From Mobula hypostoma (taxonomy: Eukaryota), in assembly GCF_963921235.1 (NCBI RefSeq), contig NC_086097.1, positions 125,986,001 to 126,050,000 of the forward strand: a stretch of DNA of 64,000 nt, in the 5' to 3' direction. The position numbers and the translations under genes were made by a program. Under the pieces are notes generated by a model, which was given only the letters and a program-made list of their open reading frames with translations, ran no database searches and had not been told where the DNA came from. How positions within the stretch are numbered: position 1 is the first letter of the stretch; every line of letters begins with the position of its first letter. This document shows positions 1-64,000 of the stretch, in pieces.

Positions 1-918
1 AAACAAGAAGCCTCAGACACTGAGTACAAATGAAAAGCATCAATAAAACATTTTTAGCTTCATTGAACTATTGCAAAGTGCAGCACCGTTATATAATTAA
101 TGGCATTATATTCAATAAAAGTTATCCAAATTTTTCTATTTCTCCAAATTCCTATGTGATGCAAGTAGTCTGAAATCATATCTGCATTCGGGTCTATCAT
201 AAACAAAACACATTTCTGAGTAAGCAACACTTTCAAAAAAAATTGTTGTCCAGTGTTACCTTTTCCTTGTGATCGAAATGCAGTTCTTATTAGTTTAATG
301 TATGAAAAAATTAATCTACAATCATTTAAAAATTATGATAGATAATTTAACCACTCTACTACTGTCCCAATTGTAAAATAAACTCTTTCTGGACAATTTC
401 CATGGCATCTTCTAACTGTTTCAGGTTCTTCTATTAAGAAGAAAAGCCTAAAGGACTTTGGGAAAAGCAATTAAGTTATTTCCTAAATATTTAATTGCAT
501 TTGTTAAATGTGAACGTAGTCTATTTCTTCATTTCCTTGTTCATTTAGGGTTAGTGAGTTGAAGGCATGCTATAGAAACATCGGAAGCGTGGCGACACTT
601 ACAGGCTGCCCCCAACACAATCCCTGTTAATTTGACCCAATGGACACATTTCACTGTCTATTTTGATGTTTCAATGTATATGTGACAAATTAAGCTAACC
701 TTTACTCTCTCTAATTGAATGGGCAAAATCATGACAAATAAATGCAGAAAAATTGGAAATTGTCTATTTTGATAGAAAGAAGTTGAAATAGAGGGTACCT
801 TTTAAGTGTGGTGAAATGAAAAGGTGTTGGTGCACAACAGAACCTATGTGTGTATATACAGGGACATCAAGCCACTCAGAAGACAAATGGTATGTTGGTT
901 TCTATTGTTGAGTACAAA

Positions 919-1505
919 TGTAAAATCATCTGGTTCTGTCAGCTGTGTAAGTCTAGGGAAGACACCCTCTGGCCCCGTCAAACGTGAGATTGAAGTGCAA
1001 GCCCCTCAAATCCCTCTGTTGAGTGGATGCTGCGTAATTTGTTACCCTGTTACAAATAAGTACCACAAAATAACAGACCGTACACTGCATACAATTAAAA
1101 GATTTAGCTTTATAATTCTTAATTTGATAAAGGGTCAGTAAGGAAAAAGCAAAAAAAGAAAAGTGCCCATTTTAATGAAACAGTCTAATGTGCAAAAGTT
1201 GGAGCTCACAATTTCCCTTTTGCTGATCCTTCTTCAATTTCCCTGGGCTTCATCGAATCACAGCCCCACTCTGGATCAACTCCTCCGACTTCTTCTCTCT
1301 GCCGTCTTCTCTCTTCTCCCCTCTCTAAAGCTCCAAGCCCAACCTTAGTGTCCCTCACCAGAGAAACCTCTCCTGAATCCGTTCATCCCAATTGGATGGC
1401 TCTCCTATCTCTTATCTTCAATAGTAACCCAAACATGCAGCTTACACAGAGAACACGAAAGCATAACAGAGAAAAAATATGAACCATGTGAACCAAGGCA
1501 TTACA
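919..1505. mobile_element. Probable solo LTR inserted in an old CR1 fragment
   Basis: TGTAA...TTACA termini; CR1 RT-like sequence breaks at gagtacaaa and resumes at tgttactgcag. No clear TSD. Confidence 0.5.
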
Positions 1506-2305
1506 TATGTTACTGCAGTTAGATAGAAATCCAGTAACACCACTCCTATAATATTTTGTGCAGGTCGGTCTCCATACCTAACACTTGTGATAGAGGAAGT
1601 GCAATGAATTTCACCAAACTGATTGTTGGGAAAGGAAATTTAGACCATAAGACATACAGTAGGAGCAAAATTAAGCTATTCAGCCCAAAAGGGCTGCTCC
1701 ACCATTCCTGCTAATTTATTATCCCTCTCAAGCCCATTCTCCTGCCTTCTCCCCTTTGACACCCTTAATACTCAAGAACCAATCAACCTCCAATTTAAAT
1801 ATACCCTTTAAGAATTGAGAAATGATTAAGCTAGTACTCAGAAGCATGAGAGGTGACCTTAATGAAACAGGCAGTATTTCTAAAACAGGGCAAAAGAAAA
1901 GATAACATCTCTCTAAGCTGTTGGGCTTTGAACTAGAGATCATAAACTCAAGATAAGGGGTAAGCCATTCAGGGCATTTTAAGAAAAGAAACTGCTTCTC
2001 TTGGAGTGCAAGGAATAGTTCTCTTTGGAGTGTAAGACTTCTCTAACCAAGAGGGCAGTCAGTGGTCATTCAAAGAACAAATTCAGAAGTGAGATTGGTG
2101 GACTTCAGAATATTTAGGAATCAAGTGGTGTGGGGTGTTTGTGCAGAAAAGGTACACATTGGTTAAAAAAAAAAGCCATGATCTTATTGGATTGGGGAGA
2201 ATGCAAAGGGTCCAAATACGTAGCTTCTCTTTGCATCCATTTCTGAAGAAAGGAACAGACCTGCTAAGCAAATAATCTTTGTTCTTATTTTGTGTATTTT
2301 TATGC

Positions 2306-2497
2306 CTGAACAGATTATTGTCAGTAAAATGAGTTAGCCTCAATAAGAAAGATTAAAAAACAATTGATTACTTTGCATATTACTTTGTTTCATTTCAGTT
2401 GAAAAAAAACGTGGATCCCTAAATCTGTTTTCTTTTTAATTTGGGTTGGGACAGCAATAGCCTTTTATGCAGATTACATAAATTCTCCATTATTTTG
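2306..2497 (+). repeat. Copy 1 of a ~200-bp diverged direct duplication (copy 2 at 7872-8077)
   Basis: Collinear shared blocks GTAAAATGAGTTAG, GATTAAAAAACAATTGATTACTT.GCATATTA, TGTTTCATTTCAG, CAGATTACATAAAT. Confidence 0.85.
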
Positions 2498-2751
2498 CAG
2501 TTAGCAGTCCACCTTTGTTTTCACTTTTATTAAACTTAGAAGTTTACATCTGAACCCCATGTTTAGGAGCCAAATTCACTCCCCATAAAACACAGGAGAT
2601 TATGCCAATGCTGGAAATCCAGAGTACATGTCAGGCAGCATCTATGGAAAGGAATAAAGAGTAGGTGTTTCGGGCTGGACCCCAACTTGGTCGCACCACC
2701 CAGCAGCCCACTATTTAACCACAGGACAATTTACAATGAACAATTAACCTA

Positions 2752-3825
2752 TGGCAGGCAGTAACTAGTGGAGTACCGCAAGGCTCAGTACTGGGACCCT
2801 GGTTGTTTACAATATATATTAATGACTTAGATGAGGGAATTAAATGCAGCACCTCCAAGTTTGTGGATGACACGAAGCTGGGCGGCAGTGTTAGCTGTGA
2901 GGAGGATGCTAAGAGGATGCAGGGTGACTTGGATAGGTTGGGTGAGTGGGCAAATTCATGGCAGATGCAATTTAATGTGGATAAATGTGAGTTTATCCAC
3001 TTTGGTGGCAAAAACAGGAAAACAGATTATTATCTGAATGGTGGCCGATTAGGAAAAGGGGAGGTGCAACGAGACCTGGGTGTCATTATACACCAGTCAT
3101 TGAAAGTGGGCAGGCAGGTGCAGCAGGCAGTGAAAAAGGCGAATGGTATGCTGGCATTTATAGCAAGAGGATTCGAGTACAGGAACAGGGAGGTACTACT
3201 GCAGTTGTACAAGGTCTTGGTGAGACCACACCTGGAGTATTGTGTGCAGTTTTGGTCCCCTAATCTGAGGAAAGATATCCTTGCCATAGAAGGAGTACGA
3301 AGAAGGTTCACTAGATTGATTCCTGGGATGGCAGGACTTTCATATGATGAAAGACTGGATCAACTAGGCTTATATTCGTTGGAATTTAGAAGATTGGGGG
3401 GATCTTATTGAAATGTATAAAATCCTAAAGGGATTGGACGGGCTAGATGCAGGAAGATTGTTCCCGATGTTGGGGAAGTCCAAAACGAGGGGTCACAGTT
3501 TGCGTTCACCAGCAACTTTGATGTGTGTTGGTTGAGGATAAAGGGGAAGCCTTTTAGGACCGAGATTAGGAAAAACTTCTTCACACAGAGAGTGGTGAAT
3601 CTGTGGAATTCTCTGCCGCAGGAAACAGTTGAGGCCAGTTCATTGGCTATATTTAAGAGGAAGTTAGATATGGCCCTTGTGGCTAAAGGGATCGGGGGTA
3701 TGGAGGGAAGGCTGGTACAGGGTTCTGAGTTGGATGATCAGCCATGATCATACTGAATGGCGGTGCAGGCTCGAAGGGCCAAATGGCCTACTCCTGGACC
3801 TATTTTCGATGTTTTCTATGTTTTC
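2752..3825 (+). mobile_element. 5'-truncated young CR1 LINE inserted in a SINE
   Basis: RT motifs GVPQGSVLGP, FVDDTKLGG, LVRPHLEYCVQFW; TTTCTATG-like tail; TSD TAACCTA (2745-2751 and 3826-3832); near-identical to ~22817-23859. Confidence 0.93.
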
Positions 3826-4139
3826 TAACCTACTAACTGGTCCATCTTTGAACTGTGGGAGGAAATCAGAGCTCCCGGAGGAAACTCAAGCACTCATGGG
3901 GTGAACGTACAAACTTCTTACAGATGGCACTGGAATTGAACTCCAAAATCTGGAAAGCCCCAAGCTGTAATAGCTTTGTGCTAACTGCTAGCGTATCGTG
4001 GTATTAGTGTTCAATCTTATTTGGCTGGACACACTTATCCCTCTGAGAAGCTGCAGCCAACCCAAGGCTATCACAGACCTGTTATTCTTCAATCTCTTTA
4101 TGGACCAGAAGAGTAAACACAGTGAGGAGCTTCAGGGCC

Positions 4140-4780
4140 ATTGGGCAGAAAAAGACTACGGATTCTAAATAACATCTCTTCCTCACTGGCAATCAACACA
4201 AGCGCACCTCAAGGATATATGCTTTGCCCTCTGCTCTGCTGTCTCTACACCCATGGCTGTGTAGCTAGGTACAGCAAAAATGCCATCTATAAGTTTGACA
4301 ATGACACTGCTGTTGTCTGCACAATCACAGATGGTGATGATCAGCTGATTGAGTGGTGTTGCAACAATAACTCAAGCCAGTAAGACCAAGGATTGATGGT
4401 GGACTTCAGGAAGAAGTCAAGAGAACACACGCCCAATCTCATGAAGGGGCCAGCAATGGAAAGGTTGAGCAATTTCAAGTTTCTGTGTATCAACATCTCT
4501 GAAGATTTATCCTGGGCCCAACACATTGATGTAATTATAAAGAAGGCACATCGACGGCTATACTGAATAAGAAAATTGAGGGAATTTGGTTTCAAACCAA
4601 AGTCTCCAGCAAGTTTCTACAGATGTACCATGGAGAACATTCTGATAGGTTACATCAGCATGTGGTATTGAGGGGCAATGCACATGATCGGAAAAAGCTG
4701 AAGAGGGTTGTAAACTCAACCAGCTCCATCGTGGGCACTAGCCTCCACAGCATAGAGGACATCTTCGAAAGGTAATGCCA
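4140..4780 (+). mobile_element. Rex1/Babar-like (CR1-clade) LINE RT fragment
   Basis: APQGYMLCPLL..LYTHGC, KFDNDT, KKAHRRLY..RKLREFG, FYRCTMENIL remnants. Confidence 0.75.
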
Positions 4781-5019
4781 CAACTACTATAGAGACATCC
4801 ACAGCATAGTAAATTTTAAATTGCTCCATTCAGGCCTAAAGATTTAATCATTGTGGAGGATTTCTTACTCTTGTGGGATATTGTCTTTTTCTGACAAGAG
4901 AGGTCCCTCTGCTTGGCAGTTAGACATGTGGATGGCAAAGCAATCTCAGGTTCTGGGACTTCCTCCATGGTGGTCGTAGGAGTTGACTCTGAGACAGCAA
5001 GAAGTGGTTCTGACCGCTT

Positions 5020-5826
5020 TCAGATTTACTTTGATCCTTGCTTCTTTCCCGGTCCCAGATTCTTTCTCTTTCTTCATCCCACTCTTTTACTTTCTCACAT
5101 TTCTTCTCTCTTTCTCGATCATGTGCTTTCTCTCTGTCTCTTCTTTTTTTCAACTTCTTTCTTTTTCTTGTCTTCATTTTTCTTCTCCTAACCTCTTGTG
5201 AGTATCTGAGTGTGCTAATTTCTCAAGAAATTCGGTCTTGTTTATCCTCTTTCATTTCCATAGCACTTTTGTCATCCTCCTCTTTTTTTTCCCTTTTTCA
5301 TCTTTCTAGGATGTGCATCTTGATCTCGGAAAGATCCATTTAGTTCACTGGAGTATTCTCTAATTAATCCTTCTATTGTTCTCTTTACAACCCTGTTGGT
5401 TTCCTTATCCACAACATCATCTGATGAATCCTCTGTCTTCATATCTCCATTGACTCCTTTCGTTTTGGCCTTCCATTCACCCTTCTTGGGTTTGGCCTTT
5501 GCATCTACTTTTACAAGCAACTTTTTGTCTCCCAGTTCATGCAATAACATTAATGCATGCAGAATAGATTCTGGTTCTTTATACCCACAAAACCTGAATG
5601 CTTGCAACTTTCTTGAATCTCCTTGAGCTCTCTTCCAGCTTAAAACCAAGCCATGTTACGCAAGTAACTGCTCGAATGATATATCAGAAGCTTTCTCGGA
5701 TATGTCGCCTACAAAATCTGTTGTGGTTGAATCACTGCTTTAATCACTTTCACAATTCCTCTGAGCAGCATGGTCCTTCCTTGGTCCAGTAGGCTTTCCA
5801 ACCAGAGGCACAGAGGTTAGCACCCA
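5020..5826 (-). pseudogene. RBM25: Processed (intronless) RBM25 fragment: RRM, linker and start of the RE/RD-rich region; disabled
   Basis: Minus-strand translation VGKPTGPRKDH...TTTDFVGDISEKASD...LLA*HGLVLSWKRAQGDSRKLQAFRFCGYKEPES...KKLLVKVDAK...IEGLIREYSSELN...MEMKEDKQDRIS*EIS...RERE matches recalled vertebrate RBM25. In-frame stops at 5656-5658 and 5740-5742, later frameshifts, no introns, no N-terminus and no PWI domain. Confidence 0.92.
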
Positions 5827-7353
5827 CAAATGTTTGCCCTCGTTGGGCAATGGTTCATGATGTACAATATTGAGAAAATTTGGCATTGTCCTGTACATTT
5901 CTTAAACACTTTCAGTTAACTCTATTGCAGGGGATATGGCATGCAAGTTGTGTGTGGATCTCCAATCAAGTTGTAGTAGCCCCAGTCAAGTATGCCCCAC
6001 AGTGCTGGACCTTTTGTTTTTAACACATAGAAGCTCAATTTGGAGTGTTGGTTGTTGTTTTTTCACAGTTATGTATGTTGTTCCCACAGGAATTATCTTG
6101 TCCCCAGCGTAAATTCTTAGGTAGATATCTGCAGGCTTCAGCTCAGTATCTTTGAAATGCTGTTCAAACTCATTTTGTGGAATTAAGCAGCTGAACCAGG
6201 ATCCAATTCCATTTTAATTAATTTGCAGTTCACTTATGGTGTAATCTATATACTTAGTTTTCACTTTGTAAATCCCAAGGCTACCCAGTCCTGTGTCACA
6301 TTCATCATTATCAGATCTTCCATCAAAAACATGCAGAATAGTGCTCTGCTTGAAACTGCAACTTGAATTTTTATCTTTTTCTCTTCCCTATGCAGCCCAT
6401 TTATTTCTGTCTGCCTGACATGCTCTTTGTATTTGTCCTACCTTGTTGCATTTTCTGCAAGTTTTGACTTTAAATATGCATTGGTCTGGTGTATGTATGC
6501 CCCTACCACAGCAGCAACACAATTTGTTCAGACAGACTGTTTTCTGTTTAGATACTGCAATTTTGTTCACACTCACGTTCATTACTGACTGCAACTCAAT
6601 TATGTTTCTGTCTGCTATTTTCATTGATACAGCTATTTCTACTGTTCTTTTAAATGTAAGTTGTGCTTCAGATAACAGCCATTTTTGAATGTTTTCTTGT
6701 AAGATTCTACAAACTAAGCCCATTACCTAAATGACAATTCTCAGATAATCTCTTCAATTTAGTCACATACATTGAAATGGACTTCCCTTCCATTGATTTC
6801 ACTTAAGAAAAGTAATATAAAGTATTCTGCAATCAATAATGGTTTTGATTCTAAATGTTCCCACATTACTTTCATGATATCAGCAAAACTCAATTCAGCT
6901 GGTATGGTTGGAGCAGTTAAATTTCTAAGCAAACTGTATGCCCTTAAACCCAATGCACTCTGCAAAACTAGCACTCACTTCTCATTAGCTATTTCATTTG
7001 CTTTAAAATAGTGCTAAATAAGATCAGTATATATTAACCAGTTATCCATTGAGTAGTCAAACATGTCAATCTTTCTGAAGTAGCTAGCAATTTCTGCTTA
7101 TTTTAGCGATCAATATCACCTGGTACTAACTGTTTGTGAACTTGTGAATTCTTCCATTTTCTGCCTTTTAAAGAACTTGATTATCTTTGCTTTTGCAAAG
7201 AAAATGTGCTGCTCTGAAAAAAATACTATGCTGTGCTTTTTATTTTAACTTGACCATTTCTCGTTGCGTTTTTTTTCTCAACGCAAACATCTCGCTGTGC
7301 TGCAACTGGTAGGTAGTTGTCTCAGGCTTGTTTTTAAAATGCATTGTCGTCAC

Positions 7354-7600
7354 TGTTGTGTTTTGTACTCCAAAACACAAAACAAATTGAAAGGAAAATG
7401 GGGAGCCAACAGATGCGATTCTTTGTTTGTTTTTACTTTGAAAAAGCTGCGCATGTATGACATGGTACCGCCATGGTGGATGTAATTCACTTATTTTTAC
7501 ATATAACCCATAATGAATTATTTAATTGAATAAGAATGTTTAATCAAACAATATATTTGCAATATTATTCAAATACTGCTGAAATATTAAATACACAACA
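7354..7600 (-). repeat. 5' LTR of the RBM25-carrying Gypsy element (247 bp)
   Basis: TG...CA termini; collinear with the LTR at 44278-44525 (shared TTTAATATTTCAG, TTTGATTAAACATTCTT, TTATGGGTTATATGTA, TACAAAACA.AACA). Confidence 0.88.
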
Positions 7601-7871
7601 TGTGTTTCAATGTACATGTGACAAATAAAGCTTATCTTTTTCTTTGAAAACGTTCTTTAAGAAGGTCAGGCAGCATCTATGGAAAGAAATAAACAGTCAA
7701 CATTTCAGGCCAAGACCGCTCATCAGGGTCAGATTTCTAGCATCTGCAGTCTTTTATGTCTCCAATCATACCTTGGAGAGCTCTCATAATGCAGGTTCAA
7801 GATCTCTTTATTGTCTTCTGGATACTATACACATCCCTCATGCTGTGTCTCATATAACTTCCATACAAAAT

Positions 7872-8077
7872 CTGAACAAGTTATTGTCTGTAAAATGAGT
7901 TAGTCTCAAACAAGAATGATTAAAAAACAATTGATTACTTAGCATATTATCCTGTTTCATTTCAGCTGTTGAAAAACCATGAATACCTGAATCTATTTTC
8001 TTTTAAATCTGGGTTGAGGTAGCAATGGTCTTCTTAACAGATTACATAAATGTTATGATTAGCTGGTCCATTATTTT
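7872..8077 (+). repeat. Copy 2 of the ~200-bp diverged direct duplication
   Basis: Same blocks in the same order as 2306-2497. Confidence 0.85.
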
Positions 8078-8373
8078 CCACGTAGGATTTGCAATGTTAT
8101 GTAATCTAAATCAGTATAACTTGTGGTTCTTAGAGAGTAATTAGTTCTGAACAGGAAGAAAGCAATGAAGTGCAAAGTACTAAGATCCTAATAGTTACCC
8201 CCAAGGGAATGATTAAATTAACACAGTCCAATGAATCTAAATTATTCAGTCAAGTCTTATTATTGCAACATGAGCATACAATGAAGAATTCACTAATTGT
8301 TTTCTAAATATAGTATTAGCAACTTTGTAAATTTGCTATAAATAAAATCATCTCTTGGTACATTTGAAACATA

Positions 8374-8925
8374 CACTTAGTGGCAACTTTATTAGGTACC
8401 TCCTCTACCTAATAAAGTGGCCACTGAGTGTTTGTTCATGGTCTCCTGCCGCTGTAGTCCATCTACTTCGAGGTTCGACTTGTCGCATGTTCAGAGATGC
8501 TCCTGTACATCACTGTTATTTAAGTTATTGTCACCTTCCTGTCAGCTTGACCCAGTCTGGCCATTAACTTCTGACCTCTCTCATTAACAAGGTATTTTTG
8601 CCCACTGAATGACTGCTCACTGGTGTTTTTGGTTTTTCACGCCATTCTCTGCAAACTCCAGAGACTGTTGTTTGTGAAAATCCCAGGAGAAAAGCAGTTT
8701 CTGAGATACTCAAACCACTCCATCATTGGACAATCATTGGACAGTCAAAGTCACTTAGATCACATTTCTTCCCCATTCTGATGTTTGGTCTGAAAAACAA
8801 CTGAACCTCTTGACCATGTCTGCATGCTTTTATACTTTGAGTTGCTGCCACATGATTAACTGATTAGAAAATTGCATTAGTGAGCAGGCATATCAGTGTA
8901 CCTGGTAAAAAGTGGCCACTAAGTG
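8374..8925 (+). mobile_element. Non-autonomous Tc1/mariner-type MITE
   Basis: TIR consensus CACTCAGTGGCCACTTTATTAGGTAC at both ends, TA on both flanks; three further copies in the window. Confidence 0.85.
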
Positions 8926-9445
8926 TATTTAAATAATTGTAAGTTATCTTTCCTTTATGTTTTAAGGTGAAGATATGGAGTAACCAAACTTGATGAAACA
9001 TAGTAAATTATCTAGAAAAGGTTTGAAATTTGATCACTTACACACATTGCAGTTGAATAATGCTGTGAAATTGAGTGCAAAATGTATCACCACTTCCTAA
9101 TGCATTTTGTATATGGTGTGACTTTGAGTTGCACATAAGTGTGATCGACCTGTTCATAAGTGATACTGGACAGGCAGCAGGGATGTCAAGTGGACAACAA
9201 CTCTTATTTGATGCCATTTCTGCAATACAGAAGCCTGAATATGTGATTACAAGTGGACCATGGACAGGAAAGCAAGCAAACTCATAACAATCAATCATTC
9301 CGTTGCAACCTGGAATGAATGTGGTGCAGCACCCTCCCCCCGCCACCAAATGTAGCTCTCTGTTTTACTATGCATCTTTAATGCATGTTATAGTTCTTCA
9401 TCAAGCCTGAAAAAAACCTCACTTTTCATTTGAGCATTTCTTGCA

Positions 9446-9632
9446 TTCTTCTTCCTCTTAAGCTCATCAGTCCTACTGGGGCATAGGTTACCAACAGCAG
9501 CTCGCCAGAGTCCCCTGTCCTGGGCCAGTCTTTCAAGTTGTCCCTACATGTAGCCCATCTTTGAAGGTCCTTCCTCTCCCAGAGACGAAGTCTTCAGAGC
9601 TTCTATTGGTGTATCTGTGGCTCTGGGGATTT
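9446..9632 (-). mobile_element. Possible RTE-clade 3' end or SINE fragment
   Basis: GC-richer block ending on the minus strand in an (AAG)n-like tail; recognised by pattern only. Confidence 0.3.
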
Positions 9633-10689
9633 CCCTCCCGTCGATGTAGTTATCCAAACTTTTCTTAAATGTTGAAATCAAACCTGCATCCACCAGTTGC
9701 ACTGGCAGCTGATTCTACACTATCATCACCCCCTGAGTGAAGAAGTTCCCCCTCATGCTCCTGTTCATTTCACCTTTCGCCATGACCTCTAGTTCTAGTC
9801 TTACCCGATCTCAGTGGGAAGCTGCAGTGGTTCAGAAGGTAGTTCACCAGCTTCTTCCCGAATGGGCAGTAAAATCCTGGCCTTGTCAGCAATGCCAAGA
9901 TCCCAAAAGAGGATAAAATATACGGAGAAAAACTGAGAGACACATTACTTTCCCTTGTGGACCAATGGCTTTCAGAACAATAATTTGCAGGGCTAAAGTA
10001 TTCCAATTTTAAGAAGCAAATAAAAGAATTTCAAGTTCAAGTTTAGAGTAATTCAACCATATGCATATATTCAACTAAACAAAGCATTGTTCCTCGAGGC
10101 CAAGGTAGAAACCATAGGACATTTTGTCACACACAGCACATATAGTTACGATCCAGCACATATGGTCAAAAAATAATATTAGCTCGTCTGTGAGTGACAA
10201 AGCCTGAAGACTGACAGATTGACATAAAGTGCAAGGTGCATGTTTACGTAAAACAGTATAATGTTACTGGCACTATTAGAATAAAACAAGCAGAAGTAGA
10301 AATATGGGAAACAGCAGCAATAAAAAATGAAAAGTGACCAGCACAGGATGAGAGCGTGGAGTGAGTTGGGGAGGAGGCAGCGGGGGTGCAACAGGACATT
10401 CAGACTGGGTGTACATGTACATGGAGGGCATCTCCAAGAATGGGGATCTTTTTTTTTTAAACTCATAGTCAATAAGAACGTCTGAAAATGTGAACAGAGA
10501 AGCAGATTTTCTGTGTTCTGCTCAAGCACAGGGAAAAGAAAGGGCACTGATGTCCCAAAAATAATGATATGGAGCACAAGTTTCCTAAAATGGAGGGGAG
10601 CCAAGTATCACCTCTTCAATGAGTACTGAAAAGGTCCTTTATGAATGAAAAGCCAAATGATGTGAAAAGCTAAGCAAGCACTTAAACAG

Positions 10690-11330
10690 AAAATCCTTGG
10701 CAGAATTGTTGTTTCCTTAACTTGAAATAATGGATGAGAATATAAAAGCAAGGATGTAATCCATTGGTCAGACCACATTTGGAATATGATGAGCAATTCT
10801 GAGCCCCTTATCTAAGAAATGATGTGTGGGCATTGGAGAGGGTACAGAGGAGGTTCATGAGAATGATCCCAGGAGTGAAAGGGTTAATGTGTGAGGAGCA
10901 TGTGATGGCTCTGGGCCTGTACATACTGGAGTTTAGGAGAATGTAGGGAGAATCTAATTGAAGTCTATCAAATATTGAAAGGCCGAGGCAGAGTGGATAT
11001 GGAGACAATGTTTCCTATAGATGGGAGGTCTAGGATCAGGGGGCACAGCCTCAGAATACAAAAATATCCTTTTAGAACAGAGATAAAGAAGGAATTTCTA
11101 TCTCCAGAAGGTGGTGAATTCATTGCCACAGATGGCTGTGAAGGCCAAGCCATTGGCTATATTTAAAGTGGAGATTGATAGGTTCTGGATTAATAAGGGT
11201 GTTAGAAACTAAGGGGAGAAGGCAGGAGACTGGGATTGAGAGGGATAATATATCAGCCATGAAGGAATGGTGGAGCAGACTCGATGGGCCAAATGACGTA
11301 ATTCTACTCCTATATCATTTGGTCTTGGTG
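10690..11330 (+). mobile_element. Old CR1 LINE 3' fragment
   Basis: RPHLEY, LERVQRRF.RMIPG and RGHSLRI remnants; CR1 3' UTR ending gatgggcc.aatg. Confidence 0.8.
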
Positions 11331-11754
11331 AAAAAGATTCTGCAGATGCTGGAAATCCAGAGCAAAACACAAAATGCTGGAGGAATGACCTGGTTGAGCT
11401 CCTTCAGCAATTTTTGTATTGTTGTACCCTTAAATCGAACTAATGGTAAGTTGTGCCAGAGATGCTGATTCAACTGGAATTGTAATTCCAATGCTGAACT
11501 TGGCTTCTGTCAGTGTGGAGTTGTCTCTGTGACTGCAGGGCTTTCTTCTGAATGCCACCCGTATTCCAAAGAGGTTAGTTATCCACTATAAATTGCCCCT
11601 AGTGTATAGGTAGTGGTAGAATCTGAAGGAAGTGGATGAGAATCTGGGGACAATAAAAACAACGAGTTTAATGTAGCATTGGTGTCAATGGGTAGTTGAT
11701 GGTCAACAAAGACTCAATGGGTTGAAGGGCCCGTTTCTATGTATGCCTCACAAG

Positions 11755-12930
11755 CCTGATTGATGTAACAAAGCCCATTGATGAAAGTAAAGCAGTGGAT
11801 AGGGTGTATCTGGAATTCAGTGGGACATTTGATAAGGATCAGTCAGGAAGTCAGGAGGTATGGGATCCAGGAAAACATGGCTGTGTGGGTTCAGAATTGG
11901 CTTGTCCACAGAAAGCAGAGGATGGTTATAGATGAAGTGTATTCTGCCTGGAGAACGGTGACCAGTGGTGTTCCATAGGGATCAGTTATGGAACTCCTGC
12001 TCTACGTGATGTTCCTAAATCATTTGGAAGAGTGAGTTAGTAAGTTTGCGGATGACATGAAGGTTGGTGGAGTTGTGAACAGTGTAGAAGGTTGTTGTAG
12101 GTTGCAACAAAACGTTGGCGGAATTCAGAGCTGGGCTGAAAAGTGGCAGGCAGAATTCAACCTGGAAAAGTGTGAAGTGATTCACTTTGGAAGGTCGAGT
12201 TTGAAGACAGAATATAAGCTTAATGGCAGGATTATTAGCAGTGTGGAAGAACAGAGGGATCTTGGGATTCATGTCCATAGATCCCTCAAGGTTGCCATTC
12301 AAGTTAATAGGGTTGTTAAGAAGCTGTATGGTGTGTAGGCCTTCATTAGTTGGGAATTGTGTTCAAGAGCCATGCTGTAATGTTATAACTTTGTAAAACC
12401 CTGGTTTAACCAAACTTGAACACTTGTATTCGGTTCTGGTCACCTCATTATAGAAAGGATGTGGTATCTTTAGAGATGGTGAAGTGGGGATTTATCAGGA
12501 TGCTGCCTGGATTAGAGGGCCTGTCTTATGAGTATAGGTTGAGTGAGCTAAGGTTTTCCTCTTTGGAGTGAAGGAGGATGAGATGTGACTTGATAGAGGT
12601 GTACAAGATGATAAGAGGCATAGATTGAGAGGATAGCCAGAGACATTTTCTTCGGGTGAAAGTTGCTAAAATGAGGGGTTTTAAGGTGCTTGGAGGAAAA
12701 TATATGGGGGATGTTAGAGCTAAGGTTTTACACAGAGAATGGTGAGTGCATGGAATGGAATAGCAGGGGTGGTGGTAGAGGTAAATACATTAGGGACACT
12801 TAAGAAACTTAGAAAGACATGGATGATTGAAAAATGGAGGGATATGTAGGAGGAAAGGGTTAGATTGATCTTAGAGTAGGTTAAAATATTGGCACAACAA
12901 AGGCCTTTACTGTGTTGTTATGTTCTATGT
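11755..12930 (+). mobile_element. Old CR1 LINE 3' fragment
   Basis: VTSGVP, KFADD, FNLEKCEVIHFGR and EQRDLGIHVHRSLK remnants. Confidence 0.8.
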
Positions 12931-13309
12931 ATGACTCTCAGACCCTTCTTAGGCCTTCTGTGAAGAACACCATTGGCAAACCATACCACTTCCTACTCTC
13001 AATTGTCCAGGTCATGCAGAATGCCCATTCAACCTTCCCCCCTCCTCTAATGTTACAAACCATTCCCCGTCCAACATGTTTCTCAGGGCTCTTCGCACGG
13101 AGGTTAGTCTCTTGTTAATTGAGCTCCAATGCAACATACTGCAGTGTAGAGACAGTTCCTCTCAGAGAATTTGAAGACCGGAGCCAGTGTCCATCATTTG
13201 GACTTGATGTTAGCAGTGGTCATAATAATTTTTTGACTAAAATTGGAACTTTGAGGTGCTTTAGCATAGATGGCAGTGAGAATTCAATACCTGCACATCT
13301 GTAAATGTG

Positions 13310-13654
13310 AATATAATTCAGAGATGGTGATGAAATATTTCAGCTCCAGCTTGAGAAGCAACTTGGATCCGCTCCAATTTGCCTACCAGAGCAACAGGTT
13401 CACAGCAGATGCCAGTTCATTGGCTCGTCACTCAACCCTGAAACATCTGGAGAGCAAAGGTACATACACCCGGGTGCTCTTTGTCGAATACAGCTCAGCA
13501 TTTGATAGCGTCATCCCCTCAGAACTAATCAATAAGCTCCAAGACCTTGGCATCAATTCCTCCTTGTGCAACTGGATCCTTGATTTCCTCGCTAGCAGAG
13601 CTCAGTCAGTTAGGACTGGCAACAAAATCTCCTTCGTGATTTCTGTCAGCACAG
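13310..13654 (+). mobile_element. Rex1/Babar-like LINE RT fragment
   Basis: LDPLQFAY..NR..ADA, LFVEYSSAFDSVIP and LCNWILDFL motifs. Confidence 0.8.
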
Positions 13655-14170
13655 AATGTACAGGAAAGATATTGATAAGATTGAAAGAGTGCAGAGAAAA
13701 TTTACAAAGATGCTGCTGGGACTTGAGAACCTGAGTTATAGGGAAAGGCTGAACAACTTAGGACTTCATTCCCTAGAATGTAGGAGAATGAGGGGAGATT
13801 TGATAGAGGTGTACAAAATTATGAGGGGTTTAGATTTGGTGGATGCAAGCAGGCTTTTTCCACTGAGGTTGGGTGAGACATGAAGTAGAGGTCATAGTTT
13901 AAGGGTGAAAACAAAAGTGTTTAAGGGGAACATGAGGAGCATCGTCTTCACTCAGAGGGTGGTGAGAGTGTGGATCGAGCTTCCAGCAGAAGTGGAGGAT
14001 GTGGGTTCATTCTCAATGTTTAAGGGAAATTTAGATTGGTACATGGATGGGAGGGTTATGGAGGGCTATGGTCCAGGTGCCAGTTGATAGGACTAGGCAG
14101 AATAATAGTTCGGCATGGACTAGTTGGGCCAAAGGGCCTGTTTCTGTACTGTGGTGTTCTATGACTTTGT
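13655..14170 (+). mobile_element. Old CR1 LINE 3' end
   Basis: YRKDIDKIERVQRKFTKML...RRMRGDLIEVYKIMRG, followed by a CR1-type 3' UTR. Confidence 0.8.
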
Positions 14171-15207
14171 GACTATTATAAAACAGCAGCAAGCCCAAGG
14201 CCAGATTAAACACTAATTAAACTCTGAAAAATGCCTGGATCACAATAAACAGGCTGTGCCACAAGGAATATATGCAAGTTGGGGAGTTTATCTACAAGAC
14301 TTCTGGCAGATTTGCCTACTAACCATTCTCCTACGACTGCGAGTTTCCTCACAGTGCTCCTGCTTCCTCCCACATTACAAAGGCGTACGGGTTAGTTAGG
14401 GATAGTAAGTCGTCGAAATGCTGTGTTGTCGCTGGAAGTGTGACAACACTGGCGGGCTAACCCCAGCACGTCCTCGGACTGTGCTGATTGTTAACGCAAA
14501 CAACGCCTTTCACTCTAGGCTCAAGATCGACATGCTTCTCTGAAAGAAGCAACATACAACTTACAGCTGAAGTTAGAAATGTGATAAGAGACAGGAGGCC
14601 TCAACTTATTTAACTTTATGTAATTGTATCGTGTCCCTCATCCCCGAACTCCTGCCTCTTTATTTCTAAAACCATCCTTGAAAGATCTACAGTGATAGTC
14701 ATCAACTACTCAAACAGAAGACTTGTCCTTGCGATGCACCATCACATACTATATAGTCAGGTCTATGTCTCCCAGTTAGTTTTCTTTCATGTGTACTTCA
14801 GTTCTTGTGCAGCTTCTTGACAGTGCCTACCTATTAACAATGAAACCTGTCTTATATGTATCCTGTCTTACACAGCAGTATAAATTTTGCAGTTACAAAA
14901 AAAAAACTCCTAGCAAATAAAATCTGGGACATAAAGATTTACCACCGGGCATGGCATAACTGGGCCATCTCACAGCTAAACAGGACAATCTTTAAATTAG
15001 GTAAGGATGAAGAGGAAGTATCAAGGAACCACTGACTAATAATATTAACAAAACACGAATAAAACTAAAACAACAAAAAGAGGATATTCAAAATTTGTGA
15101 GTGTCTCTGTCTGTTGCCAGTTTTTCTGCTGTCTTCTGGAAGGTGACCCCCCCCCCATTGCAATAAGCAACAGCAGCTTATTCAATCACGTTAAGATATT
15201 AATATGT

Positions 15208-15470
15208 GTGCCACAGTATAGTAGTGGTTAGCACGACACTATTACAGCTAGGGGCGTTGGAGTTTGGAGTTCATTTCCGATGCAGCCTGTAAGATCTTTG
15301 TACATCTTTCCTGTGAGCAGGTGGTTTTCGTCCCTCAATCCAGTTAGTAGGCTAATAGGTCATTGTAAATTGTCTTGTGATTAGGCTGGCGTTCAATAGG
15401 TGGGTTGCTAGGTGGGGCGGCTCATTTGGGCCAGAAGAACTTGTTCCTCACTACTTCTCTAAATAATAAA
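15208..15470 (+). mobile_element. Degenerate tRNA-derived V-SINE (HE1-like)
   Basis: A-box-like TAGTGGTTAGC, B-box-like GAGTTCATTTCC; body similar to 45038-45283. Confidence 0.6.
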
Positions 15471-17689
15471 AAAATATTAATTTTATATACCACTGGGTCC
15501 AGGAACAGTTATTACCCTTCAACCATCAGGTTCCTGAACCAGTGGAGATAACTTTACTCGCCTCATCAATGAACTGATTTCACAACCTATGGACTCACTT
15601 TCAATGACTGAACAACTCATGCTCTCAGTTATATATCTATATGCATTTGCAGTCGGTCTTTTTGCACATTGGTTGTTTGTTGGCCTTTGTGTGTAGTTTT
15701 TCATTGATTCTGTTGTATTTCTTTGTTCTACTGTGAATGCCTGTAAGAAAATGAATCTCAGGGTAGTATATGGTGACACATATGTACTTTGATAATAAAT
15801 TTACTTTGAATTTTGATATTACTATCATTTTCCACGGAAGGTTTATAGAAAAACCTTTTATTTAATCACAGTATTTCAAAGCAAAATTGACCAACGTGAG
15901 TTTAATAAAGTATGGAAATGAAAGATGCTCAAGATTCAAGTTTCTTTATCACGTGTATATCAAAGCAGACAGTAAAATGCGTCATTTGCGTTAATAACCA
16001 ACACATCTGGGTATATGCTAGGGGCAGCCCACTAGAGTCACCACACATTCCAGTACCAACATGGCATCCCCACAGTGCTCAGCAGAACAACACAGAACAC
16101 AACAAAACAAGCCCTGTTCCTTCCTCCCACCCACCCACCCACACGTACAGTCCTTTAACCCCCAAGACAGACTGTCATCTTCGGCCTCCAGCTGACTCTG
16201 ATATGCAGACACTGGGCCTTTGGCTACCCAAGCAGATTTGCAGACTGAGGGCTCTGGCCAACAGGCCTTAATTTCTGGACTTCCAGTTCAAATTTTGGGC
16301 CTCAAAATGTATCAACAAATGTTTGGTCCACAGGAGATAGGGAGACACTGGTTGCAAATGCTGTGAAGGCATTGTTTTCACCAGGCGCACCTTTGATGCC
16401 TTTCAGGACAATGTAAGATTTACATCACCACTCAGGCCATACTAACGTGCTGCTTGCTGCTGCCATTAGGAAGGAAGGAGGTACTAGAGTCTAAGGTCCT
16501 GCATCACCAGGTTCAGGAACAGATATTACCCTTCAACCATAAGGCTCCTGAACCAGTGAGAATAATTTGATTCAATGCAACTCTGATCTGATTCCACAAC
16601 TTCTGGAGTAACTTTCAAAGGCTCTACAATTCACGGTCTCAGAATGATTTATTAACTCATTCACTTGTTTTTTTTAAAAACAAGTTTTTTTTAAAATTTG
16701 CATTGGTTGTTTGTCAATGTTTCTTGTGTAGTTTTTCATCGACTATTGTATTCCTTTGATCTACTGTGAATGCCCACAAAAAAAATAAACCTCAAGGTGG
16801 CATATACATATTTGATAATAAATTCACTTTGAACTTTGAACTTTGAATAGAGGTCAACAGGTAAGAAACTGCAGCGAGCTTTCGTTTATTTGTCCAGTCT
16901 GAGATGAAGCTGTTTGATTTTGCTCATTTGGTAGCAGCTTACTGGTTAGAAGGCTGCGAACATTCCAGAGGTTTGGTGGCAAAATGTTAGGATATCACTC
17001 CAGTGAGTACAGAGCAAGTACTGAGGTACTGGATGTGCTGCTGTTCCAATAAGATGAAGTGAGACTAAATGTCAAATTAAGGAACAGAGGCTCGCCAATG
17101 GCCATCACAATCCCTCAACCAACAAAATAAAAATGCACTATCTGCTTATAATCACTATGCTTTCTGCAGGAGGTTGAAATTCCTGTACCTAATAAAGTGG
17201 CCACTGAGTGTAGGTTTGTGGTCTTCTATTTTCGTTTACTAATATGATTTGATTAGTTTTCTAACCTGAACTCTGAGAGGGCATTCTCTGAGAAATAGTT
17301 CTGATGTTCTTTTCTCATTCACCTCCAGATCATGCCTAGGGAATTTCATATTGTTGATCTGTAGCTTTTGATCCAAATTCCCAGATCTAGAAGAGGTCAT
17401 GATTATCCACCATCAATTAATTAAAGGTCAAGTATCAGACTGGCTTGTAATAAGTAAACATATTTGTTGATGACGTGACTTGAAAGAGGCGTACAAGATG
17501 ATAAGAGGGCTAGATTGAGTGGATAGCCATAAACTTTTTGCCAGGGCGGACATGGCTAATGTAAGAGGGCATAATTTAAGGTTATAGTCAGGATGTCAGA
17601 GTTAAGTTTCCTACACGTTAACGTTCATATTTCAGTATTTGCAAGATGAGAATCTAGGTTCAGGCTTACTTGATGAAATCATTAATAAA

Positions 17690-18650
17690 GATCACAGTAA
17701 ATTTATTATCGAAGTGCATACTGTATATGTCACCATATACAAACCCGAGGTTCATTTTCTTGCAAACATACTCAATATCCATAAAAAATAATAATTATAA
17801 TCAAATCAATGAAAGACTGCACCAACAGGGTGGACAACCAGTGTGCAAAAGACAAGAAGCTGTGCAAATACAAAAAGAAAGAAATAATAACATAAATAAA
17901 TAAATAAGCAACAAATATTGAGAACATGAGACAACAAATCCTTGAAAGTGAATCCATAGGGTGTGGGAACATTTTGGTGATGGGGGCAAGTGAAGTTATT
18001 CCCTTTGGTTCAAGAGCCTGATGGTTGAGAGGTAATAACTGGTGGTGTGAGTCCTGAGGCTCCTGTACCTTCTTGATTCTTGAGCAGTGAGAAGAGAGTA
18101 CGATCTGGGTGGTGGGGTTCGTGGTGAAGGATGCTACCTTCCTGCAACAACACTGTAGATGTGGGGAGAGTTTTACCCATGATGGACTAGGCTGTATCCA
18201 CCACCTTTTGTAAGGTTTTCCATTCAAGGGCATTGGTGTTTCCATACCAGGTTATGATGCAGCTGCTGAACATACTCTCCACCACACATCTATAGAAGTT
18301 TGTCAGATTTTTAGACATCATGCCAAATCCTCGCGAACTCCGAAGGAAGTAGAAGCGTTGCATGCTTTCTTCGTAATTGTCCAGGGCTGATCCTCCAAAA
18401 TAATAAGACCAAGGAATTTAAAGTTGCTGACCCTCTCCACCTCGGATCCTCTGATGAGGACTGGCTCATGGGCCTCTGGCTTCCTCCTCCTGCAGTTGTT
18501 AATCAGCTCCTCGGACTTGCTGAAATGGAGTAAGAGTTTGTTGTTGTGACGTATTTTCAATCACCCTCCTATATTCTGATTCATCACCACCTTTGATTTG
18601 GCTCACTACGGTGGTGTCGTCAGCAAACTTGAATATGACATTGGAGGACA
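17690..18650 (-). mobile_element. Rex1/Babar-like LINE 3' portion
   Basis: Minus-strand KFADDTTVV and EVERVSNFKFLG remnants, followed by the family's AT-rich 3' UTR. Confidence 0.75.
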
Positions 18651-19569
18651 TATTTGTATTATGAATTTTCAGAGGTGGGGTGATAGTGAGACCCTTGGGA
18701 GCAAGTCAGCATTTTACTAAGTGTGGCACTGAGGTGCCTTGGCAATTTGAAATAAATGGGCACCAAGCCTCAGTAAGGGGTAAAGGAGTTCTTCAGAGCA
18801 GTGTCCCAGAACCAGCCATCTTCAGCTGCTTCATCCGTGACCTTCTTTCCATGATGAGGTCAGAAACGCAGATGTTTGCTGATGAAGACGTAACTTTCAG
18901 ATCCGTTCACAACTCCTCACCCCCCTTGTCATCTACACAGGTCAGACATCCATGACTAAATTTGCCATTGCCTTCTCCACAGCCTTTGGTCAACTGATCA
19001 GATTCAGATTTATTTATCACACGTACAGTGAAACGTGTCACTTGCATCAACAACGCGACCTGGGGGTGTGCGGGGGGACAGCCCATAAGTGTCACCACGC
19101 ATGCCCACGAAGCTGGACAGATAAGCACACAACACACGACCGAGGAAAGGATTGTTAGAGATCAGATCAAATGGCTCGGTACAATAAGTCATCCACTGAT
19201 CAGCAGTGATCTTTACCCTCCGATGTGTTTCCGAGACCTGAATTACCTTCTGCAGGAAGTTCAGGGCTCTGGAAGGAACACCTTAGCTGCCAATAAAGTA
19301 TTTAATAAGAAGTGAGTTTCAAGATTCAGAATCTCTGAAACTGACATCAAAATACTGTTCCTGCAAAATCTTCTGGAAGGATAAAATGAACTAATGTGAG
19401 AATCCTCTCCAATGCCGGTATCCCCAACATTATTCTCAGAGGCTAAAGATTGGAGGTCAGAGACCTGTTCTGGGGTTGGAGACATTCCAGGCCCCGGGAT
19501 ATTGTTGTAGGATTCCTCAGGACAGTGTCCTGTGCTCAATCATCTTCAACTGCTTCTTCAGTGACCTTC

Positions 19570-22500
19570 AGTGCAGGAAATGTGTCCAGCAGCAGCTTCT
19601 GGCAGACCACATTGAGCAGCTGGAGCTGCAATTGGATTCATACTGGAGCATCCGCGATGCTGAGAAAGTCGTGAATAGCACGTTCAGTGAGTTGGCCACA
19701 CCGCAGCTAAAGGCTACAAAGGCAGAAAGGGAATGGGTGGCCACTAGACCGCGTAGCAGTAGGCAGGTAGTGCAGGAGTCCCCTGAGGTCATCTCCCTCC
19801 TAAACAGATATACTGTTTTGGATACTGTTGGGGGAGATGTCTCAACAGGGGAAGGCAGCAGCAGCCAAGCTCATGGCACCATGGGTGGCTCTGCAGCACA
19901 GGAGGGAAGGAAAAGGAGTGGGAGAGCTATAGTGATAGGGGATTCGATTGTAAGGGGAATAGATAGGCATTTCTGTGGCTGCAAACGAGACACTAGGAGG
20001 GTATGTTGCCTCCCTGGTGCAAGGGTCAAGGATATCTCTGAGTGGCTGCAGGACATTCTGGAGTGGGAAGGTGAACAGCCAGTGGTCGTGGTGCACATGG
20101 TTGTTCGTCCATCATTGACGTCGATGAGGACCTGGACACCATAATGATGGTGTCGCGACTGGCGCGTGATTTGGATTTAAGTGAGGGAGAGTTGCGTAGC
20201 GTCAGCCTCACTCTCTCTTCCCAATTCCCATCTGGATCCAGTGGCAAGACAGAGTCGAGATGGCTGGAGATGGGACTAGGCGCAGTAGATGACCAGGACA
20301 TCTTCTGTGTCTTGTCCTGCTCTACACGTTCCACGACGCTTGCAGAGACCGCCTTCTTGACCATTGGACCTTCCATTTGTCTTGTCCGCTCAATCCGCCG
20401 GAGTCTGTCTTCACATGCTGGGATAGACAACTCCCTATAGGTACACATAGGTACCAACGATATAGGTAAAAAATGGGATGAGGTCCAACAAGGTGAATTT
20501 AGGGAGTTGGGAGATAAACTAAAAAGTAGGACCACAAAGGTAATAATCTCTGGATTACTACCAGTGCCACGTGCTAGTCAGAGTAGAAATAGGAGGATAT
20601 TTCAGATGAATACGTGGCTTGAAAAATGGTGCAAGGGGGAGGGATTCAAATTTCTGGGGCATTGGAACCAGTTCTGGAGGAGGTGGAACCGGTACAAACC
20701 GGACGGTCTGCATCTGGGCTGGACTGGAACCAATGTCCTAGGGGGAGCGTTTGCTACTGTTGTTCAGGAGGATTTAAGTTAATGTGGCAGGGGGATGGGA
20801 ACAAGTGCAGAGAGACAGAGGGGTGTAAAATGAGGGTAGAAGCAAAAAGTAGAAAGGCGAAAAGTAAAAGTGGCAGGGCAGCAAATCCAGGGCAAAAGTC
20901 AAAAAGGGCTACTTTTCAACATAATTGTATAAGGGCTAAGAGTGTTGTAAAAGCAAGCCTGAAGGCTTTGTGTGTCAATGCAAGGAGCATTTGTAATAAG
21001 GTGGATGAATTGAATGTGCAGATAGTTATTAATGAATATGATATAGTTGGGATCACAGAGACATGGCTCCAGGGTGACCAAGGATGGGAGCTCAACATTC
21101 AGGGATATTCAATATTCAGGAGGTATAGACATGAAAGCAAAGGAGGTGGGTGACATTGCTGGTTAGAGAGGAGATTAACACAATAGAAAGGAAGGACATT
21201 AGCCGGGAGGATGTGGAACCGATATGGGTAGAGCTGCATAATATTAAGGGGCAGAAAACACTGGTGGGAGTTGTGTACAGGCCACCTAACAGTAGTAGTG
21301 AGGTTGGAGATGGCATTAAACAGGAAATTAGAATTGCGTGTAATAAAGGAACAACAGTTATAATGGGTGACTTCAATCTACATATAGATTGGGTGAATCA
21401 AATTGATAAGGGTGCTGAGGAAGAGAATTTCTTGGAATGTATGCGGGATAGTTTTCTGAACCAAAATGTCGAGGAACCAACTAGAGAGGAGGCCATTCTA
21501 GACTGGGTATTGAGCAATGAGGAAGGTTAGTTAGCAATCTTGTCGTGTGAGGCCCCTTGGGTAAGAATGACCATAATATGGTGGAATTCTTCATTAAGAT
21601 GGAGAGTGATATAGTTAATTCAGTAACAAAGGTTCTGAACTTAAAGAAGGGTAACTTTGAAAGTATGAGACGTGAATTAGCTAAGATAGACTGGCAAATG
21701 ATACTTAAAAGGTTGAGGGTGGATATGCAATGGCAAGCATTTAAAGATTACATGGATGAACTACAACAATTGTTCATCCCAGTTTGGCAAAAGAATAAAC
21801 CAGGGAAGGTAGTGCACCCGTGGCTGACAAGGGAAATTAGGGATAGTATCAATTCCAAAGAAGAAACATACAAATTAGCCAGAAAAAGCGGCACACCTGA
21901 GGAGTGGGAGAAATTCAGAGTCCAGCAGAGGAGGACAAAGGGCTTAATTAGGAAAGGGGAAAAAAGATTATGAGAGAAAGCTGGCAGGGAACATAAAAAC
22001 TGACTGTAAAAGCTTTTATAGATATGTGAAAAGAAAAAGATTGGTTAAGACAAATGTAGGTCCCTTACAGTCAGAAACAGGTGAATTGATCATGGGGAAC
22101 AAGGACATGGCAGACCAATTGAATAACTACTTTGGTTCTGTCTTCGCTAAGGAGGACATAAATAATCTTTTGGAAATAGTAGGGGACCGAGGGTCTAGTG
22201 AGATGGAGGAACTGAGGGAAATATATGTTAGTAGGGAAGTGGTGTTACGTAAATTGAAGGGATTAAAGGAAGATAAATCCCCAGGGCCAGATGGTCTGCA
22301 TCCCAGAGCGCTTAAGGAAGTAGCCCAAGAAATAATGGATGTATTAGTGATAATTTTTCAAAACTCTTTAGATTCTGGATTAATTCCTGAGGATTGGAGG
22401 GTGGTTAATGTAACCCCACTTTTTAAAAAAGGAGGGAGAGAGAAACCAGGGAATTATAGACTGGTTAGCCTGACATCGGTGGTGGGGAAAATGCTAGAGT

Positions 22501-23859
22501 CAGTTATCAAAGATGTGATAACAGCACATTTGGAAAGCGGTGAAATCATCGGACAAAGTCAGCATGGATTTGTGAAAGGAAAATCATGTCTGACGAATCT
22601 CATTGAATTTTTTGAGGATGTAACTAGTAGAGTGGATAGGGGAGAACCAGTGGATGTAGTATATTTGGATTTTCAAAAGTCTTTTGACAAGGTTCCACAC
22701 AGGAGATTAGTGTGCAAACTTAAAGCACACAGTATTGGGGGTAAGGTATTGATGTGGATAGAGAATTGGTCAGCAGACAGGAAGCAAAGAGTGGGAATAA
22801 ATGGGTCCTTTTCAGAATGGCAGGCAGTGCCTAGTGGGGTACCGCAAGGCTCAGTGCTGGGACCCCAGCTGTTTACAATATATATTAATGACTTAGACGA
22901 TGGAATTAAATGCAGCATCTCCAAGTTTGCGGATGACACGAAGCTGGGCGGCAGTGTTAGCTGTGAGGAGGATGCAAAGAGGATGCAGGATGACTTGGAT
23001 AGGTTAGGTGAGTGGACAAATTCATGGCAGATGCAATTTAATGTGGATAAATGTGAGGTTATCCACTTTGGTGGCAAGAACAGGAAAACAGATTATTATC
23101 TGAATGGTGGCCGATTAGGAAAAGGGGAGGTGCAACGAGACCTGGGTGTCATTGTACACCAGTCATTGAAAGTGGGCATACAGGTACAGCAGGCAGTGAA
23201 AAAGGCGAATGGTATGCTGGCATTCATTGCAAAAGGATTCGAGTACAGGAGCAGGGAGGTACTACTGCAGTTGTACAAGGCCTTGGTGAGACCACACCTG
23301 GAGTATTGTGTGCAATTTTAGTCCCCTAATCTGAGGAAAGACATTCTTGCTATAGAGGGAGTACAAATAAGGTTCACCAGATTGATTCCTGGGATGGCAG
23401 GACTTTCATATGAAGAAAGACTGGATTGACTAGGCTTATATTCGCTGGAATTTAGAAGATTGTGGGGGATCTTATTGAAACATATAAAATTCTAAAGGGA
23501 TTGGACAGGCTAGATGCAGGAAGACTGTTCCCGATGTTGGGGAAGTCCAGAACGAGGGGTCACAGTTTGAGGATAAAGGGGAAGCCTTTTAGGACCAAGA
23601 TGAGGAAAAACTTCTTCACACAGAGAGTGGTGAATCTGTGGAATTCTCTGCCACAGGAAACAGTTGAGGCCAGTTCGTTGGCTATATTTAAGAGGGAATT
23701 AGATATGGCCCTTGTGGCTAAAGTGATCAGGGGGTATGGAGAGAAGGTAGGTACAGGGTTGTGAGTTCGATGATCAGCCATGATCATACTGAATGGTGGT
23801 GCAGGCTCGAAAGGCCGAATGACCTACTCCTGCACCTATTTTCTATGTTTCTATGTTTC
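19570..23859 (+). mobile_element. Near-full-length young CR1 LINE (ORF1 SGNH esterase; ORF2 APE endonuclease + RT), disabled
   Basis: ORF1: CRKC..LELQL, AIVIGDSIVRG, VVVHIGTND (split by an insert), DGLHL. ORF2: NARSICNK, GITETWL, GVVYRPP, MGDFN, YLDFQKSFDKVPH, GVPQGSVLGP, FADDTKL. (TTTCTATG)n tail. Several stops and frameshifts. Confidence 0.95.
20099..20439 (-). mobile_element. RTE-derived short non-autonomous element inserted in CR1 ORF1
   Basis: TSD GGTRCACAT (20090-20098 and 20440-20448) splits the VVVH/IGTND motif; minus-strand 3' end GGACGAACAAC is RTE-like; CpGs retained. Confidence 0.7.
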
Positions 23860-24937
23860 CAGAAGGCCAGAAGGCCAGAAGAGGACGTTCACTCATGATT
23901 GCACAGTCTTCAGCTCTCGTCAGAGTTCCTGAGGACTTGAAGCCCCCGTACCTGCGTGCAGCAAGATCTGGACAACATTCAGACGTGGGCTCAGAGTGGC
24001 AGGTGAGATTCCTGCCACCAAAGTGAGAGGCAATGAACATAGAACATGGAACAGTACAGGCACAGGACCAGGTCCTTTGGCTCAGCATGTGCTGAACACA
24101 ATGTCAAATTAAACCGTGTGAGAGGGTGGTTGGACGGGAGGGTGGAAAAGGGGCTTGTTTTTCTGTCATTGTTGTTGATGATGATGATGCTCGTGTTGCT
24201 CTGCTGAACATGGTGTCATGCTGTGTTGGTGCCAGAATGTGTGGCAACACTTGTGGACTGCCCCCAGCACATCTGTAAGTTGTGTTGGTTGTTAATGCAA
24301 ACAGGGCATCCCACTGTGTGTTTGGGTGTATGTGTGATAACTAAACGAATCTGAATCTGATGTTCCCATTATGCCCCTGAGCTACGCCTGGGGTTGGCAT
24401 GCCTGACACCGCCTCTCAAAATATCCATTCTGTTACCCAACGAAATTACCTGGCAGACATAGCAAAAGTAGACAACAGAGGTGCTCATAGTTTCCTTAAA
24501 AACTGCAATGTCCCTGCTGATCCTTGGGATTTGTCAGTCCATGACCACTCAGAGTGAAGGAGGAAGATTCTGGGGTGTTATTGAGAACCTTGCGTCATTA
24601 ATGTACACCCACAAGTTGTGTGTAGCATCTCATCGATTATCCACCCACCCACCCATTCTAAGGACCGCTCCACTCTAAGGAAGAGGCTGTGGTCCCCACC
24701 TTGGCCCCCATCAGGCACCCACAAATCCTCAGAACCAGGATGAACTAGTCATCCTCAATCGAAGGAAATGCCTGAGAAAAATAAGGCAAGGTGCCCCCGT
24801 GCATTAGTTGCTAGTTGACGTTCTCCATGGACTAAAACATCTGGGCCATGCAAAATACAGGTAACCACCATCTCCGTGACAGAACCCTTGAAATGACTCA
24901 GCTAATTAGTGTGTGCCCAGCTCACTGTTTGTAGCTA

Positions 24938-25495
24938 CGATCAGTGGCCACTTTATTAGGTACCTCCTGTATTTAGTAAAGTGGCCACTGAGTGTATGTT
25001 TGTGGTCTTCTGCTGCTGTAGCCCATCTAGCTCAAGGTTCGATATGTTGTGTGTTCAGAGGAGCTCTTCTGTGCGCCACTGTGGTAATGCCTGGTTAGTT
25101 TAGTCCCTGTTCCCTCCTAGCTTGAACCAGTATGGCCATTCTCCCCTGACCTCTCATTAACAAAGCCTTTTCACCCACTGAACTGCCGCCCATTGGATGT
25201 CTTTGGTTTCTCGCACCACTCTCTGTAAACTCTAGAGACAGTGGTGTGTCCCAGGAGATCAGCAGTTTCTAAGATTGTGAAAACCACCCTGTCTGGCACC
25301 AACAATCATTCCAGAGTCAAAGTCACTTAGATCACATTTCTTCTCCATTCTGATGTTTGGTCTGAACAACAAGTGAACCTCTTGACCATGTCTGAGTGCT
25401 TTTATGCATTGAGTTACTGCCTCGTGATTGGCTGATTAGACATTTGCATTAATGACCAGGTGTGCAGGTGTACCTAATAAAGTGGCCACTGAGTG
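24938..25495 (+). mobile_element. Tc1-type MITE, copy 2
   Basis: Same TIRs and body as 8374-8925; TA flanks. Confidence 0.85.
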
Positions 25496-26384
25496 TAGCT
25501 TTCAGCATTAAGGCAGCAAGTGTTATTGACAGTGCTGCCCAATTAATTTGATGGGAACTAGGACAGAGACAGAGACAGAGACAGACTGGTCTGCAATCAG
25601 ACCAAATTAGTATATGCAAGTAATTACAGTGCAGGAAAAAGCCGCATCGCTGACATTGAATTAAAAAGAACATACTAACAGATCAGTTCAAATGTACAGC
25701 AGTAAATGGTTATACATTAGAATTACATGCATTCAGGGAATACTCTGGAATGGAGAAACGTCTATGACCACTTGAAGGAAAATGGAAATGTCTTACTGCA
25801 GACAATAGAGCAAACACAGAAATCTGCTGTGTGCAAAGCCACAGGACAATACCTATTCCACCAGATTTTTCAAGAGTACACACAGAGTTAAGAATCACAA
25901 ACTAGTGTAAATTTCAATAACATCACAGGCGATGGTGTTGAAAAGCAAATGCAAAATCATAATTATTCATACACTCTTTCAATTGAGGCATTAACTAGTT
26001 TATTTTAACTGGGTTCATGTACTTTAAACATTTGCTGATTAATATTGCCGACATAACCTCCATTTTAAATGTGTTAAGTTGGCAATTTGTCATGTTAGTT
26101 GACACCTAACAATTTTCTACTTAATTAACAATCTGTACCAGTCTGAAGTTCCACTGGGAACCAGCATGCAGTTTATATGCTGGCACAGATAATCATAAAA
26201 TATAAAAACTTGTAAAATGACTCAGTCGAGAATGACTTAGATCCCATGCATGTGAAAAATGGTAAAATAAAACATGTTTCTTTAGTTTAAACATGACTTT
26301 CAAAATTGAAATGCTGCCATTATTGCATTGAATAAATGGAATCATAATTTCAGATTATTCAGATTAATCTTCTCCAGTTTTGTA

Positions 26385-27659
26385 TGTCATAAGGGGGCAT
26401 TGGTGGCGGACCCAAATACAAGACACAGACACTGAAGTACTAGGAACAGGACTAAGTGTGTCAAGGAAGCAAGGGAAGTGGGGAAGAAAGGACGCTGGAC
26501 AAGACACAGGCCCTGGACGAGACCAGGATACAGGGCCTGGGCTAGGACTAGACTAAGAAAGCAGAACCAGGACAAGGAACTAGGAACTAGGAGCCTGGGC
26601 TAGGTCTCCGAGCCAGAGACTGGACAAGGACCCAGAACCTAGTTCTTGACTTGGGCTCAGACCACAGGACTAGGTGAGGACGAGACGTGGCTACAGGACT
26701 GGACATGGCTTGGATTCTTCAAGACATGGCTACAGGACTGGACTCAGCTTGGGTTCTTCGAGGCTTGGGTATGGACTCTGAGCCAGAGACTGGTCTAGGA
26801 CCCAGAACCTGGGTCTTGACTCGGGCTCGGACTCCAGAACTAGGCGAAGACATGACGTGGCTACAGGACTGGACGAGGCTTGGATTCTTCGAAGCTTTCC
26901 TGGGCAGGACAAGATACTCCTGGGCTGGACGAGGCACATGGACAGGACAAGAACCTGAAGCCTTGACTTGGTCTTGGCAGAACAGGAACACAGAACCCTG
27001 GTCTTGGCAGAACAGGAACACAGAGCCTTGGTTTTGGCAGAACAGGAACACAGAGCCTTGGTCTTGGCAGAAAGGAACATGGAACACAGAGCAGGGACCC
27101 CTCCTTGGGAACAGGACTTGGGGTCGGCGCTCTACACAGAGTCAGGGCCCCTCCTAGGGAGCAGGACATAGGGCCAGGATTCATACACAGAACACTGAGA
27201 GACAGTTCTCCACTCAAGGTAGCGGCAAACAGCCGGACCTACCTAGCGAAGGCGTGGACACAGAGACAGTTCTCAACTCAAAGTAGTTGGCAAGTGGCCG
27301 GACCTACTTAGCAAAGGTGAGGACACAAAGACACAGTTCCAAACAACAAAAGACAGTTCCTTACCTAGACACAGCAAGGCTCCGGTCTTGCTCCGGCAGT
27401 AGAACTTGACAGCGGTACAGGTGAGGTTGCAGACAAGTCTTCAGGCCAAGGCTTCAGGCAAAGTTTGCAGTCAAGGGAACGGAACAGTCCAGCAACTGAA
27501 GCTGAACCCAGGAGCTACTTATGTAGCTAGCCCAAAATGAGAATCATGTGCTTCCATTAAGGCACACAACAGGACAAGAGAAAACTGGAAAACCTGGAAT
27601 ACTGATCGATGGACCGGACGGTGAACCGGAATGTGGACTTCACAGACCGGACCATGACA
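26385..27659 (-). mobile_element. Probable solo LTR (~1.27 kb) with internal tandem repeats
   Basis: TGTCAT...ATGACA termini; flanks TTGTA/TTGCG (possible decayed 5-bp TSD); internal 30-bp, ~60-bp and ~165-bp repeats. Confidence 0.65.
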
Positions 27660-28114
27660 TTGCGTCCAGCTCTTAGCTCCAACCCTCCCCATCCTGTCTT
27701 CTCTTATCATTTCAGATCTCCACCTCCCCCTCCCACTTTCAAATCTCTTCTTTCAGTTAGTCCTGACGAAGGATCTCGGCCCGAATTGATGACTGTACCT
27801 CTTCCAATAGATGCTGTCTGATCTGCTGCGTTCCATCAGCATTTTGTGTGTGTTGCTTGGATTTCCAGCATCTGCAGATTTCCTTGTGTTTGCATAATTT
27901 CAGATTACCCTGATTTGTATTGATTGAGGGAAGTGCTGCTTTGGAGGTTTGGGCTCTTGAAATTGTGACTGCATTGTGAAATATAAAAAGGACTGCATTT
28001 GACGAAAGTGCAGCGTTGCAAATCTCAGCTGCATTGCGCTGCTGAGGAGAACACGAGCATGAGTCGTACTGATCAATGCAATGACTCTGAATAAGTTATC
28101 TCAACAGTGGTAGT

Positions 28115-28535
28115 AATATTAGGCCATTCAGCCCATTGAGTCTGCTCCATCATTTTGTCCATCTCCACCCCATTCTTCTGCCTTCTCCCCATAACCTTTG
28201 GTGCACTTACTAATCAAGGACCTAACTTTAAATATACTCAAATGCCTTGGCCTCTAGCTCAAGAAATTCCTCCTCACCTCTGTTCTAAAGGGAATTCCTT
28301 GTACTCTGAGGCTGTGTATGTCCACTCTATCCAGGCCTTTCAAAATTCATTAAGCTTCAATGAGATTCCGCGCCCCCCACCCCCAACTCTTCTAAACTCC
28401 GATGAGTACAAGCCCAGAGCCATCAAACAATTCTCATATGTTAACCCTTTCATTCACAGTATCATTCCAGTGAACCTCCTCTGGATCGTCTCCAACGCTG
28501 ACTCATCCTTTCCTAGATAAGGGGCCGAAAACTGA
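28115..28535 (-). mobile_element. Old CR1 LINE 3' fragment
   Basis: Reverse complement of a CR1 3' end, similar to 32333-32850. Confidence 0.7.
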
Positions 28536-28613
28536 CAAAGTCAAAGAAAGTCAAAGTAAAGTTTATTATCAAAGTACTTATATGTTGTCATATAATACCT
28601 TGAGATTCACTTT

Positions 28614-31600
28614 ATAGACAATAGACAATAGATGCAGGAGTAGGCCATTCGGCCCTTCGAGCCAGCACCGCCATTCACTGTGATCATGGCCGATCATCCA
28701 CAATCAGTATCCAGTTCCTGCCTTATCCCCATAACCTTTGATTCCACTATCTTTAAGAGCTCTATCCATCTCTTTCTTGAAAGCATCCAGAGACTTGGCC
28801 TTCACAGCCTTCTGGGGCAGAGCATTCCATATATCCACCACTCTCTGGGTGAAAGAAGTTTTTCCTCAACTCCGTTCTAAATGGCCTACCCCTTATTCTT
28901 AAACTGTGGCCTCTGGTTCTGGACTCACCCATCAGTGGGAACATGCTTCCTGCCTCCAGTGTGTCCAATCCCTTAATAATCTTACATGTTTCAATAAGAT
29001 CTCCTCTCAGCCTTCTAAATTCCAGAGTATACAAGCCCAAGTCGCTCCAATCTTTCAACATATGACAGTCTTGTCATCCCGGGAATTAACCTTGTGAACC
29101 TACGCTGCACTCCCTCAATAGCAAGAATGTCCTTCCTCAAATTTGGAGACCAAAACTGCACACAATACTCCAGATGTGATCTCACCAGGGCCCTGTACAG
29201 CTGCAGAAGGACCTCTTTGCTCTTATACTCAATTCCCTTGTTATGAAGGCCAGCATGCCATTAGCTTTCTTCAATGCCTGCTGTACTTGCATGCCTGCTT
29301 TCAGTGACTGATGTACAAGAACACCTAGATCTCATTGTACTGCCCCTTTTCCTAACTTGACTCAATTTAGATAATAATCTGCCTTCCTGTTCTTACCACC
29401 AAAGTGGATAACCTCACACTTTTCCACATTAAACTGCATCTGCCCACTTACCCAACCTGTCCAAGTCACCCTGCATTCTCATAACATCCTCCTCACATTT
29501 CACACTGCCACCCAGCTTTGTGTCATCAGCAAATTTGCTAATGTTACTTTTAATTCCATCATCTAAATCATTAATATATATTGTAAGCAGCTGCGGTCCC
29601 AGCACTGAACCCTGCGGTACCCCACTGGTCACCGCCTGCCATTCCGAAAGGGACCTGTTAATCGCTACTCTTTGTTTTCTGTCAGCCAGCCAATTTTCAA
29701 TCCATGTCAGTACTCTGCCCCCAATATCATGTGCCCTAATTTTGCCCACTAATCTCCTACGTGGGATTTTATCAACTGCTTTCTGGAAGTCCAGATACAC
29801 TACATCCACTGGCTCTCCCTTGTCCATTTTCATAGTTACATCCTCAAAAAATTACAGATTAGTCAAGCATGATGTCCCCTTCATAAATCCATGCTGACTC
29901 GGACCAATCCTGTTACTACTATCCAGATGTGTCGTAATTTCATCTTTTATAATTGACTGCAGCATCTTTCCCACCACCGACGTCAGGCTAACCGGTCTAT
30001 AATTCCCTGTTTTCTCTCTTCCTCCCTTCTTGAAGAGAGGGCCAATATTAGCCACCCTCCAATCCACAGGAACTGATCCTGAATCTATAGAACATTGGAA
30101 AATGGTTACCAATGCGTCCACAATTTCTAAAGCCACCTCCTTAAGTACCCTGGGATGCAGACCATCCAGTCCCAGGGACTTATCAGCCTTCAGACCCAAC
30201 AGTCTATCCAACATCATTTCCTGCCTAATATAAATTTCCTTTAGTTCATCCATTACCCTAGGTCCTTTGGCCACTATTATATCTGGGAGATTGTTTGTGT
30301 CTTCCCTAGTGAAGGCAGATCCAAAGTACCTGTTCAACTCGTCTGCCATTTCCTTGTTCCCCATAATAAATTCACCCATTTCTGTCTCCAAGGGCCCAAT
30401 TTTGGTCTTAATTATTTTTTTTCCTTTTCACATACCCAAAGAAGCTTTTACTATTCTCCTTTATATTCTTGGCTAGTTTACCTTCATACCTCATTTTTTC
30501 TCTGCGTGTTGCCTTTTTAGTTACCTTCTGTTGATCTTTAAAAGTTTCCCAATCCTCTGGCTTCCCACTCGTCTTTGCTTTGTTATACTTCTTCTCTTTT
30601 ATTTTTATACTGTCCATTACTTCCCTTGTCAGCCACAGCCTCCCCTTATTCCCCTTAGGATCCTTCTTCCTCTTTGGAATGAACTGATCCTGCACCTTCT
30701 GCATTATTCCCAGAAACACTTGCCATTGCTGTTCCACTGTCATCCCTGCTAGGGTATTGTTCCATTGAACTTTGGCCAGCTCCTCCCTCATAGCACCATA
30801 GTTCCCTTTGTTCAACTGTAATACTGACACTTCCGAGTTTCCCTTCTCCCTCTCAAATTGTAGATTAAAACTTATCATATTATGGTCACTACCTCCTAAT
30901 GGCTCCTTTACCTGGAGGTCCCTGATTAAATCCGGTTCATTGCACAACACTAAATCTAGAATTGTGTTCTCTCTGGTAGGCTCCAATACAAGCTGTTCTA
31001 AGAATCCATCTCAGAGGGACTCCACAAACTCCCTTTCTTGGAGTCCAGCACCAACCTGATTCCTCCAGTCTACCTGCATGTTGAAATCCCCCATAACAAC
31101 TGTAGCATTACCTTTGCGACATGCCAATTTTAACTCTTGATTCAATTTACACCCTACATCCAGACTACTGTTTGGGGGCCTGTAGATAACTCCCATTAGG
31201 GTCTTTCTACCCTTAGAATTTCTCAGTTCTATCGATGCTGACTCTACGTCTCCTGATTCTATGTCCCCCCTCGCAAGGGACTGAAAATCATTCCCCACCA
31301 ACAGAGCCACCCCACCCCCTCTGCCCCTCAGTCTGTCCTTTCAATAGGACGTATATCCTTAAATATTCATTTCCCAGGCCCTGCCCACTTGAAGCCATGT
31401 CTCTGTTATTCCCACTACATCATACTTACCAATTTCCAACTGTGCCTCAAGCTTATCCACTTTATTTCTTATACTCCGTGCACTCATATACAATACCTTT
31501 AATTCATTACTCCCCTCACCTCCCACATCAATTTCTATTTCACTTGGCCATACTGTACGATCCCTTCTTGAGCTTTCTGCTCTGTTGATTCTGCTGTCTT

Positions 31601-31729
31601 TCTTAACTTTTCTTATTCTCACTTTCCCTTTATCTCCATCCTTATGTTTCCAGTTTGTCCCCTCCCCCCCACTACTTAGTTTAAACACACCCGTGTTGCA
31701 GAGGCAAACCTGCCTGCCAGAATGCTGGT
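28614..31729 (-). mobile_element. Young CR1 LINE covering ORF2 and the end of ORF1, disabled
   Basis: MSARSIRNK, GITETWL, GVIYRPP, MGDFN, GSDHNMI, YLDFQKAVDK, GVPQGSVLGP, FADDTKL; (TCTATTG)n tail on the minus strand at 28614-28630. Confidence 0.95.
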
Positions 31730-32332
31730 ATTGTTCCATTCTGCAGGTATTCACAGGTAAATAAAGAAATGTAATAGAATTTATGAAGAATGATACATTA
31801 AACAAAGACTGACAAAAACAATGAATGTGCAAAATGCAAACTGGAAGTAAAAATCCAAGTTCAAGTTTATTGTCATTCAACCAATCACATGTATACTCCC
31901 AAATGAAACAACATTCCTCCGGACCAAGTTGCACAATAAAGTTCTTACAATGCACGCACAATATATAAAATAATATTACCACAAATAACGTAACAAATAA
32001 TAAAGTGCATTTATGACACAAGTTAAAAAGTAAACAGCATAACTCTACTGGTGCTTCATTCGTGGTGAGTCTGGGTGGTGGCAGGGAGTTTAGTAGTCTC
32101 ACAGCCTGGGGGAAGAGGCTATTCCCCTTGTCCTAATGCCATTGTACCTCCTGCCTGATGGTAAGGGTGGGGGGGGGGTCAAGGAGATTGCTGGATAGAT
32201 GCAAGCAACCATTGACAATGCTAAGGTCCCTGTGTATACAAGCGTTCAAGATAAATATCTCGGATGGGTGGAAGAGAGATGTCGATATTATTATTTTTTA
32301 AATTATCCTGAGAACATGAATTGTAAAGAGTC

Positions 32333-34110
32333 CATAAGACCATAAGACATAGGAGCAGAATTAGGCCACTCATCCCATCGTGTGAGGCTCACTATTCCAA
32401 CATAGCTGATTTATTATCCCTCTCAACCCCATTCTCTTGCCTTCTCCCCATAACCTTTGATACCCTGACTAATCAAGAACCTATCAACCTCCACTTTAAA
32501 TATGCTCAATGACTTGGCCTCCTCAGCCATCTGTGGCAATGAATTCCCCAGATTCACCACCCTCTGGCTAAAGAAATTCCTCCTAATTTCTGCTCTAAAT
32601 GGATGTCTGTGCCCTTTGGTCCTAGATTCAACCACTAGTGGAAACATTCTCTCCAAATCCACTCTATCTAGGGCTTTCAATATTCAACAGGTTTCAATGA
32701 GATCCTGCCGCATTCTTCCACACTCCAGTGAGTATAGGCCCAGCGCCAACAAATACACCTCATGCATTAACCCTTTTATTCCTGGAATCATTTACATGGA
32801 CCTATTCTGGATCCTCTTCAATGCCAATACATCTTTTAATAGATAAGGCGCCCAAAACTGCTCACAATACTCCAAGTGTAGACTGACCAATATCTTATAA
32901 CGCCTCAGCATCATATTCTTGCTCTTATATTTCAGTCCTCTTGGATTGAATGCTAACATTGCATTTGACTTCCATACCACTGACTCAACCTGCAAGCTAA
33001 CCTTTAGGAAATCCTGCACAAGGATTCCCAAGTCCCTTTGCACCTCTGATTTTTGAATTTTCTCCCCAATTAGAAAATAGTCTACACCTTTATTCCTTCT
33101 ACCAAAGTGCATGCTTCCTCAACATTACCTACTCCTTCACTCATCTTTGTATCATCTGCAAACTTGGCTTCAAAGTCATCAATTCTATCATTGAAATATA
33201 GTGTGAAAAGTAGCGCTCCCAATACTGACCTAGACAGGACATCACTTGTCCCCAGCCAATCTTCTATTCATGCTAGAATATTTTCTGTAATACCAAGAGC
33301 CCTTATCTTGTTAAGCAGCGTTATGTGCTGCACCTTGTCAAAGGCTTCTGAAAATCCAAGTAAACAACATCTATTGACTCTCCTTTGTCTATTCTTCCTG
33401 TTAATTTCTCAAAGAATTCCAACAGATTCATCAGGCAAGATTTCCCCTAAAGGAAGCCATGCTGAATTCAGCCTACTTTATCATGCACCTCCAAGTACCA
33501 CAAAATCTCATCCTTAATGATGGACACCAACATCTTCCCAAGAGGCTGACTGGCCTATAATTTCCTTTTTTCTAGCTTCCTCCCTTCTTGAAGATTGGAG
33601 TTATATTTGCAATTATCCAGTCTTCTGGAACCATTCCAGAATCTAGTGATTCTGGAAAGATCTTTACCAATGCATCCACAATCTCTTCAACCACCTCTTT
33701 CAGAAACTTGGGGTGTAGACCAGGTGACGTATCTACTTTCAGATGTTTCTCCTTAGAAATAGCAACTACACTCATTTCTGCGCCCTGACACTCTCAAAAT
33801 TTCTGAATTACTGCTAAGCATCTTCCATAGTGAAGACCGACTCAAAATACTTATTATGTTTGTCTGCCATTTCTTTGTGCCCCATTGCTATCTCTCCAGC
33901 GTCATTTTTGCAATGGCCCAACATCCACTGTCACCTCTCTATTACTCTTTATATATCTGAATAAAGTTTTTGTTTCTTCTTTTCTATTATTAGTTAGCTT
34001 ACCTTCATATTTCATCTTTTCTCTCCTTATGGCTTTTTTAGTTGCCTTCTGTTGTTTTTTCAAAAGCTTCTCAATTCTCTATCTTCCCATTAATTTTTGT
34101 TATATTCGAT
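32333..34110 (-). mobile_element. Older CR1 LINE, 3' half
   Basis: LHPKFLKEV..EIVDALV, MHFGRRNK and HLEYCEQFWAPYL remnants; (TCTTATGG)n tail. Confidence 0.88.
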
Positions 34111-36622
34111 GCCCTCTCACAAACATATATGAAGATCATTGCACTTAGGACACTCAACATTTTCGCCTACATCCGCAAATATTTTACACCCTTGCTGTAT
34201 CTTTATTCCACTTGTGTTTCAGAATCAGAACCAAGTCCATTATCAATGATATATGTTGTGAAATATCTTGCTATTTTAAGGCAATGGTACGTTGCAATGC
34301 GTAAAATCTACTATAAATTACAATACGAAATACATATTAAAAATTAAATAAGTGCAAAAATAATGAGGTGGTGTTCATGGGTTCATTGTCCGTTTAGAAA
34401 CCTGAGGGCAGAGAGGAAGAAATTGCTCCTAAAAAGTTGAATGAGTGTCTTCAGGCTCCTGACCGTCTTCTCTGATGGTTGTAATGAGAAGAGGGCATGT
34501 CCCGCATGGTGGAGGTCTCTTGTGATGGATGTTGCCTTTTTTCTATGGCTCTTTGTGTAAACAGAAATTCTATTATAAATCCTACGAGAATCTTTCTTCA
34601 CTTTGCAACCATGTGCCACCCTATACTTCACTCACACTTACATTTAAAGCAATATTATACATCAATATTTTCTCCTTCCCTTAACAATCAATCTATTACC
34701 ATACAATTCAGATTTGGATTCAGATTTATTTATCACATTTATATTGAAACATACAATGAAATGTGTTGTTTGTGGTAACAACCAATACACCTAGGGATGT
34801 GTTGGGGGCCTCTCTAAAGTTATCTGAACATTTACTCAAAGCCCATATTCTAGACACTGGTTCCGCCCTCTACACATCTCCAGAAACTGAATATTCCTCT
34901 TGTTTCTTCTCCAGTACTGGATGTGGTTGTCAAGGCCAAACCAAAAATTTGGCCATTCTCTTCTTGGGCAAATTCCACTGAGATCTGACAAAGTAAAGTG
35001 GATTGCAAATAAACATGATAGATCCCATCTAGGTCTCTATAAGGAGAGAAGAACAAACTCTCATTCAATGCAGTTTGCACAGTAAAGTTAATATATTCTC
35101 CTGATTTTCAGGAAGAGCTCAACGTCTGTGGGGAGCTTCAAAGCTTCTCACTAGTGCCCTCTAGAGGGCCAGCAGTTTCAGGGGTTGTAAACTCAAGAGA
35201 TTCTGCAGATGCTGGAAATCTAGAGCAAAACAAACAAAATGCTGGAAGAACTCAGCATGTCAGGCAACATCTAAGGGAATACACAATTGATATTTTGGGC
35301 TGGGAACTTAACAGTAGAATTAGGTAAGTTTTAAAGCAGTTAACAACAGCAATGTAAATGTCAAGTCTAGGTCAAAGTAAATTTGTTATCAAAGTATGTA
35401 TATGTTACCATAAACTACCTTAATATTCATTTTCTTGCAGGAATTTACAGGAAAGTAAAGAAATACAACAGCATTTATGAAAAAAAACTATACCTAAAGA
35501 CTGACAAACAACTAATGTGCAAAAGAAGACAACATACAAATAAAAAATGAATAAATAGATAGACAGATAAATACTGAGAACATGAATTGTGGTGTATCCC
35601 ATTGGGAAGGAGGTACAGGAGCCTTAGATCCAATATCACCGGGTTCAGGAACAGTTATTACCCTTCAACCATCAGGCTCCTGAACCAGCGTGGATAACTT
35701 CACTCACCTCAACACTGAAATAATTTACTACCCAAAGACTCTCTTTCAAGGACTTGACAACTCATGTTCTCAGCATTATTTATTTACTTATTTATTTTAT
35801 TTGCACAGTCTGTCTTCTTTTGCACATTGGTTGTTTGTCAGTCTTTGTGTGTAGTTTTTCATTGATTCTGTTGTATTTTTTTGTTTTACTGTGAATGCCT
35901 GCAAGAAAATGAATCTCTGGGTAGCGTATGGTAGTACAAAAATGTACTTTGATAATAAATTTACTTTAAACTTTGAGTCCTTGAAGGGTGTCAGCCCAAA
36001 ATGTTGACTGTTTATGCTTCTCCATAGATGCTGCCTGACCTGCTGAGTTCCTCCAGCCTTTTATGTGTATTGGGTCTTGAGCTGGTGTAGGTCTATGGAA
36101 AACATAAAAAAGCAGGTGCATTTATTGGAAGCCCACTATGAATAAAATTTCCCAGTCCTTTACATTGCGAGAGCTAAATTGGTTGATGGACTTAGTAAAA
36201 ATAAGCAGAAATCTTAGCCCTTGGCATGACATTGTAATCAGATTTATTTTATTGAGAAAAAAAACAATTTTTCACATTCACGAGGAAATCTGCAGATGCT
36301 GAAATTTCAAGCAACACACAGAAAAATTGCTGGTGAATGCAGCAAGCCAGGCAGCTTCTATAGGAAGAGGTACAGTCAACGTTTTGGGCCGAGACCCTTC
36401 GTCAGGACTCTGGACCCCTGACCCCTCATCAAGAATTTTTCACATTCCTTTATATTTCCTTGTGCCCAACAGCATTGCATTGAATTGGTGTTGTTCCCCA
36501 TCTAAAATCACAATGTTATTGTATCGAAGTACAATGTACAATTATGTATCACTTGAGATCAAAAACCTTAAAATCCACTGGACTGGAGACTGGAGAGCCA
36601 GAGGCCAGACCTGGAGTTGAAG

Positions 36623-36624
<2 letters not shown>

Positions 36625-36676
<52 letters not shown>
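36625..36676. repeat. (GT)26 microsatellite
   Basis: Perfect dinucleotide run. Confidence 0.97.
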
Positions 36677-36677
<1 letters not shown>

Positions 36678-36929
36678 TGTAGAGGGAGAGTGAAGGAGAG
36701 GAAAGGGCCTTGTTTTCTTGTTGTTGTTTTGTTCCTTGTGTTCTGTGTTGCTCTGGTGAGCATTGTGGACGTGCTACATTGGCACTGGAATGAGTGGCGA
36801 CACTTGTGGGCTTTTCCCAACATATCCTTACGTTGTATTGTAAGCATCAAGAGATTCAGCAGATCCACATCAAAATGCTTAGTTACCTAGCAGGTCAAGC
36901 AGCATCTATGGAGATGAATATAAACAGCT

Positions 36930-38245
36930 GACACGCAAACGCGAGGAAATCTGCAGCTGCTGGAAATTCAAGTAACACACACAAAATGCTGATGGAATGC
37001 AGCAGGCCAGGCAGCATCTCTAGGAAGAGGTACAGTGAACGTTTCGGGCCGAGACCCTTCGTCAGGACTAACTGAAGGAAGAGTTAGTAAGAGATTTGTA
37101 AGTGGGAGGGGGAGGGGGAGATCCGAAATGACAGGAGAAGACAGGAGGGGGAGGGATGGAGCTGAGAGCTGGAAAGTTGATTGGCAAAAGGAATACGAGG
37201 CTGGGGAAGGGAGAGGATCATGGGACGGGAAGCCTAGGGAGAAAGAAAGGGGGAGGGGAGCCCAGAGGATGGAGAGCAGGTAAAGAGTTATAGTGAGAGG
37301 GACAGAGAGAGAAAAAAGAGAGAAAAAAAAGGGGGGGGAAAAGAAAAAAACAAACAAACAAATAAATAAATAAATAACGCAAATACGTGGAAATCTGCAG
37401 ATGCTGGAATTTCAAGCAACACACATAAAAGTTGCTGGTGTGCGCAGCAGGCCAGGCAGCATCTCTAAGAAGAGGTACAGTCCACGTTTTGGGCCGAGAC
37501 CAGCAACTTTTATGTGTGTTGGTTGAAATAAATGAATAAATAACGAATGGGGTACGAAGAGGAGGTGGGGCATGAATGGAAGTTAGAGAAGTCAATGTTC
37601 ATGCCATCAGGTTGGAGGCTACCCAGACGGAATATAAGGTGTTGTTCCTCCAACCTGAGTGTGGCTTCATCTTGACAGTAGAGGAGGCCGTGGATAGACA
37701 TATCAGAATGGGATTGGGACGTGGAATTAAAATGTGTGGCCACAGGGAGATCCTGCTTTCTTTAGCGGACAGAGCGTAGGTGTTCAGCGAAACGGTCTTC
37801 CAGCCTGCGTCGGGTCTCACCAATATATAGAAGGCCGCATCGGGAGCACCCGACGCAGTATATCACCCCAGCCGACTCACAGGTGAAGTGTCGCCTCACC
37901 TGGAAGGACTGTCTGGGGCCCTGAATGGTGGTAAGGGAGGAAGTGTAAGGGCATGTGTAGCACTTGTTCCACTTACACGGATAAGTGCCAGGAGGGAGAT
38001 CGGTGGGGAGGGATGGGGGGGACGAATGGACAAGGGAGTCACGTAGGGAGCGATCCCTGCGGAAAGCGGGGGGGGGGGAGGGAAAGATGTGCTTAGTGGT
38101 GGGATCCCGTTGGAGGTGGCGGAAGTTTTGGAGAATTATATGTTGGACCCGGAGGCTGGTGGAGTGGTAGGTTAGGACCAGGGGAACTCTATTCCTAGTG
38201 TGGTGACAGGAGGATGGAGTGAGAGCAGATGTGCGTGAAATGGGA
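36930..38245 (-). mobile_element. Penelope-like element 3' part (GIY-YIG endonuclease and tandem pseudo-LTR repeats)
   Basis: PLVLTYH, CKWNKCYTC, FTCESAGVIYCVGCSRCGLLYIGETRRRLEDRFAEHLRSV, LEEQHLIFRLGSLQPDGMNIDFSNF; hammerhead-like motif at 37034-37069. Confidence 0.9.
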
Positions 38246-38434
38246 AATTGATGCAGTTTTAAAGGCAAAGGGTGATCACACCGAAGTTTGATTTGATTTA
38301 ATTTTTTACTGTCTACTGCTCTCTATTGTACTTTACTTTTAATATTTAGAAATGTTTCCTCTCTTTATTTTTGGAAGTATCTTCACTTTACTGAATTTCT
38401 TTCTATGTGCTTAAGACTTTTGCACAGCACCGTA

Positions 38435-39150
38435 ACTCCCCCTCGTCCCCTTTGCTTTCCGCAAGGATCACACTCGTTGGTTCCCTTGTCCACTCGTCCC
38501 TCTCCACTAATCTCCCTCTTGCTGCTTTTCCCTGTAAGAGGAAGAAGTGCTACACCTGCCCAATCACCTCCTCCCTCACCTCCATTCAGGTCCTTCCAGG
38601 TGAAGCAACATTTCACCTGCAGGTCTCTTGGGGTTGTATGCTATATTGGGTTTTCCAGATGTGGCCTCCTCTACATTGGAGAGCCCCGCCGTAAATTAGA
38701 GGTCTGCTTTGTTGAGCACCTTCACTCCGTCCGCAATGAGTAGGATCTAGAGGAGCAACACCTCATATTCCATCCAAGTAGCCTCCATCCTGATGGCTTA
38801 GACTTCAATTTCTCTAGCTTTTGGTAATTTTGCTCCCTCACCCTTCCCTCTTCTTCCATTCCCCACTCTGGCCTCTTACTTCTTCTCCTCACCTGCCTAT
38901 CACCTCCCCCTGGCACCCATCCTCCTGCCCTTTCTTCCACGGTCCACTCTGCTCCCCCACCAGATTCCTTGTTCAGGCCTTTACCCCTTCCACCTACCAC
39001 CTGCCAGCTTCTCACTTCCTCCCCCCTCCCCCCAGCTTCATATTCCGGCTTCGTCCTCCTTCCTTTCCCGTCCCGATGAAGCGTCTCGGCCCAAAATGTT
39101 GTTTATTCTGTAGATTCTGCCTGACCTGCTGAGTTCCTCCAGCATTTTAA
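38435..39150 (+). mobile_element. Older Penelope-like 3' fragment
   Basis: CKRKKCYTC and FTCRSLGVVCYIGFSRCGLLYIGE remnants, followed by a pseudo-LTR tail. Confidence 0.82.
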
Positions 39151-39305
39151 TTGAGGTTGCGTTGGTCGTTAACCCAAACGTCGCATTTCACTGCATGTTT
39201 TGATGTTCATGTGATAAATAAATCTGATTCTGAACACCTCTTTTGAAAGATTTGTCTTCTTAACACATGAGATTGTATGAGCTCACTGACAAATCATTCA
39301 AACGC

Positions 39306-40558
39306 TTGTGACAGCACTGAGCCACACAACTCAGCTGACTGAGGGACTTTATCCGCTCAGGGTCGCACACCATCACCGACTTTATCCACTCAGGGGATCT
39401 CCCATCCACTGCTACCAACCTTATAGTTCCCACACCCCGCACTTCCCGTTTCTACCTCCTACCCAAGATCCACAAACCTGCCTGTCCTGGCCGACCTATT
39501 GTCTCAGCTTGCTCCTGCCCCACCGAACTCGTTTCTGCATACCTCGACACGGTTTTATCCCCCCTTGTTCAATCCCTTCCTACCTATGTTCGTGACACTT
39601 CTCACGCTCTTAAACTTTTCGATGATTTTAAGTTCCCTGGCCCCCACCGCTTTATTTTCACCATGGATGTCCAGTCCTTATATACTTCCATCCCCCATCA
39701 GGAAGGTCTCAAAGCTCTACGCTTCTTTTTGGATTCCAGACCTAATCAGTTCCCCTCTACCACCACTCTGCTCCGTCTAGCAGAATTAGTCCTTACTCTG
39801 AATAATTTCTCCTTTGGCTCCTCCCATTTCCTCCAAACTAAAGGTGTAGCTATGGGCACCTGTATGGGTCCTAGCTATGCCTGCCTTTTTGTTGGCTTTG
39901 TGGAACAATCTATGTTCCGTGCCTATTCTGGTATCTGTCCCCCACTTTACCTTCGCTACATTGACAACTGCATTGGCGCTGCTTCCTGCACACATGCTGA
40001 GCTCGTCGACTTTATTAACTTTGCCTCCAACTTTCACCCTGCCCTCAGGTTTACCTGGTCCATTTCCGACACGGCCTTCCCCTTTCTAGATCTTTCTGTC
40101 TCTGCTTATCCACTGATGTCTACTATAAGCCTACTGACTCTCACAACTATCTGGACTATTCCTCTTCTCACCCTGTCTCTTGCAAAAATGCCATCCCCTT
40201 CTCGCAATTCCTCCGTCTCTGCCGCATCTGCTCTCAGGATGAGGCTTTTCATTCCAGGACGAGGGAGATGTCCTCCTTTTTTAAAGAAAGGGGCTTCCCT
40301 TCCTCCACCATCAACTCTGCTCTCAAATGCGTCTCCCCCATTTCACGCACATCTGCTCTCACTCCATCCTCCCGCCACCCCACTAGGAATAGGGTTCCCC
40401 TGGTCCTCACCTACCACCCCACCAGCCTCCGGGTCCCACATATTATTCTCCGTAACTTCCGCCACCTCCGACGGGAAGGACTGATGAAGGACTTCAGCCC
40501 AAAACATCAACTGTACTCTTTTCCATAGATGCTGCCTGGCCTGCTGAGTTCTCCTTGC

Positions 40559-40594
<36 letters not shown>

Positions 40595-40630
40595 GCTTGG
40601 GTTTCCAGCATCTGCAGATTTTCTCTTGTT
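39306..40630 (+). mobile_element. Penelope-like RT fragment joined to a pseudo-LTR tail
   Basis: FYLLPKIHK..PGRPIVS, MDVQSLYTSIPH, GVAMGTCMGPSYACLF, LRYIDN, FPFLD, RVPLVLTYHP. Confidence 0.9.
40561..40592. repeat. (TG)16 microsatellite within a Penelope tail
   Basis: Perfect dinucleotide run at the tgtgtgttgc position of the tail. Confidence 0.95.
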
Positions 40631-41789
40631 TTGTGTTAGGACACTCTCCAATCTGTGCACCTACCGAAGTTTGTCAAAGTTTTAGATGACGTGCTGAATC
40701 TCTGCAAACTTTGAAGAAAGTAGACGTGCCTGCTTGTGGGGGCACTTACATGCTGGTCTCGGGACAGATCCTCTCACGAAGGAATTTAAAATTACTGACC
40801 CTTCCACCTCTGACCCCTAATGAGGACCAGCTCGTGGACCCCCAGTTTGTTCCTCCTGTAATCAATAATCCATTCTTTTGGTTTTGCTGATATTGAGTGA
40901 GAGTTTGTTGTTGTGGTACTATTGAATGATTGAACTGTCTCACTGGATGGAAAATGATTGGAGGGGCCTGGTGGATAAAAGCCCTATTTATACCTCCCGC
41001 ATGCATTGAAGGGCTCTGACAGATGAACATCCTCAGCCACACACACAAACTGCTAGAGACACTCTGCAGGTCAGGCAGCATCTATGGAGGGGAATAAGCT
41101 ATCAACATGTCGGGCTGAGAGCCTTCACCAGGACTGGAAAGGAAGGGGGAAGAAGCCCGAATAAGAAGGTGGGAGGGGAGAGGAGAGGAGGAGTATAAAC
41201 TCGCAGGAATTAGGTAAGACTAGGTGAGACAGGTGAGGGGGAAGGTGGTGTGTAGGGGAGAAGGGGATGATGTAAGAAAACTGAGGGTGATAGTTGGAAG
41301 AAGTAAAGGTTATAGTTCCTTTTCTGTGTCTGTCGCTGTAATTCTTTTATATGAGAACAGTTGAGCGGAAGTATCATAGAACAGAATTATAGAGATTGAC
41401 ACAGAACAGGAACTATAACAGGTTCCTGCCAAACTTGGCTACTGTGCTCCACCCTTTGAACTCATTACTGTGGATCGGAAAGAAATAGTAATGGACAAAG
41501 CAGTGAGAGGAGGCTTTCAAAATGTGAAAGGAAGTAGTGATGTCAGGCACTGCACTGACACGTTATCTACATCGTCCACTGAAGCTTGCCTGCGATGCCT
41601 CACCTTATGGTATAAGTGCAGTCATGTCACACGTTATGAGTGATGGAAGAGAATGATCCATAACCTTTACATCACGTTCCCCTACCATTGCAGAGGAAAA
41701 TTACGCGCAGATTGACAGAAAGGTCTTGAGTCTGGTTTGGGGTGTAAAACGTGCCTGATTCTGTACAGGAGAGAGTTTACAGAATCAGA

Positions 41790-42410
41790 TTACAAGTACT
41801 GGTTGAAACAGTACTGATTAATGCAGCTGCAAAGAATGCGCTACAGCGCCTATATTTCATCGGGAATTGGAGGGGATTTGGTATGCCACCCAAGACACTC
41901 AGAAATCTCTACGGATGTATTGTGGAGAGCTTTCCAATTGGTTGTTTCACCGTCTGGTATGGGGTGGGGGGCGGTGGCAAGGATCGAAAGAAGTTGCTGA
42001 AAGTTGTGAACTCAGTCAGCTTCTTCATGGGCACTAGCCATCATTGGTATCCAGGATACCTCTAAGGTGCAAGGCCTCAGAAAAGGTGGCGTCCATCATT
42101 AAGGACCCCCATCACCCAGGGCGTAGCCTCATCCATTGCTGCCAACAGGGAGGAGGTACAGAAGTCTAAGCCACACACTTTTAGTGACTGAGGAACAGCT
42201 TCTGCCCCTCTCCCATCTGATATCTGATTTCTGAATGGACATGGAACTCATGAACTTTTTGCACTAATTATTTAATTTAACTATTTTATATACCGTATAT
42301 ATATGTGCTGCAATTCAGATATTTTATTATTTTGTATTGTATAATAATAATAATGTGCTAAAACAACAAATTTCGTGACATGTGGCGGTAATGTTAGACC
42401 TGATCCTGGT
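41790..42410 (+). mobile_element. Rex1/Babar-like LINE 3' fragment nested in Gypsy RNase H
   Basis: QRLYFIGNWRGFG..KTLRNLYGCIVES and DRKKLLKVV motifs; Gypsy homology resumes at ~42412. Confidence 0.78.
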
Positions 42411-44277
42411 CTCATTCTGTATGGTCGTCAGCAAGGTGCTCCACTAACAGCAGCAGCATGAACACAGAGATGGGCTCTGTTTCTTGGAGGACACGATTAC
42501 AAGATTGAATTCAAGAGGCCGACCAATCATGGAAATGCTGATAGATTGGCCTGTTTACCTTCGGAAACAGAAGCACTGGAAAAATTTACTGAAAAAGACA
42601 CTCCTCTTGACGTATTCTCCCTAATGCAAGTCCAAAGTCTCCCTGTTACGGCAGAGATGATCCAAAGGGAAACCAGAAAAGGCACCACACTGTCTCAGGT
42701 CTACAGGGCAACCCAACATGGCTGGAATGTGGAGCAGAAATTCCAGTTCCCCCATTGTTACCATCGCTGGGATGAACTTGCCCTTGACAGGGGTTGCCTT
42801 AGGTGTGGATTGAGAGTTGCTGTACTATCCAAGCTGAGAGTTAAAGTGTTGGAGGAGCTACATGCTGGTCATCTAGGCGTGGTCAAAATGAAAGCATTGG
42901 CGCAAAGCTTTGTCTGCTGGCCTGGGAGAGGTCAGCAGACCGAGCAGCTGGTCATGCACTGGACAGATGCCAACACGTCCAGAAGATGCCTCGCAGTCCC
43001 TGAGATTGTCCTGCATTGCCCAGGCAGAGGATTCATGTGGCTTTCGCCAGACTATTCATGGGTACAAATTTCTTGGTAGTAGGGGATGCAACTACGAAGT
43101 GGCCAGAAGTAATGCCAACAGTCTCCATTACGTCCTCACACACTGTTGATGTATTGATAAGTCTCTTTTGAAGGACTGGTGTTCCAGAACACCTAGTCTG
43201 TGGCAATGGAGCACAGTTCAAGGGGGAACAGTTTCAGTCATTCATAAAAATACATGGAATAAGACATATTATATCTGCACCGTACCGCCCAGCTACAAAT
43301 CGCAGCTTGGTGGACAGGTTTCTCCAGAGTCTGAAAAGCGCACTGCAAGCAATGTCAGCGGAACACACTGCACTGGATCAGAAGCTCACCAATCCCTCCT
43401 TGCACACAATACACTCCACACGCAACACCCCATCAGCTGTGCTGTTCCTGGGTCATCCCTTGCCTTAACGCTTGGATCTCCTCAAGCCCAGTGTCAGAAG
43501 CAGGATGCAGGACGAACAGCTGAGACAAACTGAGGGCTCTGCAAACAGGGAGGTTCAATGTTTCACTCCTAGATAAGCGAGGGACTATAGAGAGGATCAA
43601 AAATGGGTACATGGAAAGATTAGGGCCGGAACTGACTTAGTGTTGGTGTAGTGTGTTCTGCTGATGTTGTTCAGGTAAATGTTCTTTAGACTCCGGACAA
43701 AACTTAGCGCCAGGCTGCCATTTGTAGCTGGGTGGTTTGGTGCAGATGTAATATGGCTTATTCTATTCAATTTCAGGGATGATTGAAACTGTTCCCCCAC
43801 AAACTGTGGTCCATTGTCACTGACTAAGCGTCCTGGAACACCAGTCCTCTTGAAGAGATTTCTCACTCTCCTGCACGGTGGAGATTGCATTGATGTCATC
43901 CGGAGATGACACATCGATCAGCTGAGGAGAGCAGAGTCAATTGTTAGAGAAGGAAATTGGCTACCGCTGTCAGACCCACTTCCTGCACTCCCAGAGTCAG
44001 CTCCCACAACCACGAAGGAGGGCCCAGAACCCGAGATTGCTTCACACCCACACCTCTCACCTGCCAAGCAGAGTGAAAGATGTTATCTCCCAAGAGTAAG
44101 GAATCCTCCACTGTGATTAAATCTTTAGGCCTGAATGGAGCAATTTAAAATTTACTATGATGTGGATGCCTGTATACAGTAGTTGTATTATATAGTAAAC
44201 TATGTACAGTATATATTTGAGATGCATTTTATGAGGAAGTTTATAATATAATAAGTTTATAGCTAAGCAGGGAGGAG

Positions 44278-44525
44278 TGTTGTGTCTTTAATATTTCAGT
44301 AATTGAGTAATCTTGTATATATATATTATTTGATTAAACATTCTTGTTCGTTTAAACAATTTGTTATGGGTTATATGTATAAATATTTGAATTGCATATG
44401 TCTTCATGCTACCAGGGGATATGTGCGCACCTCACTTAATGGTAAACTCGAAGTTATACCCACATTTTGTACTCCCGTGTCTTCATTTGAATTAGTTTAA
44501 TGTATTGAAGTTACAAAACATAACA
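44278..44525 (+). repeat. 3' LTR of the Gypsy element (248 bp)
   Basis: Starts TGTTGTG immediately after the PPT and ends ATAACA; homologous to 7354-7600. Confidence 0.88.
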
Positions 44526-45037
44526 AGGGCCTCAGCCTGAAACACCAGCCGTTTATTCCCCTCCATAGATGCTGCTTAACCTGCAGTATTTTGTGTGCGT
44601 TGCTTTGTAATGTGTTGTTTCAAAAACAAAACTCTCATATCTCCTACCTGTCCCTCCCAGTTTGATGCCAGAACATCTGAAACAGACCATTGCTACCAAA
44701 GCCCTCTCTGCAGAGTCCGATTGACCGAGGTTTCCCTAATGTTTTGAAAGGGACAAAGGAACATAATACTGACAAGTTCACGATGAGATAGGGAATTTCC
44801 CCTGTGGCATTTAGTTAGCTTTGTTCTCAGGTGGTTTAAAAAGCCTAAAAAACTTACCTCATTGTTGGATGGGCAGGGGAGTTTGGGGAACTGCAGGCTG
44901 GGTGAACTGGAAGAGAAGTTGTGGGCCTTCTGAACCCATCAGACAGGACAATGCAGACATGAACCAGACTTAAAAGCAGGTACGTCACACTGGGTAAATA
45001 CAAGGGGAGAGACAAGTAATGAAGGAAAATAAGCAGA

Positions 45038-45283
45038 GGTGGCATGGAGCGTCGTGGTTGACGTAATGTGCTTCCAGCACCAACGACAGGGGTTCAATTT
45101 CTGCCACCGTTTGTAAGGAGTTTGTGCATTCTCCCCTTGACCATGTGGGATTTGTCTGGTGCTCCGGTTTCCTCCCACATTCCAAAGACGTACGGGTTAG
45201 AAGGTTAATTGGTCTCGTGGGTGTAATCGGCCAGCACGGGCTCGTTGGGCTGGAAGGGCCTGTTAACACACGGTATCTCTAAA
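45038..45283 (+). mobile_element. tRNA-derived V-SINE (HE1-like)
   Basis: Pol III A/B-box-like head (GGGTTCAATT); V-domain GGTGCTCCGGTTTCCTCCCACATTCCAAAGACGT; tail GGAAGGGCCTGTT..TATCTCTAAA. Confidence 0.75.
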
Positions 45284-45708
45284 TTCAAAGAAGAAATTTG
45301 AAAAAGAAATTAGTATGTTTTAAGTGTCCAGTAATCTCACAAGCTGTCACTGATCGGAGAGTGCAGAGAAAGGCCATTGAGAAAGCACACTTTAATAGTA
45401 AGTTCTCAGAGCTGTTAACAGCTTTGTACAATTGTCGGAGCAGTAGGCTTGTACGTGAAATGAGCAGACTGAACATCCAGTGGTTCCAGTGGGAGGATGC
45501 CTCCTGGAATCAGATCAGAAACTGCACTCCCAGAACTCAGCTGAATTAATAACTGCTCCTGTGCTGAATCAGAATCAACATTATGTTTATTTTCACTAGC
45601 ATGTGTTGTGAAATTTGCTATTTTGTGACTGCAATACATTAACAATATACTATAATTTATAATAAGAAATGATCATGAAAAATAAGTGCTTCAAAAACAG
45701 AACAAAAA

Positions 45709-46100
45709 TCTTTCCCAATCTTTTTGTTAATTTTCAAAATTATAAACAAAACAATAATATTAATAAAAAGAGAATAGGATTACATTATTGATAGCTAACA
45801 TTAGCAAATATAAAATTGCTGATAGTACAAGTACGTTAGATCTTCCCAACTCTAAATATAATAAATATAATTGAACATGGTAAAGGATAAATGGAAAAAA
45901 AAACTAAAAAAAAACCCAAACTAGAAAAGAAAAAAAAACATACTAAATTAAGCTAAGCAAAACTAGACTAACTAAACAAAACTAAAACAAAGTCGGGCTA
46001 ACATATTACATCGGATACAATCATTAATGTCGTTAACTCCACTCCTCGGTCCATATATTTTTAGTTTAAAAAAAGGATTCGAAAAAGATCAAACTACATA
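45709..46100 (-). mobile_element. L1 3' UTR fragment
   Basis: Reverse complement resembles the L1 3' UTR at ~58390-58480 (GAGGAG..GAGTT.ACGACA.TAATG); flanked by the duplicated AGAACAAAAATC. Confidence 0.6.
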
Positions 46101-47874
46101 AAAAAAACCAAAAAGAACAAAAATCGCGAGGGTAGTGTTCGTGGGTTCACTGTTTGTTGGGAAATCTGATGGCTGAAGGGAGGAAACTGCTCCTAAAACT
46201 TTGAGTACGTGTCTTCACAATCCTGGCCTTCTCTCTAATGATGTCAGCCCATGGTACAACTACGTACCAGTGATAGTCACCCATATTGTGATCCACACCC
46301 ACCAGCCCCTTCACCTAGTGTCAGTAATTGAATTGAATGATCTCAACCTATTGCTCATCTGACATTGGTAATAGATCAGCACTGAGCAATCCCATTCCGC
46401 TGAATATCTAATCTCAATGATGGTTCCCGTATACCAAGTGATCTCATGCCATTTCACAGCTAACATTTGTAACAGCCCGGACAGAGTTACCGAGCAGGAG
46501 CTGTTCACCGATGCCTGGTATTGTTTTTGTCACTTCAGAGCATTGTTCCCATCATGGACCGGGCCAAAGAACTGAATTTCCGAGATGAAGTAAGAGTGAC
46601 TACCCTTGACATTAAGTGTTCAGATTCAGATTTATTGATCAGATGTAAATTAAAACAGACAGTGCAATGTGTCATTTCTGTTAACAGCCAACACAACTTA
46701 AGGATGTGCTGGGAGCAGCCCACAAGTGTCACCACACACTCTGGCACCAACGGAGCACACCTATGATGCTCAGCAGAGCAATACAGAACACAACAAGCAA
46801 CAAAATAAGCCCCTTTCCTCTCTCCCACCACAAACACGACAGTGCTCCACCTCCAGGACAAGCGTCCTGGCCTCAACCATCAGTCTGTGACTTCCAGACT
46901 TCAGGCACCCATGTCCGGTGTCAGCCCCTGGACAAGTCAATGACAGAACCCTGTGGCACAAACTGCCAACGCACTGACTCACCAGCCCTTGTGCTTCCTC
47001 GGGCCTCCTGCTCACCAGGACATACACCGACCCGGGAAAGCCTGACGACTATGGATGTCCTTCATCCCCATGTCCACCTGTTGAGTTCCTCCAGTATTTT
47101 GTTAATGATGCTAATATCAGTCTGTTGGATTAAGGTCTAAATGGTTTTATTTTGTAATTTAACTTTCTTTATGCTTGTATAATTACCTGTTTACCTGTAA
47201 ATGTTTAGTGGATTTTCAGAAACTTGTAGTATAACTGGTTATGTACTTTGTTTTTCTGACTGTAAGCATGAGATGTCATGGTAACGTAAATTAAGACTGC
47301 ACTTGTTGTCCGTCAGGCTGTTTTTATTCAAGACTGAAGATTCCAGATTGTTTAATGTCATTTTCAGTACATGAATACAAAGGCGAATGAAATAGTGGTT
47401 ACTCTGGATCAGATGTAGCACAAAAAGAAACACAAGATAAACACAATAATAAAAAGACACAATAAATATAGGTACATAAGGTAGCTTATATACACAGATT
47501 GATTGTATGTAAAGTGACACTAGGTACAGGAATGTCTTTACTTAAGGTGACTGGCAGGAAATAATAAATTCATGGTGGTGGGCTGGGTTAGTAGGTGGAG
47601 CTGTTGGTCAGCCTTACTGCTTGGGCAAAGTAGCTATCTGGTGGTCCTGGTGTGGATGCTTATCAGAGAAGATTCCTTTCAATTGTCCAGTTTGAACTGG
47701 TTTTCAGTATAGAGAAGGAGCACAAGGCAGGTTATTTGTTACAGTGAATTGGTTACATTTGCCATGTTACATGCTGCAGTAATACTCTGTTATTTCTTTG
47801 TTACGAACATCTCATAAAACACCTGATCCAGAGGGTTGTAATCTACTCCTGACTCCCCTGAGTGTCCCTAGCAA

Positions 47875-50800
47875 ATTTCTTCTTTTTTACATTATTAGTC
47901 AATGATTTAGATGATAAAATTGATGGCTTTGTTGCAAAGTTTGCAGATGATATGAAGATAGGTAGAGAAGCAGGTAGTTTTGAGGAAGTAGAGAGGCTAG
48001 AGAAGTACAAACGTACTTAGATTAGGACAATAGGCAAAGAAGTGGCAGATAGAATATATAGTCAGGAAGTGTATGGTCATGCACTTTGGTAGAAGAAATT
48101 AAAGGGTTGACTATTTTCTAAATGGAGAGAAAATACAAAAAAAAACGGAGGCACAAAGGGACGGGAGTTCTTGTGCAGGATTGTGTTGTATCTCAATGCA
48201 CGGAGTATAAGAAATACGGTGGATAATCTTGTTGCTCTATTACAGATTGTCAGGTGAAATGTTGTGGCCATCACTGAATCATTGCTGAAGGATGGTTGTA
48301 GTTGGGAGCTGAATGTCCAAGGTTCAACATTGTATCCACGGGATAGGAAGGTAGGCAGATGGGGTGGTTTGGCTCTACAGGTAAGGAATGGCATCAAATC
48401 AATAGAAAAGATGTGACATAGGATCGGAAGATGTTGAATCCTTGTGGGTTGAGTTAAGAAAGTGCAAGGGTAAAAGGACCCTGGTGGCATTTACATACGG
48501 GCCTCCCAACAGTGGCTGGGAGGTGGACCACAGGTTACAACAGGAAATAGAAAAGGTGAGTCAAAAAGGGCAATGTTATGGTAGTCATGGGAGATTTTAA
48601 CATGCAGGTCGATTGGGAAAATCAGGTTGGTAATGGATCTCAAGAGAGTGAGTTTGTTGAATGCCTTAGAGATGGCTTTTTAGAGCAGTTTGTCATTGAG
48701 CCTACTAGGGGTTCAGCTATACTGGATTGGGTGTTATGTAATGAACTGGAGGCGATTAGGGAGCTTAAGGTAAAAAAAGCCCTTAGGAACCAGTGATCGC
48801 AATATGATTGAGTTTAACTTGAAATTTGATAAGAAGAAATAAAAGTCTGATGTAGCAGTATTTCAATGGAGTAAGGGAAAATACAGTGGTATGAGAGAGG
48901 AGATGGCCAAAGTAAATTGGAAGGAGCTGCTGGCAGGGATGTCAGCAGAGCAGCAATGGCATTCGTTTCTGGGAAAAATGAGGAAGGTGCAGGACATGTG
49001 TATTCCAAAAATGAAGAAATACTCAAATGGCAAAATAATACAACTGTGGCTGACAAGGGAAGTCAAAGCTAATGTAAAAACAAAAGAGAGGGCATACAAC
49101 AAAGCAAAAATTAGTGGGAAGACAGGATTGGGAAGTTTTTAAAAGCCTACAGAGAGCAGCTAAAGGTATCATTAGAAGGGAAAAGATGAAAAATGAAAGC
49201 AAGCTATCAAACAATATCAAAGTGAATAGTAAAAGCTTTTTCAAGTATATAAAAAATAAAAAGAGATGAGAGTGGATATAGGACCGCTAGAAAATGAGGC
49301 AGGAGAAATAATAACGGGGACAAGGAGATGGAAGATGAACTAAATGAGTATTTTGCATCATTCTTCACTGTGGAAGACACTAGCAGTGTGCCAGATGTTG
49401 TAGTGTATGAAGGACGAGATGTGGGTGCAGTTACTATTACAAGGGAGAAGGTGCTCAGAAAACTGAAAGACCTAAAAGTACATAAGTCACCCGGACCAGA
49501 GGAACTGCACCCTAGGGTTCTGAAAGAGGTAACGTTAGAGATTGTGGCGGCATTCGTAATGATCTTTCAAAAATCATTGGACTCTGGCATGATGCCAGAG
49601 GACTGGAAAATTGTAAGTGTCACTCCACTCTTTTAAGAAAGGAGGAAGGCAGCAGAAAGGAAATTATAGACCAGTTAGCCTGACCTCAGTGGTTGGGAAG
49701 ATGTTAGAGTCAATTGTTAAGGATAAGGCGATGGAGTACATGGACAAGATAGTACAAAGTGAGCCTCGTTTCCTTCAGGAAAAATCCTGCCTGATGAACC
49801 TGTTGGAATTCTTTGAGGAGATTATAAGTAGGATAGATAAAGGGGATGCAGTGGATGTTGTATACTTGGACTTTCAGAAGGCCTTTGACAAGGTGCCACA
49901 CATGAGGGTGCTTACCAAGTTAAGAGCCCGTGGTATTACAGGAAAGTTACTAACATGGTTAGAGCATTGGCTGATTGGTAGGAGGCAGCTAGTGGGAATA
50001 AAAGGATCCTTTTCTGGTTGGCTTCCAGTGACTAGTGGTGTTCTGCAGGGGTCGGTGTTGGGACCACTTCTTTTTATGCTGTATATAAATGATTTAGATG
50101 ATGGAGTAGATGGCTTTGTTGTCAAGCTTGCAGATGACACGAAGATTGGTGGAGGGGTAGGTAGTGTTGAGGAAACAGGTAGGATGCAGAAGGACTTAGA
50201 CAGGTTAGGAGAATAGGCAAGAAAGTGCCAAAGGAAATACAATGTTGGAAAATGCATGGCCATGCACTTCAATAGTAGAAATAAATGTGTGGACTATTTT
50301 CTAAATGGGGAGAAAATCCAAAAATCTGAGATGCAAAGGGACTTGGGAGTCCTTGTTCATAACACACTAAAGGTTAACTTGCAGGTTGAGTCGGTGGTGA
50401 GGAAGGCAAATGCAATGTTAGCATTCATTTCAAGAGATCCGGAATACAAGAGCAGCGATGTGATGCTGCAGCTTTATAAAGCACTGGTGAGGCCTCACCT
50501 TGAGTACTGTGGGCCCCCCATCTTAGAAAAGATATGCTGGCATTGGAGAGAGTCCAGAGGAGGTTCACAAGGATGATTCCAGGAATGAAAAGGTTATCAT
50601 AAGAGGAATGTTTGATGCCTCTGGGTCTGTACTTGCTGGAATTTAGAAGAATGTGCGGGGATCTCACTGAAACCTTTCAAATGTTGAAAGTTCAAGACAG
50701 AGTAGATATGGAGAGGATGTTTCCCATGGTGGGAGAGTGTAGGACAAGAGGGCACAACCTCAGGATAGAGGGGCATCCATTCAGAACAGATGTGGAGAAA

Positions 50801-52150
50801 TTTCTTTAGCCACAGGGTGGTGAATTTGTGGAATTTGTTGCCACATGCAGCTGTGGAGGCCAGGTCATGGGTGTATGTAAGGCAGAGATTGATAGGTTTT
50901 TGACTGGACATGACATCAAAGGTTACCAGGAGAAGGCCAGGAAATGGGGTTGAGGAGGAGAATAAAAAAGGATCAGCCATGATTGAATGGCGGAGCAGAC
51001 TCGATGGGCCAAATGGCCTATTTCTGCTCCAATGTCTTAAGGTCTAATGATTCCCTTAAGATTAATTTGCAGGTTGAGTCTATGGTGAGGAAGGCAAATA
51101 CAATGTTAACATTTATTTCAAGATGACTAGAATATAAAAGCAAGAAAGTAATGTTGAGACTTTATAAAGCACTGGTGAGGTCTCACTTAGAGTATTGCGT
51201 GCAGTTTTGGTTCCCTTATCTTAGAAAGGATATGCTGAAACTGGAGAGGATTCAAAGGAAGTTCACGAAAATTATTCCAGATTTGAACGGCTTGTCATTT
51301 GAAGAACATTTGATGGCTGTGTTACCCCGTTCAGATATGGCCCAAGTGTGGAGTGAGAGACACTGAAGCAGGTCGATAGTTCACAAACTTTAATGTGAAC
51401 AGTGTTAAAGGGAAAATAAACAATAAACGCCAGGCCAAATAGGGCCGTTAACTAAAACTCTCAAATGGGAAACAAAGCCTACACTGCAGCTGGAAAGAAT
51501 ATCTAAACATTAAACGAATACCACTAGTCTTCGGAATCAGTTGTCTCGCAAGTCCAATTTCTCAGGCAGGGCCGAAAGCAAACAGGCTGTGAAATGTTGC
51601 TGTGCTCTGTCCAAGTCTCGACTAGCACTACGACGACAAATATGGAGTTAAATACTATCACGATTAAATAACAATTAGCTGACACGTGCAAATTCACGTG
51701 CGCAATGCCGTATCTACTGCACTGCTGAATCCATGGTTGTGACACTCCGGGCCTGTATTCACTAGAGTTCAGAAGAATGAGTAGTGACTTTATTGAAACC
51801 TATCGGATGGTGAAAGGCCTTGATAGAGTGGATGTGGAAAGGATATTTCCTATGGTGGGAGAGTCTGAGACTAAAGGTCACAGCCTCAGTATAGAACAGA
51901 GATGAAGAGGAATTTCTTTAGCCAGAGATTGGTGAATCTGTGGAATTAATTGTCACAGGCAGCTGTGGAGGTCAAGTCTGTATTTATGTTTAAGGCAGAG
52001 GTTGACAGAGTCTTGATTGGTTAGGGCATAAAGGGATACCGGAAGAAGGCAGGAGATTGGGGCTGAGAGGAAAAATGGATCAGCCATGATGGAATGGTGG
52101 AGCAGACTCCATGAGCCAAATAGCTGAATTCTGCTCCTATAACTTATGGT
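47875..52150 (+). mobile_element. Nested CR1 complex: an older CR1 (47875-48183, 51049-52150) interrupted by a second CR1 ORF2 copy (~48184-51045) and a solo LTR
   Basis: The older copy breaks at gtgcaggatt and resumes at gattcccttaag. The inner copy has LNARSIRN, MGDFNMQVDW, YLDFQKAFDKVPH, GVLQGSVLGP, LADDTKIGG and its own 3' UTR. Confidence 0.88.
51320..51744 (-). mobile_element. Probable solo LTR
   Basis: TGTTAC...GTGACA termini; interrupts CR1 at gatggct/ctccgggcctg; TATA-like and ATTAAA motifs on the minus strand. Confidence 0.6.
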
Positions 52151-54273
52151 CTTATGTACAATAGAGAGCATCACCTGGTATGGAGGGGCCACTGCACAGG
52201 ATCGGAAAAAGCTGCAGAGGGCTGTAAACTCAGCCTGCTCCATCGTGGGCACTAGCCTTCCATCAGCAAGGGCAACTTCAAAATGCGATGCCTCAAGAAG
52301 TTGGCCTCCATTGTCGAGGACTTCCACCACCAGGACCATGCTCTTCTCATTGCTACCATGAGGGAGGGGGCTGAAGACACGCACTCAACGTTTTAGGAGC
52401 AGCTTCTTCCCCTCTGCCGTCAGGTTTCTGAACAGTCCGTGAACCCATGAATGCTACCTCATTATTTTTTTTTTCTATTTTGCATCACTTATTTGATTTT
52501 TTATATATTATGCAGCAGAATATATTTCATGTATTGCACTGTACTGCTGCTGCAGAGCAACACATTTCACAGTATATATCAGTGATCATAAAGCTGATTC
52601 TGATTTGTGATTGTCCCTTGTGAGTCCATTCTCAAAATTGTCCCATCAAGGAATTCTCATGCACCCACAGGCTGCCCTGGTGCATTGATTTTCACTCTGA
52701 TAAACCGACCTGCACATGCAACACCATCTGGATTCATCACATCCTGATGCTGCGACTGTTCTGGCCAAGACTGCAAGAAACTGCGCAGAGCTGTGGACAC
52801 AACTCAGCCCATCATGGAAACTTGCAGACTGAAAAATAGCTTTTCCCCCAGAGCTATAATTGCTCTGAACCAATCGATCAATCATCATCCATAAATTTGT
52901 TGTATTGCTACTTTAATACTGGTTTTATGGCTATCATGCAGCTGAGTTGCGCTTTTGTACTGCTGGACATTGCTTGTACTGGCTGGTTACCTAATTTTAT
53001 TTATTGTTTATTTATTTTATTTGTTGTTTTATAGCATTGAGTACGAGAGTTGCAAACTCATTTTCACTGTATTGGTGCATGATGAATTGTACTATGCGAC
53101 GACAATAAAAATATTTCATTTCATTTCAAACTAAACTTCTTTTAACTGAGTCTGTGCTTTGTACTGCCAGGGGAAAGCAGCCAATATAATCCAAGGTCCC
53201 TCCCACCCTAAGCATTTTCTCTCCACCGCCCCCCCCCCCCGCCAACCGCCCTTCCATCAGGCAGAAGATACAAGAGCTTGAAAACTTGCATCACCAGGTT
53301 CAAGGACAGCTTCTATTCCACTGCATATAGACTATTGAAGAAACCCCTTATACAGGAGGGGATCCTGCACAAGGGCTACTGCACAGGATCGAAGTACGCT
53401 GCAGAGAGTTGTAAAATTAGTCAGCTTCATCATGGGTACTAACCTCCACAGTATCCAGGTCACCTTCAAGAAGCAGTGTCTCAGAGTAGGACCTCCACCA
53501 CCTCTTCTCACTGTTACCATCAGGAAGGTGGTACAGAAGCCTGAAGGCAAACACTCAGTGATTCAGGAACAGCTTCTTCCCTCTGCCATCCGATTCCTAA
53601 ATGGACAGTGAACGCATGAAAACTACCTCATTACTTCTTTCATTTCCTATTTTTTCTCCACTACTTATTTAACGTAACTATTTTATATACACTTACAGTA
53701 ATTCAGTTTTCTGTTCTATTATCGTGTACTGCATTGTACAGCTGCCACAAAGTTAACATATTTCACAACGCATGCCAGTGATAGTAAACCTGGTTCTGAT
53801 TCAATACAGATGAAAACTTGACCTCACATCTACTGTTAGATTAGGCGCACAATTGTTATGTTTCTTGTAATTCAACTTTCTTATGCTTGCTTATATTTTT
53901 ATATAATCAGATGCAATTATTTAATGTATTTTCTAGCAATTATGGTACAGTCACTTCTGTATTTTTCTAGAAATGTCTTAGCTTTCAGTAGCACAGGACC
54001 ATGCCACTGGAATCTGGCTGTGTTGTAGGTTAGTTGTTATCACTGGAATTTTGTTATTTCTAGTCTGAGTATGACACGATCACGACTACTTTTTTCCTTT
54101 ATCTTTTCTTTGTTTTCTCAACTCTTCCTTCTTGTTCATTCTTTGTTCTTGTAATGCTTAATGAACAGCTGTAAGCAGTAAGTTTTGTGCTTCATTCTTG
54201 ATTTCCAAAGAATCTTTGAATCATAAAAGCACCAGGATTCAACATGGCCCATGCACCTTATTGTCTGCCTGCT

Positions 54274-54820
54274 CTACACCCAATAATGCAAATATCTAAT
54301 CAGTCAATCATGTGGCAGCAACTCAATTCATAAAAGCATGCAGACATGGTCAGAGGTTCAGTTGTTGTTCAGACCAAACATCAGAATGGGGAAGAAATGT
54401 AATCTAAGTAGAATGATTGCTGGTGTCAGATAGGGTGGTTTGAGTAGCTCAGAAATTGCTGATCACCTGGGATTTTCAAGTCAACTAGTAAACTCTAGCC
54501 TCTAGTAAAAACTCTAAACTTTACTTTAAAAACTCTAGTAAAAAAAACAAAAAAAAAATCCAGTGAGCAGCAGTTCTGTGGGCAAAATATCTTGTTAACG
54601 AGAGAGATCAGACTAGAATAGCCAGACTTGTTCAAGCTGACAGGAAGGTGACAGTAACTGAAGTAACCACACGTTACAGCAGTGAAGTGCAGAAGAGCAT
54701 TTTGCAATGCAAACATTGAACCTTGAAGTGGATGGGCTACTGCAGGAGAAGACCACGAACATACCCTCAGTGGCCACTTTATTAGATACGGGAGATACCT
54801 AATAAAGTAGTCCCTGAATG
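54274..54820 (-). mobile_element. Tc1-type MITE, copy 3 (one end eroded)
   Basis: Reverse complement of the 8374-8925 body, with the double TIR at ~54764-54820 and TA on the right flank. Confidence 0.8.
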
Positions 54821-56314
54821 TATATTCTGCATTCTGTTGTTGTTCCCTTTGTACTACCTTGATGTGTTCATGCTTTGAAATGTTACGTATGGATGATATG
54901 CAAAACAAAGATTTTCACTGTATCTTGGCACGTGACAATAATAAAGCAATACGAAATCGCACTTTTCCCTGTAGCTCTTTGACCTTATGGTTACCAACAG
55001 CCCAATGAAGTCTCAGTCAAAGAGATCATAGGATATAGGCCTGAACATCTAACCCAGCAAAGTACAGAGGGCAAAGCTGAGGGTCGAAGACCAAAGGTAA
55101 AGGCCCAAAGAAGTAGTCCCGAGGGCTGGGTTACCGGGGAGGGAGGTCCTTGCGAATCCAGAAGTTGAGGCCCAAAGGTCAAACTCATGATTGGAGAGTC
55201 CTGGCGTGAAGTCCAAAGCTAAAGGTTGAGAATCCAGGGGACTAGGATTGGCAGCACAGAGTCCTGGGGTTGGGAGACATGTCTGGGTGTGTGAGGGGGT
55301 GGGTGGAAGCGATGGGAAAAGGGTTTGTTTGGCTGTTATCTTTCGTTTTGTTGTTGTTGCTGCTTGTGTTGGTCTGTGGAACACTGTGGGCATGCTGGAA
55401 TGCATGGTGATACTTGTGGGCTGCCCACAGTACACCATTGGGTGCGCTGGCTTTCAATGCAAAAGATGTATTTTACTGTTTATTTCGACGTATACTGTAT
55501 GTGATAAATAAATCTGAATTTGATTCTGCACCGTGACTACAGCCAAATTACTTTGTTATCTTATCCGGACATTAGTATGGGTAAGTTGTCCAGCAGCTAG
55601 AGAGTGATGGCTGAGGACAGAAGGGCATTATAATCCTCACCCGGGTTGGGGTGGCTCATTGGGCTCACAGGTGGTACAGTGCAGACAGCAGAGATGTATT
55701 CTGCCTTCACAGCAACACAGCAGGTTCCATGGGTATATACACAAGGGCAATCTCCCCTAATCATATTCCTCCTTATCTGGATAGCCGTCAATTAGTCAGC
55801 ATCATCAATTAGGGCACTTGGTTCTGCAGGGCTGGCTACATCTGACCATGTGGATTCCCTCCGATGTAGTTAGGGATAGTAAGTTGTGGGTGTGCTCTGT
55901 TAGTGCCAAAACTGTGCCGACAGTTGCTGGCACGATCCTCGCTGATTTGATTTGACGCAAATGATGCAGTTCACTGTATGTTTCAACACACGTGTGACAA
56001 ATAAGGATAATCTTTATCTTTATAACAAGACTCTTGCTTATGTCCTATTCCTTGTGAATTGGATCACTTGAACACTAAGGGGCTAGATCCTGTGTAACTT
56101 CATGGGTACATGGTTGTCTGATAATTTCAGTATATCCCACATCTCTCTACAACCAGTGCAGCATTCTTTGAAGTGTTGCTGTCTTATAATATTAGAAAAT
56201 AATGCAGGAAACACCAAACTGCTACAAACAAGGGCAACATCAGCCATGATAGAATAGTAGAGCAGACTTGATGGGCCAAATTACCTAATTCTGTTCATGT
56301 GTCTTATGGTCTTA

Positions 56315-57645
56315 AGTTTGCAAACGAGAAGAACAACGTCATTAGAGGGAGCAAATGAGCTGTACACCAAGAAGACAAGCACAAAAAAAGTTAAGTGACC
56401 AAGTAGATTATTAATCAATAGTTTGTGATAACAGTATGAAATAAATAAGTAGCAACACAAGTAATTACAAAACATGTAAATGTATACAGTGATACGTAAG
56501 TCATAAACTCATATTGTAAGATATGACATGTTTCCATCTTTGCTGAGAAAAAGAACAATTAATTTCCTTTTTGTTATATTTGCAAATCTGGCAAACATTT
56601 AGTCACAAAAATAGCTAGTTTAAGTATTCGCCCATGACAATTTTTAAATCAGAATTTGGACAATTGTCTTCATCCCCTCTGGCCAGAACTTCATAAGGCA
56701 AAGATAAATACTCGGGGGAGAAAATTTGGTATGGGCATTGTGATCTGCTTTAGTTGCCTGTTGATGGCGAGTCCCAACATTCAGCTCCAGAATATTTGGT
56801 TGTGCTAATGCAATCCCACCTACTACACAAATAGAAATTTCTACCCCAACATCTTGGCAAAAGCAAGTATGGGGTAAATATGTATATTTGCACAATTTAT
56901 TGCCTTTTGCACACTGGTTGTTTGTCCACTTTTGTGTATGATTTTTCATTGATTCTATTGTGTTTCTATGCATTTACTGTGAATCCCCGTAACAAAATGA
57001 ATCTCAAGATAGTATATGGTGACATACACATTCTTCAATAATAAATTTATTGTGAACTTTGAAGAGTGTGCTTCCTTGCCGTCTCAGACAGCACCCGAAA
57101 TCCCCTACTGTTTTCCCCCCCGTTACCCTTTCCATTCACTAGATATGAATGCAGGAAGATCCTGATCCTTCACTTCTCCTTCCCTCCTTTCACCGCTGAG
57201 AAGTGACACACTGTGTACAGCCGCCACCCGATACTTCAGACCACAGCTCACATAGACTTCGGTGCTGGCAAGCCTACTCACCAGCAGTCTGCCGCTTCTG
57301 GGGCCAGAGACGGTGAACAACTAACTCGCTTCTCTCACAGTTAGAGGTCACCTTACTCACTGCCTTCCCAAAGTGTGCACTGTGCACGTAAGAACTGCAT
57401 TTAACGAGTCATTTTTCAGAAGGTAACATATTCCCTCCATACAAATTTCATGTATTTCTGTAATCTCTCAGTTCAGCATGCTATGCTCTGCTTACATCTA
57501 AGCATAAACATTTACAAGATACATACATAATACATAAAAACTTGCATTCACTCAGTTCCATCATTTTCAGCAGAACTGAACGACCGTTCCCATTAGGTGA
57601 TGCTTGCACTGGTTAATGTGAATATGACTGCTGGAGTCACAAGGA
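56315..57645 (-). other. KLF10: Putative KLF10 3' UTR (3' end not determined)
   Basis: Mostly non-repetitive sequence, U-rich on the minus strand, directly after the stop. Contains a UUAUUUAUU element (56440-56448) and an embedded LINE-tail fragment (~56880-57062). Confidence 0.5.
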
Positions 57646-57896
57646 CTAAGGAGCTGACACTGGGGAGATGGAGTCGTTCAGCTTCTTCACTTCCACCTGC
57701 CAGTTGCTTAGCTTCTTAGCAGAGAGGTGGCGGCGAGCATGCTTGGTCAAGTGATCGCTCCGCATGAACCGCCGCTCGCACATGGGACACACAAACTTCT
57801 TTTCTCCCGTGTGGGTCCTGCGATGTCGAGACAGCTCGTCGGAGCGTGCAAATTTCCTGTCACAGTCTTCCCAATTGCAGCTGAACGGTTTCTCAC
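57646..57896 (-). CDS. KLF10: KLF10 last coding exon (zinc fingers 2-3 and stop codon)
   Basis: Acceptor ttacag|GT GAG AAA completes the split Gly of TGEKP; 251 nt. Encodes [75 protein letters not shown]. The HLSAKKL.NWQ.EV.KLND tail is KLF10-type. Confidence 0.96.
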
Positions 57897-58188
57897 CTGT
57901 AACGGGATTCATGGTGCAATTTACAATACATCTCTGGCATATCATGTTAAATCAAAGTCAGTCTTACCCTCGAACTAAAAAGAACTTACACATTTCAATT
58001 TAATTTGCTGCAATGCAATCCATAATTATCATTTAATTAGGTTGGAAAATTCAGATACTGTAGCTTAATTCAGGATAGTTCACTGTCACTCTTCAGTACA
58101 CGCACATTAAAGAGAACAAAATGATTGTTACTCTGAATCCAATCCAGCATTTAAAAAAAATAATAAGCATAAAGAACACAATAAATAT

Positions 58189-58768
58189 TTAACCTCTTCA
58201 GCTTGTCGGACGATTGCATTTCTTACATTAATGGCTAGAAGATCCATTTTACTGAAATGGAAAAAGATTAATCCTCCCACCACATTTCATTGGTTCTCTC
58301 AAACTATGTTGTGTTTAAACTTAGAAAAAATTAGAAGTGTTATTTATGATCCCTCTATTAAATTTGAAAAGATTTGGAGGCCATTTCCATATGATATAAT
58401 TTGACCTTTTCCAAACTTATTCTATTTCTTTTTAATATATGTTGAGAGGAGCAGAGTTGACGACACTAATGGTTCCTTTTTTTGATGTTACATAACAGCT
58501 CATGTCTTTTTTTTCTTTAGTTTAGTTGATTAACACTGTTTAGGTTAGTTTTTCTTTTGGGGTATATTTTTATATATTTTTTCTTTTTTCATGATTTTTT
58601 TCTTTTTTTTTGTATATTACATTTGCATCCTGTATGATTGGGAGGTTTAATACCCATGTGTCAACTGGGTTTATATTTAACTATGTTAATTATAACAATG
58701 TCATCCCAATAACTTTGTATCAATACTATGGTATGTTTATCATTATGAAACCAAAAAAAAATTAAAAA
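58189..58768 (+). mobile_element. L1 3' end (ORF2 C-terminus, 3' UTR, A-rich tail) in KLF10 intron 3
   Basis: IAFLTLMARRSILLKWKKINPPTTFHWF...LNLEKIR...FEKIWRPF is a fish-type L1 ORF2 terminus; flanked by the duplicated ACAATAAATAT. Confidence 0.75.
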
Positions 58769-59059
58769 ACAATAAATATAAATACATAGGATTAGCTTAT
58801 ACAGTACATGTATACATTTATGTACAAAAAGTGACACTACGTACAGGAGTATCTGTATATAAGATGATCTTGACAGGAAATGATAAAGTAGTGGAGGTTT
58901 GGGGTGATGGAGTGGGTTAATGGGTGGAGGTGTTGATCAGTCTGATGGCTTGGGGGAAGTAATTGGTTTTGAGCTTAGTGGTCCTCATGTAGATGTTGCA
59001 TAGCCCCTTCCTTGATGGGAGTGGGACAAACAAAATTTCTCATCCTTTATAGGAAAATT

Positions 59060-59912
59060 AATACAGATACGGTAGAAGGACTTGGACAGATTAGGAGAAA
59101 GGGCCAAGAAGTTGCAGATGGAATGCAGTGTACAGAAGTTGATGGTCATGAACTTTGATAGAGGAATAAAGGCAAAGACTATGTTCTGAACATGGAGAAA
59201 ATTCAGAAATCAGAGTTGGAAAGGGACTTGGGAGCCCTTGTGTAGGATTCCCTAAAGGTTAACTTACAGGTTGAGTTTGTACTAAGGAAGGCAAATGGAA
59301 TGTTAACATTCATTTCCAAAGGACTAGAATATAAAGGCAAGGACATAATGCTGATGCTTTATAAGGCACTGGTCAGACCAGAGTTGGAGTATTGTGAGCA
59401 GCTGGGAGCCTCTTATCTAAGAAGAAATGTGCTGGCATTGGAGAGGGTCCAGAAGAGGTTCACAAGAATGATCCCTGGAATGAAAGAGTTAACATATGAG
59501 GAGCTTGAATGGCTCTGGATTTGTACTCTTTGGAATTTAGAAAAATGAGGGGGGGAGCTTATTGAAACCTATCGAATATTGAAAGGCCTAGATAGAGTTG
59601 ATGCAGAGAGGAGGATTCCTATTGTGGGGGAAGTGTAGGATGAGAGGGCACAGCCTCAGAATAGAAGATTGTCCCTTTAGAACAGAGATGAGGAGGAAAT
59701 TCTTTAGCCAGAGTGCAGTGAATCTGTGGAATTCGTTGCCACAGATGGCTGCGGAGGCCAAGTCATTGGGTGTATTTAAAATGGAGGTTGATAGGTTACA
59801 GGGTGAAGGCAGGAGAATGAATTTGAGATAGTTAGTAAATCAGCCATGATGGAATGGCAGAACAGACTCAAAGGCTGAATGGTCTAATTATGTTCCTACG
59901 TCCTATAGTCTT
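59060..59912 (+). mobile_element. Old CR1 3' fragment in KLF10 intron 3
   Basis: LYKALVRPELEYCEQ, LERVQKRFTRMIPG and RGHSLRI remnants. Confidence 0.85.
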
Positions 59913-60100
59913 AACCTGCACTCCACTGCAAAAACAAAAAGGCACCATTGCCCAGGCCTTGGTCAGAGGTAGTTAGCTGCCCAGCACTGGGCTCTGGGGT
60001 TACACAATCAGTAAAGATTCAACAACTTCTCACTGGACTCAATTCAATTCTACCTCCTGGTGGCAAACTATAAGCAGAGCTGAGAGTGTACTCCCCATAC

Positions 60101-61061
60101 CTGTGTGGGTCCTCATGTGGGCCTTCAGATGGGAGCTTTTGAAGTAGGTTTTCCCGCAGCCTGGGTGGTGGCAGATGTGGCTGCGATGTCGAGACACATC
60201 AATCTGGGCTTCTTCCTTCTGGACAGGTGGCAGGATCCCGGGGGCAGGGGCAATGGGTGACAGTCGGGTGCCATTGAGGCTGGTAACCCCTGGCTTCACT
60301 TGCTTGACCGCGGGCTGTGGCATGACAAACATCAGGGCTCCCTTCGAAACTGGAGCTCCCATGAAGACAAGGGGAGGAGGGATCATGGTCGGGTGCTTAC
60401 CCAGAGTGTTGGGCACTACAGCAGTCATAACGGGGTTGCCTGCAGCGACTGGTACAACTTGGCAGATGATGGGCAGTGGAGGGACACTGGAAGAGGCCGG
60501 AGGCGAGACCAGCACCGAATTTTGCCGAATCTCAGTGTTGCTGGGAGGATGCGTCCTTGAAAGAAGAGCTTGTCCTGTAACTACTGTGGAATTAGTTGCT
60601 AGAGCCAAGTTTTGATTTTGTTTCTTATCTTCGTTTTGTCCTTCATTGCTTTCATTTACTGGGTTGACAGAAGAACTCAGTTCCTGCGATATACAGTTTC
60701 TCTTTTCAGCGCCATCGCTTCCCATCATTTTCCCTTCAGTTCCACCCACAGCTGCTGTTTGCAGCCTAGCGGATTCCTGGACCATCCTAATCGGACAAGA
60801 ACCATCTGTACAGGGCAAGACATCAGCGGTGTGGCGAATCACACTTGTTGCCTGGGACCGCTGGCCTGTGGCTACCTTGGCTGGTTGCGGACTCCTTACA
60901 TACGCTGCATCTACGGGCACCAGCTCCGGCGCTGCTGTAGCCCTGGTCGTTTCTCTGGATAACGGAAATCCTCCTTTAGGCAGAGCGCAGGGGGTCGGAA
61001 TTGTAGGGTGGGCCATTTGAGATGCCTCAAATGTTGGAGGACTATATGGTGGGGTTAAACA
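60101..61061 (-). CDS. KLF10: KLF10 coding exon 3 (R2/R3 domains, Pro-rich region, zinc finger 1)
   Basis: Acceptor ttttctctgtttctag|TGT TTA ACC; donor ACA G|gtatgg; 961 nt. Translates CLTPPYSP...[11 protein letters not shown]...[14 protein letters not shown]...[13 protein letters not shown]...[28 protein letters not shown]. Confidence 0.96.
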
Positions 61062-61108
61062 CTAGAAACAGAGAAAACAAAAGTGAGAGTCCATCCATTC
61101 CCAAAGTA

Positions 61109-61595
61109 CACTCGGTGGTCACTTTATTAGGTACACCTGCTCGTTAATGCAAACATCAAATCAGCCAATCATGTGGCAGCTACTCTGTGTATAAAAGCAT
61201 GCAGACATGGTCAGGAGGCTCAGTTGTTTTTCAGACCAAACTCCAGAAAGGAGAAGAAATGCAATCTAAGTGACTTTGACTGTGGAATGAATGCTGGTGC
61301 CAGATGGGGTAGTTGATATCTCAGAAACGGCTGATCTCCTGGAATTTTAAACACACAACGTGCTCTAGAGTTTACAGAGACTGCAAAAAAAAACAAAAAA
61401 AATCCAGTGAGCAGCTTTGTGGATGAAAATGCCTAGTTAATGAAACGTGTCAAGAGGAGAATGGCCAGATTGGTTCAAGGTGACAGCAACTCAGATAACC
61501 AACAGCTACAACTGTGATGTGCAGAAGGCCACAAACACCCACTCACAGGCCACCTCCTTAGGTAGAGCAGGTACCTAATAAGTGGCTATTGGGTG
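61109..61595 (-). mobile_element. Tc1-type MITE, copy 4, in KLF10 intron 2, 47 bp from the start of exon 3
   Basis: TA-CACTCGGTGGTCACTTTATTAGGTACA ... degenerate TIR GGGTG-TA. Confidence 0.82.
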
Positions 61596-62572
61596 TACAT
61601 CTTATTTCACACACAGATTGCAGATAAAAAATACAGAATAGGGCAGCACTGAGGATTCTGTGTTCAATGATGTAGACATGAAGATGAGATGTTAACATGA
61701 GCCATTCACATGTAAGTGAAAATTCTGGAGACTATTCTTCAATAAGCTAAGTCCTTACTTTCTGACTAAAATGTTGCAAGTTACTCTTGGTTATTCATCT
61801 TGCTGTTATGGATCTTGTGAACAATGCTTTAGAGCAATTCGTTGTGCGTGAAGCACTTGGGACTTTCTTATGATGCAATGCTCTCTTCTTGCTACTGTCA
61901 TCAGGAAGAAGGTACAGGAGCCTTAGGCCCCTCACCAACAGGTTCAGGGACAGTTATTATCTTTCAACCATCAGGCTCCTGAACCACCTCAACTCTGAAC
62001 TGATTCACAATCTAAGGACTCACTTTGAAGAACTGTACAAACTGATGTTCTCAGTATGCATGTATGTATTTAAATTTGCATGCTTTGCCTTCTTTTGCAT
62101 GCTGATTGTTGTCAATGTTTGTATGTGTGTAGTTTTTCATCTATTCTATTACATTACTTTCTTCTACTATGAATGCCTGCAAGATAATGAATTGCAGGGT
62201 AGCTTATGGTGTCATAAGTGTACGTCAGTAATAAATTTAGTCTGAGCTTTCTTTATTTTCCTGTGAATGCCTGCAAAAAAATTAACGTCAAGGTAGTACA
62301 TGGTGACAACTACGTATTTTGTTAATTTATTTTGAACTTTGTAAAGTACGTTGAAAAGTGAATCCCTCTTTCTCTGCTCAGATTCTTTCCTCTCCTTTTC
62401 ATCAGTGTCCACATGTTGAATGCTGAGAAACTATGGCTCTACAGGAGCAAGAAGTCTTGGATCTGATGACTCAGTACAACTCACATTTACCTAGGGCACC
62501 AGTGCAAAGCCAGTCTTCATTAGGTTTTATCTACCATTCTTAATAGATTTAACTGCTACAAAAGTTACTTAC

Positions 62573-62812
62573 AAGAAGGGGCAACGTGTGGAGATCTTTA
62601 GAAATGGACGGTAAACTATCCTCGGATTCTTCAGATACATCGGAGGCCGGTGTTAGTGGTCTCAGATCGGTGTACCTTCTGCCGTCTGACTTCCAGCTGC
62701 AGCTCATTGACACGAGTGCTTCGACAGCCTCAATGTCCCCTTGTTCCGTTCGGCTGCCCCAGTAACACTTACTGTCTCTGCGTGCTCCGAAGCCCATCTC
62801 CATCCTTTCTTC
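62573..62812 (-). CDS. KLF10: KLF10 (TIEG1) coding exon 2, containing the Sin3-interaction/R1 repression domain
   Basis: Acceptor cttaacag|GAA GAA AGG ATG; donor CTT|gtaagt; 240 nt, phase 0/0. Translates EERMEMGF...DIEAVEALVSMSCSWKSD...RPLTPASD...HTLPLL, matching recalled human KLF10 EERMEM...DFEAVEALMSMSCSWKSD...RPVTPVSD...HTIPAF. Confidence 0.95.
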
Positions 62813-63234
62813 CTGTTAAGAGAAAACTCACACTGAGTCCTGGTTTAACTGATGGTGTAGATTAGCGGTTCCCTCTTTCTCCAAAAATTTAACAAGATTA
62901 GCTTCATTTGTCACATGTACCTGGAAGCATATAATGGAATGTATCACTTGCGTCAATTCAGGGGATTGCGCTGGGGCCAGTGCACAAGTCCCACCATGCT
63001 TCAGGCAGCAACATAGCCCGTCCAGAACTTACTAACTCTAACCTGTATGCTCTTGGAATGTGGGAGGAAACCAGACAACCTGGGGAAACCCCATGCACTT
63101 ACAGGGAGGATATTCAAATTCCTAACAGACAGCAGGGAGGTTGGGGATGGGGGGATTTTGCCCCAGTCGCTGGCACCGTAAAACTTTTAACTAACCACTG
63201 TGCTGCTGTGCCACCTCCCCTCCCCCCACCCCGG

Positions 63235-63530
63235 TAAATCAATGCTCGAGGTGTCACTCTTCTGAAACTTGTTGGTCTGCCGACAAGTCAAGATGGCTGT
63301 TGAGGAATGCTGCCGACTGGCACATTCAAAGCTGTAACAGTACTTGCTGAAGGACGCACTGAAACTCGTTATAGCTACCGCAAAGGCTCAGTGGAGAAGG
63401 ACTGTAGTGCAGGGTTCTTCTGCTACTGGAGACGGAGGGGCTGGGGAGGGTGAGGAAGCCCCTCAGTTATTGTAGTAGTGTACCACTCCAGGGGGTCTAC
63501 ACATTCTGGCATTAACACAGAATGCCCCAC
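63235..63530 (+). mobile_element. Tx1-clade LINE ORF2 C-terminal fragment
   Basis: EECCRLAHSKL*QYLLKDALKL..ATAKAQWRRTVV resembles Tx1 ORF2 termini as recalled. Confidence 0.6.
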
Positions 63531-63544
63531 AATGTTCGGCAGAA

Positions 63545-64000
63545 CAACAGTAATCTTGAAACTAACAGAATTACGATCACTGGATCCGAAGTGTTCCCCT
63601 TCACACATTTCTGTCACCTGCCCTGTCTCGTTCCCTAAAAAGGACATCCAATATCATGCTCTCTCTAGTTGGGACCTTTATTTATTGATTAAGGAAACTT
63701 TCCTGAACACAAACTCTATCCCATCCAGCCCTTTTACAGTATGGAATCTTGATCAATATCTGGAAAGTTAAAATCACCTACTATCACAATCTTATTTTCC
63801 TTGTAACTATGTGATATTTCTCCACAAATTTCAAATCTCCTTTAAATCCCGCTGTTAGGAATATATTCCATTAATGTAGTCATTTCTTTCTCATTTCTCA
63901 GTTGCATCCATATTGCCTCAGTAGACAAGTTCCCTCGTCTGTCCTGACTGAGCACTTTCGCTGACTGCTAATGCCACCCCTTCCCCTTTAAAACCTCTCC
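63545..64000 (-). mobile_element. CR1 endonuclease-region fragment (runs off the window end)
   Basis: FLGNETGQVTEMCEGEHFGSSDRNSVSFKI matches the LG.SDH motif of CR1 APE domains. Confidence 0.75.

Follow-up and report, generated by a model that had tools for sequence, protein, structure and literature searches.

We found that a decayed LTR retrotransposon, probably of the Gypsy superfamily and located in a 64,000-nucleotide stretch of the Mobula hypostoma genome (hereafter the window), carries a spliced piece of RBM25 coding sequence in the place of its pol core. Our results argue strongly that this piece was captured by template switching during LTR-mediated reverse transcription, and that the resulting chimera was then amplified as a non-autonomous family. 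Read along the minus strand, the element opens with its LTR (7600-7354) and continues through degenerate gag/protease-like sequence into the RBM25 cDNA and, after that, the integrase tail (Table 1). This order and its coordinates had been given in a preliminary description of the same DNA, and they hold; both the LTR and the tail align with a second copy of the family (copy 2) in the window. While right about the anatomy, that description overlooked a shark-type lead segment at the start of the insert, the fact that the window carries a minority, long form of the chimera, and the absence of a 3' LTR.

Table 1. Features of the RBM25-bearing element and of the second copy, in window coordinates.
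Feature	Position	Strand	Observation
5' LTR	7354..7600	-	247 nt; inverted ends TGTTG...CAACA; aligned end to end with the copy-2 LTR at 44278-44525
Putative primer-binding site position	7340..7353	-	bases 3' of the LTR, without a TGG start
Decayed gag	6390..7160	-	stops and frameshifts; Cys/His knuckle-like motifs at about 6519-6418; from the translation
Degenerate protease-like sequence with the spacer reaching the putative 5' switch point	5881..6260	-	placed by position and by the motif MELDPGSA at 6212-6189
5' junction zone	5874..5880	-	about 7 nt assigned to neither partner
Spliced RBM25 coding fragment	5025..5873	-	849 nt, sense to the element; several stops and frameshifts
RBM25 lead segment	5824..5873	-	MLYTMNRCPTEGKQ; seen only in shark-type RBM25 proteins; colinear with an isoform 4 residues shorter
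RBM25 RRM domain	5500..5730	-	two stops; PF00076 in homologues; RRM structures matched
Short-form breakpoint	5284..5337	-	purine-rich; other copies pass from RBM25 into the integrase tail here
Integrase C-terminal tail and 3' non-coding region	4780..5017	-	77.6% to 43966-44186
LINE-like repeat fragment	4126..4783	+	opposite sense; lies where a 3' LTR and its polypurine tract would be expected
Copy 2 of this LTR family (reference)	41390..44525	+	RNase H, integrase, purine tract, 3' LTR; without RBM25

The identity of the insert is clear from protein comparisons. A frameshift-aware alignment of 5873-5025 gave 161 of 227 identical residues with protein P0189, 144 of 198 with P0188 and 157 of 265 with P0003, and it agreed with the previous reading of the piece as truncated at both ends and in sense orientation to the element. 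The read-through of 5898-5272 found its top match in an RBM25-like model of Heptranchias perlo (E 9e-72), a match that suggests a cartilaginous-fish source, and the Polypterus RBM25 matched the insert as well (E 6e-54). RBM25 had earlier been placed at 5826-5020; its identity and its loss of introns stand, and its limits are now moved to 5873-5025. The stretch of about 55 bp that had been left unassigned upstream is in fact the RBM25 lead segment from 5873, with about 7 nt (5880-5874) left over, and the insert nearly abuts the Gypsy side there. The lead segment is carried by the Heptranchias perlo model, by its shorter isoform and by one Logan protein, and is absent from the ten bony-vertebrate RBM25 proteins compared. 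Of the two isoforms, it is the one shorter by 4 residues that aligns with the insert free of gaps, so the template was likely a specific splice form. The RRM, in the decayed copy of the window, had no Pfam match.

Two further ideas about the insert were rejected. The first was that it skips an 18-residue exon: that exon occurs in amniote-type sequences (P0037 and the genomic locus L001), and fish and shark proteins lack it. Likewise, the gaps in the window near 5391 and 5534 are not marks of the whole family, as the sequence missing at these gaps is present in loose ends from other copies.

Both sides of the insert belong to one LTR element, probably a Gypsy. The LTR at 7600-7354 was 82% identical to the copy-2 LTR over 123 nt (E 4e-28), and the tail at 5017-4780 aligned with 43966-44186 at 77.6% over 241 columns (E 9e-50), bearing out the match to about 43965-44186 that had been noticed before. 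In copy 2, RNase H is followed by integrase across 41402-43561 (Pfam, E 5e-18, 2e-6 and 5e-8), and a purine tract precedes its LTR at 44278-44525. Copy 2 thus has the domain order of Ty3/Gypsy elements, RNase H before integrase, an order that rules out Copia while leaving BEL/Pao and retroviruses. An RT domain was identified in neither of the two copies. The RNase H and integrase core of copy 2 is absent from the RBM25-bearing copy, confirming that pol is missing at this point; the insert therefore replaces the pol core and does not interrupt it.

The remaining parts of the element are poorly preserved. A primer-binding site conventionally starts with TGG; the one proposed earlier was not confirmed, as the bases after the LTR lack this start. 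The proposed gag is supported by matches of 6388-6726 to CCHC and Retrotrans_gag clusters in the ESM Atlas (scores 0.88-0.94), with Pfam giving nothing useful for the gag and protease of this copy (6 of 6 and 4 of 4 pieces). The proposed protease was not corroborated beyond its position and the motif MELDPGSA, which we take to resemble a protease motif, and the protease piece had no match in the ESM Atlas. None of 417 candidates proved to be a gag-protease relative, and no relatives of the element were found in the viral contigs searched. At the other end, no 3' LTR is present within 1-4780 of the window. The repeat that stands there, presumably a LINE by its RT-like motifs, matches 52176-52296 at 84% over 4783-4663. 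In contigs from other family members, the LTR begins 74 letters past 4780. With its stops and frameshifts, the copy of the chimera in the window is dead.

The RBM25 insert is derived from a spliced transcript. Introns were mapped from proteins that read into them: 67 of 148 short proteins were kept, at least 70% alike to P0189, and of these 25 have their start at residues 109-111, and ends cluster at residues 163-166 (26 proteins), 223 (2) and 251-253 (16). At the four sites mapped (about 5602, 5446, 5277 and 5195) the window is contiguous, so the earlier claim that several exons are joined withstood this check of lost introns. In the amniote-type RBM25 gene at L001, AG precedes the exon that starts near residue 163, GT follows residue 223, and 2.5 kb separates residues 223 and 224. 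The isoform pair suggests a fifth junction near 5824.

Furthermore, the hallmarks of LINE activity are absent, as the preliminary description had stated. The longest A run in 5060-4990, on the 3' side of the insert, is 3, and the longest word common to the surroundings of the two junctions is 4 nt, a chance level reached by 1,997 of 2,000 shuffles. The insert therefore lacks the signature of a LINE-made processed pseudogene, which is 3'-anchored with a poly(A) tail and a target site duplication (TSD). Contigs of run X1 with zero differences span both junctions (5795-6153 and 4985-5265), X1 being perhaps the window's own sample and hence not independent. These observations bear on a second explanation, in which a LINE-made RBM25 pseudogene landed in a Gypsy element, deletions took its 3' part, its poly(A) tail, one TSD and the pol core, and the composite was amplified. 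LINE-like repeats are plentiful in the window, one of them stands at the 3' end of the element, and old pseudogene copies do lose their hallmarks. We nevertheless regard this explanation as very improbable: neither a poly(A) tail nor a TSD is present, and deletions of pol and of the mRNA 3' part at identical points would be required. In addition, replacement of ORFs by a piece truncated at both ends is the LTR-mediated pattern described by Tan et al. (PMC5131818). LTR-mediated capture, which had been preferred to a LINE-made pseudogene from the start, is thus supported by an insert that is spliced, in sense, truncated at both ends and in the place of pol.

We then aligned genomic contigs at 80% likeness to 4950-5990 (1,041 bases) in runs X1, X9 and X16. 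The aligned contigs numbered 7,602, 7,936 and 6,709, respectively, of which only 199, 129 and 91 were at least 99% alike. Mean depth over the RBM25 core (5335-5824) was 1,389x, 1,822x and 1,064x the single-contig unit, and in run X5 it was 39,000-82,000 against a unit of 41. Contig depth summed in this way does not count copies, and we take these figures as an order of magnitude only. The unit was taken from the locus's own contigs in X1 and from a proxy, the median of the listed long pieces, in X9 and X16. High core depth was found under four organism labels (A, B, C and G). Over the Gypsy flanks (the protease end and the integrase tail) depth peaked at 987-3,884 units, the same order as over the RBM25 core, which suggests that the chimera makes up a large part of the whole family. 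In 20 long pieces sampled from other copies, divergence from the window was 13-20% (median 17%), and the spread is therefore old.

Dispersal was seen directly for the LTR, rather than copy by copy for the chimera: in 434-463 contigs the LTR end passes into unlike flanks, so that LTR-bounded members of the family are dispersed. Contigs linking the 3' UTR to the LTR were found in X1 (10) and X5 (5), and these members may not be chimeric. Among the contig pieces, all of which are short, none showed a chimera flanked by both LTRs and a TSD. Taken together, contig depth and the joints in other copies described below support the amplified non-autonomous family that had been suspected; the chimera is likely a large and old family of about 1,000-2,000 copies by depth, without RT, RNase H or integrase.

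The depth profile also indicated that the insert occurs in two forms. From 5335-5369 to 5265-5299 depth drops 17-21-fold, to about 110-145 units, and over 5020-5194 it is 15-21 units in a stretch that is low in complexity and possibly under-counted. Despite this drop, 5195-5299 still aligns well to RBM25 in the window. Six of the 15 joints listed (835 in all) connect 5010-5018 with 5284-5337, mostly with at least 31 letters on the short side, and the joint 5014-5304 is present also in X5 and in X21 and X22, two runs that may be RNA. The purine fraction at 5312-5277 is 0.86. From the drop near 5300 and the joints to the integrase tail, most copies appear to carry a shorter insert, and we infer a common short form that ends near 5300, close to a KKKKEK run, and a rare long form, as in the window, that ends near 5025. 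In window coordinates, the points at which the two forms re-enter the integrase tail are about 10 nt apart at most. Compared by eye in single contigs, the letters between the two sides of the short-form joint resemble the part of copy 2 that immediately precedes the shared tail. The short form thus seems to retain a little more Gypsy sequence, which makes a simple deletion within the long form an unlikely origin for it. The 3' junction of the long form is spanned by one X16 contig that has 21 differences and 14 gaps; it may come from a further copy or from the orthologous position.

These results weigh further against the LINE route. LINE-made pseudogenes should gain depth toward the 3' end of the mRNA, whereas here depth falls toward the RBM25 3' side, the opposite of that expectation. 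Nor would that route readily account for short and long forms that return to the integrase tail at so nearly the same place.

At the 5' junction depth is low (122-176 at 5860-5894). Joints between 5841 and 5955 were found in X9, with a side of 35 letters, and in five contigs of X16, with a side of 23; joints between 5866 and 5955 were found in three runs, with sides of 22-23 letters; and X5 has two further joints from RBM25 to the protease end, for which side lengths are not given. Among the listed joints across this junction, that of X9 is the only one with a side of at least 31 letters. The protease-RBM25 junction is in this way weakly indicated in other copies, and we think that the low depth reflects the window's own decay at this point. 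Candidate microhomologies are the Ala-Thr codons that directly precede the start of the alignment in P0189 and the purine-rich runs at the short-form junction.

The state of the 5' junction, with its low depth and few long-sided joints, could also fit a multiplication of the RBM25 piece by some other means, such as LINE mobilisation or tandem or segmental duplication, with only a minority of the copies in Gypsy. We judge this, like the LINE-made composite, very improbable, because high depth is limited to an internal coding block and declines to the 3' end, the joints enter the integrase tail, and core depth is of the same order as that of the Gypsy flanks. The distance of the sampled copies from the window (13-20% in 20 pieces) likewise speaks against it.

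We therefore favor template switching, which would have proceeded as follows. A particle in the germline would have co-packaged RBM25 mRNA with element RNA, and the reverse transcriptase would have jumped from the element RNA to the RBM25 mRNA and then back, in two template switches. The product would have retained the LTRs and packaging signals and lost RT, RNase H and integrase; it would consequently have been mobile in trans only, and intact helper elements likely spread it to about a thousand or more sites. The short form probably represents a separate switch, from the purine-rich RBM25 run to a purine-rich stretch of the integrase tail. Templated repair of a broken Gypsy copy in the genome, with RBM25 cDNA or mRNA filling the double-strand break and the repaired copy then spreading in trans, would produce an identical anatomy, and our tests do not tell the two routes apart. 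Inserts placed by such repair, however, would be expected in both orientations and with one 3' junction, whereas we see a sense insert with two 3' forms at nearly one site of the tail, and we hold this route to be very improbable as well.

Whether the cargo contributed to the spread is a separate question. It is conceivable, though in our view doubtful, that RBM25, as an in-frame RRM fused to Gag-protease or as a host exonic RNA signal, gave an element without pol a replication advantage. It would thereby have become about as abundant as its helpers, and it would have held on to the RRM block when the second switch removed the rest. Two side observations hint at this: the dominant short form retains the whole RRM, and the protease tail of the window shares its reading frame with the RRM. 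The sequence between these two is broken, however, by a stop at 5904-5902 and by a lead segment that is out of that frame, and other copies differ from the window in the length between protease tail and RRM. No Gag-RBM25 fusion proteins were named among the best 120 of 172 longer protein matches. Among the metagenome matches listed, none was the chimera, and one locus was a genomic RBM25 gene. If the proposal is true, a vertebrate retrotransposon would have spread thanks to a stolen splicing-factor domain, and over a thousand potential sources of small RNA would match an essential splicing gene.

The mechanism of capture is already known, and the unusual part is its scale. LTR-mediated retrocopies have been reported in flies, mosquito, zebrafish, chicken and mammals by Tan et al. 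(Genome Res 26:1663, 2016; PMC5131818), who count five LTR-mediated cases in zebrafish and, for nine retrocopies in Drosophila, 18 sites of insertion. Microsimilarity at 25 of 29 Drosophila junctions is central to their model; they also report a preferred switch-back site in the Gypsy family BLASTOPIA and two retrocopies that re-transposed to more than one site and can thus act as non-autonomous elements. The RBM25 insert resembles their retrocopies in being a partial mRNA, truncated at both ends, that replaces internal ORFs and has no poly(A) tail or TSD; as in their cases, it is intron-less and has both flanks from one LTR element. In contrast to those cases, the family described here is old and amounts to about 1,000-2,000 copies by depth in each of four organisms.

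Other systems share some of these features. Maize Bs1 (PMC5131818 and PMC7264820, citing Elrouby and Bureau) is an LTR retrotransposon with transduced host gene sequence, as is our element, but it is a plant element with three donor genes and is described as a new chimeric gene, whereas the element of the window has one donor, is found in a vertebrate and is a dead copy. The HERV-K/FAM8A1 chimera (PMC5131818) is likewise a vertebrate LTR element with a captured host mRNA, yet it is described as one processed pseudogene, within an element of retrovirus type, rather than as a large family. A parallel in amplification is found in the DNMT retrotransposons of Symbiodinium and charophytes (de Mendoza et al. 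2018; PMC5890265), in which a host-derived domain entered the coding region of the element and was amplified to hundreds; their cargo is enzymatically active, whereas RBM25 replaces the pol core and is known here from sequence alone. We found no description of an RBM25-bearing retrotransposon in the literature, with Repbase, Dfam and subscription journals outside the scope of the search, and RBM25 is mentioned 0 times in the main text of either the mobulid or the VGP preprint. The VGP preprint (PMC13320880) filters out retrocopy candidates with at least 40% repeat-masked sequence, and standard retrocopy pipelines would therefore likely miss the RBM25 chimera.

LTR-mediated capture in animals is known mostly from low-copy cases. 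A chimera at about 1,000-2,000 copies would show that such captures can become a major vertebrate repeat family. With its two 3' forms, the family offers a natural sample for template-switch hot spots and for dating an old shark-type RBM25 splice form. Its copies could also mislead read mapping and the annotation of RBM25 in the genomes that carry it, and the family raises the question of whether piRNAs from its copies act on RBM25, an essential splicing factor.

The element carrying the spliced RBM25 insert lies between the two copies of a 180-nt segment, which may represent an old local duplication bracketing it; both copies contain stops in the sole reading frame compared. The second Gypsy copy, which has no RBM25, is itself rearranged: part of its own integrase region is duplicated in inverted orientation, and its RNase H is split from its integrase by a repeat related to the fragment that stands in for the 3' end of the RBM25-bearing copy. 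Elsewhere, a pair of LINE-like copies 20 kb apart is a younger repeat family, and another stretch, accompanied by inverted arms, resembles in its motifs the reverse transcriptase (RT) of a Penelope-type or other retroelement.

Repeats and rearranged segments in the window
Feature	Coordinates	Likeness
180-nt segment, same orientation	7872-8051; 2306-2483	82%
LINE-like copies	2751-3698; 22817-23733	94-95%
Integrase region, inverted duplication	43155-43335; 43685-43865	79% complementary
Repeat in second Gypsy copy	~41780-42420	
RT-like stretch	39380-40470	
Inverted arms	38105-38244; 40337-40476	92%

Three shark-type RBM25 proteins (P0122, P0188 and P0189) carry an additional in-frame segment ahead of the VLVP exon, which occurs in two forms 4 residues apart and is missing from all ten bony-vertebrate RBM25 proteins printed. 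Over window positions 5205-5300, a few contigs of X22, a sequencing run guessed to be RNA, reach a depth of ~470-490 and probably derive from mRNA of the parent RBM25 gene. These contigs have a different letter at position 5271 from the one shared by the window and ~90% of the DNA depth.

One junction of the short form, in which RBM25 is joined directly to the integrase tail (5014-5304 in window coordinates), was present in runs X22, X21, X5 and X9. Its contig depth was 68 in X22 and 44 in X21 (likewise guessed to be RNA), both above the 3-18 of the listed chimera-like pieces in X22. These depths provide a lead for an expressed copy, although the two runs may hold DNA instead.
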